Shown here in pieces: positions 1 through 64,000 of a stretch of DNA of 64,000 nucleotides. This DNA is from Octopus vulgaris (taxonomy: Eukaryota), in assembly GCA_951406725.2 (NCBI GenBank), contig OX597823.1:91512001-91576000 (forward strand), read 5' to 3'. The notes beneath the pieces are model-generated. The model was given only the letters and a program-made list of their open reading frames with translations. It had not been told where the DNA came from and made no database searches. The stretch's first letter is position 1. Each line of letters begins with the position of its first letter. Made by a program: the position numbers and the translations under genes.

Positions 1-276
1 CTGCTATACAACTCATTTAACAGTTTATCATAAATTATTGCAAAAACAAGGAAATATTTGCAAACAGCAATGAAAGAATAAACTGGTTTAGCTATGTTAG
101 ATAGTTTAGATATTTAACTGATTGATTAACAGTTAAGAAGTGATATTGCACCAGTGCATGTGTGTTATTATTATTGGCAAAATGACCCTCCCAAGACACA
201 ACAAGATTGAGAGATTATTGCTCTTTATTTCTTGCCCAGCACTATTTTTATCAAGACTGAAAAAGAACAAATGTTA

Positions 277-677
277 GGCATAGGAGTGGCTGTGTGGTAA
301 GTAGCTTGCTTGCCAACCACATAGTTCCATGTTCATTCCCACTGCGGGGCACTTTGGGCAAGTGTCTTCTACTATAGCCTCGGGCCAACCAAAGTCTTGT
401 GAGTGGATTTAGCAGACAGAAGCTGAAAGAAACCCATCAGATATGTGTATGTGTGTGTGTGTGTGTATATTTGTGTGTCTTTGTTTGTCCCCCCAACATC
501 GCTTGCCAATCGATGGTGGTGTGTTTACGCCCCCGTAACTTAGCGGTTCGGCAAAAGAGACCAATAGAATAAATACTAGGCTTCCAAAGAATAAGTCTTG
601 GGATCAGTTTGCTCGACTAAACGCAGTGCTCCAGCATGGCCGCAATCAAATGACTGAAACAAGTAAAAGAGTAAAGT
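277..677 (+). mobile_element. tRNA-derived SINE family A, full length (head GGCATAGGAGTGGCTGTGTGG, internal (GT)n, tail GACTGAAACAAGTAAAAGAG)
   Basis: A/B-box-like head; same ~400 bp sequence recurs about 16 times in the window. Confidence 0.85.
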
Positions 678-1185
678 TTACTTTGGTAGGATTTGAACCC
701 AGAATGCAGTGAGCAGGAATAAAATGACAGAGCATTTTACACATTATCCTTAATAACTCAGTAAGCTTCCTGCATAGCTTGTTTTTGCATAATCTCCTCA
801 TTTAGCGCTGTTTCTGTTAAAGATTGACCTTTGAGAAACGCAGAGTTACTGTACCCATCAATTACATGTGTTATGAATGTGATTGAATGCATGAAACAGC
901 ATTTGCATACATAAAGACAATCATGTGTGCACATACATGTGTATGACTACATGTGAATGCACACGCATAAATAATGTGATAGTGTATGTTTGTTGGTAAA
1001 TCATTATGTTTATATTTACACACACACACATACACACATGGACACATGAATAGTCTTAGGTGCGTATTCATACGACACATTTCTCCGTGTTGAAGTTCTA
1101 ACCGAATTAGGGATAATCATAATGGTTTCAACAATACTATACACCTACAGAGGTCTAACTAGAAATACAAACCGAACGATAACAA

Positions 1186-1535
1186 CAACAACATCATCAT
1201 TTTCGGCGTCATCGTCATGATCATCGTAATCATCATCATTGTCGTCGCCATCATTGTCATCGTCATCATCATCATCGCCGTCGTCATCATCACCATCATT
1301 ATCGTCATCGTCATCATCATCATCATCATCATTTTCATCATCTTCATCATCATCATCATCATCATTTTCATCATCTTCATCATCATCATCATCATCACCT
1401 TCATCATCATCTTCATCATCATCATCATCATCATCCCCATCATCATCATCACCATCACCATCATCATCATCATCATCTTCATCATCGTCATCCCCATCAT
1501 CATCATCATCCCCATCATCCCCATCATCATCATAT
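1186..1535. repeat. (ATC)n microsatellite, degenerate
   Basis: direct reading; explains the poly-M/I/S ORFs. Confidence 0.95.
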
Positions 1536-2156
1536 CATGAGATTCCATTAAGAAGAACGGCTGGATTGCAGGTTTTCCATGTATCATATGTTTAAGGTTG
1601 TTTATGTGTTGTTTATATTTCCAAAGTTTTTCCTTTTTTTCTTCTTTTTCTTAATCTCATGAAACATCTCTCAATAACAGGTTACTGATTCAAAGATGAA
1701 TCCATTTTGTTGTGGAAACACTCATTTTTTTGTGATAATGATGATCTCTGAAACTCTTACATAATTTTTTGGATTATCTCTAAATACTGTGATTGAGGAA
1801 TTATATAATAAGTTCCTGTACTCTTGTCTCTGTTATTCACTCACCGAATTCTTAATCTATTGGGTTCTTAGATAAATTCATTTGTTTCCTTCATATGTTA
1901 TTTGAAGTAATGCAAAAAATATCTTTATCTTAATGTTCTATATTTTTATATTGAAGAGATGAGGAATTATGTACATTACATACATTATTTACATTTTATG
2001 GATATTTGTCCTCATCTTATTTGTTGTTAACACAACGTTTCAGCTAATATACGCTCCAGCCTTTATCAAGTGTCTTGGGGAAATTTCGAACCTTGGTTCT
2101 CATTCTCAAGGTATTTTTCAAAGTTATTATCATTATTATTATTATTATTATTGAGT

Positions 2157-2400
2157 GCTTCCATGGCTGGCTTCCGTGCCGGTGGCACGTTAAAAGCTCC
2201 AACCGATCGTGGCTGATGCCGGACCCCCCTGGCACCTGTGCAGGTGGCACGTAAAAAGCACCCACTACACTCGCAGTGTAGAAACTCTGCCAGATCAGAC
2301 TGGAGCCTGGTGCAGCCCCTGGCTTCCCAGACCCCGGTCGAACCGTCCAACCCATGCTAGCACGGAAAACGGACGTTAAACGATGATGATGATGATGATG
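2157..2400 (+). mobile_element. RTE-LINE 3' end (family C), 5'-truncated, (GAT)n tail
   Basis: CCGTCCAACCCATGCTAGC..GGACGTTAAAC(GAT)n end shared with the 15095-16080 copy. Confidence 0.8.
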
Positions 2401-2950
2401 AGAGGGTAGCGCATGCCATCAAAGTGACACCGGGGTGAAATATACAAAGCCCAGTATACCCATCATGACTACCCGTCTGATAACGGTACACCAGGCACAT
2501 GCATCACAACCATATGTGCACGACATGGTGATCTCATAACAAGATAAACAGCGCATGACCTTACAGGTGGGACCCAGTTAGAATTTTCTTCTGGTCGAGT
2601 AACTCATCCCACTCAAAAGTCCCTGATTAAGGGTTGTTTAAGGATGTTGAATGAAACACCCATGTTTCCAGAGGTGAATTATTCAAACCCCAAAGAATCC
2701 CTCTCAACACATGGCTATGATACTCCCCCACTACTTCTGCTCGTGATCAGAGATGCACATATCGTCAACCACTAAGGGACATGCCCAACTGGTTAAGGTC
2801 AAACAATTGACAAGCAAATCTGTGGTATTGAGCAGAATATTTGCTGTAGCCCATCTTTTATACCAAGACAAAACAATGTACATGATAACACTTCTAATCA
2901 ATTAAGATGAGAAGCCATGAGAGCTGCTGCCTGGTACTACATCAGGGCAT
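2401..2950. mobile_element. unclassified interspersed element inserted in an (ATT)n tract
   Basis: complex ~550 bp segment interrupting the (TTA)n spacer of H1 copy 1, and itself apparently split by the family C insertion. Confidence 0.5.
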
Positions 2951-3344
2951 TGATTATTATTATCATTATTATTATTATCATTATTATTATTATTATTATA
3001 GCTGTTGTTATTATTCAGGTCACTACTTGGAATTGAACTTGGAACCTTGGGGTTAGTATCCTGCGCTCATAACCACAATGCCATATGCCCATGGGCATAT
3101 TAATAATAATAATAATGAAAATAATAATAATAATAACAATAATAAAATCATCGAAAAATACCTTAGGAATGAGAACCCAGGTTTGAAATTTCCCCCAAGA
3201 CACCTGATGAAGGCTGGAGAGTATGCCAGCTGAAACGTTGTTAACAACAAACATGATGAGGACAAATATCCGTCAAATGTAAATAATGTAAATAATGTAA
3301 ATAATTCCTCATCTCTCAAATATAGAACTGAATTACAAATTCCT

Positions 3345-3725
3345 TTATTCTGTAACTTGTTTCAGTCATTTGGCTGCAACCATGCTGGAGCACTGCCTTC
3401 AGTCAAGCAAATCAACCCCAGGACTTATTCTTTGTAAGGCTAGTACTTATTCTATCAGTCTCTTTTGCCACACCGCTAAGTTACAGGGATGTAAACACAC
3501 CAGCATCGGTTGTCAAAAAATGTTGGGGTGGGGTCAGACACAGATACACAAACACACACACACAAATACAATGGGCTTCTTTCAGTTTTCGTCTACCAAA
3601 TCCACTCACAAGCCTTTGTTTGGCCCGAGGTTATAGTAGAAGACACTTGCCCAAGGTGCATCACAGTGGGACCGAACCCAGAGCCATGTGGTTGGTAAGC
3701 AAGCTACTTACCACACAGCCACTCT
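3345..3725 (-). mobile_element. SINE family A
   Basis: reverse complement of 277-677. Confidence 0.85.
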
Positions 3726-3754
3726 AAGTAAAAATATCATAATCTTTTAAAAAC

Positions 3755-4080
3755 TAGCGCTCCATCAGTTATAACAACAATGGTTCCACTTGGTTTGATC
3801 GGCAGAATAGCTTGGTTGTGAAATTAATGTGGAAGTGGCTGAATACTCCATAGTCGTGCATACACTTATTGTAGTTCTCAGGGAGATTCAGTGTGATACA
3901 GAATGTCACAAAGCTGGCCCTTTGAAATACAAGAACACCTTGTTTTCGACAGTTGGGTGGACTGGAGTTAAGGGAACACGATTTTCTTGCTCAAGGACAC
4001 ACTGTGCCACTAGGAATTGAACTCATGTCCTTACGATTATGAGCTGGATGTGCTAACCACAAAGCCACGGTCCCTTCACT
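3755..4080 (-). mobile_element. tRNA-derived SINE family F
   Basis: reverse complement of 40260-40585; B-box GAGTTCAATTCC. Confidence 0.7.
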
Positions 4081-4334
4081 TATGAGCAGCCAAATACATA
4101 CACGCACACAAACACATTGACATTCCCACGTGCATATACACAAATCTATACATAGACACACGCAATCTATAAACAAAACAAAGAAAAAAGGAGGAGGGAA
4201 GGGATGATGTCATACTTCGTCACCCACGCACTTAATTTTATTGCAATTAGTGGTAATAATTAACTTGCGTGAATATAAAAGTTTATAAGAAGATTGAAAG
4301 GCTTCCATTGAGTAGTGTTTGCTTTATGAATGAC

Positions 4335-4905
4335 TGTGTGTGTATATATGGATTAAAGTGTGTATATATGTGTGTATATGAATATACAAGAATGTTCATA
4401 TGTATGTATATATATGAATATATGTGTGAATATATGGGTGTATTTGAATACACATGTGTATATAAGAGTGTATTTGAATACATGTGTGTATATATGAATA
4501 TATAAGAATGTATATATGTGTGTATATGAATATATGTGTGTATATATGAATATGTGTGGGTGTATATGAATATATGTGTGTGTATATGAGTGTATGCATA
4601 TATGAATATATGTGTGTATATATGTGTGTATATGAATATATGCATGTATATATAAGAATGCTTATATGTGTATATATCAATATATGTGTGTATATATGAA
4701 TAGATAAGAATGTTTATATGTGTGTATAGATGAATATATGTGTGTATATGAATATATGCATGTATATATGAATATATGTGTATATGACTATATGTGTGTA
4801 TATATAAGAATGTTTATATGTGTGTATATGTATGAATAGATAAGAATGTTCATATGTGTGTATATATCAATATATGTGTGTATATATGTATTTGATAATG
4901 TGTGT
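4335..4905. repeat. compound (TA/TG) microsatellite with TATATGAATATATGTG-like units
   Basis: direct reading. Confidence 0.9.
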
Positions 4906-5067
4906 GTCCTCGTTTGTGTGAGTTTGCAAGCTGAGGATAATTTCAGTACATGTCAATATTTACGGTTTGCATGAAGTCAGCATTTCCAAGTCTGCAATTT
5001 AACGAGTCTCAGCAAGTTCTCACTGTTCAGCCGATATTTGCCAGCTACATGCTATCCACTCAGTAGC

Positions 5068-5723
5068 TGTGTGTGAGTGTGCGCATGTGTGTGTGTGTAC
5101 GTGTGTGTGTGTATGTATGTGTGTGTGTCTGAGTGTGTGTGTATGTGCTTGTGTGTGTGTCTCCGTGTGTGTGCCTGCGTGCACCTGTGTTTGTGTGTGT
5201 GTGTGTCTCTGCATGTGTGTGTGTGTGTCTGCATGTACATGTATGTGTGTGTGTGTGTCTGCATGTACATGTGTATGTGTGTGTCTGTGTGTATGTCTGC
5301 ATGTGTGTGTATGTGTGTCTGCATGTACACGTAAACGTGTGTGTGTGTGTCTGCATGTACATGTGTGTGTGTATCTGCATGTATGTCTGCGTGTGTGTGT
5401 GTGGCTGAGTGTATGTGCTTTTGTGTGCGTCTGTATGTGTCTGCATCTGTGTGTGTGCATGTGTCTGCATGTACATGTGTGTAATTGTGTGTGTGTGTGT
5501 GTCTGCGTGTGTGTGAGTGAGTGTATGTGCTTTTGTGTGCGTCTGTATGTGTCTGCATCTGTGTGTGTGCATGTGTCTGCATGTACATGTGTGTAATTGT
5601 GTGTGTGTGTGTGTCTGCGTGTGTGTGAGTGAGTGTATGTGCTTTTGTGTGCGTCTGTATGTGTCTGCATGTGTGTGTGTGTGTGTGTCTGCATATACAC
5701 GTGCACACGTGTCTGCATGTACA

Positions 5724-5756
<33 letters not shown>

Positions 5757-5782
5757 GTCTGCGTGTGTGTCTGAGCATGTGT
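5068..5782. repeat. (GT)n-based compound repeat with a ~112 bp higher-order unit
   Basis: GAGTGTATGTGCTTTTGTGTGCGTCTG restarts at ~5407, 5519 and 5631. Confidence 0.9.
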
Positions 5783-6184
5783 ACAGTTCGCAAATGGACT
5801 TAATCGGTCAGTAACTACAAATAAGTTATAGATTTTTTCCTTGACAGGACAGAAGGCCACATATTTATAGATGGTCAATGCTGACGGATGAAGATGGAAA
5901 TGATTGTGTGCTTATGTAATCTCCATGATTTTCTGAAGAGAACAAATTCTGAACAAGTGAAGTGAAATGGCAACTGGAAGGAATTCAAGACAAAGTTCTC
6001 ACTTGAAATTTCACAGATGAGAACAAAAGAAACGCATTTTTACAAATGGTGGCTGCAACTCAGTTTTGATAAATGCTTTTGCTTCGTTGCTCTCTTTAGA
6101 GCTTTTACTTGCTTCACTCTTTAGATTGTGGCCATGCTGGGGCACCAGCCCAAAGAAATTTTAGTTGAATGAATCAAACCTCAC

Positions 6185-6575
6185 ACTTATTCTTTTATTT
6201 GTTTCAGTCGTTTTACTGTGGCCATGCTGGAGCACTATCTTTAGTCGAACAATTTGACCCCAGATCATGTTGTTTGTAAGCCTAGTACTTATTCTGTTGG
6301 TCTCTTTTGCTGAACTGCTAAGTTACAGGGATGTGAACACACTAGCATCAGTTGTCAAGCGATGGTAGGGGGACAAAGAGAGACACAAATACACACGCAC
6401 ACATATACATATATACAATGGGCTTCTTTCAGTTTCTGTCTACCAAATCTACTCACAAGGTTTTGGTTGGCCTGTGGCTATAGTAGAAGACACTTGCCCA
6501 AGGTGCCACACAGTGGGACTGAACCCAGAACCATGTGGTTGGTAAGCAAGCTTCTTACCACACAGCCAGCCCAGC
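6185..6575 (-). mobile_element. SINE family A
   Basis: homology to 277-677. Confidence 0.85.
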
Positions 6576-6600
6576 ACCTATTCTTTTTCTTTCTTTTTAG

Positions 6601-6789
6601 ATGGGCTGAATCCTGGAAATACTGCAAAACCAGGTCAGCCTATGGTAAAGGCAGAGCAAGCCCCTAACACTTTGCTTCAATCTAAAGTCAGTTTAATATC
6701 AATGGCCCCCAAATAGGGACCATATCAAATATTAAGCTGATAAGAACAGGTGCTGCACTTTGAGCTGAGCCAAAAGTCCAAGTAGCAAC
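6601..6789 (-). pseudogene. U2: U2 snRNA pseudogene, full length (189 nt)
   Basis: minus strand GTTGCTACTTGGACTTTTGGCTCAGCTCAAAGTGCAGCACCTGTTCTTATCAGCTTAATATTTGATA...GACCTGGTTTTGCAGTATTTCCAGGATTCAGCCCAT aligns end to end with metazoan U2; branch-site pairing GTAGTA is GCAGCA and the Sm site is degraded. Confidence 0.9.
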
Positions 6790-6811
6790 ATTTTTTTTTT
6801 CAAGCATATAT

Positions 6812-7082
6812 TTATTTTATCAGTCTCTTTTGCCAGACTGCTAAATCATGGGGACATAAACGCACCAACACTGGTTGTTAAGCAATAGTGGTGCAACAAA
6901 TACACACACACACACACATATGCAATGAGGTTCTCTCAATTTCTGTGTACCAAATCCACTCACAAGGTTTTGGTTGGTCCAAGGCTAAAGCAGAAAATAC
7001 ATGCTCAAGATACCATGCAGTGGGACTGAACCCGGATCCATGCAGCTGGGAAGCAAACATCTTAACCACACAGCTGTGGCTG
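6812..7082 (-). mobile_element. SINE family A, partial
   Basis: homology to 277-677. Confidence 0.75.
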
Positions 7083-7149
7083 TGTCATCATAAGCTTGCT
7101 TCCTGTTACTGTGTGCTAAGAAATGTCCTTCCTAACCCCATGCCTCCAG

Positions 7150-7410
7150 CTTCACTCCCACCTTGTGGTACTTTGGGCAGGTGTTTTCTATTATAGCCTC
7201 AGACCAACCAAAGCCTTGTGGGTGGATTTGGTAGATGGAAACTGAAAGAAGCCTGCCATGTATATATATATACTCATATATATATACATATATGTATGTG
7301 TTTCTGTGTATTTTTGTCCTCCCCATCACCACTTGACAACCGGTGTTGATGTATTTATGTCCCTGTAACTTAGTGGTTTGGCAAAAGTGACCAATAAAAT
7401 GAATACTAGT
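7150..7410 (+). mobile_element. SINE family A, partial
   Basis: homology to 277-677. Confidence 0.75.
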
Positions 7411-7455
7411 TTTTATATGTATATTAATGTGTGTACATATATATATATGTATATA

Positions 7456-7506
<51 letters not shown>

Positions 7507-7512
7507 CTATAC

Positions 7513-7566
<54 letters not shown>

Positions 7567-7609
7567 ATATATATATGTGTGTGTATGTGTGCGTGTGTAG
7601 ATAGATAAT

Positions 7610-7644
<35 letters not shown>

Positions 7645-7679
7645 GTAGAATAGATAAATAGACAGATACAATAGATAGA

Positions 7680-8138
7680 GGACCGGAGATATGCTGTGAC
7701 TGAGAAGACCTAGCAAATAAAGTGAGTTCACAACTGTAACCCACACCAGTGTTGCCCACTCAAAAGTACCTTGGATTGTAGGGCAACTTGCCATGTCAAG
7801 TACATCAAATTCAAATCAAATGGAAATTGTAGTTATGATCCCCATGCCGGTGGCATGTAAAAAGCACCATTCGAACGTGGCTGATGCCAACGCCACCTTA
7901 ACTGGTTTCCGATGCCAATCCCCCCTAGCCCCTGTGCCAGTGGCACATAAAAAAGCACCTACTATGCTTTCAGAGTGGTTGGTATTAGGAAGCGCACCAA
8001 GCTGTAGAAACACTGCCAGATCAGACTGGAGCCTGGTGCAGCCTCCTGGCTTCCCAGCCCCAGTCGAACCATCTAACCCATGCCAGCATGAAAAAAGGGA
8101 GTTTAGCGATGATGATGATGATGATGATGATGCTGATG
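7680..8138 (+). mobile_element. RTE-LINE 3' end (family C)
   Basis: family C body with (GAT)n tail. Confidence 0.8.
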
Positions 8139-8686
8139 AATAGATAGATTGCTAGATAGAGAGATAAATACATACCACAGTACATACTAATCCAACCATT
8201 GACTATGTAGGCAAATAAACAAAGAATGTGCTTTTAATGATGGCAATGATGATGATGATGATCATCATCATCAACAGCAGCAATAATTGCAGCACGAGGT
8301 TGGGGAGGATGATGATGATGAAGTAGACATTAATATTAATAATGATGACAAGAGAGGACTCAGACGAGGACGAGGAATAGAACTGAAAGCATCCAACTCC
8401 CCCCTCCCCTCAAAACCACAGAAAGTTAAAAGAGAAAAACCATGGAACCGCCTTATAATTCTTCAGCAAATATAGAGTAATACATGTTCTGGTGTGTTTA
8501 TAAGAGGGGGTGGGTGAAGGAGAGCTGTTTGGAGGTGGGTTGAGTTATGGAGTGGGTGGAGGGGGCTGGGGAGGGGGATTGTATGGTTGATTGGTTGGGT
8601 AGTTAGTGATGGCAAGAATATTAACATCAAAACCAAAATATATACCCACAAATAATATGAAATTATATATACATGCACATACGTAC

Positions 8687-8737
<51 letters not shown>

Positions 8738-8872
8738 TGTGCACTCATATACATGTATATATAGACACACACACACACATGTATTTATATGTGTCTATTT
8801 ATGCATATGCATATATATATATATATATATACCCACAAATAATATGAAATTATATATAAATGCACATGCATA

Positions 8873-8910
<38 letters not shown>

Positions 8911-9102
8911 CACACATGTATTTATATGTGTATATTTATGCACATGCATATATACCCAAAAATGATATGAAATTATATATACATGCACATACATAATCAT
9001 ATATATATGTACAGACATGTGCATACATATACATGTATACATAGGCACACACACACACACATATATTTATATGTGTATATTCATGCACATGCATATATAT
9101 GT

Positions 9103-9143
<41 letters not shown>

Positions 9144-9451
9144 CATGTATTTATTAAATATATATAAGTATATATGTATATGTAAATGTACATGCTTGTG
9201 TGTGGATATATAAAAAATATATTCATACATGTGTGTTTACATAAATGCATATATTAGTGTCAATAAATGTATAAATATAAACATACCAATATATACAAAT
9301 ATAAACATTGATATGCTTTAAGCATATATATATATATATCTGTATATATGTATATATATATATATATATATATGCATATATATACAGATATATAGATATA
9401 TAGATATGTATATTTATATATATATGTGTATGTGTATGTATATGTATATAT

Positions 9452-9503
<52 letters not shown>

Positions 9504-9767
9504 GATATAGATAGATAGATAGATAGATAGATACATATATATTTACATATATTTATATATATACATGCACACACGCACTCATACGTATATATGACCACTG
9601 AAACGTTCAAAGAAACAACCAATGCCGACGCTAAATACATTTCTTTCTACATTTACAGATTTAGACATTAATGAATGCTATAAAAGACAGCAACAACAAC
9701 AACAACAACAGCAACAACAACGGACAAACAAGCAAAACCTAAATCTACTACAACCACTACTACCACC

Positions 9768-9819
<52 letters not shown>

Positions 9820-10323
9820 ATTTATATTTACCAAACCATGTATGGTTTTGTTGGATTGAACCGTGTTTGTAGTGTGTCATTGGAAGTGCTGCTGGTATTT
9901 CATTAGAACATTCTAGAAAATTGAAGATAATGATACGTTGCGACACATTTACCACTTCACACTAAACAGCCAAGATTACCGTGCATTACCTATTGTCTAC
10001 ACGTCTTCGCTGTAACCTTTCATACGGATTAACTCTATCAGGACGAACTTGCTAAAAATTGAAATCTCTGCAAACGTGCATGTTCATTTGTGTATAATAA
10101 GAGAAAGAGTAAGAGTGAGAGAGAGTGGGGGAGAGAGTGTGTATGGCGGTGGAGGGGTGGATTATGTGTAATGCATTCTTCGTCATTACCGAAGATGGAT
10201 TCCTTTTATGTCTACTGATGCTTAAAGGGCAAATGGTGTGAAAGATGGTGACGGCATGGTTAAAAGTAATCTCACATATGTGCACATTCACACGCAAGAA
10301 ACATACACATACACACACACATA

Positions 10324-10385
<62 letters not shown>

Positions 10386-10527
10386 TATGTATGTTTGTAT
10401 ATGTATATAAATGGCAGATCTACTAAACGTACAAGTATTTAAAATTTGTGCAAACATTCGTACATAAAAATATGACATCAGCTACATAATTTGTAAATGA
10501 AGATTTTCAATGCAGCTGATGTGTCTA

Positions 10528-10560
<33 letters not shown>

Positions 10561-10613
10561 CATCATCATCATCATCATCGTTTAGCGTCCGTTTTCCATG
10601 CTAGCATGGGTTG

Positions 10614-10651
<38 letters not shown>

Positions 10652-11805
10652 AGAGAGAGAGAGAGGAAAATAGATAGAAGAGAGAGAGAGAGAGGGAGGT
10701 AGATAGAATAGATATATATATATAGAGAGAGAGATGTCTGCTACTCTTGCTCTGCACACATGCACATGTATAGATACATACATACACATATATACACACT
10801 TGCACGTACATGTAGATAAAAACACACACCCACACACAAATACACGCACACATATATTTATATATATATATTTTTTTCCACACATACATATTGCACACAC
10901 ACCCACACTCATACACAGGCACACATATACATATACATTCACACACACCATATATATATATAGATACTGACATATATATAAATATATATATATATATATG
11001 TTGAGACATATCTTTAGATATTGACACACACACACATATATATATTACACAAACATATATGCATAGGTTTACACACATTCTCACACATATAACATATACA
11101 TATATGTATAGGTTTACACACACACACACACTCACACACACACACTCACACACACACACACACACATATTCACATATATATCAGTTAATTGTACGCCACA
11201 ATTTTGTTTTAACGAGTTTGCTGAACATATTATAAAATATATTTATATTCTTTTTAATAATAATGTTTCTGTGTGCGTAACCAACCAATGCTATCTTATT
11301 AACGGTTCACCATTATCAAGAATATGGCTGATCAACCATTTCCAAAGATATTTTGGTGTTTTGTTACGTGTGCTTACAGCATTAGTTGACAGTTCTTGTG
11401 TTTTTTTCTTTTGTGTTGTATTTATTGGCATTCCTGGCTATGACGTATTGTCAAAAATGGCAGGAATATTTGTCGAGGAATCTTGTTCTATTTTATTTCC
11501 TTATCACAATCTCTTAACACAACAACGTTTTCACCTCGGCTCATGGTAACGCTTTGCTTCACATCAATCCAAATTTACCAGAAAACATTTCAAAAGTCTC
11601 TGATCATTTAAATAATGCTTAATACCATTATCTTTTATGGTTTCACTGTTTTTCTCATTGGACCTCAGTCATGATGAGACAGTATCTTGAAGGGTTTTAG
11701 GTGAATGAATAAATACTGGTACTTCTCATTTTCGTTTTTTATATCTGTTACTTATTCTAGCAAACAAACATCAACTGCTTTGAGAAAGAAAACAAAAATG
11801 AAATA

Positions 11806-12037
11806 TATATTTCTTTACTACCCACAAGGGGCTAAACATAGAGGGGACAAACAAGGACAGACAAAGGGATTAAGTCGATTACATCGACCCCAGTGTGAAA
11901 CTGGTACTTTATTTATCGATCCCAAAAGGATAAAAGGGAAAGTTGACCTCGGCAAAATTTGAACTCAGAACACAGCGGCAGACAAAATACGCTAAGCATT
12001 TCGCTTGGCGTGCTAACAATTCTGCCAGCTCACCACC
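11806..12037 (-). mobile_element. SINE family B (MetaSINE-like core)
   Basis: reverse complement of 23709-23965. Confidence 0.8.
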
Positions 12038-12375
12038 TAATAAAATATATACAAAAATGAAATATAGACAAGCAACAACTGGTGGCATTATTTATAAGGT
12101 TTATGAATTAAGTCTCTTCATTTACATATCATTGATTTCTTTAACATAATGTTGCTTGGGATGAGTTTGAACTCAGGGATAATATTTTCATTCACAGCTG
12201 GTGTTGGTGCCATGTAAAAAGCACCTGTGCTTGTGCCACATACAATTAAAATGTACCCAGTCCACTCTGTAAAGGGGATGGCATTAGGAGGGGCATCTAG
12301 TAGTAGAAACCATGCCAAGGCAGATCCTAAGAGGCTGGTGTAATTCTCTGGTTTGCTAGTTCCTATCAAACCCTA

Positions 12376-12825
12376 ATCATCATCATTGTTCGACCGTGGT
12401 CGAGACAATGGAATTTACTATGTTACACCAGACTTCATGGTCCATCATAGCATTACGGAGGTCCTGTTGCTGGATGCCTATATCCCTGGAGATTACATCA
12501 GAGTAGGAGAGTGCGTGCCCTCTGGTATCATGAGCAGATGGCTTCCAGAGGAGAAGAGCAGAAATTACCTCGTTTTCAGCTCTACAAAAACGTCCAGCAA
12601 ACTGGACTCTTCTACCTTTCACAAGAGATGATACAGGTGGTAATTTCCCATATATTTGTACTTTGGTTGGATGATAGCCCCTGGTGGGTAATAAAGAAAC
12701 AGATTCTTCCATGAGAGATTTTGAGCTCTCATAAGGAGGCGAGTGTAAGTTCCATCTAACCGCCTCTCAAGCTTCTTTGATAATGTCCAGGTTTCTGAGC
12801 CATATATTAGAATTGGTTGACATTA
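12376..12825 (-). mobile_element. RTE-clade LINE fragment: RT C-terminus and (TGA)n tail
   Basis: translates PILIYGSETWTLSKKLERRLDGTYTRLLMRAQNLSWKN-HPTKVQIYGKLPPVSSLVKGRRVQFAG...DLRNAMMDHEVW, typical of the post-RT region of RTE/RTEX elements. Confidence 0.85.
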
Positions 12826-13409
12826 AAAGATTATGATGATGATGCTAACAGCTTAACCACTTTGCTACAGTACCAAAGTAAATAATTGGTAACTTGTATT
12901 GCTTAACACTTACTAGTCTTGTCAGACATATCACTCTGACGTCTGCTTTAGACTCACTGATTGATTATTCAGTTAATGCTACATAAACTGAGTCTTTGAT
13001 TTCTATAATTGTCCATTGTATTTCTATGTCTTTAATGAAAGTTTGTTCAGAGCATTATAACTTTTCCTTCCCACAATGCACTCTCTCTCTCTCTCTGTAT
13101 AATTCCAGGCTTTGATGTTTCCCTTCTGATTAAAGACTTTTAATATTCTTCTGATCTGTTCTTTAGAGGCTATTGCCTGACTTCATCATTGTTAGAATTT
13201 CCAAATTTTCACAGAAGGCATTCTGTGTGCAGATCTTTAATTCAACCAGTGTCTGGGTTTGTTATATTTGGCAGAAAATAATATGTGGACTATAAACTCT
13301 ACTTTTAAACATTGTTCTCTTTTCATTTGCTGAGACGTTCTATGTACTTAGTAACATAGTAACCAGGGTGCATTTGAGATTTAGCTGCAGATTAATATGT
13401 ATATGACTT

Positions 13410-13693
13410 AAAAAATTACTATTTTTAAATCTCACAACGAGAGATATTCAGCAACAGTACTTTGAAGTAAAGATTGTTTGCCAACATAACATGGCAGTCC
13501 TGATTTAGGATGAATGTTGCTGTAATTTAGCCCCAAGAGACATCGTTTCCAGTTGGCTACACAACACAATTAGTGTCCTTATATTTTCGAACAAGGAAAT
13601 ATAGCACCCCAACTCAGCTTAAAACAATATCTGTGTATCATAATTTCTGGGTTATTCTGTGCTGATGAAGGGAAATAACCTGGAAATTGCACT
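13410..13693 (+). mobile_element. Foldback family H2, one arm plus apex with HHR core
   Basis: homologous to 19973-20285 and 55925-56282; CTGATGA at 13662. Confidence 0.7.
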
Positions 13694-14034
13694 ATATATA
13701 TATTTATATATATATATTTATATATATTATATATATATATATTTATAATGATTTAATTGCTCTATTTTGTCTCCTTTCATTTGTCTTGCTTGCATACATA
13801 CCGTCGTTTGCTAAAATTTTTGAGAACATTTTCTTTGTGGCAAGGCAATTTGGCATCATCTTCTAGCATATTAGAAATCCACCTTGGTGGCTATTCCTCT
13901 TATATATATATGTATGTTTGTGTGTGTGTGTGTGTGTATATACACATATATACATATACAAACACACACAAACACACACATATATATATATATACACGCA
14001 TATATACATATATATACATGCATATACATATGTG

Positions 14035-14235
14035 TTTGTCATGCCAGTGGCACGTAAAAAGTACCCATTACACTCTCAGAGTGGTTGGCATTAGGAAGGG
14101 CATCCAGTTGAAGAAACTGCCAGATAGGATTGAAGTCTGGTGCAGCCTTCTGGCTTGTCAGCCCTCAGTCACACTGTCCAATCCATGCCAGGATGGAAAG
14201 TGGATGTTAAACAATGAAGATAATAATGATGGTGA
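14035..14235 (+). mobile_element. RTE-LINE 3' end (family C), short
   Basis: family C tail. Confidence 0.7.
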
Positions 14236-14321
14236 TGTATGTATGTATGTATGTATGTATGAATGTATGTATGTATATGCATATATGTATGTATATAAAT
14301 ATATATATATATGCATGTATG

Positions 14322-14355
<34 letters not shown>

Positions 14356-14431
14356 TATATATATATACATATACACACACATACATACATGCATATATAC
14401 ATTCATATATATATATATATATATGTATGTA

Positions 14432-14526
<95 letters not shown>

Positions 14527-14538
14527 ATATATATATAT

Positions 14539-14585
<47 letters not shown>

Positions 14586-14626
14586 CATACACACACATAT
14601 ACATATGTATAGATAAACATGTATAT

Positions 14627-14832
14627 ATCATCATCATCATCATCGTCATCATCATTTAACGTCCGTTGTCCCTGTTGGCTTTGGGTTGGTGTGTTTGACC
14701 AAGACTGGTAAGCTGAGGGAGGGGACTATACAAGACTCCAGTCTAATTTGGCAAGGTTTTCTATGGCTGGATGGCCTTCTTAATGCCAACCACTCTAAGA
14801 GTGTAATGGGTGCTTTTATGTACCACCTGCAT
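14627..14832 (-). mobile_element. RTE-LINE 3' end (family C), short
   Basis: (ATC)n followed by reverse-complemented family C tail. Confidence 0.7.
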
Positions 14833-14887
14833 GTGTGTGATTTGTGTGACATATATACATACATACATATATATGTGTGTGTGTACA

Positions 14888-14926
<39 letters not shown>

Positions 14927-14997
14927 CTTCAGGGAGGCGCTCCAGTATAGCAACAGTTTAATGACTGAAACAAGTAGTGGAATAAAATAATAAATGA

Positions 14998-15064
<67 letters not shown>

Positions 15065-15094
15065 TGTATGTATACATATATACATATATATATA

Positions 15095-16080
15095 TGTGCC
15101 ACTCCCGAACAGTTGAAGGAATCAGGGGGAGAGGTAGACCCAGGAAGACATGGGATGAGGTAGTCAAGCATGACCTCAGAGCGTTGGGCCTCACTGAGGC
15201 AATGGCGAAGGACCGAGATCTCTGGAGATGTGCTGTGACTACTAAGACCCGAGATGCTTCCGGCACCAGTTCCGCATACCCCCTGCCCATCCAAAGTACC
15301 TTGGATCCCGGAACATCTCGCTGTGCTTGAGGAGACCTGTTGAGTCAAGTGCATATACATGAACATCGAACCAAATATCAATGGAAACAGTAGTTGTGAT
15401 TCCTGTGCCGGTGACACATAAAAAGCACCATCCGAACGTGGCCGTTGCCAGTGCAGCCTCCCCTGGCTCCTGTGCCGGTGGCACATAAAAAGCACCATCC
15501 GAACGTGACCGATGCCAACCCCGCCTCGAATGGCTTCTGTGCTGGTGGCTCATGAACATCGAACCAAATATCAATGGAAACAGTAGTTGTGATACCTGTG
15601 CCGGTGACACATAAAAAGCACCATCTGAACGTGGTCAAGCACCATCCGAACGTGGCCGTTGCCAGTGCAGCCTCCACTGGCTTCTGTGCCGGTGGCACAT
15701 AAAAAGCACCATCCGAACGTGACTGATGCCAACCCTACCTCGAATGGCTTCTGTGCCGGTGGCACATAAAAAGCACCATCCGAACGTGGCCGATGCCAGC
15801 ACCGCCTTGACTGGCTTCTGTGCCGGTAGCACATAAAAAAAAAAGCACCAACCGATCGTGGCCGATGCCAGACCCCTCTGGCTCCTGTGCAGGTGGCACG
15901 TAAAAAGCACCCACTACACTCACAGAGTGGTTGGCGTTAGGAAGGGCATCCGGCTGTAGAAACACTGCCAGACCAGACTGGAGCCTAGGGCAGCCCCTGG
16001 CTCCCCAGACCCCTGTCGAACCGTCCAACCCGTGCTAGAGCGGAAAATGGACGTTAAACGATGATGATGATGATGATGAT
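15095..16080 (+). mobile_element. RTE-LINE 3' portion: last RT codons plus 3'UTR with a ~60 bp tandem array (family C, longest copy)
   Basis: TVEGIRGRGRPRKTWDEVVKHDLRALGLTEAMAKDRDLWR is the RTE C-terminal GRPRKTW...DRxxWR motif; repeated GCCGGTGGCACATAAAAGCACCATCCGAACGTGG; (GAT)n tail. Confidence 0.88.
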
Positions 16081-16111
16081 ATTTATATATATATATATAT
16101 GTATGTATACC

Positions 16112-16218
<107 letters not shown>

Positions 16219-16719
16219 GTATGTATACATATATATGTGTATACATGAATACATACATATTTAAGTATATAAGTTTTAGAAGTTAAGCAGAAGCACAAGG
16301 AGCAAAGAGAAAATTCACACACAAGACATGAGCACACACACACACACGCACACACACACACACACACACACTCACACACACACACACAGACGCACACAGC
16401 TACACACATACAAGGGTGTGTAACAGGGAAGCACCTCAAGGCAAACAAAATCATGCTGTAATGGACAACAATTAAATAACAGGAGAATTGTTTTTTACAA
16501 GAGTGAAAAGAATGGGACAATTTCAACGCCCAATTGCCTGATAGATTTACTTAGACACAGACATAAATTCTGAGATTAATCAACTTATGGATAATTACAA
16601 CAGCTGACTGATCGGAGTTCAGGGGTGATGGTGATGCCTCTACGGTAATCAATCATCTAATTTATTTCTGCCATTTTTGATAACTCGGGCTTTAGTGCAA
16701 ACAAGAGAACGAAAGAAAT

Positions 16720-16859
16720 AAGAAGAAGAAGAAGAAGAAAAAGAAGAAGGAGGAGGAGGAGGAGGAGGAGGAGAAGGAGGAGGATGAGAAGAAGAAGAAG
16801 AAGGAGAAGAAGAAGGAGAAGAAGAAGAAGAAGAAGAAGAAGAAGAAGGAGAAAAAGAA

Positions 16860-16906
<47 letters not shown>

Positions 16907-17027
16907 AGGAGAAGCAGAAGAAGAAGGAGAAGAAGAAGGAGAAGAAGGAGAAGAAGAAGGAGAAGAAGGAGAAGAAGAAGAAGAAGAAGAAGAAGAAGAA
17001 GGACAAGGAGGAGGAGAAGAAGAAGAG
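16720..17027. repeat. (GAA/GGA)n polypurine microsatellite
   Basis: direct reading. Confidence 0.95.
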
Positions 17028-17474
17028 ATTAGCATTCCAACAGAACTATCACAAAGGTAAATGATACGATCAAGGTATGAAATCAAAATGTGGAAACAAA
17101 AGAAAAAAGAAAAAAAAGATAGAAAAGGTAACATTTCCTTCATCAAGAATAATTTATTATCTTAGTTAAATATGATGTGTATTTTGTTAATGAGTGGAAG
17201 AAATACTAATTGCTTTCATTTAACAGTAAGAGGTGAAATTTTCGAGTGGTTCTAGTTGGTTACTTGATATGTTCTATATCATAGTTAACAGTACATTACA
17301 CAACACAACCTTCTGACCATGTATAATATACTTACAGATAGGGATTTATAGATATATATGCATGTCAATTAGATCAATTAGATCAGCCCCAGTATGCAAA
17401 TGGTACTTAATTTATCGACCCTGAAAGGATGAAAGACAAAGTTAACCTCAGAGGAATTTGAACTCAGAACCTAA

Positions 17475-18045
17475 AATATTCTACCTGTTTTATGTTCAGA
17501 CTAGCCAGATCCAGCCTCTCACACCTACTCTACAATGTCATTGTAAAAATAAACAATCTTCAAACTGCAAAATAATGTATAATTAACTAGCAGTATCGCC
17601 CGGCGTTGCTCGGGTTTGTAAGGGAAATAACTATATAAGCATTTTTAGAGATGTAAAGTATAATAGCCATCTCAATATGGCTAACCACAAAGGGGGTGTT
17701 ACTGTAGCTTTTTACGTTCTGAGATTTAATAATAAATTTTTAGAGAGTTACTTCCTTTATATATGCCAAAAATGCATTAAAAATGGGAAAAATTGATGGT
17801 AAATTTTTTTTTAAATCGTAGACTCATCGTAGACGCACGCTAATACCTAGAAGGGCTCGATATGAATCACGACTATAAGATACCCGGTTTTGGTTAAACT
17901 GCACCGCAAAATGTGGGAGTAGTTAGGAATCTAAATCGTAGGAGACAGACAGCACACAACCTCTCTTTTATATATAAAGATTTGAAACAATGTGGACAAA
18001 TAAGCATTCCTTTCAACAAAGTAATCTAAATGCTGAAGGATTGAA
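17475..18045 (-). mobile_element. degraded piggyBac-like MITE, interrupted by a Helitron
   Basis: reverse-complement similarity to 24030-24678; residual AAATGCTGAAGGATT end. Confidence 0.55.
17587..17980 (-). mobile_element. non-autonomous Helitron
   Basis: minus strand starts TC, ends with hairpin CCCGAGCAACGCCGGG then CTAG; inserted between A and T; second copy at 31067-31463. Confidence 0.88.
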
Positions 18046-18129
18046 AAGGAATGTTACCATAGAAACTGAAAATAAACAACCAAGAAAACCCTGATGGATG
18101 ATTGGCTTCGCATGAACAGAATGCTACCA

Positions 18130-18326
18130 TATGCTGAGGGGAAGCTGAAGAGGTTTGGGTAAAAGAAAATACAGGAGGATCAGTTAATTATGATTTTATT
18201 CAACATATTCCCTTCTCAGATTCACACACTTATTGCAGCGGTCCTTCAGCTTTTCTAGGCCCTGTAAAAGAACTCAGAAGGTTGGGACATCCCTTAAAGC
18301 CATGAACTTTTCAGCAGCCTTCATAG
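18130..18326 (-). mobile_element. mariner-derived MITE
   Basis: inverse copy of 54674-54893; degraded TIRs. Confidence 0.65.
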
Positions 18327-18470
18327 ATCTTCATTAGTACCAAGAAACGCTGTAAGACCAAGCAAAATGAAAATGGTGAAACAAAAAAAAATTTTCAAAA
18401 TGTAATTCACATTATCCCTATTTCAATGGATAAATGTGTAAGGATTGAATAGTAGTCCCCTGCTATATAT

Positions 18471-18523
<53 letters not shown>

Positions 18524-18656
18524 GTGATAATTAAAAAATATGTTTGTATGTATGCATATATTTTTAATTATCACATTATTGTCTGACAGCGCCCCGCGTC
18601 AGGTTCGTTTCGATTTGTCGGTTCGTACCACTTCTTGTCTCCATTCAATTTTTATA

Positions 18657-18870
18657 TCATCATCATCATCATCATCATCATCGTTTAACGTCCGCTTTCC
18701 ATGCTAGCATGGGTTGGACGGTTCAACTGGGGTTTGGGAAGCCCGAAGGCTGCACCAGGCCAGTCAGATGTGGCAGTGTTTCTACAGCTGGATGCCCTTC
18801 CTAACGCCAACCACTCCGAGAGTGTAGTGGGTGATTTTATGTGCCACCGACACAGGTGCCAGACGAGGCT
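18657..18870 (-). mobile_element. RTE-LINE 3' end (family C)
   Basis: reverse-complemented family C tail. Confidence 0.8.
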
Positions 18871-19044
18871 ATATGTATATATATATATATATATATGTAT
18901 AAGCTCGAAATGAACAGTAGATACATAGCTGACAACTGATGAAGGGTCCTTTTTCTGTGTTTACTTGTCCTGTTTTTACGTATTTCCTCTTGTTGCATAG
19001 TTGGTGACGTCCTGTACCCATATATGCATATATACATATACATA

Positions 19045-19127
<83 letters not shown>

Positions 19128-19133
19128 ATACAC

Positions 19134-19177
<44 letters not shown>

Positions 19178-19213
19178 GCATGTATGCAGGTATATTTACA
19201 TATATATATATAC

Positions 19214-19274
<61 letters not shown>

Positions 19275-19774
19275 TAGAGAGAAGAAGGGACAGTGATTCA
19301 ATTTTCTGCCGTATATTTAGAGTTGGACATAAAATATTTCTGTGCATGTCTCAACAGCTATTTGGAATTTTTACATTAGCATTTGCTTATTGGTTTCAAC
19401 GCGATCTTGGCGCAAGAGTAAATGGGTAATTACTATAAATATTGGATTCCTTGACCTCAGAAAAAAGAAATCATCATAATTGTCACCATCCTCCATTTTT
19501 TCCTTATTATCACCATCATCATAAAGTTTATCTCCATGATTTTCATTATTATTTAACGGTCATCACATTATTAGCAAAATATATTACTTACCACCTTGCG
19601 TATATCTACATCTTGCAATTTTTCGAAAAGAAATATTCGTATTTGGTACAATATGGTTAAAAAAGAAATATACTAAGTTTCCAAAACGGACACCTGACAC
19701 ACAAAAAGAAAAAAATGGTTTCTCATAACCACTAGGATTTGATAAAAATGTAAAAATCAATACACTGCAGCAGT

Positions 19775-20528
19775 GATATATTGATGTAACCGAAATGATA
19801 GTACACTAGCTGTTTGAAATAATACTATGCCAGGCATTGAAAATAAAAGTACACCAGATGCTTTAGATAATAGTGTGCCAGATGTTTAAAATAATAGTGT
19901 GCTAAATATTTAAAACAGTATGCCAGATGTTATAGACAATAGTACACCAGATGTTTAAAATAATATGCCAGATTAGAAAATTACTGTTTTAAAATCTCAC
20001 AACAAGAGATATTCCGCAACAGTACTTTGGAGTAAAGGTTATTTGCCAACATAACATGGCAGTCCTGGTTTAGGATGAATGTTGCTGTAATTTAGCCCCA
20101 GGAGACGTCATCTCCAGCTGGCTATACAACATGATTTGTGTCCTTATATTCCCTTGTTTGAATATATAAACACACAGATCGTGTCATATAGCCAGCTGGA
20201 GATGATGTCTCCTGGGGCTAAATTATAGCAACATTCATCCTAAACCAGGACTGTCATGTTATGTTAGCAAATAATCTTTACTCCAATACACCTTAAATAT
20301 CTAGCTGGATATTTAAGGCAAAAGTACACCAGAGGTTAAAGATGGTAGTGCACAAGATGTTTAGAATAATCGTATGCTAGATGTTCAAAATATAATATAC
20401 ACCAGATATTTAAGGTAATAGAACAAATGTTTATGATAATTTGTATACCAAATGTTTAAAAGCATATTATGACAAACATTTAAAAGAATGGTATGCCAGA
20501 TGTTTAAGGTAATAGTACATCAGATAAT
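19775..20528. repeat. degenerate ~22 bp minisatellite (ATAATAGTACACCAGATGTTTAA), interrupted by an H2 element
   Basis: CCAGATGTTT-like units recur on both sides of 19973-20285. Confidence 0.75.
19973..20285. mobile_element. Foldback family H2, apex deleted (~120 bp inverted arms)
   Basis: ~20029-20150 is the reverse complement of ~20160-20284. Confidence 0.8.
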
Positions 20529-20529
20529 A

Positions 20530-20838
20530 CAGTTCTATATTTAAGAGATGAGGAATTATTTACATTATTTATATTTGACGGATATTTGTCTTCATCTTAT
20601 TTGTTGCTAACACAACGTTTCGGCTGATATACCCTCCAACCATCATCATCATCATCATCATCATCATCACCACCACCACCACCACCACCATCACCATCAT
20701 CATCATCCAGATCACTACCTGGAATTGAACTCAGAATCTTGGGGTTAGTAGCTCGTGCTTTTAACCACTATGCCATATGACCGTAGTAGTAGCGATAATA
20801 ATAATAATAATAATAATAAAAATAATAATAATAATAAC

Positions 20839-20883
<45 letters not shown>

Positions 20884-21045
20884 AACAACATCAAAAAATA
20901 CCTTGGGAATGAGAACTGAGGTTCAAAATTTCCCCAAGACACCTGATGAAGGCTGGTGGGTATATCAGATGAAATGTTGTGTTAACAATAAATGAGATGA
21001 GGACAAATATCCGTCAAATGTAAATAATGCAAATAATGTAAATAA
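20530..21045. mobile_element. Palindromic tRNA/HHR element H1, copy 2
   Basis: terminus CAGTTCTATATTTAAGAGATGAGG; minus tRNA head ~20708-20783; plus-arm CTGATGA at 20943. Confidence 0.8.
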
Positions 21046-21917
21046 AGTAGTACATCAGTGCTTTCATCTGACAACAAATCATTTCTAACTATTAATTTGC
21101 ATATCAGGATTGATGCGAATATTTGGAATAATTGAAAGGAATAATTAAATGGTAAACAAAAAATGAAAAAACAAATTCTTTGATGTAACATTCCATAAGA
21201 CACAGTGATTCAGTGGAAGCTAACATGAAAATATTGGTTCCTAATTAAAGCAGAAACCAGCAGTTTTGAGGAGAGTGGTTAGTGGATGCCATCAATCAAA
21301 ATTTATTCGTTGATCCCACAAAGGATGAAAGACAAAGTTGCCCTTGGCAGAATTTGAACTCAGGATGCAAGAAGCCAGAAATTACAGAGAAATATCGAGA
21401 AATGATAAATGATGTTTCCAAAAATGTGGAAAGTAAACAGTAAAAAGAAAATCCCCAAAGAAGATTCTTAACATTTTGGAAGAGTGGGTTTGTTTTAGCA
21501 GACCTGATTTTGTTCGATTCCACCCCTGGAAGACATGAAAATGGGCAGCGATATGGTTTTGTGTTTCATCATCATCCTCATTCAGTGTTTTAAATCCAGG
21601 TTTTGTCCCCATTAATGGGGGTGGTCGGATCTACCTCAGTGCCATAACTACTGAGGCAGGCAAGGGCAGCCCACTCCTGGCTTTGGGCTGGCTGGTGCCC
21701 ATTCTCCCTTGCTGAAAATGACAATGTTTCTGTCAATTAGTGAGGCATATACAGAAAACTATGTGGCTGGCCATTTCAAAATCTTCAATGGGTAATTGTC
21801 AAATGAATTTGGTGCCACTAAACCAGCAAATCATATTCAAAAGGTCAAAGGGTTAAGATCAGTTTAAATATCTGTTAAGTATTTATAAAACTACACAAGC
21901 AGCCTATACTAAACAAG

Positions 21918-22110
21918 GGTGCAGGTGGGTGTGCGTTAAGTAGCTTGCTTACCAATCACTTGGTTCCAGGTTCAGTCCCACTGTGTGGCGCCTTGGGCAT
22001 GTGTCTTCTACTATAGCCTCGGGCCAACCAAAGCCTTGTGAGTGGATTTGGTAGACAGAAACTGAAAGAGCCCATCGTATATATATGTATGAGTGTGTGT
22101 GTGTGTGTGT
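21918..22110 (+). mobile_element. SINE family A, 5' half
   Basis: homology to 277-677. Confidence 0.75.
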
Positions 22111-22554
22111 TCCTTGAGATATGTAACTTATTTTAAGAGTTATGCAAGGGTTGAAAGGTTGAGAAACACTGCCCCAGGCCAACCAAAACCTTGGGAGTGA
22201 ATTTGGTAGATGGAAACTGAAAGAAACCCATTATGTGTGTGTGTGTATGTGTTGGTATGTGCCAGTGTGTGTATGAATGTGTGAGTGTGTGTATGTGTGT
22301 GTGTGTATGTGTGAGTGTGTAAATACATGTGTGTGTCTGAGAGTGTGTGAGTGTGTGTGTGAGTATGTGAGTGTGTGTGTATTCATGTCTAGACATCATG
22401 TGATAGTTGTATACGAACACCATGAATATGTTGCAAAATAACCTTCTTGGATATTCGAGCATTACACGAAGTTCTGAAACCCACCCATACTTCGGCAGTT
22501 TAAGAACAAGATTCAGATATGACTTTTTTGCTAAACAGAAGAGAAGCCAGATCA

Positions 22555-23085
22555 TATCGTCATCGTCATCGTCATCATCATCATCTTCCTTTAACGTCCA
22601 CTTTCCATGTTGGCATGGGTTGGATGGTTTGACCGAGGGCTGGCGAACCAGAAGGCTGCACCAGGCTCCAATCTGATCTGGCAGTGTTTTTACAGCTGGA
22701 TGCCCTTCCTATCACCAACCACTCCAAAAGTGTAGTGAGTGTTTTTTATATGCCACCAGCATGGGGACCAGTCAGGCAGTACTGGCATTGACCATGCTTG
22801 AATGCTGCTTTTTATGTGCCACTGGCACAGGAGCCAGTCTAGGCGGTACTGAAATGAATCACTCTTGAATGGTGCTTTTTACATGCTACCAGCATGGGAG
22901 CCAGTCAGGTGGCACTGACATCTACCACGCTTGAATGGTGCTTTTTACATGCCACCAGCATGGGAGACAGTCAGCTAGTACTGGAATCAAAACTCTCGAA
23001 TGGTGCTTTTTATGTGCCTCTGGCACGGGAACCAGTCAGGTGGCACTGGCATCAACCACGCACGAATGGTACTTTTTACGTGCCA
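22555..23085 (-). mobile_element. RTE-LINE 3' end (family C variant) with tandem ~58 bp units
   Basis: (ATC)n then family C tail; repeated GAATGGTGCTTTT units. Confidence 0.75.
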
Positions 23086-23708
23086 TCTCCTGAACTAAAA
23101 TCTTAATTACACCACACATAAGTAGCAGCTCCCTGCCCCGTATTTTAAATAGCGTTTGATGCTCTTTTTAGCACAATACCAACTAGAGACAGGACTGACT
23201 GGTAAAAAAAGAGATATCGGTTGAACATTCTTATTAAGCAATTACAGCATGAGACACATGTATTAGTCATTCAAAAACATACCAACTTCACTTAAATATT
23301 TAATTTTCGTCTCACCAACTCTGACCTAGCGACTGACATGACTTCAATGTTTAAGCAAAGTTAACAGTCTTTGAGTGTCTCGGAAAGGCTAATGTATGTC
23401 TTCCACACAATAATTCTTTTAGTTTCAAGACATGGTCTCAGATCAAATCACTTACAAGATCGTGACGTCTCTGAAATTCTTATCAAGCCTTCCATTAGAA
23501 ATGTATGCATTGCATCTGGATTTAGTAAGATAACAGAGTAACAGTGTTTGCAGGTTAGGTTGGGAGGAAGATGAGAAGAAATAAAATAGGATAGAATAAA
23601 ATCAAATGAAATAAGATAGAATAAAATAGAATAAAGTAGGGAAATGAAATAAAGTAAAATAAAATGAAACAACATACAGTAGAGTTAGCGGAGTAGAAGG
23701 TTTAATTT

Positions 23709-23965
23709 AAAGGTGGCGAGCTGGCAGAAACGTTAGCAGCCCGGGCGAAATACTAAGCGGTATTTCGTCTGTCTTCATGTTCTGAGTTCAAATTCCGCTG
23801 AGGTCGACTTTGCCTTTCATCCTTTCGGGGTCAATAAATTAAGGACCAGTTATGCACTGGGGTCGATGTAATCGACTTAATCCCTTTGTTTGTCTTTGTT
23901 TATCCCTGTGTTTATCTCTTGTTTATCTCTGTGTTTGGCCCCTTGTGGGCAATAGATAAATAAGA
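23709..23965 (+). mobile_element. SINE family B, full length, MetaSINE-like core
   Basis: head GGCGAGCTGGCAGAA, B-box GTTCAAATTCC, core GTCGACTTTGCCTTTCATCCTTTCGGGGTC..AAATTAAG.ACCAG resembling the Meta/Sauria SINE central domain. Confidence 0.8.
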
Positions 23966-24029
23966 AGGTTTAATTTTCTATAAAAATTTGGTGGATATAA
24001 ATTTATTTTTTTAAAGATCATGGCTTTAA

Positions 24030-24678
24030 CCATTTAGCATTTAGAATATTCTATCAAATGTTCTGATTATTCATCTTGTTTTGAATTAATCCATTGCTAG
24101 TGGAGCGCTAAGAGTACCATACAAGTGTGATCATTACCAGAGCAACAAGCTGGCCTTCATGCCGATGCCACGTTAAAAACACCATTCAAGTGTGATCGTT
24201 ACTAGCACTTGTGCTGGTGGCACGTGAAAAACATTCGAGCGAGGTCGTTGTCAGTGCCGCTGGACTGGCTCCTGTGCAGGTGACACATAAAAAGCACCAT
24301 TTGAGCGTGGTCATTGCCAGTACCACCTAACTGGCCCTTGTGTCAGTGGCATGTAAAAGCACCGACTACACTCTCAGAGTGGTTGGTGTTAGGAAGGGCA
24401 TTCAGCTGTAGAAACTCTGCCAGATCAGATTGGAGTCTGGTGCAGCCATCTGGTTCACCAGACCTGAGTCAAATCGTCCAACCCATGCTATCATGGAAAG
24501 CGGACGTTAAACGATGATGATGATGATGAATATCTTGTTGCTAAGAGACTGTGATGATGTAATTGTCAATTTGTTGAATGACATTGTAGGGCAGGTGTGA
24601 GAGTCCAGATCCATCCTATTTGAACACAAAACAGTAGGACTATTCTGGCCAGATGTGTTCAATTTAAATGCTAAAGGG
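24030..24678. mobile_element. piggyBac-like MITE carrying a nested family C insertion (~24095-24528)
   Basis: TTAA flanks at 24026-24029 and 24679-24682; TIRs CCATTTAGCATTTA / TAAATGCTAAAGGG. Confidence 0.75.
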
Positions 24679-24847
24679 TTAAAGGTTTGTGGATATAAGT
24701 TTTAAAAGTTGTAAAGCTTATTTTATTCAACTTCAACCAGATTATTTGAGATGCACCAACACAATAAATCTGATATTATCTCGTTTTATGATTTGGTTAT
24801 AAAAAAAAAGAAAAAAAAGAAAGAAATGGAAATTTTACCCGTGCGGG

Positions 24848-25165
24848 TCATCATCATCATCATCATCATTGCTTAACGTCCATTTTCCATGCTAGCATAG
24901 GTTGGACGGTTCGACCGGGGTCTAGGAAGCCAGGAAGCTGCACCAGGCTCCAGTCTGATCTGGCAGTGTTTCTATAGCTGGATACCCTTTCTAACGCCAA
25001 CCACTCTGTGAGTGTAGTGGGTACTTTTTATGTGCCACCGGCATGGAGGCCAGTTGAGGCAGCGCTGGCAATGGCCACGTTCGGATGGTGCTTTTTACGT
25101 GCCACCGGCACAGGGATTACTACTACAATTTCCATTGATTTTTTGATCGATTGCGATTTTTCTTG
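24848..25165 (-). mobile_element. RTE-LINE 3' end (family C)
   Basis: homology to 15095-16080. Confidence 0.8.
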
Positions 25166-25624
25166 CCTCAACAGGTCTTTGCAAGAAGATCAACAGGTCT
25201 TATTGAATTATAAGACGCTAAAAGAGAATGACTCTTCCTAGACACAACAGAATCTAATATTATTGTTTGGCACGGAAAACAAAATCCATGAAGTGTTGTA
25301 GAGATCAGCTTCTTTGTAGATGTTAACATTCAAAATTATTGCAAACGCACAACATCTCTGGTGAAATTGTCCTAAATCTACAACAAAGCTAAGCAGATTA
25401 AGCATTTGCTCTTGCACTCATAATCTCTGACCTGATTAGATATATCAGTAATTTTTGTAAAAAACCTGGGATTTTAGGTAAAAGGGAAGGAAATCTGAGA
25501 TGACGATTTTATGTGTTCTGTAAATTGAATTCGGTAAAAAGAACACAAAACTTTATTGAAAAAAAATTCTAAAACTGTGAAAATAAAATAAACATTATTG
25601 AAATTGAAGATGTATACCAGTGTT

Positions 25625-26000
25625 CTGACTGTGGCCATCGTGGGGCACAACCTTCAAGGGTTTAGTCAAACAAATTGCCCCCCCACCACCACCACCACCA
25701 CCACCATAAGTTATTTTATTAGAAAGCCTGGTACTTGTTCTCTTGGTTTCTTTTAATGAACTGCTAGGTTACAGAGACATAAACAAACCCAGACCACTTA
25801 TCAAAAAATAATAGATAAACACACACACACACATATGGCACAGGTTTCTTCTAGTTTCCGCCTTGAAAACCCAATCACAGGGGTTTGGGTGGTCCAAGGT
25901 TATAGTAGAAAACACCTGCCAAAGGTGCCATTCTGTGGGATTGAACCAAAATCCATGATGTTTGGAAGCAAATATCTTACCACAGTTGCACCTGCACCTA
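25625..26000 (-). mobile_element. SINE family A, diverged
   Basis: homology to 277-677. Confidence 0.7.
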
Positions 26001-26027
26001 TTACATGTATAACAGGTATGTTGTACT

Positions 26028-26392
26028 TGAGGCGCATGGCTCAAGTGGTTAGATGTGAAGGTGCATGGCTCAGTGGTTAGAGTGTCGAGCTTACGATGGT
26101 GAGGTCGTGAGTTCGAATCCTGGACCGGGCTGCATGTTGTGTTCTTGAGCAAAATGCTTTATTTCACTTTGCTCCAGTTAACTCAGCTGTAGAAATGAGT
26201 TGTGACGTCACTGGTGCCAAGCTGTATCGGCATTTGCCTTTCCATTGGATAACATCAGTGGTATGGAGAGGGGAAGCTGGTATGCATAAGTGACTGCTGG
26301 CCTTCCATAAACAATCTTGCCCAGACTTGTGCCTGGGAGGGTAACTTTCTAGGTGCAATCCCATGGTCATTCATGACCGAGGAGGGGTCTTC
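26028..26392 (+). mobile_element. tRNA-derived SINE family E
   Basis: A-box TGGCTCAGTGG (duplicated head) and B-box GTTCGAATCC. Confidence 0.75.
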
Positions 26393-26516
26393 TCCTGTAC
26401 TTGAGGCAATGTACTTCCATTGTTATTCTCCACTTGCTCTTTGAGAAGATATATAAGAATCATGAAATAACACCACATTCCATGGCATTGAATCCTCCCC
26501 CTACTTTACCGCTATT

Positions 26517-26868
26517 TCATCATCATCATTATTGTTTAACGTCTGCTTTCCATGCTGGCATGGGTTGGACAATTTGACTGAGGACTAGTAAGCTGGGGAG
26601 CTGCACCAGGTTCTGATTTGATTCAGCAAGGTTTCTATGGCTGGATGCCCTTCCTAATGCCAACTACTCTGAGAGTTTAGTGGGTGCTTTTTACATGCCA
26701 CCAGCACAGGGCCCAGTCAGGTAGAACTGGCATTGACCATGCTTGAATGGTGCTTTTATGTGCCCCTGGCACAAGAACCAGTCAAATGGTACTGGCATCG
26801 ACCATGCTTGAATGGTGCTTTTTACATACCACCGGCATGGGTGCCACTCGGGTAGCATTGGCATCGGC
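26517..26868 (-). mobile_element. RTE-LINE 3' end (family C)
   Basis: homology to 22555-23085. Confidence 0.75.
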
Positions 26869-26914
26869 CAAGATGAGCAGAGATAACTGAATAGGTTACA
26901 ATAATGACACTGTA

Positions 26915-27049
26915 CAGTTCTATATTTAAGAGATGAGGAATTATGTACATTATTTAGATTTGATGGATATTTGCCCATGGGCATATGGTGTAGTGGTTAA
27001 GAGTGCAGGCTACTAACCCCAAGATTCTGAGTTCGATTCCAAGCAGTGA

Positions 27050-27121
<72 letters not shown>

Positions 27122-27282
27122 CAACAACATCGAAAAATACCTTAGGAATGAGAACCCAGGTTCAAAATTTCCCCAAGACACCTGATGAAGGCTGGAGGGT
27201 ATATCAGCTGAAACGTTGCGTTAACAACAAACAAGATGAGGACAAATATCCATCAAATGTAAATAATGTAAATAATGTAAAT
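26915..27282 (+). mobile_element. Palindromic tRNA/HHR element H1, copy 3 (near-complete plus arm, left arm deleted)
   Basis: tRNA-like head 26979-27052 (A-box 26986-26996, B-box GTTCGATTCC 27031-27040), (AAT)n, HHR 27177-27222. Confidence 0.85.
27177..27222 (+). ncRNA. minimal type-I hammerhead ribozyme (H1)
   Basis: GACAC-CTGATGA-A-GGCTG..CAGCT-GAAA-CG-TT-GCGTT; helix III replaced by palindromic ACGT. Confidence 0.65.
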
Positions 27283-28121
27283 GACACTGTATCTGCACAC
27301 ATGGAATTGAAGTTAATTTGTTTAGAATGTTGGAATATTTTATGCAGCTCATCAGAAAGAAATCGGATAAAATATTTCCTTTTCTCTCACGGAATTTTTC
27401 TGACTGACATATTTCCAAAATGGAAAGCTTTTAATTTTTTTCATGTTGGTTCTTATTTATATACTAATTGGTATTTTTCTTTTTTTTTTTACATATTTTT
27501 TCAACATTATAGAGAAAAAAATGCCAAAAGTATACATAAAAAAAATAAAGAAACGATGAAAAATATAAAATTTAAAAACAAAAATGGGAATAATAAATTA
27601 AAAATGTACTTGTAAAATAAATAAATAAATAATATAATATAATGCTACCTCTATGGTTAACCTTGCCAAATTATCCATTGGAAAAGTGGATTATTTTGAA
27701 CTTTTATGACACATAATCTATATTTAGTTAAACATGGCAGAAAATAAAGTAAAATAAAGTAAAGTAAAAACAACAAATAAAAAGGAAAGAAAAAAGACTC
27801 AGAGCAAGCCACTGACTAGACACAAGGTGCCAGGTCGGTTAGGTAGATCAGTGAGATCAAGTGGCAGCTCTGGTTGTTCTGAGGAATGAATCAATATTAA
27901 TATTTTTTGAAGATCATCTTTTAAAAGATGATACGAAAAGAGATGGATGTTCCTGTAGCATCCTCTGTCTGTTTCTGTATACAAGGGGGGAAGGGTGGAG
28001 AGAGAAAGAGAGAGAGAGAGCATGTGTATGTGTGTGTACATATGTATGCAGGCATGTATGTATGTGTATATTTGTATGTGTATATGTGTGTGTGCATGTG
28101 TGTGTATATATATATATATAT

Positions 28122-28330
28122 GTATAGAGAGAGATGTGTATATATATGTTTATCTCTCTCCCCCCAGATGGAGTACTTTCTTTGTTGATCTTACCATCAC
28201 AGAAGAGTACATTATATATATATGTGTGTGTGTGTGTATGTATGTCTAATATATATACATATGATGTACTGTTCTGTGATGGTAGCATCAACAAAGAAAG
28301 TACTCCATCTAGTGAGAGATAAACATATAT

Positions 28331-28360
<30 letters not shown>
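28122..28360. repeat. foldback element with ~85 bp inverted arms around a TA/TG spacer
   Basis: AGATGGAGTACTTTCTTTGTTGAT..ACCATCACAGAA.AGTACAT pairs with ATGTACT.TTCTGTGATGGT..ATCAACAAAGAAAGTACTCCATCT. Confidence 0.8.
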
Positions 28361-28402
<42 letters not shown>

Positions 28403-29352
28403 ACACATGCACATACACATATACACATACACATATACACACACACATATACACATTCATACATACATACATTCATACATACATATGTACACGCACACAC
28501 ATATATAATCTATATACACATACATATATATATACACATATATATGTGTTTGTATATATATATCATCATCATCATCGTTTAACATCTGCTGCTGCTGCTG
28601 ATGATGATATATATATTGATGAGGATGATATATACTGAGATAGATACATAGATAGATTGATAGATAGACAGATAGGTAGATAAATAGATAGAGAGAGATG
28701 CAACATCAAAGCGACGCCAATAGGAGATGAAGAGAAAAAGGGTGAAAGAGATATTAAGTGAAGGAAAAATGAAGAATTTGAAAGTACTTTGAGAAACCAG
28801 AGCCAGGATTTGTAATTGAGAACCTTGTGGAGGATGTTAGTAGGTTACAGGGATTTGATGACAAGAACGGTTAGATGAGACGAAGTGAGTGGTTTGTACA
28901 GAGACAATTCATAGCAGTTGTTAAATAATGAATATCTTGTTCAATGTTTATCAATGATGTAATGTGAATTTACTTTGCTACTGTCTCACTGCTGAGAGTT
29001 GTAGCAGGATCAAAGATCATATTCCAGTTTTTCAGGTAAGTAAACAGGTGATGATAAGATGTTCATACATTTGTATATCTAGGTTGTGTATGTGTATATA
29101 TATAAAATTAAATAGTAAGGGTAGAAATTGATATTAATCAATTAAAACCAGTGGCTTAACATATTTTTTTTAAAATCCGAAGATTAAAAATTGTGTTACA
29201 TACAAAATTGAGAGGAATGACCACTAAAGTGGACACCTAATATGCTAAACATAGACATCAAATCGCTATTACCACAAAGAATGTGCTCTCAAGAAAAATC
29301 TCACCAAAACACCAAAATGTAAAAATGCGCAAGCCAAATGAAAATGTACGAA

Positions 29353-29585
29353 ATATATTTCTTTACTGCCCACAAGGGGCTAAACACAGAGGGGACAAAG
29401 AAGGTCAGACGAAGGGATTGAGTCGATTATATCGCCCACAGTGCGAAACTGGTACTTTATTTATCGACCCCGAAAGGATGAAAGGCAAAGTTGACCTCCG
29501 CGGAATTTGAACTCAGAACGTAACGACAGTCGAAATACCGCTAAGCATTTCGCCCGGCGCGCTAACGATTCTGCCAGCTCGCCAC
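29353..29585 (-). mobile_element. SINE family B
   Basis: reverse complement of 23709-23965. Confidence 0.85.
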
Positions 29586-29592
29586 CGATTAA

Positions 29593-29665
29593 CTATATAC
29601 CATGGTTTCACTTGTTAATATCTACATATATAAACATGTAAATATCCGCAAGATCGTCAGCGTAG
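29593..29665 (-). ncRNA. type-I hammerhead ribozyme
   Basis: CTACG-CTGACGA-TCTTG..CAAGT-GAAA-CCATGG-TA-TATAG; palindromic helix III ACCATGGT; GUA cleavage triplet. Confidence 0.7.
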
Positions 29666-30024
29666 TCTGTTGCTTACAAAACACAATTTCCAGAACTAGA
29701 TACAGAACGCGCAACTGAAATCGAGCCTATATAAAGTTCTACAAATTATATTTGGGTGTATTTTTCAAATGTCTTCACTTTGGCGCACTGAGGCTGGAAA
29801 TTACTCTGCAGTTAATTAATTTCAGCAGCTAATTTACCAGTTAGAGAATATTTTTTTTATTCAAAATTAAATAATAAGGGTAGAAATTGATATTAATCAA
29901 TTAAAACCATTTGTCTTGAGATTTTTCTTGAGAACACATACTTCGTGGTAATGGCGATTTGACGTTTATGTTTAGCATATAGGGTGTCCACTTTAGTGCT
30001 CATTCCTCTTAATTTCGTATGTAT

Positions 30025-30400
30025 TCTTTTATTCTTTTATTTGTTTCAGTCATTTGAATGCAGGCATGCTGGAGCACTACCCTTTTAGTTGACCAATTTG
30101 AGCCCAGGATTTATTCTTTGTATCAATCTCTTTTGCCAAACTGCTAAGTTACTGCAACATAAACTCACTAACATTAGTTGTCAAGCGATAGTGAGGGGTA
30201 CGAACACAGCCATACATACGCACACACACACACACATATATACACGATGGGCTTCTTTCAGTTTTCGTCTACTAACAAGTCTATGGTTGGCCCGTGGTTA
30301 TAATTGAAGACACTCACCCAAGGTGCCATGCAGTGGGACTGAATCTGAAACCATGTAGTTGGTAAGCAAGCTACTTACCACACAGCCACTCCTGCACCTA
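30025..30400 (-). mobile_element. SINE family A
   Basis: homology to 277-677. Confidence 0.85.
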
Positions 30401-30415
30401 TATATAAATAATATA

Positions 30416-30497
<82 letters not shown>

Positions 30498-31066
30498 AAT
30501 TATATAGTTATCGCCAAGCTAATATGGCAGTCCATAAATATAAGACTAAAGCTGCCGTTGATTAGCTCCAAGAGGCCATCGCCTCTAGCTAGCTATATGA
30601 CACACGAACCTGTGTCCATTATGACCATCGAACAGGGGAGGTCAGCTGCTTCCCCTTGCTGGTTAGGCATCTGCAGACATGTTTCAGGGTACTTGCCCTT
30701 TATCAATGCACATATATATACACACACATACACACACATATATACACACTCACATACACACACATATATACACACACACATACCTACATACATACGCATA
30801 TATATATGTATACATATATACATGCACACATGCATACATGTACATAGACACACACACATACACGTACAGAGAGAGTGAAAGTGAGTGAGTGAGAGAAAAG
30901 GTGTGTGAAAGAGAGAGAGAGTATATATGTACAAGCACACATAAATGTACAGTAGATTGATATATCCATATCTAGAATCATACCTGTACCTATACACATA
31001 TGTATACAGACAGATATATAAACATACGCTTACATATACAGACACTCACACACATGCATTCACACA

Positions 31067-31463
31067 TCTTTATATATAAAAGAGAGGTTGTGTGCTGTCT
31101 GTCTCCTATGATTTAGATTCCTAACTACTCCCACATTTTGCGGTGCAGTTTAACCAAAACCGGGTATCTTATAGTCGTGATTCATATCGAGCCCTTCTGG
31201 GTATTAGCGCGCATCTACGATGAGTCTATGAAATTTTAAAAAATTTACCATCAATTTTTCCCATTTTAATGCATTTTTGGCATATATAAGGGAAGTAACT
31301 CTCTAAAAAATTTTTTTTTAAATCTCAGAACGTAAAAAGCTACAGTAACACCCCCCTTTTTGTGGTTAGCCATATTGAGATGGCTATTATAATTTACATC
31401 TCTAAAAATGCTTATATAGTTATTTCCCTTACAAACCCGAGCAACGCCGGGCAATACTGCTAG
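31067..31463 (+). mobile_element. non-autonomous Helitron
   Basis: A|TC start, subterminal hairpin, CTAG|T end; near-identical to 17587-17980. Confidence 0.88.
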
Positions 31464-31771
31464 TCATTTATAAGATGACGTTAAGAGATGAATCTCTCTA
31501 CATCTTTCCCAATCTTTCTTTCTCTCTGTCATCCAGATTCTAATAATATGTTTGCTTAAAGTTTACTGCCTCATTCACTTTTGTTTACGTTCTTTACATT
31601 CTGAATGGCTTGAGCACAATCTGAATCTGCTCCAGGAAATACAAATTAATATAATTTAATGAAATATTTATAAAGACATTCCAAATTTAAACCGAATTTA
31701 TCACTAGACTTCAATAATATTAACTAAACTTCTATGTTTGTAGTTTAAAAAATCGATCAATATATATTTTT

Positions 31772-32155
31772 TTTCTTTTATTTGTTTTGGTCATTTGACT
31801 GTGGCCATACTGGAGCACTTCCTTTAGCTGAACAAGTCAACGCCAGGCCTTATTCTTTTGTAAGCCTTATTCTATTCTATTGAGCACTTTTGCCAAACTG
31901 CTAAGTCACAGGGACATAAACACACTAACATCAGTTGTCATGTGGGATGTGGGGACAAGCACAGATACACAAACATAATGCATATATATATATACAATGG
32001 GCTTCTTTCAGTTTCCATCTATCAAAGCTACTCACAAGGCTTTGGTCAGCCTGAGGCTATAGTAGAAGATACTTGCCCAAGGTACTGCATGGTTGGACTG
32101 AACCCGAAATCATATGGTTAAGAAGTAAGCTTCTTATCACATAGCCACGCCTGTG

Positions 32156-32160
<5 letters not shown>
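31772..32160 (-). mobile_element. SINE family A
   Basis: homology to 277-677. Confidence 0.8.
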
Positions 32161-32251
<91 letters not shown>

Positions 32252-32502
32252 TTATTTGAGGGAATATCAATCCAAACTTACAGGGAAAAAATTCAATTTA
32301 GAAATGCTAAATCAAATTTCACACAATATAATATATATATATAAAAAATTAGAAAAAAACCCACCTTTTATCAATTCAAAATGAACAATTAAATTACACC
32401 ATCTAGAAAATTACATATAATAGAAATATTAAAATTAAAATAACAATAAAATATCAATGATTTAAGTAAATTGCAAAAAAAAAACGTATATAATTGGTAG
32501 AA

Positions 32503-32591
32503 TAACGACATGTGTTTCGTGGCTATATTTAAGAAATGATTATAGTAGTAGTAAAATCACTTCAATATAAATATAGCCACTCATCAGGTTA
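32503..32591 (-). ncRNA. type-I hammerhead ribozyme with canonical core
   Basis: TAAC-CTGATGA-GTGGCTATATTTA..TAAATATAGCCAC-GAAA-CACAT-GTC-GTTA; 13 bp perfect helix II; GUC triplet; lies in an AT-rich island (~32247-32640) between (TA)n tracts. Confidence 0.85.
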
Positions 32592-32633
32592 AAAATAAAC
32601 TAGAATAATAAAATAATTAATAGATAAATATAC

Positions 32634-32709
<76 letters not shown>

Positions 32710-33151
32710 GAAAATACTAAATATACATAAGTGAAAACTAAAACAATATTTAAATTATTAAATACTTTGAAATTAATTAAAATGCATATTAATTCTTATA
32801 TCTATCTATATATATACTCCTATTTATATACTTGTATATATACCCCTTATCAACTATTAATTATTTCATTACTGTTTTTATCCAATTTGCCAGCAATTTA
32901 TTGAGAGAACTGACCTGCCATAAATGCTGACAATGAAATAAGCTTGCAAAATCCTGTTTGCCAAAATTCAAGTGTGTCACTGTTGCACCTATTTCTTAAC
33001 AGCCATTTCCACCCCGTATGTGTCATCAAATCTCTGTCCTCAAAGACTGTCCTTCATTGACCAAAACGATGAAAGTCAGGAGACATCAGATGCTGAAGGG
33101 AGGACAGGTGGACAACTGACCAACACAAATTGCTAATTGCCTGATTTGTTG

Positions 33152-33707
33152 CATGACCTTCGAACATTAGGCCTCACTGAGGCAATGACCAGTGACCGAG
33201 ACTTTTGGAAATATGCAGTGTGGGAAAAGACCCAGCAAGCCAAGTGAGACCATAAACTGTGGTCAATGCCAGGGGTGTAACCAGCCCACTTATGCATACC
33301 TTTCCTTTACTGGACACTAAACTCTACTTGCGAAGACCTGTTGAAGCAAGTGAAATCAAAATTGAATCAAATTCGATGACTGGCATCCGTGTCAGTGGAG
33401 CACGAAGAGCACCATCCAAGCATGATCATTGCCAGAGTAGCTGACTGGCTCCTGTGCAGGTGGAACATAAAAAACACCATTTGAGAGTGGCTGTTGCCAG
33501 TACCACCTACTGGCCCTTGTGCTGGTGGCACATATAGGCACTCACTGCACTCTTGGAGTAGTTGGCGTTAGGAATGCCATCCAGCTGTAGAAACTCTGCT
33601 AGATCAGATTGGAGCCTGGTGTAGCCATCTGGTTTGCCAGTCCTCAGTCAAATCGTCCAACCCATGCTAGCATGGAAAGCAGATGTTAAACGATGATGAT
33701 GATGATG
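33152..33707 (+). mobile_element. RTE-LINE 3' end (family C) including last RT codons
   Basis: HDLRTLGLTEAMTSDRDFWK plus family C UTR and (GAT)n. Confidence 0.8.
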
Positions 33708-33744
33708 TTGCTAAATATGAATGTGATACAGAATTGTTATGATT

Positions 33745-33930
33745 ATCAGACACTTGTTCAGTGTCTTACTCCCAATAGCTGCCCTAACCATTTTCAGTGT
33801 CTTAAAGTACCACTTACCATTGAAGGTACAGCCATGTCCTAGAAAATCATGAGGAATGATGCCCTCGTTATGCCCTAAAATGGTGATCACAGGTTTATCC
33901 ATCAATCACTGGCCCTTGAACTTCTTCCAT
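33745..33930 (-). pseudogene. mariner transposase internal fragment
   Basis: KKFKGQ*LMDKPVITILGHNEGIIPHDFLGHGCTFNGKWYFKTLKMVRAAI resembles the mariner KKFK..SAGKVM.TVFWD..GII..D.L..G.TING.YY segment. Confidence 0.65.
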
Positions 33931-35216
33931 TCCATATATTACATGTTAGGTTTTGTGTCACATGTTCCTACGTCATTCTTAGGTATTTCTACCCCTACTT
34001 TTGTTTTGATATTTCTTATAAAAGCAAGTAAATATATATATGTATATATATTTGTATTTTCAATGCTGGCTTTGCATTCTCTTTCTAAAATCAATGACTT
34101 TTTTTAACGATTGCAATACTTTAATACCAAGTTCAGACTAATTGAATTTATAAATAGTCAAAAAGCACTTCAGCTGAAACTATCTGCATTCTTTTGTTCA
34201 AACATTGTGTATCTATGTCTACATTCACACATTTCATTCATATTATTTCTCAGACACAAGAATTTTATTTTGGGAAAATTTGGTTTCTATTTCTAACAGG
34301 ACAATTGCTCGTGATGACTTTCTCCTGGTGGCAATTGTCATCCTTATTTAATTCTCAAATGTTCATAGAAACCTGATTATTTATTAGGTTTACACACAAT
34401 CTCATTTACTTATGAACTGTTTGACATTCTGTAGTCACACAGTGAACTATAAACAGAAGTGCTCTTTACATCCTATGCTCCAACGTCACCCATTTTCCAT
34501 AAATACAAAACTGTAATTCAGCTGAGAGATCAAAAGATTCTAAATTTTCCTGATGAAGTTTAATGAGTTGGAAATGTATGCGTAATTGGTATAAATGAAT
34601 AAATACGAGATAGATTAGCCATGCCCTTGTTTGTTTGTCGTACAAATGTGTTTGTGAAGATTTTTAAACATAATAAACGGTGACAAAAAAATTATCTTCA
34701 AAAATTGGAGAAAATGAACGCTAAATACGAATAATGAAACAAAGATGATATGCTAGGTGGAAAACCAATTCTACAGAATGTGAATATGTTTGAAGCAATA
34801 AGGGATCTTAAACTGGTTATTTTAAATATGGAATTGTGGCTCTTAGTGATGGTAGCCATACAAAACAAAAAGGGAAATTCTGTGGTAACAGACATGCTTA
34901 ATATTCATCATCATCATCATCATCATTTAGCGTCCGGTTTCCATGCTAGCATATATACATATATTTATATATCATCCTCATTTAACGTCTGCTTTCCATG
35001 CTGGCATGCATTGAACAATTTGACGGGAGCTGGAAAGACTGGGGGCTGCACCAGGCTCTGTTGTCTGCCCTGGAATGGTTTTTATGGCTGGATGCCCTTC
35101 CTAACACCAATCACTTTATAGAATGTACTGGGTACTTTTATGCAGTACCAGCACGTGTACTTTTCATGTGGCATGGCACCAACACTGGCATCAATTCTCA
35201 CACACACAAACGCACA

Positions 35217-35269
<53 letters not shown>

Positions 35270-35332
35270 GTGCGTCTGTTTTCCATATGGCATGCACATA
35301 TACATGCATGTGTCTGTATATTTGTGTATGTA

Positions 35333-35605
<273 letters not shown>

Positions 35606-35794
35606 TGAGTGTATTTTTACCTTGTTAACAATTAACACGGAAAAATAAGTAAATAGTTACCAGGGCAGCAAAAATTTCACAAGTAAAGGTGTTGTAACTC
35701 CTTGTTTAAAAAGGTAGAAACTTCGTATTTACGTTGAATATTTGAATAATATGAATAAAAAATGGAGTTAACGCAGGTGTAAACAAATATTTTT

Positions 35795-35880
35795 ACTTTC
35801 GACACATGTTTCGAAAATTCCACTGATACTATTCAAAAGAATAAATGGTATAAACAATGCAATCTTCTCTTCGGGAAAGT
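35795..35880 (-). ncRNA. hammerhead ribozyme variant in PLE pLTR
   Basis: ACTTTC-CCGAAGA-GAAGATT..AATTTTC-GAAA-CATGT-GTC-GAAAGT; 6 bp helix I; U4C core variant. Confidence 0.7.
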
Positions 35881-36081
35881 GAAAAAAACGAAACTCGTCA
35901 ATACGACATTTTAGCAAAAAATGATGGATTTGTATAGCGACAAACAGAACGCTATTAATATTGTTTAAAAAAACGTTATATGATATAACGTCATAAGTAG
36001 CTAACAGAAAGAGTAGGGATATTAATAGTGAATGTTAAATATAAAGGAAATTAAAGTTTAAACTATATATAATGATAGAGA

Positions 36082-36510
36082 CTACTTATATGCACTAAAA
36101 GTATGTTTCTGCCAATGCTTACATCTGTATGCTCGTTCTATAACCGTGTTTACTAGAGTATTTTTAGAAAAAATAATGAAAAATAGCTCAGAATTGCAGA
36201 GAAGACAGAATTTCTTGCCTTTGTCATATGGTATCGAATTTGAGAGGATCAACCATTCTAAATGAAATTGTTCATTGTGGCCTTTTAAATCCCAAATCAG
36301 TTTGCTGAGACCGGTACTATTCCGTTTATTTCTATCCCTAAATGTTGAGTAATGGATAGAAATTCTTTTAAATAACTCTAACGATGTGCTTCCAATGTAA
36401 AATCGTACTTTATTACGAGTAGTGATTATACACCGGTATAGAGAATTTTTAATCTTAGAGTTACTTGACATAAATTTAATTCTATTGGAATTGACTTCAG
36501 ATACAATAAC
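36082..36510 (-). CDS. GIY-YIG endonuclease domain of a Penelope-like retroelement (5'-truncated; track ORF runs 36082-36609)
   Basis: [53 protein letters not shown], the PLE C-terminal endonuclease pattern. Confidence 0.85.
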
Positions 36511-36608
36511 CTTGTTTATTCTTTTGAATAGTATCAGCGGAATTTTCGAAACAAGTGTCGAAAGTAAAAATATTTGTTTACACCTGCGTTTACTCCATTT
36601 TTTATTCA

Positions 36609-36797
<189 letters not shown>

Positions 36798-37065
36798 ATA
36801 TATATATATATATATATTTGGGTTCGAGGTCAAACCCACAAGAGTAAACAAGAGAGGGAGAAACGGGTAGAAACAAGGAAAATGCCCCTTGTATTTGAAT
36901 ACTATTAAAATATTCTTTTAAAAAACTTTCCTTTTAATTTTCACAAAATTTAATTGTTTTCCATACTTACAGTTGAAAAAGGCTAAATGATCGAAACTGG
37001 TACTGAAATGTTTTTTATAAAATTATTTTAGCATTTTCTACCTTGACTTTTCTTTCCAACTATAC

Positions 37066-37135
<70 letters not shown>

Positions 37136-37503
37136 ACATATAGACATATGTAGCTGTATTTCAGTGAAAACATCCCATTTTTCCACACCGGTAAAACATT
37201 TAAACAGATGTGACATGAATATTGAGAAGCATTTAAATCTTTTGTTCACTTTCATCCACAGTGTACAGTGCAGACATTGCAAATTGTAGGTCAACTGCAT
37301 CACCGACAGATTATAGTTCTTAATATATTATGCTGTTGAACATCAAATGCTCAGCATCAAGTAATGCAGGATATGGAAATTAGTGTGGCTCTTTCAAACA
37401 ATATTCTACTCAGAGCCTGATTTAAATATTGATTGCTCTGTCATAATGCTTTCGTATTCAGTATGCTGGCAAGGTTTTATATATATGTATATATCTATCT
37501 ATC

Positions 37504-37534
<31 letters not shown>

Positions 37535-37583
37535 GTATATAAATATATATTGATAGATAGATAGATATACATAGATATACATA

Positions 37584-38001
<418 letters not shown>

Positions 38002-38635
38002 GAAGAAAAAAAAAAGAAAAAAAAAATATATATGCAATCATATATGTAATATATATATACATATATATACAAAGTATGGGAGTTTAGTTCACAGGTGATC
38101 TAAACGACTAGGTACACTAGGTAAGTGCTATAATGGATTACTAGGGCTCCAAGGTTATAGCTCAGACCATAATTATGGAACCATTGTAGATTTCTGATAC
38201 AGCAGACATTTAATTGTGAAAGAGAACAACAAACATTAAGGCAAAACAAACAATACAAGTCATATATCATTCTTTAACGATTATATACATACATACATAC
38301 ATACATACATACATACATACATACATACACACATACACACATACATACATACACACACATACATACACACACACATACATATACACACACATACATACAT
38401 ACATACATACATACATACATACATACATACATACATACATGATGGCCGTCCACTCGTGACCGAGGAAGACCATTGCCGACCTTCAGGAACATTGTGCGCT
38501 CTAGGACTAACTTATATTTTGCATTTGCGGCTCCGTTGGTGGCTGAGAAAGTCAGAGCCAGATAAATCTATACCAATATATCTCTGTACATTTCTATATC
38601 TGTATATCTATCTCATTCTAAATATATATATGTAT

Positions 38636-39058
38636 AGGCACGGGAGTGGCTGTGTGGCAAGTATCTTGCTTCCCAATCACATGGTTTTGGGTTCATTCCC
38701 ACTACCTGGCACCTTTGGCAAGTGTCTTCTACTATAGCCCCGGGCTGACCAAAGACTTGTGAGTGGATTTGGTAGACAGAAACTGAAGGAAGCCTGTCGT
38801 ATATATGTATATAAATATATATATGTATGTGTGTATATATGTTTGTGTATCTGTATTTGTCCCCCCACCATCGCTTGACAACCGATGGTGGTGTATTTAC
38901 ATCCCCGTAACTTAGCAGTTCGGCAAAAGAGACTGAGACTGATGGAATAAGTACTAGGCTTACAAAGAATAAGTACTGGGGCTGATTTGCTTGACTAAAG
39001 GTGGTGCTCCAGTATGGCCACAGTCAAATGACTGAAACAAGCAAAAAGTAAATGAGTG
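38636..39058 (+). mobile_element. SINE family A
   Basis: homology to 277-677. Confidence 0.85.
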
Positions 39059-39080
39059 TATATATATATATATATACATG

Positions 39081-39388
39081 TGGAGGCGCAATGGCCCAGT
39101 GGTTAGGGCAGCGGACTCACGGTCATAGGATCGCGGTTTCGATTCCCAGACCGGGCGTTGTGAGCGTTTATTGAGCGAAAAACACCTAAAAGCTCCACGA
39201 GGCTTCGGCAGGGGGTGGTGATCCCTGCTGCACTCTTTCACCACTCTTTCTCTCTTTCTTCTGTTGGCCTGCTCGCTTAGCCAGCGGGGTGGCGTCATTT
39301 GAAGGCTAAAAAACAGTGCAAACGCATTGTGACCAGCGATGTGTAGAACATCTGATGGTCTGGTCGGTCACGTGATCACGTGACGTGA
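39081..39388 (+). mobile_element. SINE family D, full length, (CACGTGA)-like tail
   Basis: A/B boxes; homology to 37731-38001. Confidence 0.85.
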
Positions 39389-39751
39389 TATATATACATA
39401 TACATATGCACACATACACACATACACTTACACACACATGCACACACAAACACACACACACACATATACATAAATATATATATACATATATGCATACATA
39501 TCGTATAGTATTTTTTTTATTGATATGGTTCTGTTTTAGCTGTCTCTGAAAGACCATTCAAGTTGATTCTTTGATTGACATCATCACTGCTGCTCTTAAT
39601 CTCCTAATTATTGTCTTCTGTCTGCTCCAAAACAATCTCCATCTAAACTCTCAACCATTCTCCACTAAGAAACCCATCAAGGCTATTGCAACTCCCTCCA
39701 CAATATATATATATACTCACCTCCATAAATCATTACTTTCTTCAAAGTAAA

Positions 39752-39856
39752 TCTTTCTTGTACTTATTCTATCAGTCACTTTTGCCAGACCACCGAGTTA
39801 TGGGGACGTTAACACACCAGCATCAGTTGTCAGGTGATGGTGGGGAGACACACACA

Positions 39857-39915
<59 letters not shown>

Positions 39916-40110
39916 ACCCACAAACACACACACACATACACACATATAAACGACGGGCTTCTTTCAGTTTCCAACAATCAGATCCACTCACAATTTTCTG
40001 CTCAGCCTGAGGCTGCAATAGTAGACACTTGCCCAAGGTGCCATGCAGTGGGACTGAACCTAGGAGCGGTTGGGAAGCCGGCATTTTCCCACACAGCGAC
40101 TCCTGCACCT
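39752..40110 (-). mobile_element. SINE family A
   Basis: homology to 277-677. Confidence 0.8.
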
Positions 40111-40259
40111 TATATATCATCATCATCATTTAACATCTGCTTTCCATGCTGGCATGGGTTGGACAGTTTGTCCAGGTTTCTACAGCTGGATGCCCTTCCT
40201 AATGCCAGCCACTCCAGGAGTGTAGTGGGTGTTTTTTACGGTGTGTGTGTGTGTGTGTG

Positions 40260-40585
40260 TGAAGGCACATGGCTCAGTGGTCAGGGTATTCAGATTATGA
40301 TCGTACAGTCATGAGTTCAATTCCAAGTGATGCATTGTATCCATAAGTAAACACTTTATTTCACATTACTTCAGTTCACTCAGCCGGCAAAAATGAGCAG
40401 CACCTTTATTTCAAAGGGGTCAACCGTGTCCCATTCTGTGTGTCACACTGAATCTCCTTGAGAAGTACGTTAAGAGTACACATGTCTGAGGAATGCTCAG
40501 CCACTTGGACTTTAATTTCATAAGCAGGCTGTCTGCTGATTGTATCAACTGGAACCCCCATCGTCATAACTAACAGAATGCCAGG
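40260..40585 (+). mobile_element. SINE family F
   Basis: A-box TGGCTCAGTGG, B-box GTTCAATTCC; tail shared with 3755-3900 and 43010-43150. Confidence 0.75.
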
Positions 40586-40588
40586 TAG

Positions 40589-40656
<68 letters not shown>

Positions 40657-41439
40657 ACATACATACACACACACACACTCATATATATAGGTATATGAAT
40701 ACACAAATAGGCATATGTATACACAAACACATTTGTATTATACACACATAGATGGTGGGACAGATGGGAAGAGAGAGAGGCAGAAAGATAATTTGCATTT
40801 ACAGACATATACACATGTATATATGTGTGTATGTGTGTGTGTATACCTGTGTGTCTGTGCATGTGTGCTGCGTGTGTATACAAATATGTATATATACACC
40901 TATGTATGTATATAACTACATATATACATATATGCATATACATATGTATTTACATTTATTCATATATATATAAGTGCATTTATATAGACATTTATGGAAA
41001 AACATGTATGTGTGTGTATATATGTGTATACAGGCACATATATGTATATTTATATGTATGTATTTGTGTGTGTATGTGCACTTTGGGTGCATGTTTGCAT
41101 AAGTGTTTGTGTATGTGACTTTGCACTAAAATTCAAACTAGTATTATGTGGGGAAAAATCTACCAGCATTTATGAATATACATAATATAAATATGTTGTT
41201 AAAATCAGCATAGAAGGCACATAAGACTAAAGGTCATATGCAAATTCTTATTCTGGTCACCCCACAAGAGGAACAACAACAACAACAACAACAACAACAA
41301 AAAACAACATTAAACTAACACTTGCTTTTGTTGCTTGCATTTGAATACACTCAAAAAAAGAAAAGAAAAATGGTATTTGTGTGTAAATATGCATATTTTG
41401 TTATATATAAATATGCATAAACATATGTATGTATGTATG

Positions 41440-41493
<54 letters not shown>

Positions 41494-41497
41494 CATG

Positions 41498-41529
<32 letters not shown>

Positions 41530-41539
41530 TGTATGTATG

Positions 41540-41576
<37 letters not shown>

Positions 41577-41661
41577 CTCTATATATATATGTATAAACAT
41601 ATATATATATATATAGGTAGTATAGACATCTATGTAGATACATACACAAATTTTAGTGTAT

Positions 41662-42138
41662 GAAATCGGATCAAATTCAATGACCGGTACTCGTGCCAGC
41701 GGAGCGCTAAGCGCACCATCCGACCGTGATCATTGCTGGAGCAGCTGACTGGCTTCAATGCCAGTGGCACGTAAATAGCACCAGTTGAGTGTGATCATTA
41801 CCAGCGTCGCCATGATGGCACTTGTGCTGGTGGCACATGAAGAAGCATTTGAGGAAGGTCATTGCCAGTACCACTGGACTGCAAGTGGCATGTAGAAAAA
41901 CACCATTAGAGCTTGGCCGTTGCCAGTACCACGTGACTGGCCCTCATGCCGGTGGCATGTAAAAGTACCCACTACACTCTCGGAGTGGTTGGCATTAGGA
42001 AGGGCATCCAGCTGTAGAAAAGGAACTCTGCCAGATCAAATTGGAGTCTGGTGCAGCCATCTTGTTTGCCAGTCCTCAGTCAAACAGTCAAACCCATGCT
42101 AGCATGGAAAGCAGATGTTAAACGATGATGATGATGAT
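41662..42138 (+). mobile_element. RTE-LINE 3' end (family C)
   Basis: family C body and (GAT)n tail. Confidence 0.8.
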
Positions 42139-42174
42139 GTACATATGATATATATATGTATGTATGTATGTATA

Positions 42175-42420
42175 ATCATCATCAACGTTGTCTAATGTTC
42201 ACTTTCCGTGCCAGCATGGCTTGGATTGTTTGAAGACTGGGCAATCCAGAAGGCTGCACCAGGCTTCAATCTGATTTGGCAAGGTTTCTACAACAAGATG
42301 CCCTTCCTAACACCAACCACTCCAAGAGTGTAGTGGATGCTTCTTATGTGCCACCGGCACAGAACCCAGTCATGCAGCACTGGCCTCAACCACATTTGAA
42401 TGGTACTTTTTACATGCCAT
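42175..42420 (-). mobile_element. RTE-LINE 3' end (family C)
   Basis: reverse-complemented family C tail. Confidence 0.7.
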
Positions 42421-42440
42421 CATGAAATATATATATATTA

Positions 42441-42616
42441 CAACCGATGCTTGTGTGTTTATGTCCCTGTCACTTAGCGGTTCGGCAAAAGAGACCTATA
42501 GAATAAGTACTAGGCTTACAAAGAATAAGTCCTGGGGGCAATTTGCTCAACTAAAGGCGGTGCTCCAGCATGGCTGCAGTCAAATGACTGAAACAAATAA
42601 AAGAAAAAAGAAAAGA
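42441..42616 (+). mobile_element. SINE family A, 3' half
   Basis: homology to ~505-677. Confidence 0.8.
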
Positions 42617-43177
42617 ATATGTATATATACTCATATATCTATATACATACAAATGCAAAATTTAATACATATATTGATCTATGTAAAAATTCTATAATTA
42701 TGAGTATAATTATAATTAAGGTTCAGCAAAATTTGCTTCACCACATACTGAAATTTAGAAAGAGCAGTTAAAAACTACTATTCTACTACTATAAGATATC
42801 TCTCAGACGGCAATACTCAACAACTCATGCAGGTAAATAGAAAAAAAATAATTATTGATAATATATTGCTTTATGTGTAATATATACACACATACATTTA
42901 TATACATACAAGTGAAAAATTTAATATACATTTACATGTAATATATACACACATCTATATGTGTACTCTTTCACCACAGCTTTTTCTCACTCTTTCTTCC
43001 TGTTTCTGTATCACACTGAATCTCCCCAAGAACTACGTTAAGTGTTCACGTGTCTGTGGAGTGCTCAGCCACTTACACATTAATTTCATGAGCAGGCCGT
43101 TCCAGTGATTGGATCAACTGGAACCCTCATCATCATAACCGATCGTGTGCCATAATGTGTGGGCATATATATATATA

Positions 43178-44447
43178 TCAGGTCATCCCATAAGTTCTGT
43201 CCGATTTTATCTCTTTTAAAATTGAATGAAATTTAATAGTATTTTACATTGTCAAATGGAATTAAAAATTATTTTTATGCATTTGTGTACATTTAAACTA
43301 ATTAATTATTATTTTACAGAATAATAGAATTAAAATTTCTTTGATTAAAACCCGTTCTAACATGAAAGTATACAAAGAGCATTTAAGGCACATAATACTT
43401 TATGTGTAGAAACAATGGAAACTCTGCAGCCGAAACAACTCGAAACGTACACTCAGTTTATGGGAAAGAATGCTTGAACGAAAGCACTTGCAGAGGATGG
43501 TTTGCAAAATTCAGAAGTGGAGACTTCAGCCTTGAATATGAAGATCGAACAGAACGTCCAATTGAGTTTGATGGTAAACTCCTTGAGGCATTACTTGAAG
43601 AAAATCCTGCATTATCAGTTGAAGAGTTGGCAATAAAGCTTAGTTCAAACAATACAACTGTTCATCATCACCATCTTCAACAACTTGGAAAGGTTCCTAA
43701 ACTTGGAAAATGGGTGCCTCATGAATTGTCCAAAAGCATCCGCAAATCCCGAGTTGACATCTGCTCTTCTCTCCAATCTTGCGAACTCATTTCACCCTTT
43801 TGGATAGACTGGTGACGAAAAATGGATCTTCTATCGAAATATTAAATGTTATAAACAGTGGCTTGGTAAAAGGGAAAAAATCTCGACTACAACCGAGAAA
43901 GGAACTTCATGGAAAAAAGGTTCTTCTCTCTATTTGATGGGATTGCAAAGGAGTAATTCACTTTAAATTGTTACCACCTAATGCAACCATCAATGCTCAG
44001 CAATTAGAGCATTTGAACCAAGCTTTGAAAGAAGAAGAACCTGCTTTAGTGAATCGAAAAGGAGTGATGTTTCATCAGGACAATGTGTGACCTCACGCTG
44101 CAAGGACCACATCACAGAAGGTCAAAGAGCTTGGTTGGGAAAAAATTCCTCATCCACCTTATTCTCCTGACCTTGCTCCTTCAGACTACCATTTGTTTTG
44201 TAGTTTACAGAATCATTTGGGGGACATAACTTTCGCAAGCCAGGAGGTGGTCGAAACTGGCATTTCAGAGTTCTTCACTTTGAAACCAAAAGAATCCCAT
44301 ATTGATGGGATTAAAAAAACTTGTAAATAGATGGAAGGAAGTCATAGATAATCAGGGAAAGTACATAGCTGATTAAATTTCAATGAAATATAACATTTGA
44401 TCATTTGTTTTCTTTATTCAAAATTCGGACAGAACATATGGGATGAC

Positions 44448-44451
<4 letters not shown>
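43178..44451 (+). mobile_element. full-length mariner (DD34D) transposon, 1274 bp
   Basis: TIRs TCAGGTCATCCCATAAGTTCTGTCCGA / TCGGACAGAACATATGGGATGACCTGA, flanked by TA. Confidence 0.95.
43362..44376 (+). pseudogene. mariner transposase with frameshifts and stops
   Basis: MKVYKEHLRHI start; WFAKFRSGDFSLE, WVPHEL, TGDE, HQDN and HPPYSPDLAPSDYHLF motifs distributed across reading frames. Confidence 0.93.
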
Positions 44452-44496
<45 letters not shown>

Positions 44497-45061
44497 GTGT
44501 GTGTGTATCTATCTATCTATCTATCTATAACTATATCTATATATATATATTTATATATATATAATATATACACATATATATATGTAAACACACATATACA
44601 TACTTTTGTTTTCAAACACAACACACATCCATACATGCATGGACACACACATATCTATATGTTTATACACCTGTTTGTGCATGCCTATAGGAAATTAAGA
44701 ATTAAAAAAAAAATGCAGTGAGAGTAGGACTGGAAAGAAATGTACTTTAAAATTGACAGTTCTTAAGAGAAAAACAGATTTCTCCATTTGATAATATAAT
44801 TGGTGTGTGTTAGACTAAGACGAAAGTCTTTCTGTAGGAAATAACTATCAACTTCACTTTGATTTGGTTTTACTCATCCTCTTTACTGATTAATAACAAC
44901 AATAATAAGGATGATGACGACGGCGACGACGACGATGATGATGGTGATGAAAATAATGATAATAATAACAATAATGATAATGATGGTGGTGATGATGATG
45001 ATGATGATGACAACAACGAGGCCGCCACCGCCGATGATGAAAATAATGATAGTTATTTTAT

Positions 45062-45259
45062 TTTTTTATTCTTTTACTTGTTTCAGTCATTTGATCGTGG
45101 CCATGCTGGAGCACCATCTTTAGTAGAGCAAATCGACCCCAGGACTTGTTCTTTGTAAGCCTAGTACTTATTATATCAGTCTATTTTGCCGAACCACTAA
45201 GTTACGTAGACGTAAGCATCTATTGTCAAGCGATGCTGGGAGGACAAACACACACACAA

Positions 45260-45291
<32 letters not shown>

Positions 45292-45477
45292 ACACACAAA
45301 CATACATATATACGATGGGCTTCTTTCAGTTTCCATCTACCAATTCCACTCACAAGGCTTTGGTCAGCCCAAGGCTATAGTAAAAGACACTTGCCCAATG
45401 TGCCACGCAGTAGGACTGAACCCCTAACCATGTGGTTGGTAAGCAAACTATTTACCCCACAGCCACTCCTGCACTTA
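45062..45477 (-). mobile_element. SINE family A
   Basis: homology to 277-677. Confidence 0.85.
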
Positions 45478-46405
45478 TAAAGCCACTCTTGCACCTATTA
45501 ATATTGATGATGATGATGATGATGACAATGATGAGGATGATAAAAATAATGATAATAATAACAATGGTGATGATGATGCTGAAGATGATGAGAAAGATAA
45601 TAATAACACTAAGAAAAAAGAATGATGATGATGATGATGATGATAATGATGATAATGATGATGATGATAGCCATGGATATAATCTTTTATCTAGCTTCAG
45701 TTTTTATGATCTTCACTCAGATTATTTAGTTAATCGTCCTAAATATATTTTCTTCTTTAATCTTGTTATTTCTTTGTCCTTTTTTTATGTCTTCTTTTTA
45801 ATTTTTTTTATCTATTCTTTATGGATTTTTCTTGTAAGATTCTGTTGTTTGCTAGGTTTTTTTTTCTTTCTCTCTTTATTGTTTCTGTCTTTCATTCATT
45901 TTCTTTCTTGTTTCCTGAAAAATCTTTTTCTTTTTTTTTCTTAATTCATTTCCGTTTTTACTTTTTTTGTTTATGTTTTTATAATTTCAATTATTTAATT
46001 TTTTATTTTATTTTATCAAATTTCAAAATTCTTACAAAGAAGTCAATTAACACGATAATGATGACGATGATGATGATAATAATAGTGATGATGATGATGA
46101 TGATGATGATGATGACAACGGTGATTGCTTTGGTGATGACTACGTTTATGGTGATGATGCTGGTTATAAAAATGACGATGGTGATAGTGATGCTGATGAT
46201 GATGGTGACAAGGGTGGTGATGGTGATGGTAATACTCTTGTAAAAGAAGATGATGATGATGATGACCACAAAGATGAGAATTATGAAAACAACGATAACG
46301 ATGATAATAGAAAGCAGCAATTATATATGGAAGACATTTATTTTCCAATTTTGATGTATATGTGTATTATTTTTATTGTTCCAAATTCTGGCAGTTCCAA
46401 CTGCT

Positions 46406-47005
46406 TATGGTGGTGGTGTTGGTGTGGGTGGTTGTGTTGGTGGTGGTTGTGTTGGTGGTGGTTGTGTTGGTGGTGGTGGTGGTGTTGGTGGTGGTTGTGT
46501 TGTTGTTGTGTTATTATGGTGTTGGTGGTGGTTGTGTTGGTGGTGGTTGTGTTGTTGTTGTTGTGTTGTTGTTGTTGGTGGTGGTGGTTGTGTGGGTGGT
46601 TGTGTTGGTGGTGGTTGTGTGTTGTTGTTTTGGTTGTGGTGGTTGTGTTGTTGTTGTTGTGGTGGTGGTGGTGGTGGTGTGTTGTTGTTGTTGTTGTGGT
46701 GGTGGTAGTGGTTGGGTTGTTGTTGTGGTGGTGGTAGTGGTTGTGTTGGTGGTGGTGGTGGTGGTGGTGGTGGTGGTGGTGGTGGTGGTTGTTGTGTTGT
46801 GGTGTTTGTGTTGGTGGTGGTAGTATTGGTGGTGGTTATGCTGGTGGTGATTGTGTTGTTGATGGCTGTGCTGGCAGCGGCGGCATTGCTGTTGTTGTTG
46901 GTGGTGGTGGTGGTTGCGCTGATGGCAGCGGTGTTGGAGGTGGTTGTGCTAGTGGCGGTGGTGTTGGTGGTGGTTGTGTTAGAAGTGGTGGTGGCAGTGG
47001 TGTTC
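46406..47005. repeat. (GGT/GTT)n compound microsatellite
   Basis: direct reading. Confidence 0.9.
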
Positions 47006-47214
47006 GTATTGCTTGTTATCTTACTCCCTCTGACACAAATTTTTATTTTCCTATGATCTCTTTTTTCACTCATTTCATGGTGGAATCATTTTAAATCTTC
47101 TTCAGACAGAAGTATAGCAAATTAAAAAAAGAAAATTCTCAATTTTACATGATATTGAAGCTATGGAACTAAATGCAATTTATAGGAACATTTCCAAGAA
47201 ATATGCTGGGGTTT

Positions 47215-48038
47215 ACCTAAAATAGTCACCTTGTATGGCACTACACTGGTCCCAGTGTTCCTGCCACTTTTGGGATCTGGTCTGGAAGTTGTTTTCTGTA
47301 AGTGAATAGAGGACCTTCTGTGATTTGCTCAGGATCTCAACAACGGTGCTAAAACAGCAAACTTTGAGCTGCATTTTCATCTAGGGGAAGAGATGGGAGT
47401 CTGCAAGTGCTAAATCTGGTGAATAAGGTGAATGTGGATGCGGTACCATGTTGTTTCTGGCGAAAGACTCACAAGTGAGGAAAGGTTGGTGAAGAATCCA
47501 ATTCTTCATGCTCCCCAGGTCCGGTTGCTTTCACCAGGTGTCCTCCCCCAAATGCTTCAAAATGTCACGGTAGAACTCTCAATTAACAGTCTGGCACTAA
47601 GGGATGAATTCTCAATGCACAATACCACATTTCCAGGGGTGATGCTTGTGGCAGGTCTTCCAGATTGCTCACCCTCTTCCAGGGCCATTCTTCTGCTTTT
47701 GAAGGGCCCATGCCACTTGAAACCTTGTGTCAGACTCATTGCCTCATCACTATCAGCTTTCTGAAGCATGCTCAATGTCTCTGTAGTAGATTTCCCAAAT
47801 TTAATGCAAAGTTTCATGTTGACTCTTTGTTCCTGTCCACGACAAAATCACAAACTACAGCATCCACACAGGTGATCACAAAAGCACAAATTTCACAACT
47901 TTCAAAGTAAACATAACGATGCAACTTGGCACACTGCTTCATGAAGGTCACTGCTAGCTCTCACTGTGCACACAACCATGAGCTGCCATCTGTTGGTGCA
48001 CTACAGAACTAGTTCGGGAACTTTCTGATACTGGCTCG
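47215..48038 (-). mobile_element. internally deleted mariner relic, second family
   Basis: MKLCIKFGKSTTETLSMLQKA..GFKWHGPFKS..EQSGRP N-terminal HTH; C-terminal QKWQEHWDQCSAIQGDYF; 5' TIR-like CGAGCCAGTATCAGAAAGTTCCCGAAC. Confidence 0.8.
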
Positions 48039-48672
48039 CACATACATACATATGTGTACATGTGTATGTGTGTGTATGTTTGTTTGTGTGTGTGTGTATG
48101 CATGTGCGTGTGTGTGTGTGTGTGTGTAGCTATCTGTGTACCATAATGTATGTACACTACAATTTCCACATGGACTCCATCTTCAAAAATACTGGATCTT
48201 GATGCTGAAGCCTACAACATGCCCCAATGTTCACATGGCCATTTTTTTCTTTATTTTTTCTGCAAGGCTAGATAAAACAATAAATTCTACATACGATTCT
48301 CTTGAGCTAAAAACTTAAAGGTGAATACCTAATTTCATCTCTTTTCTCTCAAGTGTAGTCAATCAGAGTTATAATTAAATGTTGGGAGGAAGTTACGTGC
48401 TCAATTCCAGTTGGGGGAACAGTAACCTCAGCAAGACTTGGTCTGCTAATTCTTTAACCACCAACTACCAATGATGTAAAGTAATACTTGCAGAAACACT
48501 GCCCTCCGGGTGGTTTTCTACTTGTCACTGAATATTTGCTCATTTGGTTCCCAATTTTTGCAATTTTTCTGATTTCTCTTTATATCTTTTATTCCTCTAA
48601 TAGCATTTTCTTTCTCAGTAAATATTTCTTTCATCATTTTATTGCAATCTGAATCTCTTTCCTGTAAGGTAG

Positions 48673-49285
<613 letters not shown>

Positions 49286-50715
49286 GAAAGGTAATCCATC
49301 TTCTATGTGGTTATTTATTATGCTAGAAATAGCAGACACCACGTGGGTATATTCTAAGGTGCTTACCATGCATACCAGCCATACCAGCAAAATTATTTCT
49401 CATTTATTTATTTTTTCTTTCCAATTATTCCGAGTGATTTCAGACTCCTCCACACAATTCAACTGACCTCCAAGTGACTTGAAATCACAGTCATATTAAG
49501 GAGGGGTGAGGATGACCCTCGGGGTCATTTTAAATTGATTTCAGTTTAACCCCTCAAATCTCTCCCTAAATTTTCTTTACATTTATGGAAAATAAAGTGT
49601 GTTTCCATGTGTGTCTGTCTTTGTGTGTGTATGCATTATTTAATCACAGAGAAAGTGTTTAGAGTGTCCACTCCATTGGTTAAAGATGAAAAATTCCTAT
49701 TTAAATTTTATATATTTTTTGTATAATAATTGCATATGAATATATTTTGTTTTGTACAGAGACATCTTTCATTTACATTTAAAGAATATGTGCATTAATA
49801 TATTTTGTTTTGTGTAATATTTATTTCACTCACTAGTTTGTTATAAAAGAAAAAAAAATTGCTTTTATTTAAAAAATTGCATACTAAGAATCTCTGATGT
49901 TCAAAGTGTTTTTTTAAAGGCATCATAAAAGTTTTGGGGTATGTACTGGAAAAAAATCATATAGAAAAGTTTACTATTGGTTCTAACTTATTTCTTTTCT
50001 GTCAATACTTGTTTGTACTGAAATATTAATATATTAATAACCTAATCTATATAAACACTCAACTACAGATGTACAGAGATAGAAGATTACATATTTATTC
50101 TTGTTCATCGTAGGTTTCAGGAAAGGAATTAATTATTGGAAACATATTAACAAAGAAGAGATGAAAGAAGAAACAGAAGGCAGTCAGGTAGCCTGGCAGT
50201 TCATGAATTCAAAGAAAAGCAACTGAAGTGAATTAGAATTAATCATTTAGTAGAAAAGAAATTTCAAAGCACATTTTGATAAAAATAGATTAAAATGGAA
50301 TTTTTAAAAAATTTCCTAAACAATGGAGAATTTAATAATTGCTTTCATTTAGTAATAGTTACATAATTCCAACTAATTAATAAGCAGCCTTCTCCATTAT
50401 ATCAGATCAAAGTATTTTTCAAATTTATTGAAACTCAGAGTAAAAGTAATTAACTGGGAAAGTAACTAAGTGTTATGTGGTATTTTTTCATTACTAAGAG
50501 CTCAAGTTTAAATCCCTCAAATGTCAACTGTCTTGGTCTGTTTACTTTCAATAAATAAGATACCATTTCATATGAATCGGTGGAATGGCTAGAGTGGTGC
50601 AGAAGATACTTTGCAGAGTATATTTATGTTCTTTGTGTTTTGAGTTGAAACTCATTGTCTATTCACCAATTTCCTTTATTTCTCACTTTACTGTATGATC
50701 CCAATATTAGATGAC

Positions 50716-50950
50716 AAGCCGGTGAGCTGGCAGAAACATTAGCACACTGGGCAAAATGCCTGGCGGTATTTCATCTACTGTTAAGTTCCAAGTTCAAATT
50801 CCACCGAGGTCAACTTTGCCTTTCATCCTTTCGGGGTGGATTAAATAAGTACCAGTTATGCACTGGCGTCGATGTAATCGACTTATCCCCTTTGTCTCTC
50901 CTTGTTTGTCCTCTCTATGTTTAGCACCTTGTGAGCAATAAAGAAATAAA
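50716..50950 (+). mobile_element. SINE family B
   Basis: homology to 23709-23965. Confidence 0.8.
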
Positions 50951-52255
50951 TATTAGATGAAATGGCATCGGTGATGGGGACAACATTTCTGCATGGATGA
51001 AAATGCAGATGTTATGTTAGATGTGTGATAAACTTATACTGATCTTGTAAATTATATAAAGTTAACGGTATATAGAACATTTTAAAGACTTTACATCACA
51101 GAATCACACGTTTCATGATGTGTGATTATTAGCAATTATTTGCTTTGTAGAAGATCTGCTCACTTCAAGTCAGCTGGAGTTCATCTTATTTATTGTGAGA
51201 AGAAAAAGGATGAAACAAACACAACTGCACTGAATTTCATACGTGTCCTCTGACTATGAAATACACTGCCAGAAATAATATATAAGGTTGTTAAACAGGA
51301 TTTTGTGGTTGACATGAGGTGTCAAAGAGACAAAAAGTGATATTTACCAGTCCTGTTTACATTTAGAAGGGTTATACAAAAACAAATAAGAAACTGTAAA
51401 ATTAATGGAATGTGGGCTCCAAACTTATATCCCTGATGTCCAAATATTTTCCCCTCTTGATTTCAATATTGCTATAAAACTCTGTTTATCTGATCTTAAT
51501 GTCTGTATACTACCATCTCTTAAACTCTGGTTTATCTCTCTTCCCTTGCAGCAGTGTATCCCACTCACCTCTCTCTCATCCCTAAATACTTTGCTCATAT
51601 TCTCACCCCCCCCTGCAACTGCAGCCTTCAGAAATAAGCGAGCTTCTTCATCATCATCATCATCATCATCATCGTTTAACGTCCGTTTCAAAAGTTCAAC
51701 TTTATTTTAATGCATTTACTTTCTTCATCGTCATTGAATGTCCATGTTCCATGTCGGCATGAGTTGGAGGGCTTGACAGGATCTGATGGTTCCAAGGACT
51801 GCATCATGCCCCATTACCGACTTTGCCATGGTTTCTACAGTTGGTTGCTATTCCTAATGCCAACCACTTTAATGAATGTACTGGATGCATTTTTATATGG
51901 CACCAGCACTAGTGAGGTTGACATGCTACTTGCAAGACTGGAGAGTGGGTTGATGTGAGTGAGGTACAACAACCAGCAGTATGTGTGTGTGTGTGTGTGT
52001 GTGTGTAGGGGTGGAAGTTGTAAGAGGGATGGCAGAATAAGAGATGGGGAATGGGTGTGGAGAATAAAGGCAGGCGACGATTGCAAAGATTGAATTAGGG
52101 GTGAAGGGTGGACTACTCACTTAACAAAAGCAACAAAAAGCTACGCATATCACCATTTTTTAGTTTAAGATATTGGTTTCAAATTTTGATGCAAGGCCAG
52201 CAATTTTCAGTGGAGAGAATGGTTGATTAGATCGACCCCAGTATTCAACTGGCAT

Positions 52256-52568
52256 TTATTTACATTATTTACATTATTTACATTTGACAGATATTTGTCC
52301 TCTTCTTGTTTGTTGTTAACATACCGTTTCGGCTAATATACCCTCCAGCCTTCATCAGGTGTCTTGGGGAAATTTCAAACCTGGGTTCTCATTCCTAAGG
52401 TATATTTTGATGTTATTATTATTATTATCACCATTATTATTCAGGTCACTGCCTGATTTATAAGCCCTAAAATTCACTCCCTAATTGCCCACGGGCATAT
52501 TGTGTAGAGGTTAAGAGCGCGGGCTACAAACCCCAAGATTCCGAGTTTGATTCCAGGCAGTGTCTTGA

Positions 52569-52647
<79 letters not shown>

Positions 52648-52668
52648 CAATAATAATAATAACAATAA

Positions 52669-52699
<31 letters not shown>

Positions 52700-52884
52700 A
52701 ACAACAACAACATCGAAAAATACCTTAGGAATGAGAACCCAGGTTCGAAATTTCCCCAAGACATTTGATGAGGGCTGGAGGGTATATCAGTCGAAATGTT
52801 GTGTTAACAGCAAACGAGATGAAAACAAATATCTGTCAAATGTAAATAATGTAAATAATTCCTCATCTCTTAAATATAGCACTG
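52256..52884. mobile_element. Palindromic tRNA/HHR element H1, copy 5 (both arms largely retained)
   Basis: minus-strand HHR 52318-52363; centre TGCCCACGGGCA 52486-52497; plus tRNA head; plus HHR with mutated core (TTGATGA); right terminus. Confidence 0.85.
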
Positions 52885-53193
52885 TGGTATTTATTTTATC
52901 AACTCTGAAATGAAGAATGGCAAAGTAAATCTTGGTAGAATTTGAACTTAGAACATAAAGTGGATTGAAACGTCACTAAGCATTTTGCTGAGTCTGCTAA
53001 CAATTCTGCCAGCTTGCTGTTTCGATTTTTGTTTAGTTTAAGATATTAAAACAGAAGAATGAGATGAAAAGTGGAGCAAACATGAAAAGGCATTTAGAGC
53101 TTAGGCCAAACAGGTTGTCATCTCAAGAACTTCAGCATCTAACGTTTGAACTGGACACTTAACCAATGATGAAAGTTTAGGGAGTCCTTAATC

Positions 53194-53595
53194 TTTTACT
53201 TATTTTGGTCATTGGACTGTGGCCATGCTGGAGCATCGTCTTAAAGTGTTTTATCAAAGAAATCAAACTAGTTTTTTTTCATGCTCTTTAAGTTTAATAC
53301 TGATTATATACTAATTTTTATACTTTTAATACTAATTTTTTGCCAAAATGGTAGTTATAGGGATGTAAACAAACCAACACCGGTTGTCAAGCAGTGATGG
53401 TGGGAAGACAAACAACACAAAAACGCATACCTACACACACATGTATATGATAGGCTTCCACACAGTTTCTGTGTTCCAGCCCTACTCATAAGGCATTGGT
53501 CAGCTCAAGGGCTATTGTAGAAGGTGCCATGCAATGGGACTGAACCTGAAACCATGTGGTTGCTAATAGAGCTTCTTAACCATACAACCATGTTC
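53194..53595 (-). mobile_element. SINE family A, diverged
   Basis: homology to 277-677. Confidence 0.7.
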
Positions 53596-53775
53596 ACATG
53601 TGGTTGAGTATACCGTACATTTGTGTACTTTTAATGGATAGACAAGCAAATCTATTCTAGATTTATCTTTCAGACTGTTCATTGCACCTTAATCCTTATA
53701 ATACAACACAACCACTACATGTGTGTGTGTGCACGTGCATGTGTGTGTGTGCATGCATGCGTGTGAGCACATACT

Positions 53776-54022
53776 CTTTTACACTTTACTCTTTTACTTT
53801 GACTGTGGTCATGCTGGAGCACCGCCTTTAGTCGAGCACATTGATCCCAGGACTTATTCTTTGTAAACCTAGTAGTACTTATTCTATTGGTCTCTTTTGC
53901 TGAACCACTAAGTTACAGGGACACAAACACACCAGCATCAGTTGTCAAGCGATGTTGGGGGGACAAACACAGACACATAAACATATACATACACACACAT
54001 ACATACACATATATACATATAC

Positions 54023-54056
<34 letters not shown>

Positions 54057-54213
54057 TCATATGACAGGCTTCTTTCAGTTTCCACTCACAAGGCTTTGGT
54101 CAACCTGAGGCTATTGTAGAAGACACTTGCCCAAGGTACCACGCAGTGGGACTGAATCTGGAACCATATAGTTCATAAGCAAGCTAATTACCACACAGCC
54201 AGTCTTACGCCTA
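53776..54213 (-). mobile_element. SINE family A
   Basis: homology to 277-677. Confidence 0.85.
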
Positions 54214-54673
54214 TTTATATCTGATTTAAATACATTTATATCTGATATAAACAACCATTCCTATCACAAAATACAACACACATACACATACACCTACACA
54301 GAATATATGAGCTGTATATAAAATGATATAAAGCATATTGATTGACTAGAGGTGTTCACGTTATAATACACGGCTATGTGCTGTGATATATGTTATTTTA
54401 AAATATGACAAAATAATGCTTTGCACAGATGGAGCATTAAAGATGAAGTCTTCTACAACATTATACTAAGCCTCGAACAGATGAAGAGATGGCTAATAAT
54501 TATTGCTATGTGTAGTGGAACTATTCAATTTTTCCTGATAAATTTAAGATTCCTAGCACATCACCCGATAGTTAAGATACTCATAAATATAAAAGCAGAT
54601 GATGGAGTCTCTATGTAGTTGCTTGACCTGGGTATAACAATGAAATTTCTTAAAATTAATATTTTCCCTTGCA

Positions 54674-54893
54674 TATGAGTGAGTGCTGCAAAGTTCCTGG
54701 CTTTAAGAATATTGCAAAAGGCCTGGTTGGAGGCTCAACCTCCTGAGTTCTTTTACAGGGATTAGAAAAACTAAAGGACCGCTGTAATACGTATGTGAAT
54801 CTGAGAGGAGAATACGTTGTATAAAATCATATTTAACTGATCCTCCTGTATTTTCTTTTAGCCAAAGTCCGAAATAGTTTAGCACACCTTGTA
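54674..54893 (+). mobile_element. mariner-derived MITE
   Basis: imperfect TIRs bounded by TA; retains transposase C-terminus GLEKLKDRCNTYVNLRGEYVV*. Confidence 0.7.
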
Positions 54894-54925
54894 TGTGTAC
54901 ATATTGTGTGTCTACACACAAACAC

Positions 54926-54985
<60 letters not shown>

Positions 54986-55041
54986 GTATACATATATATA
55001 TATATGTATGTATATATCTATATATCTATATATATATATGT

Positions 55042-55090
<49 letters not shown>

Positions 55091-55091
<1 letters not shown>

Positions 55092-55165
55092 TTTATTTAA
55101 AGCAGTAGAAAATTCAACAAAACCTGTAACAGGTTTTGTTGAATTTTCTACTGCTTTAAATAAAG
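55091..55165. repeat. perfect 37+1+37 bp palindrome
   Basis: CTTTATTTAAAGCAGTAGAAAATTCAACAAAACCTGT-A-ACAGGTTTTGTTGAATTTTCTACTGCTTTAAATAAAG. Confidence 0.95.
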
Positions 55166-55268
55166 CATATTACTCTACCACTGGTATTTGAGTATTCTTT
55201 TTTCCACCTTGTTTCACATTTATGTGTTTACTCCGGTATATATATATATATATATATATGCATGTATG

Positions 55269-55342
<74 letters not shown>

Positions 55343-55343
<1 letters not shown>

Positions 55344-55559
55344 TTAATCCAAACAAGAAAACACACAAAAAAACACAACAACGCGAAGACGTGGAACAAA
55401 TATAGTATTATTGGACGCTCAGGAAAGAAGGAAAGAAGGAGGGTTTAACGTTTCGAGCGGAGCTCTTTGTCGGAAACATAGGAGAAGGAAAGATCCAGAG
55501 AAGGGAAGACAGAGGAAAAAAAATCGCCACCAGTAGCCACGAGGTCACATTTTGAATAC

Positions 55560-55560
<1 letters not shown>
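55343..55560 (-). mobile_element. PLE pLTR-like fragment in (GATA)n with minimal HHR at 55443-55477
   Basis: GTTT-CCGACAA-A-GAGC-TCC-GCTC-GAAA-CG-TT-AAAC; palindromic ACGT; core mutated. Confidence 0.6.
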
Positions 55561-55658
<98 letters not shown>

Positions 55659-55924
55659 AAGATAGATAGAGACACACACACATACACACACATGCAAACA
55701 CACACGTGAGTGTGGTGTATATCTATATAAAATAAATGGATTCAACTGCACCTTCAGAAAAATTAAAGGATTATCATATCTTTTTAGTGTATGATGATCT
55801 TCAGCTGAAGGTGGTAGAGGTGAGAGATCAATGCAGACAGCCTACGAATACCATACAGAATAGTTCAGACAGCACCTGAATAACAGCAAGTGCTTAAAAG
55901 TGAAGAGAACAACATCCTACATGA

Positions 55925-56282
55925 TTGTTTGCTAACATAACATAGCAGTCCTGGTTTAGGACGAATGTTACTGTAATTTAGCCCCAAGGGAATCTAGCAA
56001 CCCCACACATTGAAACAATATCTGTGTACCATAATTTCCAGGTTATTTTACTTCATCAGCACAAAATAACTGTTCAGGAAATCGTGATACACAGATATTG
56101 TTTTGAGCTGAGTGGAGGTGCTATATTCCCTTGTTCGAAAATATAAGGACACAGATCGTATCGTATAGCCAGCTGGAGACAATGTCTCCTGGGGCTAAAT
56201 TACAGTAATATTCGTCCTAAACCAGGACTGCCATGTTATGTTGGCATCTCACGTGAGATTTAAAAATAGTAATTTTCTAACA
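55925..56282. mobile_element. Foldback family H2 with HHR-like fold at the apex (56023-56063, minus)
   Basis: inverted arms homologous to the 13410 and 19973 copies; TGTG-CTGATGA..GGAAA-TTATGG-TA-CACA. Confidence 0.7.
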
Positions 56283-56464
56283 TCTTCCATGTTGGCAGTG
56301 AGCTCCTCAAGATGTATTTTTGTCCTGATAACCTCCTATACAACCCCAAAACTGCAGGAGAAATACACTTTAAATAAGACCCAGATGTGAAACACTCACC
56401 ATACCAAAGAAAGGCTGATGCTTGGATTTGTTTCTCGAAGCCTTTTAGAAAACAATAATACTGA

Positions 56465-56679
56465 GTTCAAATTTTAGCACAAGGCCAGAAATTATGGGGG
56501 AGGGGTTTAAGTGAATTAGATCGACCCCAGTGCTCAACTGATATTCATTTCATCAACCCTGAAAGGATGAAAGGCATAGTTGACCTCGGTGGATTTTGAT
56601 CTCAGAGCATAAAGATGGCTGAAACGTTGGTAAGCATTTTGCCCAGCATGCTAATGATCCAGCCAGCTCACTGCCTTAA
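56465..56679 (-). mobile_element. SINE family B variant
   Basis: Meta-like core on minus strand; tail as in 62040-62110. Confidence 0.7.
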
Positions 56680-56907
56680 GAAGTCAGTAATACTGAAATA
56701 AAGTGTGAAGTGCAGTGTCTCTTCAACTTGTAACTACTACATCACATCACACTTTGGAATGAATGCATTTGCTATCCATGCACAAGAAATACTACAAGAT
56801 TACAAGATACCTCACAAATAAAATGAGACAGTGGAACATTTGGAGCCTCTAGATACAACCAAGAATGTTGATTATGTCATATTTCTGTGGATGACATCAC
56901 ACATATG

Positions 56908-57095
56908 GTTCTATATTTAAGAGATGAGGACTAATATCCGTCATTTTTTACATTTGATGGATATTTGTCCTCATCTTGTTTGTTGTTAACCCAAGACACC
57001 TGATGAAGGCTGGAGGGTATATCAACCGAAACGTTGTGTTAACAGCAAACAAGATAAGGACAAATATCTATTAGATGTAAATAATGTAAATAATA
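56908..57095. mobile_element. H1 copy 6, collapsed to a terminus, short arms and one HHR (56995-57040)
   Basis: GACAC-CTGATGA-AGGCTG..CAACC-GAAACGT-T-GTGTT between inverted arms. Confidence 0.8.
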
Positions 57096-57128
57096 TCATG
57101 CATGGGTTCTGCAGCTGCTCAAAAATAC

Positions 57129-57362
57129 CTATTTCTTTACTACCCACAAGGGGCTAAACACAGAGGGGACAAACAAGGACAGACAAGCGGATTAAGTCGA
57201 TTATATCGATCCCAGTGCATAACTGATACTTATTTAATCGACCCCAAAAGGATGAAAGGCAAATTCGACCTCGGCGGAATTTGAACTCAGAGCGTAGCGG
57301 CAGACGAAATACCGCTAAGCATTTTGCTCGGTGCACTAACATTTCTGCCAGCTCGCCGCCTT
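57129..57362 (-). mobile_element. SINE family B
   Basis: reverse complement of 23709-23965. Confidence 0.85.
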
Positions 57363-58016
57363 TGTATTCTCAAAAATACCATCATGGAACAAAATCTCAT
57401 TGTGACATGATTCTCTCACCAAAACAATATACAATGACATCTGAATAAACAAATGTCAGAATCCCCATCTTTTTTGTTGCTATCTACATTCCAGTGAAGG
57501 AGCTTTCTGTATCTATTAGAAACCAGCTCCTGCTTTGGAGGAAGACTTCAGATTATTAAAAATAGAAGGGAACATACTTATATATATACATACACCAGAA
57601 CTCATGAACAGTCAAAACTCATTTCAAAAGAACAAAGCCTTTTTCAAAGATAGATATCATTTTTTGTTATTCCTCATTGAATGTTTTACGACATACATTT
57701 TTATTTATTTGTGAGTATTTACATTTAAAAAGCGAATTTGAAATATTCAATAAGATTACTGCAACATATTCATCGATGGCAAATAGCAAATATAATTGGA
57801 GAAATGAGGTTCTATTGGAAATGAGAAATGCAATTGAATTCTTGGAAAATATTTACATATATGACATTATTACTGTCGGAGGGAAAGGGACAAATCATTC
57901 TGAATACAGGAAAATGTGTATATATGTGTGCATGTGTGTGTATACATGTGTGTTTATACGTGGGTGTGTGTACGTGTGTGTGTACGTGTGTGTGTGTGTG
58001 CGTGTGAATGTGTGTG

Positions 58017-58066
<50 letters not shown>

Positions 58067-58100
58067 GTATATATGTATTTACATATGTATATTTACATAT

Positions 58101-58133
<33 letters not shown>

Positions 58134-58439
58134 GTATAATATGTATATATACATATGTATGTGCATATATACATATAAACATGCACATACATATACGCAC
58201 AAATAAGTATATATATATATATATATAAAACATACATTCACACACATATACATGCACACGTATGTATACATATATATTCATATGTATTTGTGTATGTGTA
58301 GATATATGTAAATTGATTGGAATTCTTGGCCCTTGAGTCACTCTGTTGCTTCTGCTAAATATTTATAAAAGAATACGTATATACTCATATTTGGAGTTCT
58401 ACATTTTCTGTTTGCATCACCAAACCTATATAAACGTGC

Positions 58440-58740
<301 letters not shown>

Positions 58741-59174
58741 GTTTGCCTACATATCTATCTATACACACACGCACACACACACACACACACACACATAAAT
58801 ATATGTATATGCACGCATATACACAGTTATATGTGCAGATGCATGTATCTGCAGGTGTTCTGAACCTAATGAGTTGACCAGGTGCAAACTGAAGCTATTG
58901 TTTCCACTCCAAATTTCCTTAGCTACCTCAAGGAATTTTGCATTGTGATTAGCTTATTTCCCTATCAACCTCCCTTTCTCTGTCCTTGCTCTTTTTCTCT
59001 CCTTTCTCTCTCTTTCTCATAAAAGCACAAATTCTATGTGCAAAGAACGCTTCCAATATGGCACCAAAAACCAGTGGTGTGTCTATGCAGAGGAATCCTC
59101 GAGAACACGGATCGCAAAATAAATCACTTTTGAAAGACATTTATTATTATTTATCATTTATTTTCAATATGTTT

Positions 59175-59587
59175 CTAAAACTTGGCGTCTTTTCTCTTTC
59201 ACGTGTACATCAGTATCAGATATCAAATCTCGAGTGGTAGCCAGTTATTTAGGATGTCATTTAAGTGCTTACGTGTGAGCCTCGAGTGCAGCTTTGTTTT
59301 ATTAATGTGCATTACAGAGATAACTCGTTAACAAAGGTAGGTAGTCCCAAACATACACAAAAGTTTTGCAGCCATGGCTGTCAATTTGAAGTACTTTGGC
59401 AAGAGGTACTGATAAAATGTGTCCAAGCCCACCAAGGTAAATTTGTTCTTCAAATCTGAATCAAGCTGCAAGTCAATCATTTCAAGTTGGATGGGCAGAT
59501 CAGAGGTGTTGAATGTGAATGGTGAGCGTAAAGCTGTGAAATCTGATTCAAGTTCATTAAAAATCTGAAACCGTTGCTCAGTCTCTT
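59175..59587 (-). pseudogene. hAT transposase C-terminal fragment (SPIN/OC1/Buster, GTF2IRD2-like)
   Basis: EQRFQIFNELESDF..RSPF..IQLEMIDLQLDSDLKNKF..GLDTFYQYLLPKYFKL..AAKLLCMFGTTYLC*RVISVMHINKTKLHSRLTRKHLNDIL matches the hATC dimerisation region; one in-frame stop and a later frameshift. Confidence 0.85.
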
Positions 59588-60590
59588 ACAGTAATCCTGT
59601 GATATTGTTTTTTGTACTGATTCATGTTAACATTATCAGTGCTCAAGGACTGCATCAAGCTCCGAACTCTAATTTGTTCATGGATTTTCCAACTTAGTGC
59701 CCTTTCTAGTACCAGCCACTTTATAGCATGGTATTGGTGCTTTATTTCATGCCACCAACACTATTGAGATTGCTATGCCATTCAAAGTATCATGAGTCCT
59801 GGGGGAAGTGGGGGTGGGTCAGCTTGATACTTAGGGATCAGAGGATTAATAGGAGAGGTAAGGTAGATAAGCAAAATCTAACTTACTTCTGAATTCTATA
59901 GAAAAGAGAATATTGCACTGCTAACACAGAAAGTAAGACTCAATATTGACTTGTTAACCTTTCAGATACCTATTTATATATTATGGTTGTAAAACAAAAT
60001 GCTGTGCTCTTGCTAGTAACTGATATTAAAATAAGTGTATTTTAACAAGCTTCTGTAATTTAAATAAAATATACTTATTGCAATGAGCAAGGAAAGATAT
60101 AATGCAGTACTAAATTCTGAGAGATTTAAGCTTGAAACATTGAAAGACAGCATTAAAACTTTTAAATTAATTCAGTTTTTTACATTTACACTGATGAGCA
60201 ACAGTATTGAAACACTAGTGTCAATGTTTAATAATATAATTATTTGTTCTAATACAAAAGCAGTGTCAAATTCATGGAGGTTTGACACTACATTCATACT
60301 ATTATAACTTTTGACTAATTCCAGTCAGTTTTTGTTCTCTTTTTTTTTTTAGGATAAATTATTCAACATTTTGCAGTCACACAGAATCCATAAAATATAA
60401 TAAAAAAACCACAATATATTTATACTATTAAGTCTAAATATTTTGCTATTGATTATGCTAACATATATACAGATAATTATATATATCTCCACATACATGT
60501 TATATACATTTATGTACAGCATAACATATATATACATATATAGAGAGACAGCATCATATGCCCATATGTATATGCATATATATATATATA

Positions 60591-60627
<37 letters not shown>

Positions 60628-60686
60628 TATGTGAATATACATATATATACATATATATATATATGTGTGTGTGTGTGAATATACAC

Positions 60687-60717
<31 letters not shown>

Positions 60718-60920
60718 CATATAAATAAATACTCACATTTACACACACGTATATATATTCAAACACACATACATATATAGATATACACACTCACACACAT
60801 ATATATGCACATACACACATATATGTATACGCACATATGCACAAACACTAATAAAATTTGATTCACTCAGATAGACAAGTACGTTTTAAATGTACGCACA
60901 AACAAAACAAAATTGACACT

Positions 60921-60954
<34 letters not shown>

Positions 60955-61387
60955 TGTAATTTCAAACTTTCTAGTATGAGGAGAGCCAACTTATCAAACA
61001 TTTCATCTATACTGTTGAGTATTGCGTATTATAAATATTCATACATGACATTGTATTAAGATGAAATATTAATATATTTTTGTATTAAAATGTATTCAGG
61101 TCTTTTTCCTCACTATAATGCCTTTTGTTTTGTTTTGTTTTATTTTGTTTTTTCTGATGTGGTTTTTATTTTTTTGGGTTTTTGTATATTTGTTTCCCCA
61201 CCGATATATTCGATTTATTCTTTTGAAATTGAAATTCATGTGTGTATTGTGTGTTTTATTCAGTATGTTGTTATTGAGAAAAATATATATATATGTTTAT
61301 AATATACACATATATATATATGTGCATGGATATGTGTGTATGTGTTTACACACATATCTGTTTATACATGTGTATGTATTTATGTGC

Positions 61388-61464
<77 letters not shown>

Positions 61465-61492
61465 CACATATATATATATATGTATATGCATT

Positions 61493-61531
<39 letters not shown>

Positions 61532-61974
61532 AGACAGACTATCTATCTAGATAGATAGACAGACTAATAGGTAGATAAATAGATAGATAGACAGACATAC
61601 AGACAGAAAGGTTGATTAACAGATTCAGAGATACTTATGTGCATGGACCAATAGATAGATTAGATACGCTGATAGACAGGTAGATGAGCAGATAAATAAG
61701 TACGTAGATAAGTAGATAAGGAGGGAGACAGAGACAGTCAGACATTTCTGAATACTTCAGGCCATCAAATTTTCTACAGGGCTTCAATAAATCTTTAAAC
61801 TTTTCTTGTGTCTTGGAACTGTAAAGTAAATAACAAACATTCAATGATATAACCATCATCATCATCGTTATCCCAACCACCACCACCACCATTTCCATCT
61901 TCATTATTATCATCATTGGTATCCTCATCATTGTTTGCATCTTAATGTTTATTTCTCAATATTAAGGTAATTTT

Positions 61975-62570
61975 CCACCAAGGTTGACTTTGCCTTTCAT
62001 CCTTTTGGGGTCGATAAATTAAGTACCAGTTGTGTGGTGGGGTCGATCTAATCGAATGGCCCCCTCCCCCAAAATTTCAGGCCTTGTACTTAGAGAAGGA
62101 AAGAATATTAAAGTAATCGATGGCGGCGAGCAGGCAGAATTGTTAACATACTGGGTGAAATGCTTAGCGGTATTTTGTCCATCTTTACATTCTGAGTTCA
62201 AATTCTTCCTTGGTCGACTTTGCCTTTCATCCTTTTGGGGTCGATAAAATAAGTACCAGTTAAACACTGGGGGTCGATGTAATCGATTTATCCCATCCCT
62301 TGAAATTTCAGGCCTTGTGCCTACATTAGAAAGGAATATTAAGGCGATCTAAGGTGGCAAGCTGGCAGAATCGTTAGCCCACTGGACAAAATGATTAACA
62401 GCATTCTGTCCATCTATAAGTTCTGAGCTCAAATTCTGCCAAGGTCGAATTTGCCATTCCCCTTTTCGGAGTCAATGAAATAAGTACCAGTTGAAAACTG
62501 GAGTCAATGTTATCACCTTGAGCCCCCAAAATTGCTGGATTTGAGCCAAACATTTGGAACCATTATTAAA
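61975..62570 (+). mobile_element. tandem array of three SINE family B variant units
   Basis: GGTCGACTTTGCCTTTCATCC-like core recurs at ~61982, 62211 and 62442. Confidence 0.8.
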
Positions 62571-63919
62571 ATAATTTCTGCAATCTGTAGACACAAGTCT
62601 ATTTGGCACGTTCAACTAGTAACAAAATTGGTAGACTCACCAAAGTGCCCTGAGAATGATATCACATATCTCTATAATTAGCTCTCATTAAGTTGTTAAT
62701 ATGGACTGGATTTCTCTCACAACCATAATATCACAGTTGCTGAGTGCCAAGTGTGTCAGCAAAATACCTGATGTTTGGTGTGTAGTTCTTGGTATATTTT
62801 GTGATGAACTACAGCAAAATACACATGAAAAACCAGCTCACCTCCAACGAATTCTCTGGAGGTTTTACAGCCTCAGTGCATGTCTGCACATCAACAGCTA
62901 TTGCTGACTGAAACCAGCCTCGGATCAGAAGAATTTGGCAACAGATAGACTGCATGATTAGTGGAATGTGTCTCTTTCACAATTAATGAAAAAAGAAACC
63001 CTCAGATCTAGTCAGATGAGAACTAGTGTAAAGGACAATGGTCAGGTGATAAAATATAATGAGAGTGCTGTTTATGCTTGTCATACCTGCTTCACCTTTC
63101 AGGAATAGTTACATCTCAGCTCATCCTGCTTATTGTCTCATCCCTGATTTAATCCACTTGAAGATTCACACAGCACCTGACCCTAACAAACTTAACCAAT
63201 CTGTCTATCCTCTAATATCCCATGATGAAGCCTGATAACATAATTCTTGCCTCACCAGAGGCCAAATATTATCATTTCTGGGTTAATCTTTACTTCTGTC
63301 AACATTCTGTAAAATTTTGTAAAAACACTGTAAAAACTGTGACCATCAAAATAATTTCTGCAATGGCTGATCTTAGATCATTTAGGGGTGGTGTTGACTT
63401 GGCATATCAATAGAGAGTTTTGAAGGGGGAAGAAGCTAAGAAGACAAAGAATCTAAGGATAAGAAAGAGAAGCTGAAGGAGGAACTAAGGAGTAGAAGGA
63501 GCTGAAGAAAAGGAGGAAGAAAAAGAAGCAGCAGCTGAGAACAAGAAGAAGCTAAGAAGAAGAAGAAGCTAAAAAGAAGGAATGAAGAAAAGATTTAGAA
63601 GCTGAAAAAGAAGCTAAGCAGCTGAGATTTTCCTCAATAGCTTCTCTGGTCTTAGTAATGCATTGAAATCCAATTCACAAAGAAGAGATGGGAGAGAAAT
63701 AATTGAAGGAGGGAGAACATGATTGGAAAAATGTTGTTCAATGAAGAATTTTCGCCTCTGCAAAGGATTCCAAAGCAACAGGCTAAAAGGAAATGGTTGA
63801 TTCTTTCGTTTGATCAAATTTAATAAGAACCCTAACAAAAGCCAAATTTATTAACCATTCTTTCAACTGCAGATTCCATGAAGTGGAGCTTGTCATCTTT
63901 TATTGTTTGTTTTTTATCG

Positions 63920-64000
63920 TCTATTTGTCTCAGTCATTAGACTGTGGCCATGCTGGGGCACCACCTTGAAGTATTTCTTTTATTAAGCCTGGTACTTATT
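63920..64000 (-). mobile_element. SINE family A 3' end, cut by the window edge
   Basis: CAGTCATTAGACTGTGGCCATGCTGG. Confidence 0.7.

What the first reader, a model, noticed from the sequence alone, without database searches (positions are those of the whole stretch)
52256..52884. Palindromic mobile family: two head-to-head tRNA (Pol III) heads, each leading to a minimal hammerhead ribozyme (6 copies)
Seen: six copies (1934-3330, 20530-21045, 26915-27282, 48673-49285, 52256-52884, 56908-57095). Together they reconstruct one ~650 bp palindrome: terminus, HHR(-), (TTA)n, tRNA head(-), centre GCCC(AT/AC)GGGC, tRNA head(+) with A-box TGGYGTAGTGG and B-box GTTCGATTCC, (AAT)n, HHR(+), terminus. The HHR reads GACAC-CTGATGA-A-GGCTG-loop-CAGCC-GAAA-CG-TT-GTGTT, with helix III reduced to palindromic ACGT. 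No TTTT lies between head and HHR on the transcribed strand, and each copy has a different internal deletion. Established: minimal HHRs with palindromic helix III occur in Penelope-like elements and are proposed to cleave as dimers; the schistosome Sm-alpha SINE also joins a tRNA head to an HHR. Inference: a divergently transcribed, self-cleaving Pol III SINE pair, possibly mobilised by Penelope RT. I do not know this double-headed architecture from described families.
Basis: partly seen in the sequence, partly recalled or inferred. Interest (0 to 1): 0.88.

Follow-up and report, generated by a model that had tools for sequence, protein, structure and literature searches.

The report
Penelope retrotransposon with tRNA-like promoter
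The mirror-image repeats are truncated, inverted insertions of a protein-coding Penelope retrotransposon whose terminal repeat carries a tRNA-like segment that likely acts as an RNA polymerase III promoter, which would be an unusual way for such an element to be transcribed and to spawn short SINE-like copies.

Summary
The six copies, the tRNA-like head and the minimal hammerhead are real, and head-to-head junctions exist genome-wide (82 forward exact matches). But this is not a stand-alone double-headed SINE. Head, (AAT)n, hammerhead and end are the pseudo-LTR of an autonomous Penelope/Poseidon element (about 835 codons, RT plus GIY-YIG). The focal copy itself carries that ORF's stop codon (52461-52463) instead of a second head. 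The ends are asymmetric: one has the 25-35 bp Penelope tail, the other not, and 42 of 56 inverted loci have target-site duplications. The palindromes are therefore the known Penelope inverted insertion, made anew each time. What is new: the head lies between stop codon and ATG, where relatives have CCAAT/TATA motifs; 5' ends pile up at its first bases (22 of 32 arms); and the 2.8-kb sense strand has no TTTT (shuffles P 0.004-0.05; relatives 1.8 per kb, though 2 of 26 also have none). Likely, Pol III starts at GCCCACGGGC, and these self-complementary ends join two cDNAs head-to-head. A hairpin-driven template switch is the main rival. Pol III transcription and self-cleavage are untested. I found no description of this in the papers searched.

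The parts
52250..52261 (.). Left target-site duplication (12 bp, overlaps the element's short end by microhomology)
   Evidence: 11 of 12 identical to 52885-52896
52264..52410 (-). Inverted arm of the pseudo-LTR without tail (arm positions 1-147; equals the first codons of the Penelope ORF)
   Evidence: 93.9% to the majority arm
52318..52363 (-). Minimal type I hammerhead motif, core intact, cleavage-site region mutated
52411..52437 (-). (AAT)n linker of the inverted arm
52438..52455 (-). Last 18 bp of the tRNA-like head on the inverted arm; the arm is truncated here
52455..52486 (+). 3' end of the Penelope RT-GIY-YIG ORF (stop codon TAA 52461-52463) and the 23-bp spacer
   Evidence: 96.9% to the ORF end, E 1e-8
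52487..52496 (+). Self-complementary GCCC-AC-GGGC; its first G is the inferred RNA 5' end
   Evidence: 5' breakpoints pile up here; start site inferred
52493..52567 (+). tRNA-like head with decayed A box (52500-52510) and B box (52545-52554)
   Evidence: best local match among 25 genomic tRNAs is tRNA-Arg(TCG), L555
52568..52712 (+). (AAT)n linker
52713..52859 (+). Pseudo-LTR arm; ORF start ATG at 52731-52733; runs in frame into the ORF in L322, L328, L333, L336, L340
52760..52805 (+). Minimal hammerhead motif inside the coding frame; core C3 mutated in this copy
52860..52884 (+). Penelope 'tail', present at this end only
   Evidence: inverted arms stop at arm 138-148 in 52 of 56 loci
52885..52896 (.). 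Right target-site duplication
1934..3330 (.). Copy 1: arm(-), an 800-bp unrelated repeat inside the (TTA)n, head(-), centre, arm(+); tail at both ends
20530..21045 (.). Copy 2: truncated tailed arm(-), head(-), short arm(+); 11-bp target duplication
26915..27282 (.). Copy 3: truncated tailed arm(-), centre, head(+), short arm(+); 9-bp target duplication
48673..49285 (.). Copy 4: truncated tailed arm(-), head(+), short arm(+)
56908..57095 (.). Copy 6: two truncated arms, no head

Best explanation
These repeats are inverted, 5'-truncated insertions of an autonomous Penelope/Poseidon retrotransposon, and the tRNA-like head in its pseudo-LTR likely is an RNA polymerase III promoter whose transcripts begin with the self-complementary GCCCACGGGC. 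Shown: the unit order (ORF stop, 23-bp spacer, head, (AAT)n, ATG, hammerhead, tail, rest of ORF), the tail at one end only, target duplications, and the pile-up of 5' ends at the head start. Inferred from the Anolis Poseidon biochemistry: the protein cuts both target strands and starts two cDNAs at two internal sites of the RNA, one with and one without the tail. Inferred here: when both cDNAs run to the RNA 5' end, their 3' ends anneal through the 10-nt palindrome (two G.T mismatches resolve to AC or GT at random) and give the head-to-head form; earlier stops and template jumps give the 'deleted' forms. Any truncated copy that keeps the head would keep its promoter and could yield more short SINE-like RNAs. 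The TTTT-free sense strand would also let Pol III read through the whole ORF. The hammerhead was probably kept functional in source copies but did not cut the RNAs that were copied.
For: ORF upstream of head in many copies; RVT_1 E 1.4e-10; 33% identity over 303 aa to Anolis P0042, E 7e-48; one stop-free frame of 841 codons in the majority of 31 natural segments. Inverted arm in 56 of 90 tail-anchored loci, ending at arm 138-148 in 52 of 56; target duplication >=8 bp in 42 of 56 versus 62 of 443 mismatched pairs. This matches the Penelope inverted-plus-tail pattern (PMC8557442, passages) and the two RT start sites (PMC11167929). Of 32 tail-side arms that reach head position +6, 22 end or mirror at -6..+4, against 13 of 45 ending in the rest of the head; sharp upstream edge at -6/-5. 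Seven of 70 loci join the ORF N-terminus to the head start. Five of six 5' pseudo-LTRs that keep the head start begin there (L347, L360, L365, L401, L404). Centre never GT in 100 listed ORF-to-head junctions but AC 4, GT 4, AT 3, AA 1 relative to the tail in mirrored ones. No T4 in 2,819 nt; natural copies 0.40 per kb over 105.7 kb versus 1.84 per kb in 26 related loci of similar T content and 9 in a Neptune ORF of the same genome. Relatives show CCAAT/TATA-like motifs at the same position. The one common core variant of the hammerhead is at the free position 7 (33 of 129 arms).
Against: No direct evidence of Pol III transcription. The T4 deficit is modest (codon shuffle P 0.027, approximate dinucleotide shuffle 0.05), and 2 of 26 relatives also have none, one of them (L463, 2,265 nt) with a TATA motif. 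The source has an imperfect hairpin over the same site (-11.1 kcal/mol) that could cause the hot spot alone. Breakpoints spread over about 12 nt. L405 and L322 have ORF end upstream of a 5' pseudo-LTR, so longer or jumped templates existed. A and B boxes decay in copies like the rest of the head. A Pol III RNA would be uncapped and its translation is unexplained (recalled knowledge).
Confidence: 0.65

Rival explanations
1. Same Penelope element, but the tRNA-like head is a passenger (an old tRNA or SINE insertion in the pseudo-LTR). Head-to-head forms come from template switching at the quasi-palindrome over the head start, and the RNA comes from Pol II read-through.
For: Imperfect hairpin from -16 to +11; mirrored segments often only 10-22 nt long (12 of 23); T4 deficit only P about 0.03; D. 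virilis Penelope has a TATA-less LINE-like promoter (PMC2377424, passages).
Against: Many breakpoints at -5 are followed upstream by neither the source nor the mirrored base and join the ORF N-terminus or flank; a hairpin block would be expected at its 3' side; no CCAAT/TATA motif is seen in the short spacer; T4 rate is about a fifth of relatives.
Confidence: 0.25
2. One reading: an independent palindromic double-headed SINE master, divergently transcribed, borrowing a Penelope RT.
For: About 82 exact head-to-head junctions; the two arms of a locus share the core variant in 54 of 56 loci (64% expected) and differ 8.5% versus 10.3% between loci.
Against: ORF-to-head junctions outnumber them (124); palindromes centred in arm, head or ORF are as common; centre orientation is random relative to the tail; arm concordance is also expected from two cDNAs of one source.
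Confidence: 0.06
3. Foldback DNA transposon or MITE with long terminal inverted repeats.
For: Long inverted arms with target duplications.
Against: Unequal ends, variable-length duplications, 5' truncation gradient and an RT-GIY-YIG ORF continuous with the arms.
Confidence: 0.01

Closest known systems
Penelope/Poseidon clade of Penelope-like elements, e.g. Anolis Poseidon PAc (PMC11167929) and D. virilis Penelope (PMC2377424)
   Same: Single RT plus C-terminal GIY-YIG ORF, hammerhead in the pseudo-LTR overlapping the ORF start, tail at one end, inverted 5'-truncated partner, uncleaved RNA as template.
   Different: A tRNA-like A/B-box segment fills the stop-to-ATG spacer; 5' ends pile up at it; head-to-head short forms are very frequent; no TTTT on the sense strand.
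Schistosoma Sm-alpha/Sj-alpha SINE-like repeats (as reviewed in PMC6765202, passages)
   Same: Pol III-type promoter followed by a hammerhead.
   Different: Those are described as non-coding tandem repeats; here the same layout is the terminal repeat of a coding element and is inserted as inverted pairs.
Animal non-LTR retrozymes (bioRxiv 10.64898/2026.07.22.740005)
   Same: Short hammerhead-bearing sequences derived from Penelope pseudo-LTRs.
   Different: Retrozymes are head-to-tail tandem arrays; no tRNA-like promoter or inverted pairs in the three of five parts read.
tRNA-derived SINEs
   Same: tRNA-like head, partner-derived 3' end, target duplications.
   Different: The 3' end is not borrowed: head and 3' end are both parts of the autonomous element.

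Membership tests
Penelope-like element, Penelope/Poseidon clade | RT followed by C-terminal GIY-YIG in one ORF, without the Neptune zinc-finger linker | tested here: met
Penelope-like element, Penelope/Poseidon clade | Pseudo-LTR whose 3' part is the ORF start | tested here: met
Penelope-like element, Penelope/Poseidon clade | 30-40 bp tail at one end and inverted 5'-truncated partner | tested here: met
   56 of 90 loci inverted, 52 of 56 lack 25-35 bp
Penelope-like element, Penelope/Poseidon clade | Placement in the clade by RT phylogeny | not tested
   only pairwise scores; no tree was built
Minimal type I hammerhead of PLEs | CUGANGA and GAAA core, bulged base before helix II, G10.1-C11.1, palindromic helix III | tested here: met
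   compared with PMC4209133 passages
Minimal type I hammerhead of PLEs | Excess conservation or covariation | tested here: inconclusive
   copies decay near neutrally (core 5.5%, stems 5.3%, rest 4.5%); the one common core variant is at position 7
Minimal type I hammerhead of PLEs | Self-cleavage as monomer, dimer or with protein | not testable with these tools
   bench assay needed
tRNA-derived SINE | tRNA-related head with A and B boxes | tested here: met
   score 64 to tRNA-Arg(TCG) versus shuffle maximum 42; only six isotypes sampled; no cloverleaf call at normal thresholds
tRNA-derived SINE | Independent non-autonomous family with its own source sequence | tested here: not met
   head is continuous with the Penelope ORF
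tRNA-derived SINE | Transcription by Pol III | not testable with these tools
   indirect support only
Non-LTR retrozyme | Head-to-tail tandem units each with a hammerhead | tested here: not met
   inverted pairs dominate

The most novel reading that the evidence does not exclude
An autonomous retrotransposon that captured a tRNA-derived Pol III promoter, purged Pol III terminators from its 2.5-kb RT-endonuclease ORF, and is transcribed into mRNA by Pol III; the same promoter in each 3' repeat makes self-amplifying SINE-like RNAs whose palindromic 5' ends show directly that Penelope insertion joins two cDNAs.
Probability: 0.3. Interest if true: 0.85.

Novelty: new variant of a known kind. Interest (0 to 1): 0.6.

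Why it matters
If true, a long protein-coding RNA of a mobile element is made by Pol III, a polymerase normally limited to short non-coding RNAs, and SINE-like elements can be born from inside a Penelope element without any later fusion. Even without that, some 17,000-19,000 copies (rough estimate) with two distinguishable ends and a marked centre give a natural record for testing how Penelope inverted repeats and tails form, which PMC8557442 calls undefined. It also warns that such repeats can be mis-annotated as SINEs or MITEs.

Tried and rejected
Rfam on the whole window (top 150 of 315 shown) and on one copy: no hammerhead or tRNA match. Pfam GIY-YIG search of the genome returned mostly a young Neptune-type family with no similarity to the arm: rejected as partner. 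Random 10-kb samples held only 2 copies in 300 kb, too few for statistics, so anchored samples were used; these are biased to well-preserved copies and mostly to C1. The look-up of sequencing runs: no RNA holder listed. Raw RNA reads of organism C laid on L371 cover arm and ORF end in both directions about equally with no start pile-up at the head; L371 has only half a head and the reads probably come from copies inside host transcripts, so this tests nothing. A peak of breakpoints at +1 was considered as an RNase P site and dropped, because GT-centred mirrors give it artificially. Folding z-scores of four window hammerheads are weak (0.43, -0.45, -1.30, -2.53). One search had an off-by-one error in its mirror count and was replaced. 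rows are not independent (both arms, a duplicate locus, at least two foreign SINE heads); searches give the one-row-per-locus count. Earlier findings of the scan: nothing.

Full report
Observation. The window lies at G000:C10:91512001-91576000 in a 2.8-Gb genome that looks octopus-like (recalled repeat landscape, not tested). The family is large: 4,040 exact matches to the 28-nt end and 848 to the 46-nt hammerhead, reversed controls 0. Runs under seven organism codes hold 0.68-0.86 of the words of one copy. No window copy has both heads, but an exact head-to-head junction occurs 82 times forward and 80 reverse, and whole arm-head-head-arm copies exist. ARAGORN and Rfam do not call the head or the hammerhead. 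The head aligns best to a genomic tRNA-Arg(TCG) among 25 distinct tRNAs of six isotypes (score 64, shuffle maximum 42).

What it is. Upstream of the head many copies have a unique sequence that is the 3' end of an ORF. [quoted passage not shown] At the other side the arm with hammerhead and end runs in frame into the ORF N-terminus in L322, L328, L333, L336 and L340, and 100 places match that junction with at most one mismatch. A majority of 31 natural segments gives one stop-free frame of 841 codons, 835 from the ATG in the arm. The focal copy has the ORF end and stop codon at 52455-52486. Copies are 92.6% identical to the majority; no whole intact ORF was among the loci examined.

Why palindromes. 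In 90 loci anchored on the tail, 56 have an inverted arm; 52 of these stop at arm position 138-148, 25-35 bp short of the tail, and 42 have a target duplication of 8 bp or more, against 62 of 443 mismatched pairs. Some palindromes include ORF on both arms (L275, L267, L254). Craig et al. describe exactly this, an inverted 5'-truncated copy and a 30-40 bp tail at one end (PMC8557442, passages). Frangieh et al. show that Anolis Poseidon protein cuts and extends both strands, starts RT at two internal sites that bound the tail, has its hammerhead across the ORF start, and uses uncleaved RNA (PMC11167929, parts 1-2 of 4). The inverted layout is therefore known Penelope behaviour.

Why head-to-head. 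The intact ORF-to-head junction has 124 exact matches, with centre AC, AT or GC and never GT in the 100 listed. Mirrored junctions have both AC and GT, unrelated to the tail side (AC 4, GT 4, AT 3, AA 1; 8 not orientable), so they are made at insertion and not copied from one palindromic master. 5' breakpoints pile up at the head start: in 210 head matches (rows not independent) 85 junctions fall at -6..+5 and 23 are mirrored, with 3 at -7..-11 and 27 running into the ORF. One row per locus: of 90 tail-side arms 29 end in the arm, 16 at the linker, 13 inside the head, 22 at the head start (17 plus 5 reclassified as mirrors) and 10 further up. Seven of 70 loci join the ORF N-terminus to the head start, and five of six 5' pseudo-LTRs that keep the head start begin there; L405 is the exception. 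The simplest reading is an RNA 5' end at the G of GCCCAC, 12 nt before the A box, as for a Pol III start (recalled knowledge). Two cDNA ends with this 10-mer pair at -10.4 kcal/mol with two G.T wobbles. The rival is the imperfect hairpin over the same site (-11.1 kcal/mol).

Pol III through the ORF? The 2,819-nt majority has no TTTT but 32 AAAA. Expected: 2.9 by synonymous-codon shuffle (P 0.027), 5.1 by base shuffle (P 0.0035), 2.8 by an approximate dinucleotide shuffle (P 0.05). Natural copies have 42 in 105.7 kb, 0.40 per kb, as simulated decay of a TTTT-free source predicts (0.38). Of 80 related metagenome loci, the 26 with at least 1,200 nt aligned and T at most 25% have 1.84 per kb (observed/expected 1.02; several are the same family), and 2 of 26 have none; one of these, L463, has a TATA motif. 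Six of the eight relatives printed show a hammerhead-like motif behind CCAAT- or TATA-like motifs at the place where this element has its head (read by eye). A Neptune ORF of the same genome has 9. This is suggestive, not proof.

Hammerhead. The majority has the features listed for PLE minimal hammerheads (PMC4209133 passages). Copies decay near neutrally (core 5.5%, rest 4.5%); the one frequent core variant, in 33 of 129 arms, is at the free position 7, which fits selection in source copies. Both arms of a locus share it in 54 of 56 cases (64% expected), which any single-source model explains. Activity is untested.

Literature. Eight answered searches gave no paper describing a Penelope element with a tRNA-like or Pol III promoter; two searches returned 0 papers, and most listed papers were seen only as listings. 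Schistosome Pol III SINE-like repeats with hammerheads are known (PMC6765202, passages); animal retrozymes derive from pseudo-LTRs (bioRxiv 10.64898/2026.07.22.740005, parts 1-3 of 5); D. virilis Penelope has a TATA-less internal promoter (PMC2377424, passages). An octopus repeat annotation lists Penelope families but its main text has no hammerhead or palindrome mention (PMC13282606, passages); its library and supplements, Repbase and Dfam were not seen and may hold this family.

Verdict. Member of the Penelope/Poseidon group (about 0.95). The double-headed SINE is not supported as a unit. A tRNA-derived Pol III promoter in the pseudo-LTR that explains the head-to-head hot spot is likely (about 0.65); Pol III transcription of the whole ORF is possible (about 0.3). 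New variant of a known kind; interest 0.6.

Noticed in passing
window 6596-6789 (-): Full-length U2 snRNA-like sequence, Rfam 116.5 bits, with several changes at the 5' end; gene variant or pseudogene.
   Followed up: no
L111-L120 (e.g. L113 2841-5183, L114 1267-4967): Young Neptune-type Penelope-like family with many 781-codon RT-GIY-YIG frames, an overlapping upstream ORF of up to 479 codons, CCAAT/TATA-like repeats after the stop and a degenerate hammerhead-like motif near the 3' end.
   Followed up: partly
window 2152-2950; L188 864-1410: Another repeat of about 550-800 bp sits inside the (AAT)n linker of this element in both places, suggesting targeting of the microsatellite.
   Followed up: no
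L256, L257, L262-L266, L270, L279 (C31): At least nine near-identical loci on contig C31 share one Penelope copy and its flanks: a tandem or segmental amplification.
   Followed up: no
window 1-64000: Six copies in 64 kb against 2 in 300 kb of random samples: the window is locally enriched.
   Followed up: no
L345, L353, L364, L397, L398, L409, L167: Breakpoints at head position -5 are mostly preceded by an A that is in neither the source nor the mirror; possibly a non-templated base added by the RT.
   Followed up: no
window 50716-50954 and 57124-57362: Inverted pair of a different dispersed repeat, 83% complementary, SINE-like by eye.
   Followed up: no
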